A DNA stretch of 64,000 bases from Somniosus microcephalus (taxonomy: Eukaryota), in assembly GCA_052327205.1 (NCBI GenBank), contig CM126207.1:218178001-218242000 (forward strand), read 5' to 3'. The notes under the pieces were generated by a model that worked only from the letters and a program-made list of their open reading frames with translations, was not told the DNA's origin and did no database searches. A program made the translations under genes and the position numbers. Every line of letters starts with the position of its first letter. Positions within the stretch are counted from its first letter, which is position 1. Positions 1-64,000 of the stretch are shown in pieces.

Positions 1-276
1 ATTTCTGGTCCATGTTTGGGGAGGGAGTGGGGAGGTTTAGTGAGAATGGAATTTGGAATGTAAATGGTCTTCCTGTTGCTATCACAGTAGATACAGAGCA
101 GCAGCCTCAAACAATATAGACACATCTGGGAGGTATTGCAACAAATGTGGCCTATCGGGCGCAGGAAGGCATGGGGGCTGGGAAGGAAAGAAGACAGCTG
201 AAGCCAAGAGGCTCCGACTTTCAGGCTCACAACAATTAAACAAGTTAAAGAATAATCCTGGTAATAATAAAAATAT

Positions 277-790
277 TAGATCACAAATTCCTTACGAATG
301 AGGAAAGCCATTCGGCCCATCGTAATTCATCCATCCAGAAATACCCTACAGTCCCCCTTTGAGGCATCTAATCTAGGCTTTTTGTCTTCACTACTCTATC
401 CAGGAGTGCATTCCAAATGTTAATCACTCTTTATCTGAAGAACTTTCTGAAATCAGTCCTAAATTCACTTATTAGTTTGAACATGTCCCCTTGTCCAAAT
501 CTCACAAGTTAATTTAAAGTAACATTCCAGATTGACTTTTTCCATTCCCTTAACTATCTGATAAGATCATTTTCCAGGCAGCTCTCTTCCAGACTATAAA
601 GCCTAAACTCTTCAGTCTTTCCTCATAACTTAGACCCGACACTCGGGGTCAACCACATGGCTCTTTTCTGCACTACTTTTGTGGCTCATTGGACATGTAC
701 TTAAGATGCAGTCTGGCCAGATCAACGTACAGTTTGATCACAACCTTCTCTGCCTTGTATTCTACTGATGTTACTAAGGATGTAAAAGTC
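277..790 (-). mobile_element. Highly decayed CR1-like LINE 3' fragment
   Basis: Degenerate similarity to the 3' ends of the better preserved CR1 copies in this window (gccattcggcccatc, ttccaaatgttaatcactct, cctcataact); boundaries approximate. Confidence 0.45.
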
Positions 791-1224
791 AGCAGCAAAT
801 TTCTTATGCTTTGACGATATACCTGGAGGTAGTGTATAATGTGCTTTGTTAGAAATCTTTCCTATCTGTAAAGATTATAAGGCAACTTTGAATTTTAAAC
901 ACCTTCATTAATGCAGAGGACATAAGTGGCACTGTAGCTCACCATTTTATAATGTCATGTATCTCCCCTTAAGTAGGACTAGTTGAAACGCTATTATAAC
1001 ATACAATGGAAACATAGGAATGTTGTAAAGGGAAAATCTGATTAGCAAAGTGAAGAAACATTAGTGTGTAATAAAAGACTCTACTTCTAAAAACAAACCA
1101 AGTCAACTGCAGTACTGTGCAAGCTTTTAAAGTGACATTAACGGTTCAATCTGACTTTTTGTAACAAAACTTTCTTTATCATAAATGCCTACATAACAAC
1201 AATAAACACACTTAGAAAGTAATT

Positions 1225-2800
1225 AATTTACTATGAAGTGGGTGGGAGAGAACGAGGCAACGGATGCATTTAAAAACAAGAAAGAGAATTTGAAATTTGA
1301 TGTGCTTGGGGAATGGGAGCAAATGTAGGTCAGCAAGAATAAGGGTGATGGGAAAGTAAGATTTCGTGTGGGATAAGATACGAGCAGGAGAGTTTTAGAT
1401 GAGCTGAAGTTTACGGAGGGTGGGGAATGGGAGGCCATGCAAAACAACAAGGAATAGACAGAGATTGGAGGCAACAAAGGCAGGAATCAGTGCAGATGGG
1501 CTGAGGTTGAGCTGGAGACAGGTGTTGGCATGGAGGTGGAATTAAGCGGACTTTGTGATGCAGAGAATATGGGATTGGATCTGCAGCTCGAAGTCGAATA
1601 AGATTGTGAACAGTCTAGTTCAACCTGAGACAGTGCCTGGAGAGGGGAATTGAATTGGTGGCGAGATGCAGAGTTTGTGACTGAGGCCGAAGTCAATGGC
1701 TTCAGTTTTCCCAATGTTTAATTGGAGGAAATTGTGGCTCATCCAAGATTGGATGTCAGATCTGCAGTTTGACAGACCAGAGGCTGTGGAGAGGTCAAGA
1801 AGATGGTAGTGAGGTAGCGCTGGGTATCATCAGTGTACATGTGGAAGCTGCCCCCATATCTATGGATGATGGTGCCAAGGGGAAGTGTTCTGGACTTATG
1901 GACCATTTTATATGCAGATAGCACCCTCTGGTGGTGGTTATGTGTTAGCAGTGTTTGTGTGGGAGGAGAGGTCATTTGACCTTTCTACCTTTCGTCCTGT
2001 GAGAGAGGTCATTTGACCTTTCTACCTTTCTTCCTGTGTGACCCAGGAAGTAGAATTCCAGGAAGTAGAATTCCAGGAAGAGCCTGGCTTGAGTAATGGA
2101 GAATTCCATGAGGGATTTGTAATCCAATGTAATCTGATCTTCTATGTTAGGCCAAGCGCAATATCTGTGAGTATCTTTGTTTGTTAGCATAATAGCAACG
2201 TTGTCAGAGTAGTATTTTGATAACACTATGTTTATAAAAGGTTAATATTTGGTAGTTACAGAAGTGAGTCCAAATGTTAGTTAGTTATACAATTAGTCTA
2301 TTCTACTGTTGTAAATATGTTATATCTTATGTAATATCGAATGTATAGTACTCAGTTTTATGTACAAAACATACTTTGTCTTTGTTTACAGTTTCACAAA
2401 TTTGTTCAAGTAAAGCTTCAAAACAGCAAACGGCTTCACGAGGAATTATTTTGAATAAGTGTTTAACTTGCTGGATAACTAGATAGGAGCACGTCTAGTG
2501 CGGCCAGTACAGGCAGCATGTAGATAAGAGAGCAGGAGCAGGGTCTTTGGACAAGATTAGCTCAGAGAGGGCATGGAGGAGATGAGAACAAAAGTAGAGA
2601 GAGTTTGGTTTTCAGGATTAGGGTGGGTGGAGTCTGGGAGTTGGCTTAGTGGACAAGGAGAATGGAGGAAAGGGGAAAAACAGGAGAGGCAGCTGAAAAG
2701 ATGGATAGTCATTTTTTATCCACCTTTTGGCCAAAGAACATGAGGGGCACAGGGAGTTAAAAAGAGAATTAACTGGATGAAAAAGAAAACAGAGTGGAAT
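1225..2800 (-). mobile_element. Decayed L2 LINE fragment, split by a solo LTR at 1886-2511
   Basis: 1696-1880 closely resembles the L2 at 53229-53420. ORF 1739-1975 contains FHMYTDDTQ (YADD-type RT motif). L2-like sequence resumes at 2512 (ggcagcatgtagat). Confidence 0.7.
1886..2511 (+). mobile_element. Solo LTR (626 bp)
   Basis: Termini TGTTCTGG...CCAGTACA (7/8 inverted match); flanks GGAAG/GGCAG (4/5 TSD match); it interrupts a collinear L2; internal tandem duplications at 1968-2079; AGTAAA near 2410. Orientation is inferred only. Confidence 0.75.
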
Positions 2801-3544
2801 GTTCACTGTCAGAAATATTACTGTAAACTATGTATGTTTTGGACCAACACATTTTGGAATAAAACTACTATTTCTTCAAAAAGGTATACAGATAAATTGT
2901 CCAGAAGATCAGATCAAACCAATCTGGCCTGTACTGCAGAGCTGTAGTGTGGCACCCTATAACAGAAGGTCTAAAGGGGGGTTATTTGCCAGTTTTCCCA
3001 CTATTCTGGGTAACTCAAAGCTTTTTAATCAGCAGATTAGGTTCCTTGTTCACTATTTCCTTTAGAGAAACAAGGCATTGAGTACAGATGGACCTGACTG
3101 TAGATATTGAGAGATCAAGTTGCACATCAAGGTATTTACCTGGAAGTTAGCTAGCTGATTGAAATACCACTCAGTAATAAACTTCCCTTTTAGGATTTGC
3201 TTGAATTTATAATCAGGTTTATGCCGCTAAGATAAACAAGATCTCTGCAATTTCAAATAGTGTAAAGCTTATTAATGAACACTTCAGCTTGATGAGATCT
3301 GCAGCCACTGAACACTTCTAACATGTTTGCAGGTAGGTTGTCTTCTTCGGAATATGTTCGCTGTTTATTTTAACATTAACCTTTATGGTGGCCCACAGCA
3401 GAAGCAATGTGTTATGTCCCATCTGTCAAGAAAGTACACATATGTTTGGTACTGGGGGGGTTTTCAACACTGAAAATGAACTGTAGTGGTACACGTCTTC
3501 CATCAATGCTCACACTAAGTACTGTAGTACTGTATTTTCTAGGT

Positions 3545-5071
3545 TTTTTAATTTGTTTATGGGATGTGGGCGTCGCTGGCAAGGCCAGCATTTATTGCCC
3601 ATCCCTAATTGCCCTCGAGAAAGTGGTGGTGAGCCGCCTTCTTGAACCACTGCAGTCTGTGTGGTGAAGGTACTCCCACAGTGCTGTTAGGGAGGGAGTT
3701 CCAGGATTTTGACTCAGCGACGCTGAAGGATCAGCGATATACTTCTAAGTCAGGATGGTGTGTGACTTGGAGGGGAACTTGGAGGTGGTGGTGTTCCCAT
3801 GTGCCTGCTGCCCTTGTCCTTCTAGGTGGAAGAAGTTGCGGGTTTGGGAGGTGCTGCCGAAGAAGCCCTGGTGAGTTGCTGCAGTGCATCTTGTAGATGG
3901 TACACACTGCAGCCACAGTACGCCGGTGGTGGAGGGAGTGAATGTTTAAGGTGGTGGATGTGGTGCCAATCAAGCGGGCTGCTTTGTCTTGGATGTTGTC
4001 GAGCTTCTTGAGTGGTGTTGGAACTGCACTCATCCAGGCAAGTGGAGAGTATTCCATCACACTCCTTACTTGTGCCTTGTAGATGGTGGAAAGGCTTTGG
4101 GGAGTCAAAAGGTGAGACACTCGCCACAGAATACCTAGCCTCTGATCTGCTCTTGTTGCCACAGTATTTGTGTGGCTGGTTAAGTTTCTGGTCAATGGTG
4201 ACCCCCAGGATGTTGATGGTGGGGGATTCGGTGATGGTAATGCCATTGAATGTCAAGGAGAGGTGGTTAGACTCTTGCTTGTTGGAGATAGTTATTGCCT
4301 GACACTTCTGTGGCGCGAATGTTACCTGCCACTTATCAGCCCAAGCCTGAACGTCGTCCAGGTCTTGTTGCATGCGGGCATGGACTGCTTCATTATATGA
4401 GGAGTTGTGAATGGCGCTGAACACTGTGCAGTCATCAGTGAGCATCCCCATTTCCGACCTTATGTTGGAGGGAAGGTCATTGATGAAGCAGCTGAAGATA
4501 GTTGGGCCTAGGACACTGCCCTGAGGAACTCCTGCAGCGATGTCCTGGGGCTATGATGATTGACCTTCAACCACCACAACCATCTTCCTTTGTGCTAGGT
4601 ATGACTCCAACCAGTTGAGCATTTTCCCCCTAATTCCCATTGACTTCAGTTTTACTAGGGCCCCTTGATGCCAAACTCGGTCAAATGCTGCCTTGATGTC
4701 AAGGGCAGTCACTCTCACCTCACCTCTGGAATTCAGCTCCTTTGTCCATGTTTGGACCAAGGCTGTAATGAGGTCAGTAGCCGATTGGTCTTGGCAGAAC
4801 CCAAACTGGGCATCAGTGAGCAGGTTATTGGTGAGTAAGTGCCGCTTGATAGCACTGTCGATGACACCTTCCATCACTTTGCTGATGAATGAGAGTAGAC
4901 TGATGGGGCGGTAATTGTCCAGGTTGGATTTGTCCTGCTTTTTGTGGACACAACATACCTGGGCAGTTTTCCACATTGTCGGATAGATGCCAGTGTTGTA
5001 GCTGTACTGGAACAGCTTGGCTAGAGGCGTGGCTAGTTCTGGAGCACAAGTCTTCAGCACGATAGCCGGGA
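3545..5071 (-). mobile_element. 5'-truncated CR1-clade LINE (RT C-terminal half plus 3' UTR), frameshifted
   Basis: ORFs 4551-5060 (NYRPISLL, QFGF, ALDIKAAFDRVWH), 3822-4451 (LTDDCT) and 3731-4246 (YKAQVRSVMEY); 3' end has AATAAA and an A-rich tail. Confidence 0.9.
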
Positions 5072-5348
5072 TATAGCAGTCTTTGGAGCTATTTTTTGTA
5101 ACAACTCACCTAGTTACCATTCTGACACCTATTTTATCAGTTACAATTACTGCAGAATAGTACTCCTGATTTGTTTCTGTTAGTACCTTCAATATAATTG
5201 AGAAGTTCTTATTTGCTTTATACCTCCTGTATTAAATAACATTCATTCACCTCATCAATGACTTAACCAAATGATTTGTCAGGGGCTACCACTGTCGTCT
5301 CACAAATAACTAATAAACAAGCACACTGTTGGATCAAGACACATAAAG

Positions 5349-5456
5349 AACAGAAATACTTGCATTTATATAGCATTTCACAGCCTCATGACCTCCCAAA
5401 GTGCTTTACAGCCAGTTAAGTACTTTTGAAGTGAAGTCACTGTTGTAATGTAGGAA
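5349..5456 (-). mobile_element. 3' tail of a DeuSINE/AmnSINE/SacSINE-like SINE
   Basis: cttgcatttatatagc...cccaaagtgctttacagcca...tacttttgaagtg..gtcactgttgtaatgtaggaa matches the known L2-related DeuSINE tail pattern. Confidence 0.6.
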
Positions 5457-5482
5457 TAAACAGTAGAGTTCTCTAACTCCAC

Positions 5483-5793
5483 TGTGGTAAACCACTTTTA
5501 TCGTTCACTATGGTTATCACTGTTATATCGTTACACTATGGTTATCACTGTTTACACTGTTGTATCACTACACGAGGTCGCCTCTTGTCACGCTGTTATA
5601 CCTGGGCTGACCACTGCTGACTCCGCCCATGGCTCCACCTACTTGCCCAGGTATAAAGGTGGTCGACTAGCTGGTATTCCTCCTTGTTGGATCCGATCAC
5701 CCACGAGGGTGGGCTCTGTTATTTAGCCAATAAAAACCTATAGTTACTGTCTTAACTCGTCGCTTTTCATTGGATGAATTGATAGGTATATCA
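5483..5793 (+). repeat. 5' LTR of Gypsy A1 (311 bp)
   Basis: TGTGGTAAACCAC...GGTATATCA; TATAAA at 5652; AATAAA at 5729; near identical to 9818-10139. Confidence 0.95.
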
Positions 5794-5815
5794 ATTTTAT
5801 TCGCTAAATTTTGAA

Positions 5816-8800
5816 ATGTCTTTAACAGAGCAGCCAAACGACCAGTCAGACGCCCAGCTACAACAGCCACAGCAGCCGGCCTGGCTGCGAGCCCTCCGAC
5901 CGCCGTACCTGGATCTAAACCCACAGGCAGCAAACTCAGCCCTCGACTTCAAACACTGGCTGAGCTGTTTCGAATCCTACCTGGGAGAATCCGGCATGCC
6001 TCAGAGATCCAAACTAAGAGTTCTGACCGCCCAAGTGAGCCCTAAAGTATTTGCACTCATCCAGGACCTTACTACATACGAGGCCGCCCTCAACCTGCTG
6101 AAAGAGCAGTACCGGAGCCCGGTAAATTCTATGTATGCCAGACATCTCCTAAGATCCCGCCCGCAACAGCCAGGAGAGTCTGTAGATGAATTTTTACGGG
6201 CGCTACAAACACTCGGCAGGGACTGTGACTTTAAAGCTGTAACGGCTGCAGAAAATACTGAAGAGAATATCCGCGATGCCTTCGTGAAAGGCCTTCGGTC
6301 CGACTACTCATGGCAAAGACTGCTCGAATCAAAGGACCTCGACCTGAACACAGCTGCAGCCCTCGCTCGCTCTCTGGAAGTGGCCCATCGGGACCTCGCG
6401 GCGTATTCCAGGTACTGTGCTGCGTGACCCTGGGACTCGGGCCCGACCCCGACCGCAATACCCCTCGCACCGCCGCCCCTGGGACCTACCTCAGCGTCGG
6501 CGTCCCGGACCCGATCGGGACCGCCACCCCCGGTACCGGCTGCGACATCGGAGCCCCGCGATCGGGCCGCCGGCTGCTTTTTCTGTGGCCAGGCGAAACA
6601 CCCGAGGGCGTGCTGCCCTGCAAGAAACGCGACCTGCTCCGACTGCCACAAGAAAGGCCACTTCGCGAAGGCCTGCAGGGGGAAAGCCACAGACGCCAGC
6701 AGTGCCTCATGCGAGTTGTGGGGGCGGCCATCTTTCATCAAGGCCACAGATGCCAGTATCCCCTCGTGAGAGTCGTGGGGGCGGCCATCTTTGATCAAGG
6801 CCACCGACACCGGCAGTGCCTCATGTGAGTTGTGGGGGCGGCCATCTTCTCCGCCATTTTATGCAACGTCGTGGGCACCGCCATTTTGTTCACCACACTC
6901 GACCGCCACCTTGTCTCCAGACCCGACCACAGCCTCACCCGCAGACTACAGCAGCTCGCTCAGCCATACACTAGCCTCCGTCACACTGGACCAAGCTCGC
7001 CCACATCACCTGTCCAAGTCCATGATGGACATCAAAGTAAACGGCCACGCCACGACCTGCCTGTTCGACAGCGGAAGCACGGAGAGTTTCATCCATCCAG
7101 ACACGGTGAGCCACTACTCCCTCACTGTCCAGCCAACGCGCAACCGGATCTCGATGGCGTCGAGGTCCCATTCAACAGACATCAGCGGATACTGTGTTGT
7201 GACCCTGTCGGTTAGGGGCACGGAGTATAAAAATTTTAAACTTCTCGTCCTGCCCCAACTCTGCGCTGCCGTCCTACTAGGGCTGGATTTCCAATCCCAC
7301 CTTCAAAGTGTCACTTTGGCATACGGTGGACCCCTCCCCCCACTCACAGTCGACAACCAACAGCCTTTAAACCGCCCACCGCGTACCACCTGCGGCCTAT
7401 CCACCCTCAGGGTTCCGCCCCCCTCCCTGTTCGCCAACCTCACCCGTGACTGTAAACCCGTCGCTACCAAGAGCAGGCGGTACAGCGCCGTGGACAGAGC
7501 TTTTATTAGCTCTGAGGTGCAGCGTCTCCTGAAAGAGGGCATCATCGAGAGGAGCAACAGCCCCTGGCGTGCCCAGGTCGTAGTCGTTAAGACCGGCGAT
7601 AAAAACCGCCTAGTCATCGACTACAGCCAAACCATAAACTGGTACACCCAGCTGGACGCATACCCACTTCCCCGCATATCTGATATGGTCAATCAGATTG
7701 CACAGTACCGAGTATTCTCTACCATCGACCTTAAGTCGGCCTACCACCAACTCCCTATCCGCCCCGAGGACCGCCAGTATACCGCCTTCGAGGCGAATGG
7801 CCGCCTCTACCACTTCCTTAGGGTTCCCTTCGGCGTCACCAACGGGGTTTCGGACTTCCAAAGGGAGATGGACCAGATGGTTGACCAGAACGGGCTGCAA
7901 GCCACGTTCCCCTATCTAGATAACGTCACCATCTGCGGCCGCGACCGGCAGGACCATGATGTTAATCTGGAGAGATTCCTCCGTACGGCCCAACGGCTGA
8001 ACCTCACCTACAATAAGGAGAAATGTGTGTTTAACACCTCGCGCCTTGCCATCCTCGGCTGCGTAGTAGAGAACGGAGTCATCGGCCCCGACCCCGAAAG
8101 AATGCGCCCCCTCATGGAGCTTCCCCTCCCCCACTGTCCAAAGGCGCTGAAGAGGACCCTGGGGCTCTTCGCCTACTATGCCCAATGGGTGCCGAATTAT
8201 GCGGACAAAGCCAGACCCCTCATGAAGTCCGCCTCCTTCCCCCTGACGGCAGAAGCGTGCGCAGCCTTCTCCCTCATTAAGGGAGACATTGCTAAGGCCA
8301 CAATGCACGCGGTGGATGAGTCTATCCCTTTCCAAGTGGAGAGCGATGCATCCGACTTCGCCCTAGCCGCAACCCTTAACCAGGAGGGGAGACCGGTGGC
8401 CTTCTTCTCAAGGACCCTCCAGGGCCCTGAGATCCGACACTCCTCGGTCGAGAAGGAGGCCCAGGCGATCATGGAGGCTGTACGACGCTGGAGGCATTAC
8501 CTGGCAGGCAAACGATTTACCCTTCTCACCGACCAGCGTTCGGTCGCTTTTATGTTTAATAACAAGCTGAGGGGCAAAATCAAGAATGACAAGATCTTGA
8601 GGTGGAGAATCGAGCTCTCCACCTATGATTATGAGATCTTGTACCGGCCTGGTAAACTGAACGAACCCCCAGATGCTCTATCACGGAGTACATGCGCCAA
8701 CGTGCAAATTGATAGACTGCAGACCCTCCACAACGACCTCTGCCACCCCGGAGTCACCAGACTTTACCACTTCATTAAGGCCCGCAACCTGCCCTACTCC

Positions 8801-9772
8801 ATCGAGGAGGTCAGGACCATGACCAGGAACTGCCAAACCTGTGCCGAATGCAAACCGCATTTCTTTAGGCCGGACAGAGCAAGCCTGATCAAGGCCACCC
8901 GCCCCTTCGAGCGCTTGAGCATCGATTTTAAGGGACCCCTCCCGTCCTCTGACCGTAATGTGTACTTCCTCAACATCATTGACGAGTACTCCCGTTTCCC
9001 CTTTGCCTTCCCCTGCCCAGACATGACCAGTACCACGGTCATCAAATGCCTGAACGACCTCTTCGCCGTGTTCGGGTTCCCGAACTATATACATAGCGAC
9101 CGGGGCTCCTCCTTCATGAGCGAGGAACTTCGCCAGTTCCTACTAGCGAGAGGTATTGCTGCAAGCAGGACCACCAGCTACAACCCCCGAGGGAACGGCC
9201 AGGTGGAAAGAGAGAACGCGACTGTCTGGAAGGCCGTTCTCTTAGCCTTAAAGTCTAAGGGCCTCCCGACCTCTCGCTGGCAGGAAGTCCTCCCGGCAGC
9301 GCTGCATTCCATCCGGTCACTGCTTTGCACTGCCATTAACGCCACACCCCATGAACGAATGTTTGCTTTCCCCAGGAAGTCGACTACGGGAACCACGCTA
9401 CCAACTTGGCTGACCTCTCCGGGGCCCGTCTTGCTGCGAAAGCACGCGGGGGCCCATAAAACGGACCCCCTGGTCGAGAGGGTGGATCTCCTGCACGCCA
9501 ACCCCCAGTACGCCTATGTGGCATACCCAGACGGGCGGGAGGACACAGTCTCCTTACGAGACCTCGCACCCTCGGGCATCCCTGAGACACCACCGTTACC
9601 CCCCACCACCCCCCCAAATCCAGCCCAGGTAGACGGCATGCCGGAACCCCACGAGCCTTCGCCGACCACGCAGACACCAGCATTAACATCGGATACTGCA
9701 TCACCGCCGCCGCTGCTGCGACGATCGGAAAGGCTTACGAGGCCTCCGGACAGACTGACATACCCGAACTGA
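5816..9772 (+). pseudogene. Single-frame gag-pol with two in-frame stops in gag; the pol portion 6791-9772 is open
   Basis: 5816 and 6791 are in the same frame. TGA at 6425 and 6767 correspond to sense codons in copy A2. Two CCHC knuckles, protease LFDSGS, RT (IDLKSAYHQ, YLDN), RNase H (ESDASD), integrase HHCC and DDE (IDFKG, SDRG, QVER). Confidence 0.93.
6683..6850 (+). repeat. About three 57-bp (19-aa) tandem units in the gag-protease linker
   Basis: Units of the type aaggccacagatgccag...gtgggggcggccatctttgatc (KATDAS..SCE.WGRPS); the same array is present in copy A2 at about 37270-37436. Confidence 0.85.
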
Positions 9773-9817
9773 TAGTACACTTCACCCCGCCGGACTCAAA
9801 TGTAAACAAGGGGTGAA

Positions 9818-10139
9818 TGTGGTAAACCACTTTTATCGTTCACTATCGTTACACTATGGTTATCACTGTTATATCGTTACACTATGGTTATCACTGTTTA
9901 CACTGTTGTATCACTACACGAGGTCACCTCTTGTCACGCTGTTATACCTGGGCTGACCACTGCTGACTCCGCCCATGGCTCCACCTACTTGCCCAGGTAT
10001 AAAGGTGGTCGACTGGCTGGTATTCCTCCTTGTTGGATCCGATCACCCACGAGGGTGGGCTCTGTTATTTAGCCAATAAAAACCTATAGTTACTGTCTTA
10101 ACTCGTCGCTTTTCATTGGATGAATTGATAGGTATATCA
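9818..10139 (+). repeat. 3' LTR of Gypsy A1 (322 bp)
   Basis: Differs from the 5' LTR by 2 substitutions and an extra 11 bp in the U3 repeat array. Confidence 0.95.
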
Positions 10140-10312
10140 TCCACAAAGGATCAAAAGGTGGCCAAATTGCAGCGTGTTTGAAATATAAATTACAACTGAT
10201 GTCCTGTCATTATATGCCACTGGCATATTTAATAAACTGGACTTTATATTTACAAAGCATGTTGAAGATGTATAGAGGAAAAACATTGTTACTGGACTAA
10301 CTTTACCTCATC

Positions 10313-10965
10313 ATAGAATCATACAAATTATAGCGCAGAAGGGCCATCACATCTGTGCTTGTACCGTCTCTTCAACTGGAGCTATCTACTCTAATTACAT
10401 TTCCTTACCATTTTCCCAAATCTCATTCAATTCTTTTTTTAAATACTTATCCAATACACTTTTAAATTATACAAATAAAAAAACTATAAATGATAGAAAT
10501 CCAAAACAAAAACAGAAAATTCTGTAAATACATAGCTAGTATAATTTTTCATTTATTCTGAATTGCTAATCTATCTTTTCTCTTTACAGGTGCTGACTGA
10601 CTTGCTGTGTATTTCCAACATTTTCTGTTTTTGTTTCCCTGTTAAATGATTTTATAGTCTCTGCCTCAATAGTCTCTAATGGTAAAACACATTCTAATGA
10701 CCCTCTCTGTCACTGTTGTAATGTAGGAATAAACAGTAGAGTTCTCTAACTCCACAACTCCTTCTTTCATTCTTTTAGTGGTAATCTTAAATGTATGCCC
10801 CTGGTTATCAATTTACCAGTGGAAATATTATTTTGCTATTTACCCTCAAACCCTTTCATAATCTTGAAACCTCTAATAGATCCCCATAATCTTCTCTGTT
10901 TCAGTGAAAAAAGACCTGACATTTTGAGTTTCCCTTCATAACAATACATTTTCATTCACTGAATC
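10313..10965 (-). mobile_element. Old CR1 3' fragment carrying a decayed Penelope-like insert (about 10470-10638) and a 49-bp local copy (10709-10757)
   Basis: Starts with the tail tagaatcata and follows the CR1 3' UTR/ORF2-end pattern; the insert resembles 42288-42472. Confidence 0.6.
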
Positions 10966-11262
10966 ATAGAATATTACAACACAGCAACAGGCCATTTGCC
11001 CATCATTTCTGGAGCAGTGTTTTTCTCCGCATAAACCCCCTGATCTAAACTTTTTCTCCCACTTGTTCCCTCTTTAAAATAATTTATAGACTCTGGTTCA
11101 ACAGTGGGTTGTTACAAAGAATTCCAAATTCTAACCACTTTCTGTGTAAGGAATTTTTTTTCCACCCTCCCCGTTACTTCTTTTTGTGATTATCTAAAAT
11201 GTTGTGCCGTCTTGTTATCTCTAACCACCCAGTGAGTACAACCTCCCACCATGTGCCCCATT

Positions 11263-14200
11263 ATAAGAACATATAAGAACATAAGAAATAGGAGCAGGAG
11301 TTGGCCAATCGGCCTCTCGAGCCTGCTCCGCCATTCAATAAGATCATGGCTGATCTGATCCTAACCGCCAATCCACTATCACAGAACCATCTCCTGAATC
11401 TAACAGAATTAGACACACGAAATAGGAGCAGGATCAGGCTACACGGCCCCTGGGCCCGCTCCACTACCCACAGGGCCATGACCATTCCGAACCTAGACTC
11501 ATGTCCAAATTCCTGCCCGCTCCCCGTAACCCTTAATTCCCTTTACTTCTAGGAAACTGTCTATTTCTGTTTTAAATTTATGTAATGATGTAGCTTCTAC
11601 AGCTTTTTGGGGCAGCATATTCCATGGACCTACCACCCTCTGAGTGAAGTAGTTCCTCCTCATCTCAGTTTTGAAAGAGCAGCCCCTTATTCTAAGACTA
11701 TGTCCCCTAGTTCTAGTTTCACCCATCATCGGGAACATCTTCCCTGCATCCACCCGATCCAACCCCTTCACAATCTTATATGTTTCAATAAGATCGCCTC
11801 TCATTCTTCTGAACTCCAATGAGTAGAGTCCCAATCTACTCAACCTCTCCTCATATGTCCATCCCCTCATCCCCGGGATTAACCGAGTGAACCTTCTTTG
11901 TACTGACTCGAGAGCAAGTATGTCCTTTCTTAAGTATGGACACCAAAACTGTACGCAGTATTCCAGGTGCGGTCTCACCAATACCTTGTACAACTGAAGC
12001 AATACCTCCCTATTTTTATATTCTATCCCCCTAGCAATGAAAGCCAACATTCCATTGGCCTTCTTAATCACTTGCTGCACCTGCATACTAACCTTTTGAG
12101 TTTCGTGCACCAGGACCCCCAGATCCCTTTGTACTTCAGTACTTTGCAGTTTCTTGCCATTAAGATAATAACTTGCTCTATGATTTTTCCTGCCAAAGTG
12201 CATAACCTCACACTTTCCAGTATTGTATTCCATCTGCCAAATCTCTGCCCACTTACTTAGCCTGTCTATGTCCCCTTGCAGGTTTTTTATGTCCTCCTCA
12301 CTCACTACTTTCCCTCCCATCTTAGTATCATCTGCAAACTTTGATATGTTACACTCGGTCCCCTCCTCCAAATCGTTAATATAGATTGTAAAGAGTTGGG
12401 GACCCAGCACTGACCCCTGCGGAACACCACTAGTTACTGATTGCCAGTCTGAGAATGAACCATTTATCCCAACTCTCTGCCTCTGTTAGATAGCCAATCC
12501 TCTATCCATGCCAGAATATTACCCCCAATCCCGTGATTTTTTATCTTAAGCAATAATCTTTTGTGTGGCACCTTGTCAAATGCCTTTTGGAAGTCTAAAT
12601 ACACTACGTCCACTGGTTCCCCTTTATCCACCCTATACGTTACTTCCTCAAAGAACTCCAGCAAATTTGCCAAACATGACTTCCCCTTCATAAAACCATG
12701 CTGACTTTGTCCTATTAAATTATGATTATCCAAATGTCCTGTTACTGTCTCCTTAATAATGGACTCCAAAATTTTACCTACCACAGATGTTAGGCTAACC
12801 GGTCTATAGTTTCCAGCCTTCTGTCTACTGCCCTTTTTAAATAAGGGTGTTACATTAGCAGTTTTCCAGTCTGCCGGGACATTTGCCGAGTCCAGGGAGT
12901 TTTGGAAAATTATTACCAATGCATCCACAATCCCTACCGCCACTTCCCTCAAGACCCTAGGATGTAAGCCATCGGGTCTAGGTGATTTATCCGCCTTGAG
13001 TCCCATTATTTTACCGAGTACCATTTCCTTAGTGATTTTGATCGTGTTTAGCTCCTCCCCCCCCTTTAGCCCCCTGTTTGTCCAGTGTTGGGATATTCTT
13101 AGTGTCTTCTACTGTAAAGACTGATGTAAAATATTCATTCAGTGTTTATGCCATCTCCATATTTCCCACCATTAATTTCCTGGTCTCATCCTCTAAGGGA
13201 CCAACATTTACTTTAGCCACCCTTTTTCTTTTTATATAACTATAAAAACTCTTACTATCTGTTTTTATATTTTTTGCTAATTTACTTTCATAATCTATCT
13301 TTCCTTTCTTAAGCTTTTTGTTATTTTTTGTTGTCTTTTAAAGTTTCCCAATCCTCTATACTCCCACTAGATTTGGCTACCTTATATGCCCTTGTTTTTA
13401 GTCGAATACTATCCTTAATTTCTTTACTTAGCCACGGATGGCTGTCTTTTCTTTTACACCCTTTTCTTCTCAGTGGAATATATTTTTTTTGGAAGTTGTA
13501 AAATAACTCCTTAAATGTACACCACTGATCATGTATCGTCTTACCCTTTAATCTATTTTCCCAATCTACTCTACTCAATTCCACTCTCATACCTTCATAG
13601 TCTCCTTTATTCAAGCTTAGCACGCTTGTTTGAGATCCAACCTTCTCACCCTCTAATTGAATATGGAATTCAACCATGTTATGGTCACTCATTCCAAGGG
13701 GATCCTTGACTAGAACATTTTTAATTAATCCCGTCTCGTTACACAGGACCAGATCTAAGGTTGCTTGCCCCCTGGTTGGCTCAGTTACATACTGCTCAAG
13801 GAAACCCATCCCTAATACACTCAATGAACTCATCCTCAAGGCTGCCCTGCCCAATTTGATTTGTCCAATTAATATGATAGTTAAAATCCCCCATAATTAT
13901 AGATGTTCCCTTATTACAAGCCTCAACTATTTCCTGATTGATACTCCGTCCAACAGAGTTGCCACTGTTCGGAGGCCTATAGACTACGCCCACTAGTGTT
14001 TTTTTCCCCTTATTATTCCTTACCTCCACCCAAACTGTTTCATTATCCTGATCTTTTGACCCAATATCATTTCTCTGTATTACAGTGATTCCTTCCTTTA
14101 TTAACATAGCCACCCCAACTCCCCTTCCTTCCTGATCGTTAAATAACCTGGTATGTTTAATTCCCAGGCATTGTCACCCTGCAGCCATGTTTCTGTAATG

Positions 14201-14272
14201 GCCACAAGATCATACCCATATGTAGTTATTTGTGCCATTAACTCGTCTATTTTGTTACGAATGCTACGTGCA
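11263..14272 (-). mobile_element. CR1 LINE with most of ORF2 (APE plus RT) and a few frameshifts
   Basis: ORFs 13796-14113, 13321-13854, 12464-13024 and 11499-12410 (VYRPP, MGDFN, SDHN, NYRPVSLTS, DFQKAFDKV, KFADD); octamer tail (AAGAACAT)n at 11263-11287. Confidence 0.95.
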
Positions 14273-14812
14273 TAACCCTTCTCAGGTCACCTCTTAACAT
14301 TCGCACTTCTGGTGAAAAATCACCAACTTCTGAAGTCTCTCTTCATAACTGTAGCTCCCTCATCCCTGGTAGTATCCTAGTGAATCTAGGCTGCAACTTT
14401 TCCAGTGTTTTAATTTCATTCCTATTAAGGAGTGTTAAAACTGCATACAATAACCCAAATACAGCCTATGGTCTTGTGTAAATTCAACATTACCTCCTTG
14501 CTTTTGTATTTTGGATACAAAACTAAGGATTCCATTTGCCATTTTATGGCATTTTTACTTGTGCTGTCACCTGTAATAACCTGTGTAACTGCACACCAAG
14601 GTCTTGCTGCCCCTGTACTCCATTTAAAATCTTATCATTGAGATTATTTTTTCTGTATATTTATGTCCAAAATATATGACATTACATTTTCAACATTGAA
14701 CTGTGCCTACCCCATTCTTCTAGCCTATTTATGATCTCATGTAGTTTTTCCAAGTCCTTGCCACAATTTGGTATGTCCCCCAAATGGTGGTGTCAGTAAT
14801 TTTTTTATAATG

Positions 14813-14940
14813 CAATAGCAAAATACTGCGGATGCTGGAAATCCGAAATAACAACAGAAAATGCTGGAAAAACTCAGCAGGCCAGGCAACATCCGTAGAG
14901 AGAGAAAGAGAGTCAACGTTTCGGGTCGAAACCCTTCTAC
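14813..14940 (-). mobile_element. Penelope-like element terminal fragment with 15-bp TSD
   Basis: gcaaaatactgcggatgctggaaat...aacgtttcgggtcgaaaccc is flanked by AATTTTTTTATAATG at 14798-14812 and 14941-14955. Confidence 0.75.
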
Positions 14941-15456
14941 AATTTTTTTATAATGTTCCCTCAGTTTGTAAGTTACATGAGAGTGGCTCCAACACAGACC
15001 CCTGCAGAATACCACTTACCACATCTTTCCAGTCTGTGGAACTAGTTATCCCTACATTTTGCTTTCTGCACTCGAACTATCTCTCTATCCATGTGGCAAA
15101 ATTCCCTTAATTGATGTGCCAAAATTCCTTTAATTCTATGTACCTTATCTTTGACATAAGTCTTATATGTGGTACCTTATCAAATGTTTGTGAAAATCTA
15201 TATAAATCACATCCACTGTATTCCCTTCTCTGTTCTCTCTGTAATGTCTTCATTCTACCAGGATGGTCAAGCACTATTCAATTCAATTCAAATCGCTTTA
15301 TTGGCATGACAAGGTACATCTTATGTTGCCAAAGCATCGAAAAACATTCATGGTTGTACACAAAAATACAGATCTATCCATACAGTGTATAAACAGATAT
15401 ATCCCTGAGTGTATAAATATACATTCATATAATTTGTATATACTCTTTTCTTATAT

Positions 15457-18400
15457 TTAGTGGTTGTCCCTCTGTTTATGGCAAGCTGTAACATAGTGTG
15501 CCGCTAATGTTACACAATTTCTCTCTTCCCCTAGTAGGTATGGGAGTTTTTGGTCGTCATTCAGATTTCCGAATTCCGGGCATATTTTTGTGAATTTTGG
15601 GTAGAAATTCTCCCTTATGCCCTGATATTTTCTACAAGCTGTGAGGAATTGCATCTCTGTCTCCACCACTCCCTGACTGCAGTGAGAGCATATCCTGTCC
15701 TCTCTTGGTAGCCGGGTCTGCCTGTGTCTACCTTTTTCGATCGCCAGGCTATGTTCACTAAGTCGGTACATTGTCGAGGTTTTTCTCAGTTTGCTATCCT
15801 TTACCATGGTCAGGTAATCAGCCATGTTGTATTGTCTGTTTAGGGCCAAGTAGCAATTGAGTTTGCTTTGGGTTTTTGTTGTTTCTGCCCAATATGACAG
15901 ATATTTTTTCCTTTTGCTTAGCGACGATTGTGTTGGGTCGAATTCTTTGTGTTACCCTGTCACTGTCCTGGGGCTGGTTATTGTTAGTAGTGTTAGTAGT
16001 TACTTCACTGAGTCCCAGGACTAGTTGACTGAGGGTATTCTTCTTTATGGTCCTCTCTTGGCATTTCAGGGCTTCGTAATGATAGCATTGGGGGTTGCTC
16101 ATTTCTAGGTGTTTCCAAAATTTGGTGGCTGTTTTTTGGATAGTGATTATTAATGGATATTGGCCTAGTTCTGCCCTGCATGCATTGTTTACGGTTTTCC
16201 TTTGAGTCCGGAGGATACTTTTACAGAATTCTGCATGTAGGATCTCAATTGGGTGTTTGTCCCATTTTGCAAATTCTTGTTGCGTTAGCGGTCCCCACAC
16301 CTCACTGCCATAGAGTGCAATTGGTTCAATTACTGATTTGAAAATTTTGAGCCAAATGCTAATTGGGATTTCTATTTGGATTGATTTTTTAATGGCATAG
16401 AAAGCCCTTCTTGCTTTCTCTTTCAGTTCATTCACAGCCAGATGGAAATTTCCCGTAGAACTGATTTTTAAGCCCAAGTATGTGTAGTTAGTGGTTTGTT
16501 CAATTTTGGTTGTTCCTAGTGTGAAATTTATTTTGGGTCCCTGATGTCTGGATCTTTGCTGGAACACAAGGACTTTGGTTTTTTGGGGATTTATTGTCAG
16601 GGCCCAGGTCTGGCAGTACGACTCCAGCAGATCCAGGTTCTGCTGTAGACCCTCCTTAGTTGGTGACAGCAGAACCAGGTCATCTGCATAGAGGAGGAAT
16701 TTAACCTTGGATTCATATAGGGTGAGGCCGGGTGCTGTAGATTGTTCAAGTAGTTTTGCCAATTCATTTATGTAAATATTAAAGAGTGTCGGTGAGATGG
16801 GCGAGCCCTGCGTCACCCCCCGCCCCTGTGGGAAGTATTTTGTTTGTTTGTCTCCAATTTTAACATCACATGTTGTTTGTATACATTGATTTAATTACAT
16901 CATATGTTTTTCCCCCTACCCCGCTTTCGATAAGTTTCAGGAATAAACCGTCGTGCCAGATGGAATCGAAAACCTTCTGGAAATCTATAAAGCACGCGTA
17001 GATTTTGCTTTTGTTTTGATGAACGTGTTTGTCAATTAGGGTCTGTAGGGTGAAGATATGATCTGATGTTCTATAGTTTGGCAGGAATCCAATTTGGCTT
17101 TTGCTCAAGACATTGTGCTCCTCAAGGAAGTTTATAAGTCTTTTGTTTATGATACTACAGAATACCTTCCCCAGGTTACTGTTTACACAGATGCCTCGAT
17201 AGTTATTTGGGTCGACTCTGTCCCCACTTTTGTATATGGGCGTTATGAGTCCTTTGTTCCAGATATCAGGGAAGTAGCTGACACTCAGAACCAAGTTGAA
17301 GAGTTTTAGGATAGCCAGTTTCATTTTATCGTCTGTGTGTTTAATCATCTCGCTTAGTATGCCGTCTGCACCGCAAGCTTTTCCTGGTCGCAGGTCCTTG
17401 AGTTTTTCAAATAGTTCTTTTTCTGTTATTATGGAGTCTAGCGGGTTTTGGTTATCTTTTATGGCCATTTCGAGCTTTTCCAGTTTTTTGCATATTTGGT
17501 GTTGCTCTGGCCTTAGTGTGTTTTTCTGGTATAATTTTTTCTGGTATAATTTTTCAAAGTGGTTTTCCCATGTGTCTCCATTTTGAATGGCCAATTCGTC
17601 GTGTTGTTTTTTGTGTAATGTATTCCAGTTGTCCCAGAAACAATTGGAATCAATGGATTCCTCAGTGGAGCGGAGTGTATTCTTAATATACTGCTCTTTT
17701 TTGGTTCTGAGTGTGTTTCTGTATTGTGTTAGTGTCTGACAATAAGTAAGGCGTAATTCCTCATTTTCTGGCTGTCTGTTTTTGGTTTGATATTTTTCTA
17801 AGTTTTTCCTCATGTTATGGCAATCTGGGTCAAACCATTTTTCATAGTTTTTTGTTTTGGGTTTGTTCTTGCGAGCTTTCAAGTTTGACCTTGTTGCCAA
17901 GTTATCAAAAATATTGTTTAGGTTATTCACTGCCCGGTTTACGCCTTCTTTATTGTGAGTGTATATGTTATCCAGAAAGGTGTCCAAGAGAGCTTGAGTT
18001 GATTCATTGCTAATTGCTTTCTGGTAGTTTTCCGTGCTGTTTTTGGCCCATCCGTACGATTTTTTGGTGTTGTACAGCTTACTGGGTTGTGTTTCTGTGT
18101 TGGTTGTTTCTGTCTTTTTAAGATACATGGTAATTTGACTGTGGTCTGACAGTGTTGTTTGTGGTTTGACTGTGAATGCTCTGAAAGAGGATGGGTCCAA
18201 ATCCGTAATCATATAGTCTACGGTGCTACAGCCAAGAGGTGAGCAATAGGTCAATCTTCCTAGGAGGTCTCCCATGAACCTACCATTGACAATGTACAGA
18301 CCCAGGCTTCGACAGAGCTGCAGTAGCTGTTTTCCGTTGGTATTTGTCTGCTTGTCACAGTTATGCCTGTATGGAAGGGAAGGGATATCGAAGTGGTTAT

Positions 18401-18936
18401 TCCCGAATATGTAATTGTTTCCCTGATTATTGGTGAAGTCTGGTTCTTCGCCAGTTCTTGAATTGAGGTCACCACAGATCAACACGTTCCCCTGGGCCTG
18501 GAATTGGATAATCTCCTTCTCAATGTTGGAGAAGGTGTCCTCTTTAAAGTATGGGGATTCCATTGGGGGGATATAGAGTGCGCAAATGAAAACATCTTGG
18601 GTGTTAGAGATAATCCCCCTCTCAATTTTGAGCCACATGTGGTTTTCGCCCTTTTTTATAAATTTGATGCAATTCTTAAGCTCTGTTTTAAACCAAATCA
18701 GTATGCTTCCGGAGTCTCTGCCTTGGGTCACTCCTGGCAATTTATTGGAGGGGACCACCAGCTCTGTGTACCCTTGGGGACGGCCAGTGTGTCCTGCTCT
18801 ATACCAAAGTTTCCTGTAAAATGATAATATCCAGATCTTTAGTTTCATCTATGAACTCTGGGGTCCTACTCTTCACGTCGAGCACCGAAGAGCGTAGACC
18901 TTGGATATTCCAGGTCGAAATATATAAGGATTTCAT
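15457..18936 (-). pseudogene. RTE-X-like ORF2 (APE, RT, C-terminal Cys motif), frameshifted
   Basis: Starts MKSLYISTWNIQGL at 18936; ICGDLNSR, LSDH, NYRGI, DFQKVFDSI, LLYADD, RLSEHSLAIEKGR...RICSHC. Confidence 0.88.
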
Positions 18937-19758
18937 GTTAAGTTTGATCTTTTACTATGATAGGTTAAAGAATGATATGTGTTTGTCGTGTCTAAATGGG
19001 GGGAAAAAAAATCATCTCAATTGTCTATAAATGCTAATACTACTTGGTTACAATTCTTTCTAGTAATTAGTCCTTGATTTTTTTTTTTCTTTTCTGATCC
19101 ATAAGGCGGAAGTAGATGCTGCTGCACGTCTGCTTAGTGTCTCTTAATGGATTGTCTCTGCCTGAGGTATTGCGTACGCCCTGTGCATCTCTCCCTCTGT
19201 CTGGCTGGGAGCGGACCTGTTCCCCTGTATGACAGGAGTGGTGCAGGTCTGATATTGTTGTTGTGCATGGGGATCCTCTCTGGTCCCAGTTGGTGTGGTG
19301 GTGGTCTCTGTAGTAGTCCTGGTATGTACCCCGCTGGTCTCTGGTGGTCCTCCTGGAGTCTGGGTATGGACCCGGTTAAAAGCGACGTCCTTCAGGGCTT
19401 TAGCAAAGATCGGTATTCGTTTCCTGTGGATGTGGACGCAGTCGTGAAGACATTCCACATCGAGGGTGGGGTGTTGGGCCAGGTGCATGTTGTGTTTTAA
19501 TTCACAGTCTCTTGCTATGCTGGCATTTATCTCATGAATTGTGTTGTTGTTAAAGTCTGTTCTCGGCAGTATTGTGGAAACAGTGATTCTAGTGTTTGGG
19601 AATGTATTGCTTGCCTTCTCAATCACTGTTCTGAGCGATGTTGCTACCCCTTTCTGCTGGGCCTTTAGGTCATTTGTGCCCGTGTGTATTATTATGTGTT
19701 GGGGGGAGCCTAATCGGGTTTTGGTCAGCCATTCCAGGGCTCTGTTGTTGAGCACCAG

Positions 19759-20444
19759 GGGCTAAAAATTCGGCATCGCCGCGCCAGGTCTTTAGTGCCT
19801 GAAATTTTGCGCTCGCCCGGATTCCCGTAGCGCCCGCCTGAAATTCAGTTGCGCCGCCCCAAGACGGAGGCGGGCGCTATTGCAGGGTTTGGCCGCCTCG
19901 TTTGGGGCGATGAAAGTCAGTTTCAGGCGTCCAGCTGCCGCTGCGGCACCCGATGCGGTGCGGCAGGCTGGGGTACTGCAGGCCTCCTCCTTCTCTTAAG
20001 GAGGAGCTGCCTGCAGCCGTGAGATCGCCGCTGGATTCCCCCGGCAAATGAGCCCGGCACCACGGAGAAGTGCCGGGCTCGCGGGAGTCAGACACCAATG
20101 CCGCGGGGGGGTGGTGCAGGAGTCCGGGGAGGGAGGTGCGGCCAGGCGGCCGCTGGCCGCCCCTCCACCTTTATGCGCCGGCCTCTCGGAGCTGCAAGGC
20201 ACCGTTTTTCAAACGCTGTTTGCGGCCGCTACGGGCGAGGCGGCCGCAACTGAATTTGGCCATCGGCACGGAATAGCATTGGAACCGGGGCGCTGCGCAC
20301 ACCGATGACATCATCGGTGCCGGCGCAGCGCTACCGGCTAACGCCGATGTTAGGGACCAACTGAATTTCGGGCGCTAAAAAACTTCCGGCGCAAACCACT
20401 CTATAGCCAATAAGTGGGCGCAAACGCGACTGAATTTCTAGGCC
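19759..20444. mobile_element. Non-autonomous PIF/Harbinger-type MITE (686 bp, CpG-rich) inserted in the RTE-X ORF1
   Basis: TIRs GGGCTAAAAATTCGG / GGCCTAGAAATTCAG (12/15); 3-bp TSD CAG at 19756-19758 and 20445-20447; repeated subterminal CTGAA(A)TT motifs; ORF1 sequence continues on both sides. Confidence 0.85.
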
Positions 20445-21189
20445 CAGATCTTTTCTACTTTACGTCTAGGGAAGAGCTTTTTCTCCCATAGAAATTTCCC
20501 ATTTGAGTCTATGAGTATTACGATGTCAGCCTTGTTGGTGTTTACTGTCTGGTGGCTTTCGCCTGGACTTATAGGGTGTGTGTTGGACTGGGGTGGTCGT
20601 GTCTGGTGTGTGCGCTCCTCTTGTGAGCGGCTCGCTTGTGGTTCCACAGCGGTGGGGGAAGACTGAGCTTCAGTATGCTGTACCTGTATGAAACCCATGC
20701 TGAGTGAACCTAATTAACTCAAGGTTCTCCAACTGCTTTGTAATTTCCTTTTCACAAAATTTTGGAAAATTATATTCAAGAGCCTTCTGTATTTTTCCCT
20801 TACACCCCTCAATATTTCAATTATTCTGCAACCTTAATTTTGAGTATCTTCTTTCGTAACATATATTTTTGAATAATAACCTCCACTAACTATGTTAACC
20901 CATCTCTGGTGATTCGGCAATCCCAATTTGCATCTCCTTTGTGAAAAGTAAGGCAAAGTACTTATTTGTATTTCTGCCATTCCCTCACTCGTCACCATAA
21001 ACTTTCTTCCTTTATCCCTCAGTGGCCCTAACACTACCTTGATCATCCTCTTAATACTAATGTTCCTATAGAAAGCCTTTTTATTGTGATTCCTGTTACC
21101 ATTGTTGTGGTGTAACAATGCAGTTTTGTAGCAAGCCATTTTTCAAACAGTAGTGGTCTTTCCCTACACTTTGAAAACAATAATAATTT

Positions 21190-21348
21190 TCAAATTGGAA
21201 TTGGATACATACTGGAAGGGGGAACATTTGCAGGGCTATGCGGAAATAATAGGGGAGTGTGACTAATTGGAAAACTCCTTCAAAGAGCCGGCACAGGCAC
21301 AACGATTTGAATGGCCTCCTTCTGTGCTGTATCATTTGATGATTCTAT
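21190..21348 (+). mobile_element. CR1 3' terminal fragment
   Basis: ttgcagggctatg...gagccggcacaggcac...aatggcctccttctgtgctgt...gattctat, the same pattern as 45800-45917. Confidence 0.7.
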
Positions 21349-24300
21349 ACCATGCTTCCTGTTCCCTTTGTTTCAACTCTCTTGTATTCAGGATTATTAG
21401 AAATGCACCAAGGGAATACTGTGGATAGGTGGGCTAGATGGAACAAATATCTTTGCTTGCCTGAAACTGTTACAATGTAACTGTTACAATGCATTGCTGC
21501 TAATAGTAGACTCTAAAATTAGATGACTGGATTCCACTATTAACTGCACATCCTAATTAATGTGCACTTTTTCCTATTTTGACACATTACTCACTAGAGT
21601 AATGATGGCATAACACTTCCTTCTGGTACACTATTTCTCATCAAATTGAATCTGTCTTTTTGGATTTCAGATTACCAAGAGATGGTGCCAATAAAGTTAC
21701 TTTATTTTTGATTAGGAAGTATATTAGCCAGTTTCAAAGATATTTTCTTTACTGTCCTGCCATCGATTATTTCCTGTACTGGTTGCCTGCAACATGTACT
21801 GCAGTGCTCAAATAGACTGTTAAGGTGTGTCCATGAAAAGTAAAATCCAGAAGATTCACAGAAGTAGAACTTGGCAAACATGTCCCGAGGAGTGAGTCCA
21901 CATCCTACCTTTCCATGGCAAGGCACGTTGCTACAGCAACCTGATGTGCCTCCAGGCCATCTTGCCTTCACAATGTTTGAACTTTAGCACAAAACTAAAC
22001 AACATTTTTTTTTAATTGCGGCTTGTGCTGCAGTAGGTTAAAGCTGCAACATGAAGCTTCCCCAGGAGGTCAACAGCACAGAGTTTTGGGAGCAAGTTGT
22101 GTTTTGAGTATTCAGCGTAGCCAGAAATGGTCCAATGTGAAGTCAATATATGTATCACCAATAAACACTACATTGTGCGTGTGTTATGAAAAGCAGAGAG
22201 AGAATTCCTACAATGTGTTTAATAGGCCTTAAACTGATAGCTCACACCTGAACAAATCTGTCCATATAGCACAGCCTCAGGCCTGCACAGATCCTCAAAG
22301 TCTGACAATTTCTGAGTTACAATCTGCAGAGACATCCAGCCCAAGGAAGTAAGTGCAGTCGGGTCATGCTGGTCATCTTTATAACCTTCAATCAAATAAC
22401 AGATAAACAGTAACCTAAGAAAACAACACTTTATATTCTTTCCTGCATTGCTGCTAAATAGGTTCTGAGTTCCAAGTCAAACCGCCTTTGCCCCTTCCCA
22501 TTTATCAAAAGCTTCAGTTTCTGGTTCCCACACACAGACCTGTCATGCATATGCGAATCATGTTTAACCAGCGTAAGTGGGATAAAAGTTCATTTACATT
22601 AAAAAAACAATTTAGTTTTGTATGAAAAATGTTTCTACTTCCAACATCCCGACTCTGAGACATACCTCTTTATGTTAAAGATCTACTAATTGTTGTTTTA
22701 ACCTCAGGGAACATCGTTCATTTACCTTGCTGCAGGTTAATGAAACAGTACCGACAATCTTCTTGCCCAGTTCAGCGTTAGATTTGTCACACATGATTTA
22801 ACACTTTAAGTAATGATAATAGGAAGTTAAAATGATAGATAATTTTTACGAGACCTCTTTTTGCTGGTAGTATGCCCCTGAGCATCACCCCAACAGACTC
22901 TATCAATAAAGCCATGGCATTATTCGGAGTATCTTGACAGCGTAATCTATTTTCAAGTTCCCTTCACATTTGTGCATCCTCTTATAGCAGGTGCACTCCT
23001 TTTGCTAACAGAAGCCTTGCGCCTTCTGTAAACGTTGGAAGCAGGTGTATTTCCTGTACTAGGAAAATGACTAACCTCAAAACACCAAGCCAATTTCTCA
23101 TTTTAAAAAAATTAGAAAAGCATGGGTATATGTTAAATCCCCATTTGAGCAGTGGGCAGGGAAATTTCATTATTTTTATAATTATTCATACAGCAACTGA
23201 AATTACAATTTCAAAGATAATTCATTATTATTGAAACACTAGGAATAAAGGAGGAAAGCTTCAGCCATTGCAAAACACATTCAGCAATGCCCAAATTAAT
23301 GAATGTTCCTTTTAATAACAAATTTTTAACATGTATCATGCATACTGTAAACATACAGACGGTTTCTGTGTTGGAAAAACATCTCTGAACTATGTTACTA
23401 CCACATGTATGCCAAGATATGCCTGCACTTATTTAGAATTTGCATTTGGTTCTCACTCGTGTTTATATCATGGATATACAGTATTATGGATAATTTAACG
23501 GTGCTTAACTGTACCATTATTATACAGCAACTGTATTTTGAAAAACGACCAGAAATATAATTACTGTATAAAAGAAACCCATTACATTATCATTGTACTT
23601 TCATAAACTAAATGCTTACCAATCTGTGTTTAATACCACTTAAATAAATGACTAAGTTTGCTAGTATCAAGTTAAAGAATGTGACAAGAGGACTGCAGAC
23701 AATTACTGTTAACCGTGCAAAGTAATTTACAAACATCAAAGTCAAAGTCAGTCACTAACAAGAAAATATTTCAAGAGAATGTTTGAAAAGAGGGTGAGAA
23801 GTTAATGCTGTTAAACCATACAAATAGGTTTAAAGCATATAAATAGGTTTAAATATCATGAACCGCTTTCTGCCACCAGTCACTGCTAGCAATTTGTGTA
23901 TCCCAAGACTGGATTTTGACTTCAAGTGAAAAATACTAATCCATGGCAAAACGCTTCAGTACAAATTGCATCAAGTAACATTTGGAAACAAGCTCCCTAT
24001 AGCACGACAGTCCCAGAGGCAGCGTCAAGGACAGAACTATGGGTTTTAAGAGCAAATGTCTGTGCCCATTTTGCCAGCTAAAGTGAGGATCAATGAGGAG
24101 CCCAAGCATTAAATTTTAACCACTGTACAGTAGCTGTCATGTTTGTACTAAAGTTCAGTGTGGCCTCGTCAAGCACTATTATATAATAAATCTCTATTGA
24201 CATATTTGTATAACTTTTTAACCAAATTTAAAATGATTCTTTTCATCTCAATGATGAGTACAAAAACAATAAATGGCTTGCCATGGATCAGAAGAACAGT

Positions 24301-24502
24301 GATACACAATTAAGCTGCATTACCCCAAAGCATGTGGTATAGAATTAAATTATTTAACCTTTCCAAGTTAGTTGCACATCACTATAAATGAAGAGCACAG
24401 CACAATTGGTATAAATTTTAAGCAGTAGAAACAAATGGGAAGGTAGATATAGGCAAATAAATAAAACAAAGGCAGGGTGAGCTAACCTTTAAAGTACTAA
24501 TA

Positions 24503-25077
24503 CAGGTAGACTATCCTTTATCCGAAAACCTCGGGACCAGCCGAGTTTCGGATAAAGGAGAATTTCGGATTTCGGAAGGTGGGTCGGCGGGGGTCCGCGG
24601 GGGGGTCGGCGGGGGGCCGTGCGCACGACTTACGCTGACGCTCAGCGTCAGTCGGGGTCGGCGGGGGTCGGGGCCGGCGGGGTACGCGGGGGGGGGGGCG
24701 GCGGTCGGCGGGGCCGGCGGGGGGGGTCGGCGGTTGTCGGGGCCGGCGGGGTCCGCGGGGGGGGTCGGCGGTTGTCGGGGCCGGCGGGGTCCGCGGGGGG
24801 GTCGGCGGTTGTCGGGGCCGGCGGGGTCCGCGGGGGGGTCGGGGCCGGCGGGGTCCGCGGGGGGGTCGGCGGTTGTCGGGGCTGGCGGGGTCGGCGGTTG
24901 TCGGGGCCGGCGGGGGGTCGTGCGCACGACTTACCCTTTATCCGAACTTCCAAAACTGGAACCCTCTAAAAACCGAAGGTTTTTTCGTTCGTACGCACGA
25001 CTTACGCTGAACGAAAAAACCTTCGGTTTTTAGAGGGTTTCGGTTTTCAGAAGTCCGGATAAAGGGTAGTCTACCTG
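24503..25077. mobile_element. Tc1/mariner (Tigger/pogo-like) MITE
   Basis: 22-bp TIRs CAGGTAGACTA(T/C)CCTTTATCCG with one mismatch; TA TSD at 24501-24502 and 25078-25079; no transposase. Confidence 0.9.
24580..24920 (+). repeat. G-rich minisatellite (about 35-36 bp units, gtcggcggttgtcggggccggcggggtccgcggggggg)
   Basis: Visible tandem units; the source of the spurious Pro/Gly-rich ORFs at 24511-25033. Confidence 0.9.
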
Positions 25078-26029
25078 TAGTAGTATTTGTTGTGCTAACT
25101 GGGGAGTTCCTGTTTTCTCGGCAGAATTATTTATATATGTAATTTGACTGTTCCTCTCTTCAGTAAATGCAGCACTGGCATTACTCTACATCTGCAGGAT
25201 GGAGAGACACTTTAAAGCAAAATAAAATGGGTGTTATATTTCAAGTTAAACTTTACCTTTCAAAGTATTGTCAATGATGAAAGATTAACATGACACTGTC
25301 TTTGAATGCGAACTACAGTCCATGCAGATTGAAGCGGTGGAATCATAGCACAGATATAAAAGAAAGTTAATATATTCCTTTTAAAACAATGATGCAGAAA
25401 ATAGTGTTGTAGATATAAGGTGCAGGGTTCTGACCTCCTTAATTTATTTCGCAGAATGTACACTCCGTCACGTACTCAAAACAATGGGAAAATTCTAGGT
25501 GTTGGTTACTACCACTGTTGGTGTTAAATCCAGCTAATTATTACACCAAATCAGTACAGTTAACAGGGCATAACTGTGAGAAGGGCATGTTCTGGGCATT
25601 TAATGGCAGCTTGGATGGAGACGAATATATTACACTATGCCCTCACTAATAAAACAAAATCCCTGACGTCCAGGAGTCAATCAGCTCAGGAAGTGCGGAA
25701 AGCAGAACACCAGGCCTCGGCCTGCACCATGATGTTCCAGTGCCCTCTAGTGACTCACTTAAACCCCTTTTTACTTGAGACCCTGAGTTTATAAATGAAC
25801 CTTATACCAACTAGTGTACCTGTTTCCCGGGGCTCATATATATTGCTCTGATAAACAAATCTGGATCAGTAAGTATTAAGACATTACAAAAGTGAATTAA
25901 GTTTTACTTCACTTTAGGGTTTTGTATAGTTATCAAAGTAGCACTGAGGAGAAAACCTTTGGAACAACACAAAACAGAGCTTTAGCACCCTCAAATTCTA
26001 TGTAACAAAGCACTGACAACAAAAATACA

Positions 26030-26290
26030 CGCAATTATATAGCAGCTTTAACATTGTAAATGTCACAAGGTGCTTAATAAAGCCAGAAAAAAAATGAGCT
26101 TTAGTAATAAAACTAGAGATGAGCAAGCATGGTCAGACAGGTTTTGAGGAGGCATTTGAAAATAGGGAGAGGTAGCAAATCAAAGAGGTTTAGGAAGAAA
26201 GTTACAAAGTAGAGGGCCAAGACAACTGAAGATGTATCAGTGGGGAGTGGAGGAATGCATGCGGCCAGAGTCAGAAGAGCAGAGGCTATG
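26030..26290 (-). mobile_element. Decayed L2 3' tail
   Basis: gcaattatatagcagctttaac...caaggtgct...ggttttgaggag resembles 50585-50800. Confidence 0.5.
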
Positions 26291-29200
26291 CACTGGCACG
26301 TGACATTTCATTTCCCTTATCTGCCAACTTTTGGGCTTCTCTACATGAAATTGTATTTTAAAAATATTTTCTGTAACACAAACCTGAGGTTCTAAATTGG
26401 GCAAAAGGACAACATATTTTCATTCAATATCTGGAACCTGGTTTGAATCCAGTCAAGGTTGTTGGTATACTTACTCTCTCTGACAGCTGCAAGTGCCTTA
26501 CATGGATGGCTTTCAGCAGTTGTCCTCCTGAATTTGGCTCCACAGCAGAAAACTGCCCAGAATTTGACACTAACTGTGCAGTCCCACTCACAGATCACAC
26601 CGGAGTAGTAAGGGGTGCTCATATGGGACTAGGGTTAAACATTTTTTTGGGACAAGTGATGAGGGAGCTTTAACCCACATTGCATCTGATATGGAATTGC
26701 TTCAGCTGAATTAGTTACATAAAGCAGAAAAGTGCAGTTTCCCACTATGATATTTCTCTCACCTCAATGGATAAGATTTTCACATAATTGCCAGTACCTT
26801 TGCTATAATTTGTGTCCCTTAATGTGAAAGTCTTAAATAAACTTGCCAGCAATTTTTTTCTTCATTGGAATGAAAGAAATAAAGCAATGAGAAGATATAG
26901 ACTATTGTACAACATAAGTATGACTTAATCATTAAAAGGAAAAAGGTATAGTTTATAAAAAGGAGTATACAGGCAGTCTATACAGCAATTAATTCTGCCA
27001 CCTTTCAGCACCATCTGTGCTCATTTTTCTCTCAACCAAATTCATCTGTTCCTATTTAAAGCACAGCCTTCAACATTTTTTCCGACTGTTTATATCTCAT
27101 CATCCAATGTTTCAAGTCCTGCAAACAGTTATGTAGCGGCTTGCACACTGACCCCAATAAGAAAATGTTTTCGCATGCACATTATTACAACACGATTATT
27201 TTCTTTGTTGGCTGGTCCGCACTGCATCTGGGCCATGTTTTTAAAAACTGGCAAAATGAATGCATGTTCTCAAAAAACATTATCTTAATAATAAGAGCAA
27301 TGTATGTGCCCAAAAGTAAAGATGGTGGTTGGGTTTTGCAGCACTGCTACCCTTTTTGATCAATGTAGTATATTTTCGAATGCAACGCCATTACAAAAAA
27401 GGGTGCTTTGTTTTAATATAGATTTTGCAGACTACCCCCACCGCCCATTAAAACATATTTTCCCTTTAAATTAAGCTTTTGAAAAACAAAACTCATATTT
27501 TGGATTTCTTTGAAAGCATAATGTTCTTATCTGGGAATATTGCATTATTAACAACACTCTTGTACAGATAACAATATACACTCAAATACTCCTTTTACCA
27601 TTGAATATTATTAAACACACTTTGGAGGCCATAAAGGCTGGAGCAGAGAATCAGAAGCTTTTCTGCTATTCTGTCATACTAATATGCAATTCTGGGGATA
27701 TACTGTATGTCATAACTCAATCAATTCCTACTGCTGATTTTATTTGCCATAATTAGGAAATTTGGTCAAATATGTACAAGTTTCTTTTTACTGGACATTT
27801 ACTGTCTTGTGCATCACATTTGCTATGTAGCCAAAATTATTGCTGTTTGAAAGTTTTTGAAAATGGCCACAATATACCCAGATTTGGTATTATGATGTAA
27901 ACTCTTTTTATTTAGACCATCACCGTTGTTATCTCAGCAGCACATTCTTATGACAACCACAAATAAACTATACATAGAATACATATTTTACCAAAACTCA
28001 TGTGGTTTGAAACCCAAACTAGTTTTCTCCAACAGAGCATTCATTCAACCAGAACTTTAATAAAGTTAAATAACAACCAGTGTGTGACCAAGAGCAACTT
28101 AAGTGTGTCAGAAGAAGTGGAAAGTGAGTTGTTATTTTTTCCAACTGAATGAACTATTGGTTTGTGTAAACAACACTATATATAAACCTGGCTGAACTGC
28201 AAATTATAGTGGAAAGAAATGCATACTGGCAACTGAATGACAGGACTGCTAAACTTTTACTTTTCATGCAAATCCCAGTAGCAAGCAAGTTGACACAATG
28301 TAGTATGCTGAGAAATACAAAAATGTTAGCCATTGAAACCTCTATAATTGGTCAGTCTGCTGAAACTAGTTTTATTCTCGAAGATCAAATTACGTTTACT
28401 ATTCTCCCCTCCCCACATGCAAAGTTTTCCTTACTATTATCTGAGTTTTGTCTGTAATCTTTGCGGACTGACCTTTCTGGTAGTATGTTCTCCAATCTTA
28501 AGCAGAACCTTACCTAGCTCATTAAAACTAACCTTTAACCTCTCAGATGGCAAAACAAACATAAATTACACTATGCTATAGCCCAAAGGTGAGCAAGATG
28601 AGAGTGTGGTAAATAAGGAATAATGCTAGAGCCAGATGGGTCAGACTTCCATTAAAGTCCTTTCAGAAACTATTAATCTTGCTTGTAGTCAGTGGGCTAG
28701 AAATAATTACTTCATCTAACCTATGTAATACAGCATGACTGCCAATTGGGACAGGTCAACTTTTAGCACTGTGGAACCACAAATCATCATAAGACCTACA
28801 GTTGATAGATGGAACAACATTCTGGCATTATTGAGACACTTTCAGAAAAATAAATTCACAAAAACAAATACAGAGTTTAGCTAGGCACCAATCTAATGTT
28901 TGTCCAAGTACTGGTGCCCCGTGGGCTATTGGGCTAAAGGCCTGGCGCCATGTCTTTCATACTGACAGTCTATTATACTTGGCTATGTTGAGCAACTGAC
29001 AAGCCTGAGTGGCAGATAGTAATAACACTGCTTACCCATATGCAAGCTTCTATCTTTTTGTACCTGACAAAATGCCTGGTAAAAGCTGCTTAAGGGGATG
29101 GTTACCCAAAATCCCCTGCATTCTTGTTAGGACTGGTATCCCAGGTGCAAATTTAATTACTTCAGGTGAACTATCCTGTCTTGTCTAGGGGTCCTTCAGA

Positions 29201-30194
29201 ATGCAACTGTAAACAACCTGTACAATGTAATCAGGTGTCACTGGCGTGTTTGATCTCCTACAAAAGATGTCACAAATCCATGGCAGATCCTGGGTTGAGA
29301 CAAAGAACAAAAGAAAATACCTGCCAGAGAATTCTGCAGAAGATTATGTGAGTGTGTCTATTAGTACTCTACATCCTCATTCTCCTGTCTCATGCTGTCC
29401 ATACAAAGTGCTACTTGTCTGACAGAGTGCTCAACTGCCAATATGATCAAACAGAAAAAGCAATAGCTAGATAAATAAATTACAATGCTTCTTTACTAAA
29501 CCTTTACAATACTACACTGCCTGAATTTGATAAAATATTAAATGCCTTAAACTATAAAAGTAAAGTTATTCAATACAGCATCCAGAAAAAAATGGTAAAC
29601 TATTGTACCTTGTACGTGTGCTAGCTTTTCACTTTAGTTTCATTTAGTGCAGCACGTGCTTCAAACAGTGCAGTTAGCCTCCCCTTGGCACAACCATCAC
29701 AAGAAGAACAGTGAAAGAATAGCAGTGTTGAAAATCACTATTGTTTGCTTAGACAGTTGGGGCATAAATGACTTAGAAACTCCAAATCCAGAGAGTATGA
29801 GTCCTAACCTAGTCACTGGCATTCAAACCTGCTTATCTACAATTAACTTTGACACTTCTCAGATAGAAAGCAAGATGGAAAGACTGCTATAGTGAATCAC
29901 TCCATCTCTCGTGTGCGAGGGGGGAAAAGAAAGGAAGAATGATCTTTCAGTACCATTCTGTCTTGCAGAAACACAGCCAGTCACAGAGTAGCATAGAGAG
30001 CAATGGGAAGATAGAGAGTCATCCAGAGGAGATTTCCCTGTCCTCTGACTGGAGGATTGTTGGTAGAGGCATCATAGCAGACAAAAAAGGGAGAAAACAG
30101 GGAAATAAATACTAAAGGAAACCGAATTAATCCTTGAACATTTATGTGGCATATAGACAGTCACATTATCAGAATACAATTGAACAGATCTTTG

Positions 30195-30622
30195 TGAGGG
30201 TACAGTAGTGCAGTGGTCATTTTACTGGACTAGTAATCCAGAGGCCCGGACTAATCCAAAGAATGCGAGTTCAAATCCCACAATGGCAGTTTAAGAATTT
30301 GAATCTGGAAACAAAAAGCTGGTATCAATAAAAATGACCATGAAGCTGCCCAAAAAACCCAAGAAAGCCTGGCTGCCTGACAACGTTCCCCCTAATTTTG
30401 TTTGGGTGCGCGGTCCATTCAAAGTTTCGCTCATGCACTAAATTTCACACTGGAAAAGCCAGTCCTGGGCTGCGCTTAAAGGGAACGTTGCTGCCTGCTA
30501 CCTTTGCTCAGTCTGGCCACTGTGGTTGACTCTTAACTGCCCTCTGAAGTGACCTAGAGAAGTGACTCCGTTGTATCAAACTGCTAAAAAACAGATGGGC
30601 AATAAATGCCAGCTTTGTCAGA
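30195..30622 (+). mobile_element. tRNA-derived SINE whose tail resembles the 3' end of the LINE at 3545-5071
   Basis: A-box-like tagtgcagtgg; B-box-like gagttcaaatcc; tail gatgggcaataaatgccagc. Confidence 0.7.
30381..30490. mobile_element. 110-bp hAT-like MITE nested in the SINE
   Basis: TIR CAACGTTCCC...GGGAACGTTG; 8-bp flanks CTGCCTGA / CTGCCTGC (7/8). Confidence 0.75.
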
Positions 30623-30791
30623 AAATTAATAAGAAATGGATCACGGGGAGAAATGTAAACTTCATGTCCAGATTAATCTCATAAATATACAAATTGAAGT
30701 CATTATCCTAAAGTGCCAGATAGACGCAAATTATGTTATTGGTACAAAATTCTTCTCTGCCCAACTACAGAGATTCACAATTCCTGATCTT

Positions 30792-31113
30792 TGATATACC
30801 TATCAATTCATCCAATGAAAAGCGACGAGTTAAGAAAGTAACTATAGGTTTTTATTGGCTAAATAACAGAGCCCACCCTCGTGGGTGATCGGATCCAACA
30901 AGGAGGAATACCAGCCAGTCGACCACCTTTATACCTGGGCAAGTAGGCGGAGCTATGGGCGGAGTCAGCAGTGGTCAGCCCAGGTATAACAGCGTGGCAA
31001 GAGGCGACCTCGTGTAGTGATACAACAGTGTAAACAGTGATAACCATAGAGTAACGATATAACAGTGATAACCATAGTGTAACGGTAGTGAACGATAAAA
31101 GTGGTTTACCACA
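30792..31113 (-). repeat. 3' LTR of Gypsy A2 (322 bp)
   Basis: Identical to 38322-38615 except for one extra 28-bp U3 unit. Confidence 0.95.
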
Positions 31114-31155
31114 TTCACCCCTTGTTTAGATTTGAGTCCGGCGGGGTGAAGTGTA

Positions 31156-34100
31156 CTACCAGTTCGAGTATGTCAGTCTGTCCGGAGGCCTCGTAAGTCT
31201 TTCTGATCGGCGCAGCAGCGGCGGCGCTGTTGCAGTCTCCGGCGTTAATGCTGGTGTCTGCGTGGTTGACGAAGGCTCGTGGGGTTCCGGCATGCCGTCT
31301 ACCTGGGCTGGATTTGGGGGGGTGGTGGGGGGTAACGGCGGTGTCTCAGGGGTGCCCGAGGGTGCAAGGTCTCGTAAGGAGACTGTGTCCTCCCGCCCGT
31401 CTGGGTATGCCACGTAGGCGTACTGGGGGTTGGCGTGCAGGAGGACCACCCTCTCGACCAGGGGGTCCGTTTTATGGGCCCTCACATGCTTTCGCAGTAA
31501 GACGGGCCCCGGAGAAGTCAGCCAAGTTGGCAGCGTGGTTCCCGTAGTCGATTTCCTGGGGAAAACAAACATTCGTTCATGGGGGGTGGCGTTAATGGCA
31601 GTGCAAAGCAGTGACCGGATGGAATGCAGCGCTGCCGGGAGGACTTCCTGCCAGCGAGAGGTTGGGAGGCCCTTAGACTTTAAGGCTAAAAGAACGGCCT
31701 TCCAGACAGTCGCGTTCTCTCTTTCCACCTTCCACCATAGGAATAGGAAGATAGAACAGATGAATGCGTGGCTAAAGGGATGGTGCAGGGGGGAGGGCTT
31801 TAGTTTCCTGGATCACTGGGTCTGCTTCTGGGAAAGGTGGGACTTGTACAAGTCGGACGGTTTACACCTGAACCAGAGGGGAACCAATATCCTTGCGGGG
31901 AGGTTTGCTAGCACTGCTGGGGGGGGGTTTAAACTAACTTGGCAGGGGGATGGGGTACAGAGTGGAGCTATAGTAGGGGGTGATTTACAGCCAAATACAG
32001 AGGGAAAAACAAGTCAGCTGGGAAGGCAGAGCAAATATGTGAAGGCAAAAGAGAATATGGCAGGGCTGGAAGGCATTTATTTTAATGCAAGGAGTCTTGC
32101 AAATAAGGTGGATGAACTGAAGTTGTTGTTGAACACATGGGAGTACGATATTGTTGCTATCACGGAGACATGGTTGAGGGAGGGTCAGGACTGGCAGCTC
32201 AATATTCCGTCAGGCGAGACAGAGGGGGGTGTAAAAGGGGAGGAGGTGTTGCAATATTAATTAAGGAGTCAATTACTGCTGTAAGGAGGGATGATATATT
32301 AGCGGGTTCCTCTAATGAGGCCATATGGGTAGAACTTAAAAACAAAAAGGGGGCAAGCACTTTGCTGGGAGTGTACTATAGGCCCCCAAACAGTCAGGGG
32401 GAGATAGAGGAACAGATATGTAGGCAAATCTCAGAAAAGTGCGAAAATAATAGGGTAATAATAGTGGGGGATTTCAACTTCCCCAATATAAATTGGGATA
32501 GTCAGAGTGTGAAAGGCTTAGAGGGTGCAAAATTCTTAAAGTGCATCCAGGAGAGCTTTTTGAGCCAACATGTAGAAAGTCCTACAAGAGAGGGGGCGGT
32601 ACTGGACCTAATTCTGGGGAATGTAGCCGGGCAAGTGGTGGAAGTGTCAGTAGGAGAGCATTTTGGCGACAGTGACCATAATTCGGTGAGATTTAAGGTG
32701 GTCATGGAAAAAGACAAAGACGGCCCGGAAATAAGGGTTCTAAATTGGGGGAAGGCCGATTTTAATATGATAAGGCAGGATCTGGCCAAAGTGGACTGGG
32801 AGCAGCAACTTATAGGAAAATCCACATCAAAACAGTGGGAGACTTTCAGAAGGGAAATAGAGAGAGTACAACGCCAACATGTTCCTGTAAAGGTCAAGGG
32901 TGGGACCAACAAGCAAAGGGAACCTTGGATGACAAGGGATATACAAAAATGCATTAGAAATAAAAGGGGGGCTTTTGGCAGTTACAAAAGACTAAAGACG
33001 GAAGAAGCCCTAGAGGAGTATAAAAAGTGCAGGGGCATACTTAAAAAAGAAATTAGGAGGGCGAGGAGGGGCCATGAAATAACACTGGCGAGCAAAATAA
33101 AGGAAAATCCTAAGATGTTTTATAAGTATATTAAGGGCAAGAGGATAACCAGGGAAAGGGTAGGGCCCATTAGGGACCAAAGAGGCAATCGGTGTGGAGA
33201 GCCAGATGATGTAGGCGGGGTTTTAAATGAATTTTTTGCATCTGTGTTCACTATGGAGAAAGACGATGCAGACATAGAAATCGGGCAAGGGGACTGTGAC
33301 ATACTTGAACATATTAGCATCGAGAGGGAGGAGGTGCTAGCGGTTTTAGCAGGCCAAAAAGTGGATAAATCCCCAGGCCCGGACGAGATGTATCCCAGGC
33401 TGCTGTGGGAGGCAAACGAGGAGATTGCAGGGGCTCTGACACAAATTTTCAGAACCTCTCTGGCCACAGGGGATGTACCAGAGGACTGGAGAACAGCTAA
33501 CGTAGTACCATTATTCAAGAAGGGTAGCAGGGATAAACCAGGGAATTACAGGCCAGTGAGCCTAACATCTGTGGTAGGGAAATTATTGGAAAAAATTCTG
33601 AGGGACAAAATTAGTCTCCACTTGGAGAGGCAAGGATTAATCGGGGATAGTCAGCATGGCTTTGTCAAGGGTAAATCATGTCTGACAAATCTGATTGAAT
33701 TTTTCGAGGGGGTGACTAGGGGGGTGGATGAGGGAAATGCTGTGGATGTGGTTTACATGGACTTCAGTAAAGCTTTTGACAAAGTCCCGCATAGGAGACT
33801 GGTCAAGAAGGTAAGAGCCCATGGGATCTAGGGTGCCTTGGCGCGTTGGATCCTAAACTGGCTGAGTGGCAGGAGGCAGAGGGTGATGGTCGAAGGTTGC
33901 TTTTGTGACTGGAAGCCTGTGTCCAGTGGGGTACCTCAGGGATCGGTGCTGGGTCCCTTGTTGTTTGTGATCTACATAAATGATCTGGATGAGAATGTAA
34001 AAGGTATGATCAGTAAGTTCGCAGATGACACGAAAATTGGTGGGGTGGTAAATTGCGAGGAGGAAAGCCTCAGGCTACAGGACGATATAAACGGGTTGGT

Positions 34101-37100
34101 CAGATGGGCGGAAAAGTGGCAAATGGAATTTAACCCTGAAAAGTGCGAGGTGATTCATTTTGGACGGACAAATAAGGCAAGGGAATACACAATGAGTGGT
34201 AGGACCCGAGGAAGTACAGAGGGTCAGAGGGACCTTGGTGTACATGTACATAGATCCCTGAAGGCAGCGGAACAGGTAGAGAAGGTGGTTAAAAAGGCAT
34301 ATGGGATACTTGCCTTCATTAGCCGAGGCATAGAATATAAGAGCAGGGAGGTTATGATGGAGCTGTACAAAACGCTGGTGAGGCCACAGCTGGAGTACTG
34401 TGTGCAGTTCTGGTCGCCTCACTATAGGAAGGATGTGATTGCTTTGGAGAGGGTGCAGAGAAGATTCACCAGGATGTTACCTGGGATGGAGCGCCTCCGC
34501 TATGAAGAGAGGCTGGACAGGCTGGGGTTGTTTTCCTTGGAGCAAAGAAGGCTGAGGGGGGACCTGATTGAGGTGTACAAAATGATGAGGGGCATAGATA
34601 GGGTAGATAAAAAGAGGAACTTTTCCCCTTAGTAGGGGGGTCAATAACAAGGGGGCATAGATTCAGGGTAAGGGGCAGGAGATTTAGAGGGGATTTGAGG
34701 AGGAACTTTTTCACCCAGAGGGTGGTTGGAATGTGGAACTCACTGCCTGAAAGGGTGGTAGAGGCAGGAACCCTCACAACATTCAAGAAGCATTTGGATG
34801 AGCACTTGAAATGCCATTGCATACAAGGCTATGGACCAAATGCTGGAAAATGGGATTAGACTGGACAGGGATGGATGGGCGGCGCAGACACGATGGGCCG
34901 AAGGGCCTCTTTCTGTGCTGTAAAACTCTATGACTCTATGACTATGGGTTGTCGCTGGTGGTCCTGCTTGCAGCGATACCTCTCGCTAATAGGAACTGGC
35001 GAAGTTCCTCGCTCATGAAGGAGGAGCCCCGGTCGCTATGTATATAGTTCGGGAACCCGAACAAGGCGAAGAGGTCGTTCAGGCATTTGATGACCGTGGT
35101 GCTGGTCATGTCTGGGCAGGGGAAGGCAAAGGGGAAACGGGAGTACTCATCAATGATGTTGAGGAAGTACACATTACGGTCAGAGGACGGGAGGGGCCCC
35201 TTAAAATCGATGCTCAAGCGCTCGAAGGGGCGGGTGGCCTTGATCAGGCTTGCTCTGTCCGGCCTAAAGAAATGCGGTTTGCATTCGGCACAGGTTTGGC
35301 AGTTCCTGGTCATGGTCCTGACCTCCTCGATGGAGTAGGGCAGGTTGCGGGCCTTAATGAAGTGGTAAAGTCTGGTGACCCCGGGGTGGCAGAGGTCGTT
35401 GTGGAGGGTCTGCAGTCTATCAGTTTGCACGTTGGCGCATGTACTTCGTGATAGAGCATCTGGGGGTTCGTTCAGTTTACCAGGCCAGTACAAGATATCA
35501 TAATCATAGGTGGAGAGCTCGATTCTCCACCTCAAGATCTTGTCGTTCTTGATTTTGCCCCTCAGCTTGTTATTAAACATAAAAGCGACCGAACGCTGGT
35601 CGGTGAGGAGGGTAAATCGTTTGCCTGCCAGGTAATGCCTCCAGCGTCGTACAGCCTCCATGATCGCCTGGGCCTCCTTCTCGACCGAAGAGTGTCGGAT
35701 CTCAGGGCCCTGGAGGGTCCTTGAGAAGAAGGCCACCGGTCTCCCCTCCTGGTTAAGGGTTGCGGCTAGGGCGAAGTCGGATGCATCGCTCTCCACTTGG
35801 AAAGGGATAGACTCATCCACCGCGTGCATTGTGGCCTTAGCAATGTCTCCCTTAATGAGGGAGAAGGCTGCGCACGCTTCTGCCGTCAGGAGGAAGGAGG
35901 TGGACTTCATGAGGGGTCTGGCTTTGTCCGCATAATTTGGCACCCATTGGGCATAGTAGGCGAAGAGCCCCAGGGTTCTCTTCAGCGCCTTTGGACAGTG
36001 GGGGAGGGGAAGCTCCATGAGGGGGCGCATTCTTTCGGGGTCGGGGCCGATGACTCCGTTCTCTACTACGCAGCCGAGGATGGCAAGGCGCGAGGTGTTA
36101 AACACACATTTCTCCTTATTGTAGGTGAGGTTCAGCCGTTGGGCCGTACGGAGGAATGTTTCCAGATTAACATCGTGGTCCTGCCGGTCGCGGCCGCAGA
36201 TGGTGACGTTATCTAGATAGGGGAACGTGGCGTGCAGCCCGTTCTGGTCAACCATCCGGTCCATCTCCCTTTAGAAGACCGAAACCCCGTTGGTGACGCC
36301 GAAGGGAACCCTAAGGAAGTGGTAGAGGCGGCCGTTCGCCTCGAAGGCTGTATACTGGCGGTCCTCAGGGCGGATAGGGAGTTGGTGATAGGCCGACTTA
36401 AGGTCGATGGTGGAGAATACCCGGTACTGCGCAATCTGATTGACCATATCAGATATGCGGGGAAGGGGGTATGCGTCCAGCTGGGTGTACCGGTTTATGG
36501 TTTGGCTGTAGTCGATGACTAGGCGGTTTTTATCGCCGGTCTTAACGACTACGACCTGGGCACGCCAGGGGCTGTTGCTCCTCTCGATGATGCCCTCCTT
36601 CAGGAGACGCTGCACCTCACAGCTAATAAAAGCTCTGTCCCCGGCGCTGTACCGCCTGCTCTTGGTGGCGACGGGTTTACAGTCGCGGGTGAGGTTAGCG
36701 AACAGGGAGGGTGGCGGGACCTTGAGGGTGGATAGGCCGCAGGTGGTATGCGGTGTGCGGTTTAAAGGCTGCTGGTTGTCGACTGTGAGTGGGGGGAGGG
36801 GTCCACCGTATGCCAAAGTGACACTTTGCAGGTGGGATTGGAAGTCCAGCCCTAGTAGGACGGCAGCGCAGAGCTGGGGCAGGACGAGGAGTTTAAAATT
36901 TTTATACTCCGTGCCCCTAACCGACAGGGTCACAATACAGTAGCCGCTGATGTCTGTAGAATGGGACCTCGATGCCATCGAGATCCGGTTGCGCGTTGGC
37001 CGGACAGTGAGGGAGTAGTGGCTCACCGTGTCTGGATGTATGAAACTCTCCGTGCTTCCGCTGTCGAACAGGCAGGTCGTGGCGTGGCCGTTTACTTTGA

Positions 37101-38298
37101 TGTCCATCATGGACTTGGACAGGTGATGTGGGCGAGCTTGGTCCAGTGTGACGGAGGCTAGTGTATGGCTGAGCGAGCTGCTGTAGTCTGCGGGTGAGGC
37201 GGTGGTCGGGTCTGGCGACAAGGTGGCGGTCGACTGTGGTGGACAAAATGTCGGCGCCCACGAGGTTGAATAAGATGGCTGCCCCCACAACTCACATGAG
37301 GCATTGCTGGTGTCGGTTGCCTTGATCAAAGATGGCCGCCCCCACGACTCACACGAGGGGATACTGGCATCTGTGGCCTGGATGAAAGATGGCCGCCCCC
37401 ACAATTCGCATGAGGCACTGCTGGCGTCTGTGGCTCTCCCCCTGCAGGCCTTCGCGAAGTGGCCTTTCTTCTGGCAATGGGAGCAAGTCGCGTTTCTCGC
37501 AGGGCAGCGTGTCCTCGGGTGTTTCACCTGGCCACAGAAGAAGCAGCCGGCGGCCCGATCGCGGGGGTCCGATGTTGCAGCCGGTACCGGGGGTGGCGGT
37601 CCCGATCGGTTCTGGGACGCCGACGCTGAGGTAAGTCCCGGAGGCGGCGTTGCGAGGGGTATTGCGGCCGGGGTCGGGCCGGAGTCCCAGGGTCGCGCAG
37701 TACAGTACCTGGAATACGCCTCGAGGTCCCGATGGGCCACTTCCAGGGAGCGGGCGAGGGCTGCAGCTGTGTTCAGGTCGAGGTCCTTTGATTCCAGCAG
37801 TCTTTGCCGTGAGTAGTCGGACCGAAGGCCTTTCACGAAGGCATCGCGGATATTCTCTTCAGTATTTTCTGCAGCCGTTACCGCTTTAAAGTCACAGTCC
37901 CTGCCGAGTGTTTGTAGCGCCCGTAAAAATTCATCTACAGACTCTCCTGGCTGTTGCGGGCGGGATCTTAGGAGGTGTCTGGCATACATAGAATTTACCG
38001 GGCTCCGGTACTGCTGTTTCAGCAGGTTGATGGCGGCCTCGTATGTAGTAAGGTCCTGTATGAGTGCGAATACTTTCGGGCTCACTTGGGCGGTCAGCAC
38101 TCTTAGTTTGGATCTCTGAGGCACGCCGGATTCTCCCAGATAGGATTCGAAACAGCTCAGCCAGTGTTTGAAGTCGAGGGCTGAGTTTGCTGCCTGTGGG
38201 TTTAGATCCAGGTACGGCGGTCGGAGGGCTCGCAGCCAGGCCGGCTGCTGTGGCTGTTGTAGCTGGGCGTCTGACTAGTCTGACGGTTCGTTAGACAT
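31156..38298 (-). pseudogene. Disrupted gag-pol of Gypsy A2
   Basis: ATG at 38298; TAG at codon 8 (38275-38277); TAA at 36271-36273 in RT; CR1 insertion at 31731-34945 in the integrase; pieces seen as ORFs 36271-38124, 34942-36264 and 31156-31728. Confidence 0.92.
31731..34945 (+). mobile_element. CR1 LINE (end of esterase ORF1 plus ORF2) nested in Gypsy A2
   Basis: ORF1 end has DGLHLN; ORF2 has YFNARS, ITETWL, VGDFN, NYRPVSLTS, KFADD, with a frameshift near 32210 and TAG at 33829; tail (ACTCTATG)n. Confidence 0.95.
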
Positions 38299-38321
38299 TT
38301 TTAAAATTTAGCCAATAAAAT

Positions 38322-38615
38322 TGATATACCTATCAATTCATCCAATGAAAAGCGACGAGTTAAGAAAGTAACTATAGGTTTTTATTGGCTAAATAACAGA
38401 GCCCACCCTCGTGGGTGATCGGATCCAACAAGGAGGAATACCAGCCAGTCGACCACCTTTATACCTGGGCAAGTAGGCGGAGCTATGGGCGGAGTCAGCA
38501 GTGGTCAGCCCAGGTATAACAGCGTGGCAAGAGGCGACCTCGTGTAGTGATACAACAGTGTAAACAGTGATAACCATAGTGTAACGGTAGTGAACGATAA
38601 AAGTGGTTTACCACA
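38322..38615 (-). repeat. 5' LTR of Gypsy A2 (294 bp)
   Basis: TG...CA termini; no substitutions seen relative to the 3' LTR. Confidence 0.95.
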
Positions 38616-38664
38616 ATCTTTGCATGGTACACAATGGTATTGATGCCAAAGATCATAACCATAG

Positions 38665-41600
38665 TGATGCGCTATCAATCACTCAAAAGACTGAGGTTAA
38701 GCGAGTAACTAACAGGCTTTTATTAACAAGAGAATGAAGGTGTGCCTCGAGTGGTCGACCAGTCCAGAATACAGAGGGACTGTGGAGCAGTCACCTTTAT
38801 ACCTGGACTCATGGGAGGAGTCAGCCGAGGCATGTACAGACATGTACACAGTGGAATACAAACAGTGGTTTACCACATTCACCCCTTGTTTAAAAATGAG
38901 TCCGGCGGGGTGAAGTGTATTAAAAGTTTGTGTATTGGAGTCTCTCCGGAGGTCTTCTCTGCCGCTGTGATCGACGTGGCGACGGCAGGGGTAGTGAAGC
39001 TTCCGGCGTCGAGTCCCGCGTAGGCTGGGGCACTGGTGTGTAGTCCTCGTGGGTGTTGAGCGGGTCGCGGGGCCCAGGCGTGCCGTCTGCTGGGGTTGGA
39101 TATTGGATCGTGGGGGGGTGTGGTAGTGGGTCGTGGGTTACTGGGGCCCCCGAGGGTGCGAGGTCTCGTATGGAGACTGTGTCCTCCCGCCCGTCCGGGT
39201 ACGCAATGTAAGCATACTGGGGTTTGGCGTGGAGGAGGTCGACCCTCTCGGCCAGGGGGTCCGTTTTATGGGTCCTCATGTGTCTTCTCAGTAGGACCGG
39301 CCCTGGGGACGTCAGCCATGGCGGTAGCGATGTCCCCGATGTGGACTTCCTTGGGAAGACAAACATTTTCTCATGAGGGGTGGCGTTAGTGGCAGTGCAG
39401 AGCAGTGACCGAATAGAGTGGAGCGCATCGGGGAGCACATCCTGCCAGCGGGAGGTCGGAAGGCCCCTAGACTTTAAGGCTAGCAGGGCGGCCTTCCATA
39501 CTGTCGCATTCTCTCTTTCCACCTGTCCGTTCCCCCGGGGATTGTAACTGGTGGTCCTGCTTGTGGCAATACCCCTAGCGAGCAGGTACTGGCGGAGTTT
39601 GTCGCTCATAAACGATGAGCCCCGGTCGCTATGGATATAGCTGGGGAAACCGAACAGGGTGAAGAGGTCATTCAGACATTTAATGACCGTGGCACTGGTC
39701 ATGTCCGGGCAGGGGATGGCGAACGGGAAACGGGAGTACTCATCAATAATGTTGAGGAAGTACACATTGCGGTCGGAGGAGGGGAGAGGCCCTTTAAAAT
39801 CAATGCTCAGGCGCTCGAAGGGGCGAGTGGCTTTTATCAGGTGAGCCCTGTCTGGTCTATAAAAGTGCGGTTTGCACTCAGCGCAGACTTGGCAGTTCCT
39901 GGTCATGGTCCTGACCTCCTCAATGGAGTAAGGCAGGTTGCGGGCCTTGATGAAGTGGAAGAACCTGGTGACCCCCGGGTGGCAGAGGTCATTGTGGAGG
40001 GCCCGCAGTCTATCGATCTGCGCGCTGGCGCAGGTGCCACGCAATAGAGCATCCGGGGTTTCATTGAGCTTACCGGGCCGGTACAAGATCTCGTAATTGT
40101 AGGTGGAAAGTTCGATTCTCCACCTCAAGATCTTGTCGTTTTTGATTTTGCCCCTCTGCTTGTTGTTAAACATAAAAGCAACTGAACGCTGGTCAGTGAG
40201 CAGGGTAAATCGTTTTCCGGCCAGGTAGTGCCTCCAATGACGCACAGCCTCCACAATAGCCTGGGCCTCCTTCTCAACAGCGGAGTGTCTGGTCTCCGGG
40301 CCCCGGAGGGTTCGTGAAAAGAAGGCCACGGGTCTCCCCGCCTGATTAAGGGTAGCGGCCAGGGCAAAGTCGGACGCGTCACTTTCCACCTGGAAGGGGA
40401 TGGATTCGTCCACTGCGTGCATGGTGGCTTTGGCAATGTCTTCCTTGATACGGTGGAAGGCTAAGCGGGCCTCTGCCGTCAAGGGAAAAGAGGTGGACTT
40501 GATCAGCGGACGGGCCTTGTCCGCATAGTAAGGGACCCACTGGGCGTAATAGGAGAAAAACCCTAGGCACCTCTTCAGGGCCTTGAGGCAGTGGGGCAGT
40601 GGGAGTTCCATAAGGGGACGCATCCGGTCGGGGTCGGGACTGATGACTCCGTGTTCCACAACACAGCCAAGGATGGCGAGGCGGGTTGTGCAGAATATGC
40701 ACTTCTCCTTGTTATACGTCAGGTTCAAGAGTTGGGCGGTGCAGAGGAATTTTTCGAGGTTTGCGTCATGGTCGCAGATGGTCACATTGTCCAGATATGG
40801 GAAAGTGGCCTGCAACGCATTTTGACCTACCATCCGGTCCATCTCCCTTTGGAAGACGGAGCCCCCGTTGGTGACGCCAAAGGGAACCCTAAGGAAGTGA
40901 TAGAGGCGGCCGTTTGCCTCGAAGGCAGTATACTGGCGGTCCTCAGGGCGGATAGGGAGCTGGTGGTACGCTGATTTCAGGTCAATGGTCGAGAAGACGC
41001 GGTACTGCGCGATCTGGTTGACCATATCGGCTATACGGGGGAGTGGGTAAGCGTCCAGCAGGGTGTAGCGGCCTGCTGCATCCCGGCTGGCGTCCAAGAT
41101 GGCGGCATCCATGACCCCCATGTGGCTGGAGGCGTCCAAAATGGCTGCTGTTCCGGTGGTTCGCACATGGCTGGGGAGGCCCAAGATGGCGGCCCGCACG
41201 GCCCACACGCGGCGCTGCTGGGGTTCGGGGTGGCTTTGGCCCTGCAGACGCTGGTGTAGTGTCCCTTCTTCCCGCAGCCCGAGCAGATCGCATTTTTCGC
41301 CGGGCAGCGCGCTCTGGGGTGTTTGGCCTGGCCACAGAAGTAACATTTCTGGCCTTGGGACACTGCTGCGGTAGTTGGGCCGTTGCTGGGATGTGGCTGG
41401 GGTGGGACGGCGCTATGAGACGGTCCTACCGTGTCCCAGGCTGTCGTTCCCCGCGGCGTCCACGGTGCAGAGGAGTAGGCATCCATGCCCCGGTAGGCTG
41501 CGTCCAATGATAGTGTGAGTTCAGAGGCCTTGTTGAGGTCGAGGTCACTCTGCTCCAACAGTCGCTGTCGGGTGTAATTGGACCTGTGGCCCGCTACAAA

Positions 41601-42243
41601 AGCGTCCCAGATAAGTTCCTCTGTGTACACGGCGGCCTTTACATCCTTACAACCACAGGCCCGGCCGAGCACAGAGAGTGCCTGAAGGTATTCCTCGGTC
41701 GATTCCCCAGGTTGTTGTTTACGACTCCCCAGGAGGTGCCTGGCGTACACCTCGTTCACTGGGCGTGTGTACTGGTCCTTGAGGAGCTTGATAGCAGCCG
41801 TGTACGAGGTCGCGTCCTGGATGACCGAGTACGCTCGGTGGTTCACTTTGGAGGTCAGGACATCCAGTTTGTCCTCATCCGATTTGACCGTTGCAGCGGA
41901 GGCGATCAGGAATTTTTCAAAGCACCTAAGCCAGTGAGCAAACTTGGTGGATGCATCCGCCTCCCAATGGTCTAAGTCTAGGCATGCTGGTGTGAGGATC
42001 TTCTCCATTATAAAAAATCTTGTTAATAAAATTGATGCGCTATCAATCACTCAAAAGACTGAGGTTAAGCGAGTAACTAACAGGCTTTTATTAACGAGAA
42101 TGAAGGTGTGCCTCGAGTGGTCGACCAGTCCAGAATACAGAGGGACTGTGGAGCAGTCACCTTTATACCTGGACTCGTGGGAGGAGTCAGCCGAGGCATG
42201 TACAGACATGTACACAGTGGAATACAAACAGTGGTTTACCACA
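38665..42243 (-). mobile_element. Gypsy family B (related to A), internally deleted
   Basis: LTRs 38665-38877 (213 bp) and 42033-42243 (211 bp); TSD CATAG at 38660-38664 and 42244-42248; gag from 42008 with two CCHC knuckles; RT-RH-IN within ORF 38920-41346. Confidence 0.95.
38920..42008 (-). pseudogene. gag-pol of Gypsy B lacking protease and the RT N-terminus
   Basis: The gag tail joins RYTLLDAYP out of frame near 41070; no D(S/T)G protease motif; a 5-aa deletion after YLDNVTIC relative to family A. Confidence 0.88.
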
Positions 42244-42287
42244 CATAGTTATTAATGTGCAAAGTTAAACAAGACATCTACAGAGTT

Positions 42288-42472
42288 ACAAAAGTAAAAT
42301 ACTGCAGATGCTGGAAATCTGAAATAAAAACAGAAAATGCTGGAAATACTCAGCAGGTCAGGCAGCATCTGTGGAGAGAGAAACAGAGGTAACGTTTCAG
42401 GTCGATGACCTATCGTCTCCATTCTCTCTCCACAGATGCTGCCTGACCTGCTGAGTATTTCCAGCATTTTCT
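42288..42472. mobile_element. Penelope-like terminal fragment with an inverted duplication
   Basis: Perfect 51-bp inverted repeat at 42332-42382 / 42422-42472; direct repeat TCTACAGAGTT at 42277-42287 and 42470-42480. Confidence 0.8.
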
Positions 42473-42519
42473 ACAGAGTTGTTTGGTAGCCAACGAAGAA
42501 GCTCCATGGCTTGATTTGT

Positions 42520-42790
42520 GTTGAGTTAGATATTCTCAGCTGTTAGGCACACCACAGTTGACCTCAGCACCTCTTGATTGGGTAAGGGAAAATTGGCCAA
42601 GGTCCCACTTCTGATCATTATCCAGTAATCCCTACTAGAAGTACATAAGAGGACACTGAATTCAGATAGGATTGTGCTTGGCCAAAGGTCTCCACCCTTC
42701 CAGTCGGCAGTTGAATACCCTGCTGACAAACGTTGTTAAGACTAATAGAAATAATAGCCATTTAGGCGAGATACTAAATCTCAACCAACA
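42520..42790 (+). mobile_element. Ancient LF-SINE-like fragment
   Basis: gaaaattggccaaggtcccacttctgatcattatccagtaatccc resembles the LF-SINE core as I recall it; not verified. Confidence 0.4.
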
Positions 42791-43934
42791 TCGATTGGGG
42801 TACAGATGGACAATGCTTTATATTGCTAGTACTTGTATGCTGCCTGAAACAACAGCTATTTTCTGCGGCACTCCAACACAATTGCCAGTTTGTCTCCTGG
42901 ACATATTGTCTAAGTAACACTTGGCATGGTGACCACCTTGAAGCTCACTTTTTTAAGACCTTCAACTTTCTCAGCTCGAGCTTGAATCTAAAACCTTTGC
43001 CTCTAACAGAAATAAAAAATACTTCTGTATCACTGCAATACATAAGCCTTTTAACAAATTGTTGTCGTGGGGACTCTTGGGATGAATTAAATGAGGAATA
43101 TACTCTTTACTGGGGCCAACTTGCCTTGAGGGAGATAGAATCCTGGTGCTTTTGGGAGGGCAAGGCATTCTAAATCATTGAACTTCATTGCTGGCTAGAA
43201 TCTCTGTTGAGCAGTTGAACCCTGCAAAGAATAAGCTTTTATGACCCCAACTGACTTTAAACTCAAGTCTTATGGGAGTGCTTAGCTTTGTAACTTAATC
43301 CTTGCTGGTTCAATTTCCCAGTGACAATGGAAAAGAAAATGAGGTGGGATATAAAATGGGCTGCCAATTTGCTATCGCCTCTTTCTCACTACCGCTGAAG
43401 ACCAATTTCACTCCCCTAGATTAACAAAAACTGCTACTGTCTGGACGATAGCAAGCCCTGCTCCCAAGCTGTTTTAGGTACAATTACACTACAACTGTAG
43501 TATTTGTGCAATGCGGTTTTGTTTCACATCGACGATGCAGTTATAATGTAAATGCAGCCTGAATCTTGAATCAGGGTTTGACCTGAGATCAAAACAAAGT
43601 GGAATGAGATTCCATGCAGTAGGGAGTGTCACTATTACAGTAAAGATTGTTCTGTTTTCCCAGATATTGAGGCCCGAACTTGTCAGGTTGACTTTGAAAA
43701 CTTGTCATGAAAAGTTGACATGATCTCTGCTTCAATCACTAACTCTGGTAGTACATTCCATAACCTCACAACCTGTGTGTAATAAAAGTTTCTCCTGCTC
43801 TGTGACCTAAATCTCTATGTCTCCTTGTTCTAGATTACTCAATAACTAGAAACAGTCTATTTCTAGCTACTCTGTCCCATCCTTTCATTATTTCAAACAA
43901 GTCTATGAAATCAACCCTGAGTTTCCTTATATTA

Positions 43935-44097
43935 TGTCCACCTGAGAGAGCCGATGTCTCAACCAAAAGAAAATGCAGCACTCCTCAGTATTGCACTGAA
44001 GTGTCAGCCTAGATTACATGCTCAAGTCTCTGGAGTGGGATTTGAACCCACAACCTTCTGACTCAGAGACGAGAGTGCTACCGTGAGCAGCTGATAC
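43935..44097 (-). mobile_element. DeuSINE/SacSINE-like tRNA-derived head, within decayed CR1 remnants
   Basis: The minus strand reads tagcactctc...gagtcagaaggttgtgggttcaaatcccactccagagacttgagca (B-box GGTTCAAATCC). Confidence 0.65.
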
Positions 44098-44839
44098 CGT
44101 GCTCCAACTGTGGACTTACTAAGATTTGGTGTAGAGTCACTGGGTCATCTCAACTTTTATATTCTATACCTCTTGGCATTAGCTTTTTTATGGCCTTATC
44201 CATTTGAGGTGCTGCTTTTAAGGTTTTGCAACCTGAAGCCCAAAGTTTTTCTGCTCTTCCAAATCACCCAACTTTCCCCCAAAGTATAATTATTACTTTT
44301 ATTTTCTTAAACTAAAATGCTACTACCTCACATTTAATGACCTGAATTCCATCTGCCGCTTTTTGTTCACTCACAGAAAATGGCCTAGCTTATTTTGATA
44401 CAATAACCCCAGAATACAGATGTTGTATCTGCTCAAATGTCCAAGGGAGGGTCAAATCATTCAATTCAAATACAAGCATCTTGTTGGTTCAATCGGTATA
44501 GTTGTTTGGTTCTTTTGAATTTAAGAGATGCACATTAAAATTTTATTTTTGTGTAATTTTCTGAAACATTTTCTCAGCCTTTCTTGTTCAGGGAGAAATA
44601 GATAGGCTAAAGACACTCACATTTTGTCAGCAACAAACTCCCATATTAAGGTTAATTTTCAGGTTCCAGTTTGTATTGTAGTTTAGCACAGTAAACAAGT
44701 CTGTTATTTTTCTATTTTCCAAGCAGCAATAGTGAAGCATGTAGCTCCTGTAACTCTCCAGTATGTCATTTGCTTCTATTCACTTATCCATTTACTGTTA
44801 AATAAATTAGTTTGGCAGTTTTTAGCCAAAGCTGGTCTA

Positions 44840-45917
44840 ATTAAATTGGCTAAGTGACAGGAAACAGAGAACAGTGAGGGAATGGTTGTTTTTCAGACTA
44901 GAGGAAGATATACAGTGGTGTTCCCCAGGGGTCGGTACTAGGACTACTGCTTTTCTTGATATATATTAATGATTTGGACTTAGGTGTACAGGGCTCTATC
45001 TCAAAATTTGCAGATGACACAAAACTTGGAAATATAGCGATCAGTGAAGAGGATAGTGATAGACTTCAAGAGGACATAGACAGGTTGATGGAATGGGCGG
45101 ACACGTGGCAGATGGAGTTTAATGCAGAAAAGTGAGAAGTGATACATTTTGGTAGGAAGAACAAGGAGAGGCAATATAAACTAAAGGGTACAATTCTAAA
45201 GGAGGTGCAGGAAGAGAGAGACCTGGGATTATATGTGCACAAATTGTTGAAGGTGGCAGGGCAGGTTGAAAAAACGGTTAAAAAAAGCATACGGGATCCC
45301 AGGCTTTATAAATAGAGGCATAGATTACAAAAGCAAAGAAGTTATGATGAACCTGTATAAAACACTGGTTCACCCACAACTGGAGTATTGTGTCCACTTC
45401 TGGGCACCGCACTTTAGGAAGGATGTGAAGGCCTTAGAGCGGGTACAGAAATGATTTACAAGAATGGTTTCAGGGATGAGGGACCTCAGTTACGTGGATA
45501 GACTGGAGAAGCTGGGGTTGTTCTCCTTAGAGCAGAGAAGTTTGAGAGGAGATTTGATAGAGGTGTTCAAAATCATGAGAGGTCTAGACAGAGTAGATAG
45601 AGATAAACTGTTCCCATTGGCGGAAGGGCCGTGAACCAGAAGACACAGATTTAAGGTGATGGGCAGGAGATCCAAAGGTGACAGGAGGAAAAACTTTTTT
45701 ACACAGCAATCTGGAATGCACTGTCTGAAAGGGTGGTGGAAGCAGATTCAATCATGGCTTTCAAAAGGAAATTGGATAAATATCTGAAGGAAAATAAATT
45801 GCAGGGCTACAGGGAAAGGGTGGGGGATTGGGATTAACTGAAGTGCCCTTGCAGAGAGCCAGCACAGATTCGACAGGGCAAATGGCCTCCTACTGTGCTG
45901 TAACCATTCTATGATTC
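44840..45917 (+). mobile_element. CR1 3' fragment (RT C-terminus plus UTR)
   Basis: GVPQGSVLG, KFADD and LYKTLVHPQLEYCV motifs; tail attctatgattc. Confidence 0.9.
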
Positions 45918-48900
45918 CACTACCTTCCATGTGAGGGTAATGTGATATAACCAGTAACCAAAATACAGCGACGAGTGTTTTCTGTTTGATTCCTGAGTTG
46001 CTACAAATTAACCAAATACTGGGCAGATAACGGCCCATTTCAGGTAATAGAGTGAGGACTCAACTACAGGAGTGGCCTGAAACACTTAACCTGAGGAAAA
46101 TATGTTGAATAAAAATCCAAAAATATAACAGACTACTTGCTTCTCTCTTCCAACACCACCACCCCAACACCATTTCCACCCCCCGCCCCTCAACCAAAAC
46201 AAAATACAGTACAGGCATCACAAAATATCATCCATGGCTTTCCCAAGAAATGCCAATGTTGCAGCAAAGCAAATACAGTGCATTTGCATCTAGTTTTCAA
46301 CAGCAGTCCACACAGATGTAAAAGCCGGTCAGAATCGTTAATGCTCTTCCCTTAAGGGATCCAGATCAACAAAGTAAATATAAACTAAGTTTGTAACACA
46401 GAAGTCACTGGTGGAATTGGATACATTTTATATACAACTCCACAAAAATGATGCAATGAGTACAAGATGGAAAAGAAAGTTTTTGAAAAAGTAAATCTGA
46501 TAGGAGGATGGGCTGACAGAACCCACTACCTTGAAATATTGCTGAGTCTAGCACATAATACCTAGGTTAACTGTCCTGATATTTGACATAGTGGTCAAAA
46601 ACAAGATGGAAAATTTCCTCCCCCAACAAACTACAATTCTTTTAATTCACTTCCGTTTACCATGGAAAAGCAGTAAAAATCTGCTTAAAAATTGAACATT
46701 TTCATTGCTGTATTTGTGAAATTGCTATTATAATCCCCACCATTTATAGCGGGTGCATTAGTGTTTAAGCGATTTGACTATTATAGGCAGTGGATGGTAT
46801 AACAAGTAGTGGGAAGGCAGGAAGCAGCCGTGCAACTAACTGCACCGGTCCTGTGACTAACAGCTGGGGAAGAGTGCTAATTATATTCAACTTAATATAA
46901 AAATGAACAGGAATTTCAATAAGACCACTGAATGTTTTCATTTGCCAGGCACTTGTTAATTTTTTTTTATGCACTGCTGCTTGCTTACCACCTTAAATTT
47001 CCCCGCTCCTGACTTCAAATGTGCAACTGTAGGACCAAGAGTACCATTAAAGTTCTACTTTAATAGAGCTATTTCACTGCATGGAAGCTCATGGAAATGA
47101 CCCTTTTATCCAACCGGAAAGGACCGAAGTGGCACAGCAAGAAAGGAAAATGACGTGACAAAATGCACCTGAAATTGTTGGCACGCTTAATGTGTTTTTG
47201 CGGCACCTTTGTACTTGACTTCAGTAGTAACGGCAAATGGTCAGCGGCTGCCCATGAGAAGCAGGGACGGTGTAAGTGGCATGGACTGTATTCAAAAGGT
47301 ACCAACTGGAAGATCTTCACAGTTTAAGTATCAGCATTAAACAGTAATTGCAATTTATTTGAAAAAATGTTAAAGTATAATTTGTTTTCTATTAAACTAA
47401 CACATTCAAATGCTACATTATCTTGTACAGTTTACATTGTAAAATTGCAAAACACCATTAATTGGAAAAATGCTCTTTGACCAATATTACAATATCAATT
47501 CAAGAGCAAAATTCCATTTTGCCGGGCACAACAGACCTACTTTTTTGTAGTTTGCTCTGACGAAAGCAGATAGGACTTGCAGACAGCATCAAAACCTTAA
47601 CTGACCAAATCTTAATGGAGCTGTGTGATATTTGTACCACAAGGGACAAGAGGCCAGGCTTTGCCCTAGTGCAGCCATATCGGAATTTCTCACCACAATG
47701 TACATCTGAATAAATTTAACAGAGGTCTCCCTATAAGATGATGGGAAAAGATGCAGCAGGCCAGTTTTTTTTTTAATCTACTGTTTGATCACATCCTTGA
47801 CAGTGTTGGATGCTGAATCTATGGAATAATGCACAAAGGTTTCTGGCCTTGATGGTGTTTAATGTTAAACTACTTTCGACTATCAACTAATGACAAGCAC
47901 ACTGCCGTCTGATGCCAGTCATTCACAAACATCTTGGCCTGTGGTTACCGTTGCAGTGGCTGAGTGAGAGGTCAAAGAGCAAGCACAAAAAAAGACAGCG
48001 GTGAAGGGCAACTGTCATGCACCAGTGCATACTGTGAGGCAGTGAGGAGTGGTTGTCTTCTACAGAACATGCAAAGTGCTCACATTCTGTCTGGGCAGAC
48101 ACATCTGAAAGTCCTAAATGAGACCGTTGCCAATTCATGAAATACAAAACTGACAATCTGACTCTTCTGCTGTCTTGTTGAAATTTGATTTGTTTTTCCA
48201 TTTCAAATCACAAATGTATGCAAAGCACAGACTCACTCTACTGTATGTAACAGCAGCATTTTAAAGCAAGTTTTAGTTTAAAAAAATGAAACATGAAAAA
48301 GAAACAGTATCCTTCACATTTTTTTAAAGCCCAATCCTTTTAATAATAGTGGGAAACTCAACAAATCTTTTTAATTCCACTGCTGTCAAGTAATAATAGA
48401 GCATTAATTAAATTTTTAATCATAGGATACGCTAATACCAAATGAACCCAATGGGAATATAAAGAGCTATTTGCGGGGTCAACCATGGTACAGACAGATA
48501 CTGAAGGATTTCTGATATTGATGGCAAGGTAGAAAGAAATTACCAAATATACCAGATCAATACCTAGTTTCAGTGTTACAGCCGTCCCCAGACATAAAAT
48601 ATATCTCTTTACTGCTACAAAAATGGTGATAATGAAAGTGCAAGATAAATGTTTCCCTCAAGGTAAACTATTTGATTAGCTAAGGGCAGAGGTGATAACA
48701 GCAGAGTTGGAGAAACTTCACAACCTAAAATAAATAGTTAGGTTAGGCTACAAAGGCCAATATTGGCATACAACGGTCATGTTACTACTGTGAGAGTACA
48801 GTATTTGTGGTGGACACAGCAAGTCCATTGGCATTGGTAAATAAATTGGCAGCAGTAAATGGATTGGAAGTATTTTACAACAAAGCTGACACTTCAAATA

Positions 48901-50576
48901 TAAAGGTCCTCCTTTTTGCTATGAATCAGTAGAGTGTAATACTAAGACTCAGAGAAGCAAGGCAGTGATATCACAACTCCTAATTAAGCGAGATATCTAT
49001 TTGGAGCAGAGACCTTGGGTTATAGCAAAGCAAAACATATTGGACATTCAACAGAGTGAAACACACTAATGAATTATCAGCCAGAAAGCTTGAAATCATT
49101 AAGAAGCAACTTCATGGCCAATATTCACTAGTCAGTGAAAGGCTCAGCATTTCCATAGACTTGACTTTCAATTATAACAAGTCATTTTACAGGGGATTAG
49201 TAGCTTGATGATCGGATCAATACTTGGTACTCGTTCTATTACATACAAGAAGAAAATTGTCCCCCCTAGTAATGAAGTATTTGGTTTGGTTCTACTTCAT
49301 TTGCTGCATTCATTAGTGTAATGGTGCTAAAATTATTGGCCAAAGTAATTTTAGCAACAGGACAGAACATGCTCGTCATTCTTTAGTGAGTTTCTACCTG
49401 CATATGCATGGCCCCCGTGCACTGATTCCTGTTATTTAGACTGCTGTATGTGAGCAGTGACTACTATTTCTCAATTATTGGGCCATTAATATTGTTCACG
49501 GCCAATATTGTGACTGAACCATACATATTGCTGCTGGCATGTGCCCTTGCTGATTTTGCTAAACACTGGACTCCCTTGGCTTAAATAATGGAGACAACAT
49601 GCATACATTATGGTCTATAAATCTTAATGTTTATTGTAAATACTTGCAAAATATTTTGATTGTAAATTACTATCCTTAAAAATTTTGCAGAATAGATCAT
49701 TTCCAGAACAGCATCTCGCCTTTATTTAAAAACAAAGAGTAAAAATTATACATTTAACCTATCTAGTTTTACAGCAAGTATGTTAATATGTGAAGGCATA
49801 CATTAAAATGTCTGCCCAAGAGCTACATACTGTAGCAATAGTTGGTTCTGTTATAATGTACAAGGACACTAAACATCAAGAATCAAATAATTCTTTTAAC
49901 ATCTTTAATGTATTATTTATATAATTCATTTATCGTGCCATGGTAGATTATTTTTGGTGGCTTATAACAAAGTACAGTAGACAGTGCAGATCAATTACTT
50001 TGGTGAAAAAGATTTCCTGTCCAGTGTGTGCTTAGATTTAGTACATTGCTTGATAAAAACCAAATAATTATGATTGGAAAAAGTCTGGTGTTATTATAAT
50101 TGATTTTCTTCTGAGTGCATTAGTCTATTTGTGTTGAAAGTACTGTACTCAATCAAATCAATGAAATCTTCAAGCAGACCTAGGAGAATAAATGTTCTCA
50201 GCAGGGATATTTGACAATCCAACAAATACTATAAGGATTATGTTATGCTACAACTTGTTATGTAGAAGAAAAAGTGCAGAGAAACTAAATTTCAATAAAG
50301 TATTGTATGTGAAATTTTCACCTAATCGTCCAGATATATTTTTCTGAATCTATGAAACCAGCTTAGAAACACAAGGATGATGCTAGGACAGTAAACTATT
50401 GAGATATAAACTTTGTTTTACAGGGTGAATGATTCAGGAGTGATAATAGGAGATGAGGAGAAAGACAAACGTGATGTAGCCAAGAAACAAAAACAGAAAA
50501 GACTAAAAGAAAGTGAAGTGTGGATCACACGTTTTCTAATGGAGTCCCCAGACCCTAATGGGCTGCAAGTAGATTC

Positions 50577-53500
50577 CAACAACAACTTGTATTTATATAG
50601 CGCCTTTAATGTAGTAAAACATTCCAAGGTGCTTCACAGGAATATTATAAGACAAAAAAAAAATTGATACCGAGACACAAGGAGAAATTAGTGCAGGTGA
50701 CCAAAAACTTGGTCAAAGAGTTAGGTTTTAAGGGGCATCTTAAAGAAGGAAAAAGAGAGGTAGAGAGGCGGGGAAGTTTAGGCAGGGAATTCCAGAGCTT
50801 AGGGCCTAGGCGAACGGAAGGCACGGCCACCAATGGTTGAGCGATTATAATCAGGGATGCTCAAGCGGGCAGAATTAGAGGAGCGTAGATATTACGGGGG
50901 ATTGCGGGGCTGGAGGAGATTACAGAGATAAGGAGGTGAGGCCATGGAGGGATCTGAAAACATGGATGAGAATTTTGAAATTGAGGCATTGCTTAAACAG
51001 GAGCCAATGTACGTCAGCGAGCACAGGGGTGATGGGTGAACGGGACTTGGTGCGAGTTAGGACACAGGCAGCCGAGTTTTGGATGACCTCAAGTTTATGT
51101 AGGGTAGAATAGAAACATAAAAACATAGAAGATAGGAGCAGGAGTAGGCCATTTGGCCCCTCGAGCCTGTTCCACCATTTAATGAGATCATGGCTGATCA
51201 TCCAAATTCAATACCTTGTCCCTGCTTTCTCCCCATATCCCTTGATCCCTTTAGCCTTAAGAAATATATGTAACTTCTTCTTGAATATATTTAATAAATT
51301 GGCCTCAACTGCCTTTTGTGGTAGAGAATTCCACAGGTTCACCACTCTCTGGGTGAAGAAATTCCTCCTCATCTCAGTCCTAAATGGCTTACCCCTTATC
51401 CTTAGACTGTGACCCCTGGTTCTGGACTCCCCCGCCATCGGGAACATCCTTCCTGCATCTAGTCTGTTTAGTCCTGTTAGAATTTTATAAGTTTCAATGA
51501 GATCCCCTCTCATTCTTCTAAACTCTAGCGAATATAAGCCTAATCAACTCAATCTCTCTTCATACGTGATTTCCTGCCATCCCAAGTATCAGTCTGGTGA
51601 ATCTTCGCTGCACTCCCTCCATGGCAAGAACATCCTTCCTCAGATAAGGCGACCAAAACTGCACACAATACTCAAGGAGTGGTCTCACCAAGGCCCTGTA
51701 CAACTGCAGCAAGACATCCTTGCTCCTGTACTTGAATCCTCTCGCTATGAAGGCCAACATACCATTTGCATTCTTAACCGCCTGCTGCACTTGCATGCTT
51801 ACCTTCAGCGACTGGTGCACAAGGACACCCAGGTCTCGTTGCACTTCCCTTTTTCCCAATCTATTGCCGTTCAGATAATAATCTGTCTTCCTGTTTTTGC
51901 CACCAAAGTGGATAACCTCGCATTTATCCACATTATACTGCATCTGCCCAATCACCCAACCTGTCCAAATCATACTGGAGTTTCTCAGCATCCTCCTCAC
52001 AGCACACACGCCCACCCAGCTTTGTGTCGTCTGCAAACTTGGAGATATTACATCTAGTTCCCTCGTCTAGATCATTAATATATATTGTGAATAGCTGGGG
52101 TGCTAGCACCGATCCCTGCAGTACCCCAGTAGTCACTGCCTGCCACTCAGAAAAAGACCTGTTTATTCCAACTCTTTGCTTCCTGTCTGCCAACCAGTTC
52201 TCTATCCAAGTCAGTATCTTACCCCCAATCCCATGTGCTTTAACTTTGCACGCCAATCTCTTATGCGGGACCTTACCGAAAGCCTTCTGAAAGTCCAACT
52301 ACATCACATCCACTGGTTCTCCTTTATCTATTCTACCAGTTACATCCTCAAAAAATTCCAGATTAGTCAAGCATGATTTACCTTTTGTAAATCCATGCTG
52401 ACTTTGTCCGATCCTGTCACGGTTTTCCAAGTGCTCTGCTATTTCATCTTTTATAATGGACTCTAGCATTTTCCCCACTACCGATGTCAGGCTTACTGGT
52501 CTATAATTCCCCGTTTTCTCTCTACCACCTTTTTTAAATAGTGGGGTTACATTAGCTACCCTCCAATCCAGGGGAACTATTCCAAAGTCTATAGAATTTT
52601 GGAAGATGGCCATCTACTATTTCTAGGGCCACTTCCTTAAGTACCCTTGGATGTAGATTATCAGGCCCTGGGGATTTATCGGCCTTCAATCCCGTCAATT
52701 TCCCTAACACCATTTCCCTACAAATACTGATTTCATTCAATTCCTCCCTCTCATTAGACCTTATGTTCCCCGAAATCTCTGGGAAGTTATTTGTGTCCTC
52801 CTTTGTGAAGACAGAACCAAAGTATGTATTTAATTGGTCAGCCATTTCTTTGTTCCCCATTATAAATTCCCCTGATTCTGACTGCAAGGAACCTACGCTT
52901 GACTTCACCAATCTTTTTCTCTTCACATATCTATAGAATGTGGGAGGCCAGCCAGGAGTGCGCTAGAATAATCAAGTCTAGAGGTAACAAAGGCATGGAT
53001 GAGGGTTTCAGCAGCAGATGATGAGCTGAGGCAAGGGCAGAGACGGGCGAGATTACGGAGGTGGAAATAGACGGTCTTAGTTATGCCGGGGCTATGTGGT
53101 CAGAAGCTCATTTCAGGGTTAAATATAATACCAAGGTTGCAAACAGTGTGGTTCAGCCTCAGACAGATGTTAGGGAGAGCGATGGATTCAGTGGCTAGGG
53201 AACAGAGTTTGCGGCAGGGACCAAGAACAATGGCTTCAGTCATCCCAATATTTAATTGGAGAAAATTTCTGCTCATCCAGAACTGGATGTCAGACATGCA
53301 GTCTGAAATTTAGAGACCGTGGAGAGGTTGAGAGAAGTGGTAGTGAGATAGAGCTGGGTGTCATCAGCATACATGTGAAAACTGAAGCTGTGTCTTCAGA
53401 TGATGTCGCCAAGGAGCAGCATGTAGATGAGAAATAGGAGAGAGCCAAGGATAGATCCTTGGGGGACACCAGAGCTAACGATGTGGGAGTAGGAAGAGAA

Positions 53501-55800
53501 GCCATTGCAGATGATTCTCTGGCTACGATTAGATAGGTAAGAATGGAACCAGGCGGGTGTAGTCCCACCCAGCTGAACGACAGTGGAGAGGCGTTGGAGA
53601 AGGATGGAGTGGTCAACCGTGTCAAAGGCTGCAGACATGTCAAGACGGACGAGGAGGGATAGTTTACCTTTGTCACAATCACAGAGGATGTCATTTGTGA
53701 CTTTGATGAGAGCCGTTTCAGTACCGTGGCAGGGGCGGAAACCTGAATGGAAGGATTCAAACATGAAGTTGCAGGAAAGGTGAGCACGGATTTGGGAGGC
53801 AACAGCATGTTCAAGGACTTTGGAGAGGAAAGGGAGGTTGGAGATGGGGCGGTAGTTTGCAAGGATGGAGGGGTCAAGGATTGGTTTTTTGAGGAGAGGT
53901 GTGATAACAGCAGATTTGAGGGAGAGGGGGACAGTACCTGAGGAGAGGGAACCGTTAACAATGTCAGCTAACATGGGAGCCAGAAAAAGAAGTTGGGTGG
54001 TCAGCAGTTTGGTGGGACTAGGGTTGAGGGACCAGCCAGTAGGTCTCATGGACAAGATTAGCGCGGAGTGGTCATGAGGGGAGATCGGAGAGAAACTGGA
54101 GAAAGATGTGAGTTCAGGGCTAGGGCAGGAGGGACCCTTAGAGGAAGTTTGACCCGGTGGGCTAGGGGAAGGAAGGGAAGTGGCAGAGGCAGCTGAACGG
54201 ATGGTCTCAATCTTAGAGACAAAGAAGTCCATGAGCTCCTCACACTTGTTGTCGGAGGTGAGGGGGTTGGAGACACGGGAGAGGGGTTTAAGAAGACAGT
54301 TAGCAGTGGAGAATAGAATATCTTTGCATTCCAGAATGATTCTGGAATAGTGAGCAATTTTGGCAGACGAGGGCAGGACCCGATAATGCAAGCCAGATCT
54401 GGCGGTGAATGGCTAAACTAGTTTTCTGCCATATCCGTTCAAGTCTGCAACCCTTGGACTTAAGGGGGCGAAGATTAGGGCCGTACAAGGGAGAACGGTC
54501 AGGGTGAGAGAAAGTTATTGTTTTAATAGGGACTAGGGCATCAAAGGTGGTGGTGAGGGTGTGGTTGAGCAGATCAGTAGCTGCAAAAATGTCGTGGTGA
54601 ATGGAGGGCCAAAGGCTGGAGAGTTGGGATTTCATAAGTGCAGTTATAAGAGAGTTGGGAGATAGTTTTTTCCAGGGGCAGAAGGCAGTAGGGTTTTGGG
54701 TGGCGAGCGATACGAGGAAGTGTTCAGAGATGGTCTTATCTGCGATTGATACGATGGGAGTTGCGAAACCACAAGAGATGGAAAGGTCGAGGGGGTGGCA
54801 GTGAATATGGGTTGGGGAGTTCACATGGAGGGAGAGATTAAGGGAGGATAGGAGGCTCGTGAACTCAGAGGAGAGAGGGCATGATGAATTGAGATGGAGG
54901 TTGAGATCACCAAGGATGAGAAGTCGTTCAGTGCAGAGGCTGAGGGAGGAAAGCACTGAAGATATCTCAGTAATAACATTTTTATGGTACTTGGGTGGGC
55001 GGTAGAGAACGAGAATTTAAATGAGAGGTGAGGGGGTGGAATAAGTCGAGATGCTCAAAGGAGGAGAAAGTGCCGGAGAAGTAGGGGGACAGACCAAGGT
55101 GTGATTCGGTGATGAGAGCCACACTGCCAGCAATCTGAGCAGGGCAAGTGATGGAAGGGATAGCCAGGTGAGGAGGCTTCATTTAAGGCTAAGGGGTCAT
55201 CACCCCTCAACCAAGTTTCCGTCAGGGCCATGACGTCGATGCAATCATCCATGATAAGCTCATGGATGGCAAGGGCCTTGTTCACAAGTGAACGGACATT
55301 CTGGAGGGAGAGTCGGTGATGGCTGACCCACTGCCAGTGGCCACAGGGTCAGCGCTGGGGGGGGGGGGGGGAAGGGGGAGGGGGTGAGCTGGACGGGGAG
55401 GAGATTGGCAAGATTAGCTCCCAGTGGGCGCGTTGGGTGGGAAAGTCGGCAAGAGAGTAGGATGGGACAGTTGGGGTTGCTGCTCGTAAGGAGGCAGCAA
55501 CGAGTGCCTCGATGGGCCCTTCGTAGGATGCCAAGAGAGGCACAGAGGGAAGATGTAGGCTTATCTAAGAGGGCGTCAAGCCTGCCTCGGACGGTGGCAA
55601 GAGAATAGGAAGGTCGAAGGGTAATGAAGGATTGGGGTAGGGATTTGAGAGGGCAGAGTATCCGAGAGAGGAGAAATGAAAGGAGGCATGATGACAGGAA
55701 GGGGCGGTCAGGGAGGGATAGACAGAAAAGGAAAAGTGGGAGAAAAAGTATAAAAGTATTGAATGGTTTGGGTCCAGAGCGGCAGCCAAAGTGCACACGC
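50577..55800 (-). mobile_element. Long L2 LINE (ORF2 APE plus RT, many frameshifts), split by a CR1
   Basis: ALTETWL, ILGDLNLH, NYRPISNLPFLSKVLE, LDMSAAFDTVDH, GVPQGSILG; tail caacaacaacttgtatttatatagcgcc. The 5' extent may reach about 56560. Confidence 0.9.
51111..52933 (-). mobile_element. 5'-truncated CR1 nested in the L2
   Basis: RT motifs in ORFs between 51208 and 52926; tail tagaaacataaaaacatagaa; TAGAAT on both flanks (51105-51110, 52934-52939). Confidence 0.93.
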
Positions 55801-56559
55801 GAATGAACACGGGGAAAAGCTCAGGTTACATAGGCCTGGTTAAATGTAGTAATTAATGCGATACGTATTTCCTGGTAGCAGGGAATAGATTGGAGACAAT
55901 AGAAGGGAGATCAGGTTCAAAGTCAGAGGTCCCATGGAAGGACAAAGCCGAAGTAAGCAGGATGTAGCCGGCACGGAGCATCAACGGACCGCTGTCCAAA
56001 GCAGGCGAGTAAAGTCCAGAAGCTATTTGAAGGGTAGAGAGTTCGAGGATGGAGATTGTTGCCGTAGGAATGAGAGTCGGTAGCGTTGCAGAAAGATGAT
56101 GGCGAAATTGGCGCAAGTTGGAGGTCACCGTAGATCAAAGTGGCGGGGAAAAAGTAAAATCACAAGGCAGCGACCAGCAAAGCTGAAAACCGGTAAAACA
56201 AGTGAAACAGCAGCTGCTAGCTAGAAGACAACAGAGCTGAAAAAACAGTAGAACCAGTTCAGCCACAGCCACAGTTTAAAAGTTAAAAAATCTTTTAGCA
56301 GCAGAGATAGACACAGCAGGTAAGTCTCACAGTGTAATCCAGTGCAGAAACGTAGTGGCGTAATCCAGTGTAGTTCAAAGCAGAAAGAAGTCTAGATGTC
56401 CAGAGAGGTCCTGGAGATCGGAAACCAATTTGAGAAAAGTATTCAGCAGCATAAGACTTGAACCGACTGAAAAGCAGAGCAGAGTCACAGCCGCTGAGTC
56501 AAGCAGTGTGGTCAGTAGAGCAGTGTATTCCTGTTGGTAGAGGAATCCAGTGATGGAAG

Positions 56560-58423
56560 TCAAGCTTCAGCAGGGTACGGCAGTTGAAAGAACTGTGAGA
56601 ACAACCACTCTAAGGTTAGTTGCTGATTAATTTCTGGCTCTGTGTAAGTTTGTGGAACTGCTTGGAGCTTTCCAGAGTTGTTTAAAGTTGATGCGATAAC
56701 AGGAAGTGGTGCTGCAAGTGGAGAAGGCCTGGGTTCTGGACCAGACCACTTGCTCCCAGTCATGGGTGCAGAAGTTGTCATTCCCCCTTGGCCTGCAGCA
56801 TGATAGGGAGATGGAACAGAGACAGCCAAGAGGAACGCTGCTCGCAGAAGGAGGAGGACGAGGGTAAGAAGAGTTCGCAAGAGGAGACCTTACCCACCTA
56901 GAGTCTTCTGAAGGAAATTCTCTGACCTCAGCCTGAGCCAGTAGCAGTGTGTGAGCTTTACAAAGAAGGTGCTCACAGAACTCTGCCACCTCTTGCAACC
57001 AGACCTGCAGCCTCACACCAGGGCAAGATTAGGCTGGGAAGGTCACCGTGGCCCTGAATTTCCTCAGGTCGCTATCCTTCCAGGCTGGAGCAGGCGACAT
57101 CTATAACATCTCACAGTTCGCCATCCACTGTTGCATAAGAGGTGACAGACGTCTTTATGCCAGGAGAGGGGATTTCATTGTCTTCTCTCTGACCAGAGAG
57201 AGTCGTCTTCATCATCATTCTCCTCTCCCTCTTTTTGCATCACTGGCTGGCCAGTTTGGATTTCTTGAGTCTGTGAAATGAGAAAGACTCAAGGGTAGGG
57301 TTGTGGTGAGGGGCGAGGGAAAGCAAGAGGTGCACGCTTACACCATCTGCAGCTTGTAAATCATAAGAGATTGTGGGATGAGGGGGAAGTGGGATGTGAG
57401 AAGGAGGATTACGTATGAGGATACCGGCATCAAGTATTCTTTCAGCCCCTCCACTGGCCCTGGGCTCAGCGATGCCCCTCCCAATAATGGCCAGCACCAT
57501 CTCCTCCATGGGGGTCAGGTTATGCAGGCACGCCTGTCCCCCACTGGGTAGGTCTTGCTGGTGCCGGTTGTGAGCCATCTTTTCCTGCAAGAGGAAGGGA
57601 AGTACATTAGTGAATGAGGTGCAATGCATTTGGGTGATATGCCTGTCATGGCTGAATAGCTGACAGTGTGTACAGCTGTGAGATGTGGGTGTGAGGCTTA
57701 CAGCAGTGGTAAGTGTGTGAGGGTGAGCCTAAGCTATGAGTGTGAGGTATGAGTCCTGTTTGGTAGAAATTGTTGGTAGATGAGTGATGGTGTGGTGCAT
57801 CGGGGCAGTGTGTGAGGCTAGTGGTGCAGATGGTGGGATATGGCATTTGAAGATGAATTCACTGACCTTGACCACACGCTTGAGGTCATTAAACCTCTTC
57901 CTGCACTGCGCCCAGGTCCTCAGGGCTAAACTGCTGGCATTCACCACGGCGGTTATCTGCTCCCGTTGGACTTTACACATTTGCTTGGAGGGCCTCCTGG
58001 TCCCCTGTGGAAACAGCACCTCTCTCCACGAGTTGACCTCTTGCACCAAGGCCTCCGGTGCTGCACTGGAGAACCTTGGCGCTGCTCTCTCCCATAATTG
58101 TTGTTTTTTCCTCCTTTCACTCTCTTTCCCAGCCAGTTCAATGAGCTGCTGCAAGCAGAATACTCCTCCCCTTTAAGAGGTGCAGACTGCTTTTAAGAAG
58201 TGCAGGCTAGCTTTAATTGGTGCTAGCCTCGCACAACCTTGGACATCTTGCTGAGTGTTCAGCCACTCATCAGCGCGTTCAGCACTAGGCTGAACGTCGC
58301 AATCATGCTAATCAGCAGGCAGCACAAAGTTTATGTGCTGCCTGCATTCCTTTTAACGGGCATGGGGTGATCGTGCATCACGATCCCCACGCCCATTTTT
58401 GGGGGCAAACAAATTTTTAGCCC
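56560..58423. mobile_element. Decayed PIF/Harbinger DNA transposon (transposase remnant plus convergent Myb/SANT-like gene)
   Basis: + strand 56850-57200 gives HARBI1-like fragments (YPPRVF, ELCHLLQPDLQ, VALNF..SFQAGAGDIYNISQFAIHCCI). - strand 57729-58154 gives a Myb/trihelix motif (RAAPRFS..EALVQEV..RTWAQCRKRFNDL). Right TIR AAATTTTTAGCCC at 58411-58423; left end not found. Confidence 0.8.
57420..58092 (-). pseudogene. Intron-containing Harbinger Myb/SANT (NAIF1/MSANTD-like) ORF remnant
   Basis: The Myb exon ends at AAG|GTCAGT near 57867; an acceptor CTTGCAG near 57585 precedes EKMAHNR...LTPMEEMVLAIIGR. Confidence 0.6.
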
Positions 58424-59064
58424 ACTATCTTTAGGAAAGGACAGTGCCTGGGGGTATGTCAATAGTTACACAACAGTCCCCACACAGAGCAGTTTGAATA
58501 CCCCTGGTGTAATTGACTTTGAAAAAAATTAATTTCCTGTGTCACAAAGCTACCTCATCTACATAATAAATGTGTCCTGCTCTTACTTTTATACATGCAA
58601 TGTAGTTCAATTTAGTATTGAACTGTTCAAATGATATGTACAAGATCAATTTAAAATGATAATTTTAACTGTACTTAAATAATCAATCTTTGTAATATTT
58701 GAGATTTAACAGCAAACAAAGTACACTTAGTCCTGCATTATACTTCGTACATATACAATGATCGAGAGAATATATTATGTGGGGTACAGAAACACTTTTT
58801 ACATTTTGGATCATAGTTAGTAAAGCTAACTTCATAAAAATAAAATTTGTAGTACTCAGTACACTTTAGAATAATAGAATAGAATTTACCTGCAAATTTC
58901 ATTTAGAATATTCTTTAAGATGCAAATCAAGTTATCATGTGTCACTGTACCTTTACCTATCCCTCCCTGTTAGGATACTCCATGATGGACAGGGTGTGTC
59001 CTATAGCAGCGCCATAGGAATGTGAGGCCATGACTTCAAACAGGTCCAAGAGCTGCCCATCACA

Positions 59065-60057
59065 GGGAATTGATCACTGTATTGGTAGGAGTGACCACCG
59101 CACAGGCCTTGTGGAGACGAAATCCCGTCTAAACACGGAGGATACCCTCCACCGTGTTGTGTGGCACTACCACCGCGCTAAATGGAATAGATTTAGAACA
59201 GATCTAGCAACTTAAAACTGGGCATCCATGAGGCGCTGTGGGCCATCAGCAGCAGCAGTACAGCAGTCTACTCTCAATCATCAGCAAAGTGATGGAAGGT
59301 GTTGTCGACAGTGCTATCAAGCAGCACTTACCAATAACCTGTTCACCAATGCTCAGTTTGGGTTCTGTCAGGACCAACTGGCTCCAGACCTCATTACAGC
59401 CTTGGGCCAAACATAGATAAAAGAGCTGAATTGCAGAGGTGAAGTGAGAGTGACTGCCCTTGAAATCAAGGCAGCATTTGATGGAGTGTAGCACCAAGGA
59501 GCCCTAGTAAAACTGAAGTCAATGGGGATCAGGGGGAAAACTCTCCACTGGCTGGAGTCATATCCAGCACAAAGGAAGATGGTTGTGGTTGTTGGAGCCC
59601 AATCATCTCCAGGACATCGCTGCAGGAGTTCCTCAGTGCAGTGTCCTAGGCAAAACCATCTCAGCTGCTTCATCAAATGACCTTCCCTCCATCATAAGGT
59701 CAGAAGTGGGGATGTTAGCTGATGATTGCAGTGTTCAGTTCCATTCGCGATTCGTCAGATAATGAAGCAGTCCATGCCCGCATGTAGCAAGACCTGAACA
59801 ACATCCAAGCTTGGGCTGATAAGTGGCAAGTAACATTCATGTCACACAAGTGCCAGGCAATGACCATCTACAACAAGAGAGAGACTAACCACCTCCCCAT
59901 GACATTCAATAGCATTAACATCATCAAATCCCCCACCATCAACATCCTGAGGGTCACCATTGACCAGAAATTATTCGCACCAGCCACATAAATACTGTGG
60001 CTACAAAAGCTGGTCAGAGGCTGGGTATTCTGCATCGAGTGGCCGACCTCCTGACTG
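59065..60057 (+). mobile_element. Deleted copy of the LINE family seen at 3545-5071
   Basis: SLLSIISKVMEGVVDSAIKQHL and clear nucleotide similarity to 4100-4900; large internal deletion near 59260. Confidence 0.85.
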
Positions 60058-61981
60058 ACAAGGAACAGGCTTTTTTAGATCTAGTATTGTGCAATAAGAA
60101 AGAGTTAATTAATAACCTTGTATTAAAGGGGCCTTTAGGGAAGAGTGACCATAATATCATAGAATTCTACATTGAGTTTGAAAGTGATTGAGTTAAATTC
60201 GAAACTACGGACTTAAATCTAAACAAAGCAAACTATGTAGGTATGAGTGGCGAGTTGGCAATGGTAGATTGGGAAAATACATTAAAAGGTATGACGGTAG
60301 ACAAGCATTTAATGAATTAATACATAATTTACAATAAATATACGAGAAATATACATTCCTTTAAGGCACAAAAACCCCACAGGAAAATTGGTCCAACCGT
60401 GCCTAACATGAGAAGTTAAAGATAGTATTACATCAAAGGAAGAGGCTTATAATGTTGCCAAAAAGAGCAGTAAGCCTGAGGATTGGGAGGATTTTAGAAT
60501 TCAGCAAAGGAGGATCAAGAAGTTGATAAAGAAAGGGAAAATAGATTGAGAGTAAACTAGCGAGAGACATGAAAACAGACTGTAAAACGGAAAAGATTTG
60601 CTTAAGTAAATGTGGGTCCCTTACAGGCTGAGACAGGAGAAATTATAATGGGGAATAAGGAAATGGCTGAGAAATTAAACAAATATTTTGTGTCTGTCTT
60701 CACGGAAGAAGACACAAAAAACTTCCCGGAAATAGTGGACAACCAAGGCTCTAGTGAGAATGAGGAACTAAAAGAAATTAGTATTAGTAAAAAAAAAATA
60801 GTACTGGAGAAATTAATGGGACTAAAAGCCGATAAATCCCCAGGACCTGATGGCCTACATCCTAGGGTTTTGAAAGAGGTATAGAGATAATGGATGCATT
60901 GGTTGCCATTTTCCAAAATTCCATAGATTCTAGAATGGTTCCCGCAGATTGGAAGGTGGCAAATGTAACCCCACTATTTAAGAAAGGAGGGAGAAAACGG
61001 GGAGCTACAGACCAGTAGTAGGGAAAATGCTAGAATCTATTATTAAGGGCATGGTAACAGGGCACTTAGAAAATAATAATAGGATTGGGCAGAGTCAACA
61101 TGGATTTATGAAAGGGAAATAGTTGACAAATCTGTTAGAGTTTTTTGAATTTGTAACTAGCAGAATAGATAAGAGGAAACCAGAGGATGTGGTGTATTTA
61201 GATTTTCAGAAGGCATTCAATAAGGTGCCACACAAGAGGTTATTAAACAAAATTAGGGTTCATGGGATTGGGGGTAATATACTAGCATGGATTGAGGATT
61301 GGTTAACGGAGAGAAAACAGAGAGTAGGAATAAATGGGTCATTTTCGGGATGGCAGGCTGTAACTAGTAGGGTACCGCAAGGATCAGTGCCTGGGCCTCA
61401 GCTATTCACAATCTACATCAATGATTTGGATGAAGGGACCAAATGTAATATATCTAAGTTTGCTGATGATACAAAGCTGGGTGGGAATGTAAGTTGTGAG
61501 GAGGATGCAAGGAGGCTTCAAGGGGATATAGACAATTTCTTCACACAGAGGGTGGTAATCTTTGGAATTCTCGAACACAGAGGGCTGTGGAGGCTTAGTC
61601 GCTAAGTATATTTAACGCAGAGATCGATAAGTGAGTGGGCAAGAACATGGAAAATGGAATATAATGTGGAGAAATGTGAAGTTATCCACTTTGGTATGAA
61701 AAATAGAAAAGCAGAGTATTTTTTAAATGGCGAGAGATTGGGAAATGTTGGTGCTCAGAGGGACTTGGGTGTCCTTGTACACAAATCACTGAAAGCAAAC
61801 ATGCAGATACAGCAAGCAATTAGGAAAGCAAATGGTATGTTGGCCTTTATTACAAGAGGGTTTGAGTATAAGAGTAAAGACATCTTACTGCAATTATATA
61901 GGGCCCTGGTGAGACCACACCTGGAGTATTGTGTACAGTTTTGTCTCCTTACTTAAGGAAGGATATACTTGCCATAGAGGG
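60058..61981 (+). mobile_element. Decayed CR1 ORF2, cut by the LTR element at 61982
   Basis: LDLVLCN, SDHN, KSPGPDGLHPRVLKE, DFQKAFNKV, KFADD, RPHLEYCVQF. Confidence 0.9.
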
Positions 61982-62216
61982 TGTGGTGTATGTAACCTGT
62001 TCCACCTTAAGAGAACTTAAGCCTGTTCCACCTTAAGAGATGTACTACTTTCTCTGGCTGCTGTATACGTAATACCGGTGGTGACCACCGGTATATAAGC
62101 ACTGTGTAGTAATATTGTATTTAGTATAGTCCTGACCTCCAACCAGTAAAGACCTGTTGAACTTTAATCTTGTAGTCTGTGTTAGTAATTACAACTAGAA
62201 CACACAGACTTAACAG

Positions 62217-62226
62217 TGGCGACGAG
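62217..62226 (+). promoter_or_regulatory. Primer-binding site, probably for tRNA-Ser(GCU)
   Basis: TGGCGACGAG, separated from the LTR by a single G, is complementary to a ...CUCGUCGCCA tRNA 3' end. Confidence 0.75.
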
Positions 62227-62795
62227 TCCGATTCTTACCCTGCGGCAGTTTATATCCACGGCGGCTTCGTCCACAGAACGGACGTCGAAGAGAGGCTTCC
62301 ACCCTCATCACCCTGCTGGAAGACACGTCGCGCGGCAGACATCGAGAAACCAGAGTGCAGAAGACATCCTAAACTCGAAGCCTCCATCAGCGGCTGTCAG
62401 CTATCTTCTTTCTACCTCGGTGGTGGGTAAGCCGGGCAGCGACGCGACCAGAAAGTCGGCCGCGTTGGCTGTACAGACGGGGAGGGAAGACTGAGGAATA
62501 AGGGCGGTGAGATCGATCGCGACCGGAGATAAGGGCCGGGCCGCATTCGGGCCGAAAGGCGCAGCGCGGGGACATCGATCGCGGCTGGTGATAAGGGCCG
62601 AGCCGCATTCAGGCTAAAAAGGCGCAGCGTCTGGGGCAACTGAAGGCGCGAGAGCCGCGGTGAAGCGGAGACAGCGTCGGGGGACGGGTGAAGACCGCCA
62701 AGCGCGGGAAAACCGCCATTTTGTAGGCGGAGGACAAAGACAAGAGCGGGAAGCCGCCATCTTGGATAAAAATTAAAATAAATTAAATTGCAACG

Positions 62796-64000
62796 ATGCC
62801 TAAACATGGGAACATTAATACCTTTGATAGCGACATCGAAGATTGGGCCATGTATGTAGAACGCATACAAAATTATTGTAAAGCAAATAAAATCCCAGAT
62901 GAAGAGAAAGCACTAACATTATTAAACTTAATGGGTGCGAAGACATACGGGCAATTGAAACACCTTTTATCACCAGATGAACCGGCGGATAAGACGTTCG
63001 AGGAGATTGTTACTGTCCTGAAAAATCATCTAAACCCCACGCCGCTGATGCTAGCGGAACGATTTAAATTTTACAGCAGAAGGCAGCTGAAGGATGAAAG
63101 CAATGCTGAATATTTAATGGAATTGCGTAAGCTAGCAAAGTACTGTCAGTTTGGAACGAGACTGACAGAAGCGCTACGAGATAAATTTGTGTGTGGTTTA
63201 TTAAAAGAAGATACACAAAAGCGACTGCTCGAGGAGAATGAGCTGACGCTTGAGAAAGCGGTCACTATGGCAGCAGCACACGAAGCCGCAGCGAGAGGCA
63301 CGGCAGTAATGCAGCTACGGTCACCGGAACTCAGTACAAATAAATTGGGTTTGAGTACTGTAAAATGTTATCGTTGTGGAAAGACAACGCACGATCAGAA
63401 CCAGTGTTGGTTTAAAAACCAAGAATGCAGAACGTGTGGCAGGCTTGGCCACATAGCTAAAGTATGCCGGTCAGGAAAGAAGACCAGCAACAAAAAGTCA
63501 CCACAAGGAAAATACATAAAGGTACACAAGGTGACAAAGAACAGTTCGACCGAACAGAAGTCAGATTCAGACGCTAGCAGTAATGAACTGGGTAGCTTAA
63601 GAGTACACAACGTTGGTAAGGATGCAGATCTCCAGACAATTTGGGTCACCCTTCAGATAGCAGGAGTCCAAGTAAAGATGGAATTGGACACTGGATCGGC
63701 ATTGACGGTCATGAATAAGAAAGATTACAAAAGGTTATTCCAACATATTCCCCTACGGGATACGGAGATTATATTGAAAACATACACGGGGCAAAGCGTG
63801 TACCCCATCGGAAAGATAGAGGTAAAAGTGGTCCACAAGGGCGAAGAAAGCCAAGTAATGGACTTATATGTGCTACCTGAAGGAGGTCCACCACTACTGG
63901 GACGGGAGTGGATTAGGAAAATGAATATGGACTGGCACTCCTTAAAAGCACTAACGGTAGATTCCGGGGAAACAGATGTCAAACCTAAACGATTGTCCAA
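62796..64000 (+). CDS. Gypsy Gag-Pol N-terminal part (gag plus protease), open to the window edge
   Basis: My translation: MPKHGNINTFD..W..YVER..AERFKF..LRDKFVCGL..CYRCGKTTHDQNQC..CRTCGRLGHIAKVC..MELDTGS..LLGREW, with no stop. It is absent from the ORF track, presumably because it lacks a stop codon. Confidence 0.92.
   Translation, partial: MPKHGNINTFDSDIEDWAMYVERIQNYCKANKIPDEEKALTLLNLMGAKTYGQLKHLLSPDEPADKTFEEIVTVLKNHLNPTPLMLAERFKFYSRRQLKDESNAEYLMELRKLAKYCQFGTRLTEALRDKFVCGLLKEDTQKRLLEENELTLEKAVTMAAAHEAAARGTAVMQLRSPELSTNKLGLSTVKCYRCGKTTHDQNQCWFKNQECRTCGRLGHIAKVCRSGKKTSNKKSPQGKYIKVHKVTKNSSTEQKSDSDASSNELGSLRVHNVGKDADLQTIWVTLQIAGVQVKMELDTGSALTVMNKKDYKRLFQHIPLRDTEIILKTYTGQSVYPIGKIEVKVVHKGEESQVMDLYVLPEGGPPLLGREWIRKMNMDWHSLKALTVDSGETDVKPKRLS

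Follow-up and report, generated by a model that had tools for sequence, protein, structure and literature searches.

The window analysed here is a 64,000-nucleotide stretch of contig CM126207.1 of Somniosus microcephalus. It contains three Ty3/Gypsy elements, A1, A2 and B, each of which encodes the peptide FPYLDNVTIC in its reverse transcriptase (RT); the YLDN residues occupy 12 nt in each. The features are as follows, in window coordinates.

5483..10139, forward strand: element A1, with LTRs at 5483-5793 and 9818-10139 and target duplication TCCAC
5721..5735, forward strand: A1 LTR segment ending AATAAAA, complementary to the family primer-binding site (PBS); predicted self-primer
5794..5810, forward strand: A1 non-TGG PBS, with one mismatch to the LTR segment (other copies pair over 15 nt)
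6770..9772, forward strand: A1 open pol fragment with protease, RT, RNase H and integrase (Pfam)
7616..7639, forward strand: A1 fingers sequence IDYSQTIN, a clade signature common to YLDN and YLDD members
7727..7729, forward strand: A1 RT motif A Asp320 in STIDLKSAY, invariant across homologues
7913..7924, forward strand: A1 RT motif C YLDN, TATCTAGATAAC, aligned to the YLDD of Ty3
7919-7921 and 7922-7924, forward strand: A1 Asp384 and Asn385, numbered from the 6770-9772 frame
30792..38615, reverse strand: element A2, of the same family as A1, with LTRs at 38322-38615 and 30792-31113 and target duplication ATCTT
36208..36219, reverse strand: A2 YLDN, with codons identical to those of A1
38665..42243, reverse strand: element B, with LTRs at 42033-42243 and 38665-38877 and target duplication CATAG
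40786..40797, reverse strand: B YLDN, TATCTGGACAAT, with synonymous codons that differ from those of A1 and A2

The TG...CA LTR pair, polypurine tract and 5-bp target-site duplication typical of Ty3/Gypsy elements are all present, and Pfam domains follow gag in the Ty3/Gypsy order protease-RT-RNase H-integrase. LTR pairs are approximately 99% identical; this near-identity had been predicted and is confirmed. The A1 pair differs by two mismatches and one 11-bp indel. The family A U3 region (5483-5570) carries short tandem repeats of varying copy number, and the indel corresponds to one 11-bp unit. A1 and A2 are 95.7% identical and belong to one family, whereas B shares 80% nucleotide identity with family A; the window thus holds two independent families, not three. 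None of the three elements is complete, contrary to the original prediction. The Gag-Pol frame of A1 is cut by in-frame stops at 6425 and 6767, and the reading frame at 6791-9772 that had been taken as the element's ORF is a fragment made by a stop; in intact relatives, Gag and Pol are encoded in a single frame of 1305-1352 aa. In A2, RT is interrupted by a stop at 36273, and a CR1-type LINE at approximately 31731-34945 has entered the integrase region. B has lost its protease and the start of RT. The LINE in A2 has a canonical FADD motif, and the remaining LINE fragments of the window have FADD or YADD, with one YTDD. A2 and B lie head to tail, separated by 49 bp (38616-38664). Three YLDN copies in 64 kb compare with approximately 0.3 expected from the genome-wide count.

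Textbooks give YxDD as the RT signature, and in annotation YxDN counts as the sign of a dead enzyme. Among solved structures the best sequence match to the RT is that of Ty3 (E 1.5e-45). The canonical active site has three Asp residues, one in motif A and two in YxDD; in the window elements the third is Asn. The motif had been claimed for all three elements and is present in all of them, although the positions given for A2 and B were one base off. The differing synonymous codons of B are likewise borne out. Upstream, IDYSQTIN corresponds to the canonical DYRxLN, with another residue in place of Arg and one extra residue.

None of the window copies is intact, which would be compatible with decay, sequencing error or hypermutation in a few copies. 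The rest of the genome gives a different picture. The exact pattern YLDN[VI]T[VI]CG has 33,598 matches genome-wide on many synonymous backgrounds and the reversed control pattern has none, which excludes chance; the corresponding YLDD pattern has 3,466 matches and its reversed control has one. Identity to the query is 97-100% among the 150 genome matches listed, and all 30 of the top loci examined encode YLDN. At least seven YLDN groups are found among 40 copies sampled in genome order, with RT identities of 67-82% where they can be aligned. Asn is also found in other genomes: when a 50%-cluster search is added, DN occurs in 147 of the 264 homologues that cover the motif, including proteins from named rays, catsharks, corals and anemones. 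Decay, error or hypermutation has next to no chance of being correct; it is refuted by the 30 YLDN loci, the genome count and the purifying selection described below. The original prediction that YLDN is not one-off decay therefore stands, and the motif is a fixed family state.

A tighter pattern for the YLDN families, FPYLD-VTICG, has 23,064 copies with Asn and 37 with Asp. Control changes that also require a single A-to-G step occur in these families at 30 copies (Asn to Ser) and 95 copies (first Asp to Gly). The 37 Asp copies are on several synonymous backgrounds and, judged from these counts, the rare Asp copies look like post-insertion mutants and show no sign of being a lineage of higher fitness. 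The idea that family A has a concealed YLDD master was rejected: none is found in 30 loci, and Asp is at background genome-wide. The first-Asp-to-Gly class is approximately three times as large as either of the two other A-to-G classes and is uneven between strands (61 versus 34), perhaps due to sequence context.

Intact members of these families are YLDN. In each of twenty copies picked for long frames, YLDN lies within one Gag-Pol frame of 1305-1352 aa; 19 of them have two CCHC knuckles, and most retain RNase H and integrase motifs. LTR pairs could be scored in 13 of the 20 and have 0-5 mismatches; two of these pairs are identical. In the 40-copy genome-order sample, 12 copies have an ORF of at least 1200 aa, and 16 have an LTR pair with target duplication; six of these 16 have no LTR mismatch, and the median LTR divergence is 0.65%. 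Pooled pN/pS in family A is 0.11 (190 pairs from 20 long-ORF copies), and between A and B dN is 0.07-0.08 against a dS of 1.3-1.4. RT dN/dS in YLDN families ranges from 0.05 to 0.11, in a set of 20 copies selected for long ORFs and high similarity to the query. The original prediction would have failed if intact members carried YLDD and YLDN copies showed no selection; the intact copies are YLDN, and they are under purifying selection of this strength. By their sequence, copies outside the window have the unbroken Gag-Pol, RNase H and integrase motifs and identical LTRs of an autonomous, recently active family.

The YLDD matches belong elsewhere. All 30 loci examined of the 3,466 are from another family of the same clade, with approximately 61% RT-RNase H identity to the YLDN families, and among the 100 YLDD matches listed only one is of the YLDN-family type. 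The proposed comparison of YLDN and YLDD in intact homologues thus gave a clear result: YLDN families are fixed for Asn, and YLDD is almost entirely a separate sister family in the samples. The sister family has approximately 3,400 copies, LTRs of approximately 227-277 bp and a single ORF of approximately 1250 aa; ORFs of at least 1235 aa are found in four of 20 sampled copies, a sample partly picked for long frames. Its median LTR divergence is 1.3%, and none of 15 LTR pairs is identical. Asn variants number three, compared with 14 for the control change. One sister copy, at C1:13609932-13612957, adjoins or is interrupted by a family A YLDN copy.

This sister is the only candidate helper found in the genome. 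If the YLDN polymerase were weak or dead, its elements could be copied in trans by the sister RT, for example in mixed particles; the sister is of the same clade, numerous, has long ORFs and shares the PBS type, and D-to-N changes block Ty1 and Ty3 transposition (available text of PMC2148107 and PMC5371799). However, YLDN copies outnumber YLDD copies approximately ten to one and look younger (LTR divergence 0.65% versus 1.3%; identical pairs 6/16 versus 0/15), and the LTRs of the two families have no detectable similarity. A passenger RT would be expected to decay, yet dN/dS is low and both other Asp residues are invariant. Rare YLDD copies have arisen inside YLDN families without amplification. 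Copying by a helper is thus quite improbable. The original prediction offered either an active RT with two catalytic carboxylates or a YLDD helper; the sequence comparisons strongly favour the first, and the second is disfavoured even though a YLDD sister exists.

The Asn codon is a single A-to-G step from Asp, and Asn deamidation is a common protein reaction; the working enzyme could in principle be YLDD after A-to-I editing of the RNA or deamidation of the protein. The motif is covered by 440 reads in one RNA run and by 813 in another, possibly from related species and not from that of the window. These reads carry Asn, and one run has a strand bias fitting sense transcripts. No A-to-G change at 7922, in the Asn codon, reaches 1% in either set of reads, while neighbouring synonymous sites vary widely. 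Edited RNA would also be copied back into DNA as Asp, yet Asp copies are at background. The residue after the motif is mostly Val, Ile or Leu, which is a slow context for deamidation. Conversion of Asn to Asp is very improbable on these grounds.

The two states are widely distributed in relatives. The best 120 of 1,615 homologues include 95 with YxDN, 24 with YxDD and one with neither, and DN is found in 54 of 80 metagenome loci; these shares, like that of the wider homologue set, are biased towards the query. The nearest named homologues are from rays and catsharks, and the named DN hosts are rays, catsharks, Oculina, Actinostola, Pocillopora, Porites and Acropora. A Trichuris protein has YLDD. 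Two YLDN Gypsy polyproteins (P0011 and P0033) are labelled as bacterial MAG proteins (Rhizobiales bacterium; bacterium) and are probably animal DNA in metagenome bins. From 269 proteins, five that did not cover the motif were left out, and 76 were not long enough to be placed in the RT-RNase H tree. This tree has 189 rows and was built with the fourth motif column masked; 158 of its rows form one clade (support 0.99). At the fourth position the clade has 105 N, 51 D and two other residues; D is found in all 31 outgroup rows and in most of the basal ingroup branches. The minimum number of changes on the tree is 16, compared with a mean of 43 and a minimum of 36 for shuffled labels. A 52-row subset requires 13 changes, with strongly supported mixed pairs and with Asp rows nested in Asn groups. 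A single YxDN clade, and hence a single origin of Asn, is rejected (p-AU 1.7e-130). In none of ten 90% clusters do the members that cover the motif differ in state.

The other two Asp residues do not vary. The motif A Asp is present in 120 of 120 best homologues, and the motif A Asp and first motif C Asp are both present in 105/105 DN and 51/51 DD proteins. The fourth motif C position, as read from these alignments, is constrained to Asx and toggles at least 13-16 times in a wide animal Gypsy clade. The clade is distinguished from outgroups by SPWRAQ, DYSQTIN and motif B TNGV. These are seen in the window at 7562-7639 and 7838-7849, with a one-residue insertion in DYSQTIN and TNGV in place of the usual NAP; Asp and Asn members are alike in this. 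Thr two residues past the motif is found in 102/105 DN and 34/51 DD proteins. No residue in RT or RNase H tracks the switch after correction for ancestry, a test of low power (10 independent pairs, median p = 1 in all tests listed). A single compensating residue was rejected as a candidate; among the tests listed, the top columns in Fisher tests failed in the independent pairs.

The clade is also characterised by its priming site. The PBS is complementary to a segment of the element's own LTR that ends AATAAA. Among copies in which an LTR pair and target duplication are present, 15 of 16 YLDN and 14 of 15 YLDD copies have such complementarity over 10-17 nt, and nine metagenome loci have it over 12-22 nt. 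The segment stops at AATAAA, approximately 36-59 nt short of the LTR end, and paired (compensatory) changes in PBS and LTR are found between subfamilies and also across hosts. Judged from this pairing, self-priming is likely to be clade-wide. The fold of the 111-nt LTR/PBS junction is no better than shuffled sequences (z 0.02), although an 8-bp hairpin across the LTR end is seen. In family A this hairpin (window 5775-5795) reaches from the 5' LTR end into the first bases of the PBS; no such arms occur in the YLDD sister junction printed. It had been suggested that YLDN goes together with non-tRNA priming. This association is not upheld, as the self-complementary PBS is found in 14 of the 15 YLDD sister copies, a comparison in which the YLDD side is represented by one family because YLDD metagenome loci have no usable LTR/PBS junction. 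An Asn tied to non-tRNA priming is rejected accordingly. The available text of PMC3601003 refers to chromoviruses that prime from a 5' hairpin.

The families are probably autonomous Ty3/Gypsy elements in which YLDN is fixed and inherited, and in which the RT copies the element with only two catalytic Asp residues; we hold this with good confidence on the basis of sequence comparisons. The motif A Asp and the first motif C Asp would hold the two metals. The fourth position would need just an Asx-shaped side chain, for handling of the primer end, metal A or pyrophosphate, and Asn would take the place of Asp structurally or in hydrogen bonding. A structure model predicts a normal RT-RNase H fold (pLDDT 93) in which CaMV RT is the first and Ty3 RT the second match of a fold search; the model has no metals and is therefore silent on catalysis.

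Laboratory mutants at this position are known from yeast. According to the accessible sections of PMC5371799, Ty3 RT binds its metals through D151 and D213; the D214N enzyme still polymerises, with reduced processivity, but the mutation is lethal for transposition. The corresponding text of PMC2148107 states that polymerases require two or three acidic residues, and that Ty1 D211N retains polymerase activity in vitro with a kpol 223-fold lower, a preference for Mn2+ and tighter binding of pyrophosphate; transposition is abolished, and RNase H suppressors rescue it to 5-10%. The original prediction drew its D-to-N background from Ty1 and HIV-1 and missed the closer test case, Ty3 D214N (PMC5371799, as far as available). 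Ty1 and Ty3 transposition needs the third Asp, and their polymerisation does not. In the present clade, the clade-wide background and not one compensating residue would lift the block that D211N in Ty1 and D214N in Ty3 impose on transposition. Since no single residue follows the switch (at low power), tolerance is placed in that background, for which the remodelled fingers, motif B and self-priming are candidates. Asp and Asn would then be near-equivalent, and each family would fix one. That compensation for the Asp/Asn exchange is not accounted for by any residue that tracks it in the alignments counts against the two-Asp reading.

Asn might instead be favoured, by adjusting the speed of the polymerase or its release of pyrophosphate to RNase H cleavage in the course of self-priming. 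It has arisen or been kept in many lineages and dominates this genome, and the Ty1 D211N suppressors map to RNase H (PMC2148107, available text). Asn variants are rare in the YLDD sister (3 versus 14), so each background may prefer its own state. However, YLDD families with the same PBS design are successful too, no co-varying residue is found in RT or RNase H, and ordinary post-insertion mutation is compatible with the low counts on both sides. An advantage of Asn is rather unlikely; it is a variant of the two-Asp explanation and does not exclude it.

Under the two-Asp explanation, a wider proposal can be made tentatively, although it is somewhat doubtful: that the third RT Asp has been freed in a large animal Gypsy clade, with Asn and Asp interchangeable by family, and that the RT architecture of the clade together with self-priming removes the translocation or pyrophosphate-release defect of the Ty1 and Ty3 mutants. 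If so, Asn versions are able to dominate a vertebrate genome, and the Asn and Asp states may be tuned alternatives in speed, fidelity or metal preference. YLDN is the more numerous and younger branch of the clade in this genome. Natural Asn enzymes and their Asp sisters, which include close neighbours on the tree and a pair within this genome, make the role of the third Asp testable with unaltered proteins.

Natural YxDN motifs have a precedent, which was missed in the original prediction and which tempers the surprise. YVDN occurs in nematode BEL/Pao elements (Belpaoviridae), namely Cer7-Cer12 of C. elegans and Atlas of hookworm (PMC554778 and PMC9094657, in the parts available). Enzyme activity of these elements is left open in the available text of PMC554778 (2005), and that of PMC9094657 (2022) gives YVDN just as a listed feature. 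No report of YLDN or YxDN for Gypsy elements was found in the literature searched, which lay outside Repbase, GyDB and subscription journals; the papers matching the motif dealt with BEL/Pao YVDN and, in one case, with methylation in poplar. Cigr-1 is a metazoan Ty3/Gypsy clade reported in tunicate, mollusc and annelid genomes (PMC6238403 and PMC8556966, available text, in which YLDN and priming do not come up). As in the elements described here, the second motif C Asp has become Asn in intact BEL/Pao LTR elements; however, those belong to another superfamily and probably acquired it independently. BEL/Pao elements are defined by a BEL/Pao RT and a triple Cys-His Gag, whereas the present elements have Gypsy Pfam domains, two CCHC knuckles and a Ty3-like RT. 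YVDN is a group trait there, whereas here switching goes both ways in one clade and Asp and Asn families share a genome.

Two-carboxylate catalysis is also known among right-hand polymerases, in T7 RNA polymerase and in Mononegavirales polymerases with a GDN motif C. Two-metal catalysis by two Asp residues is the likeness; these are distant enzymes, and the comparison is an analogy only. Tf1-type Ty3/Gypsy elements have a PBS that pairs with the element's own sequence and not with a tRNA end. The likeness lies in pairing with the element's own LTR sequence; in the present clade, however, the pairing segment ends at AATAAA, no chromodomain is found by Pfam, and the priming design is independent of the Asp/Asn state. 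Ty3 D214N and Ty1 D211N affect the same position according to the Ty3 RT alignment, and in these RTs the other two Asp residues are essential. In yeast the change is lethal for transposition, whereas here it is fixed in families with tens of thousands of copies.
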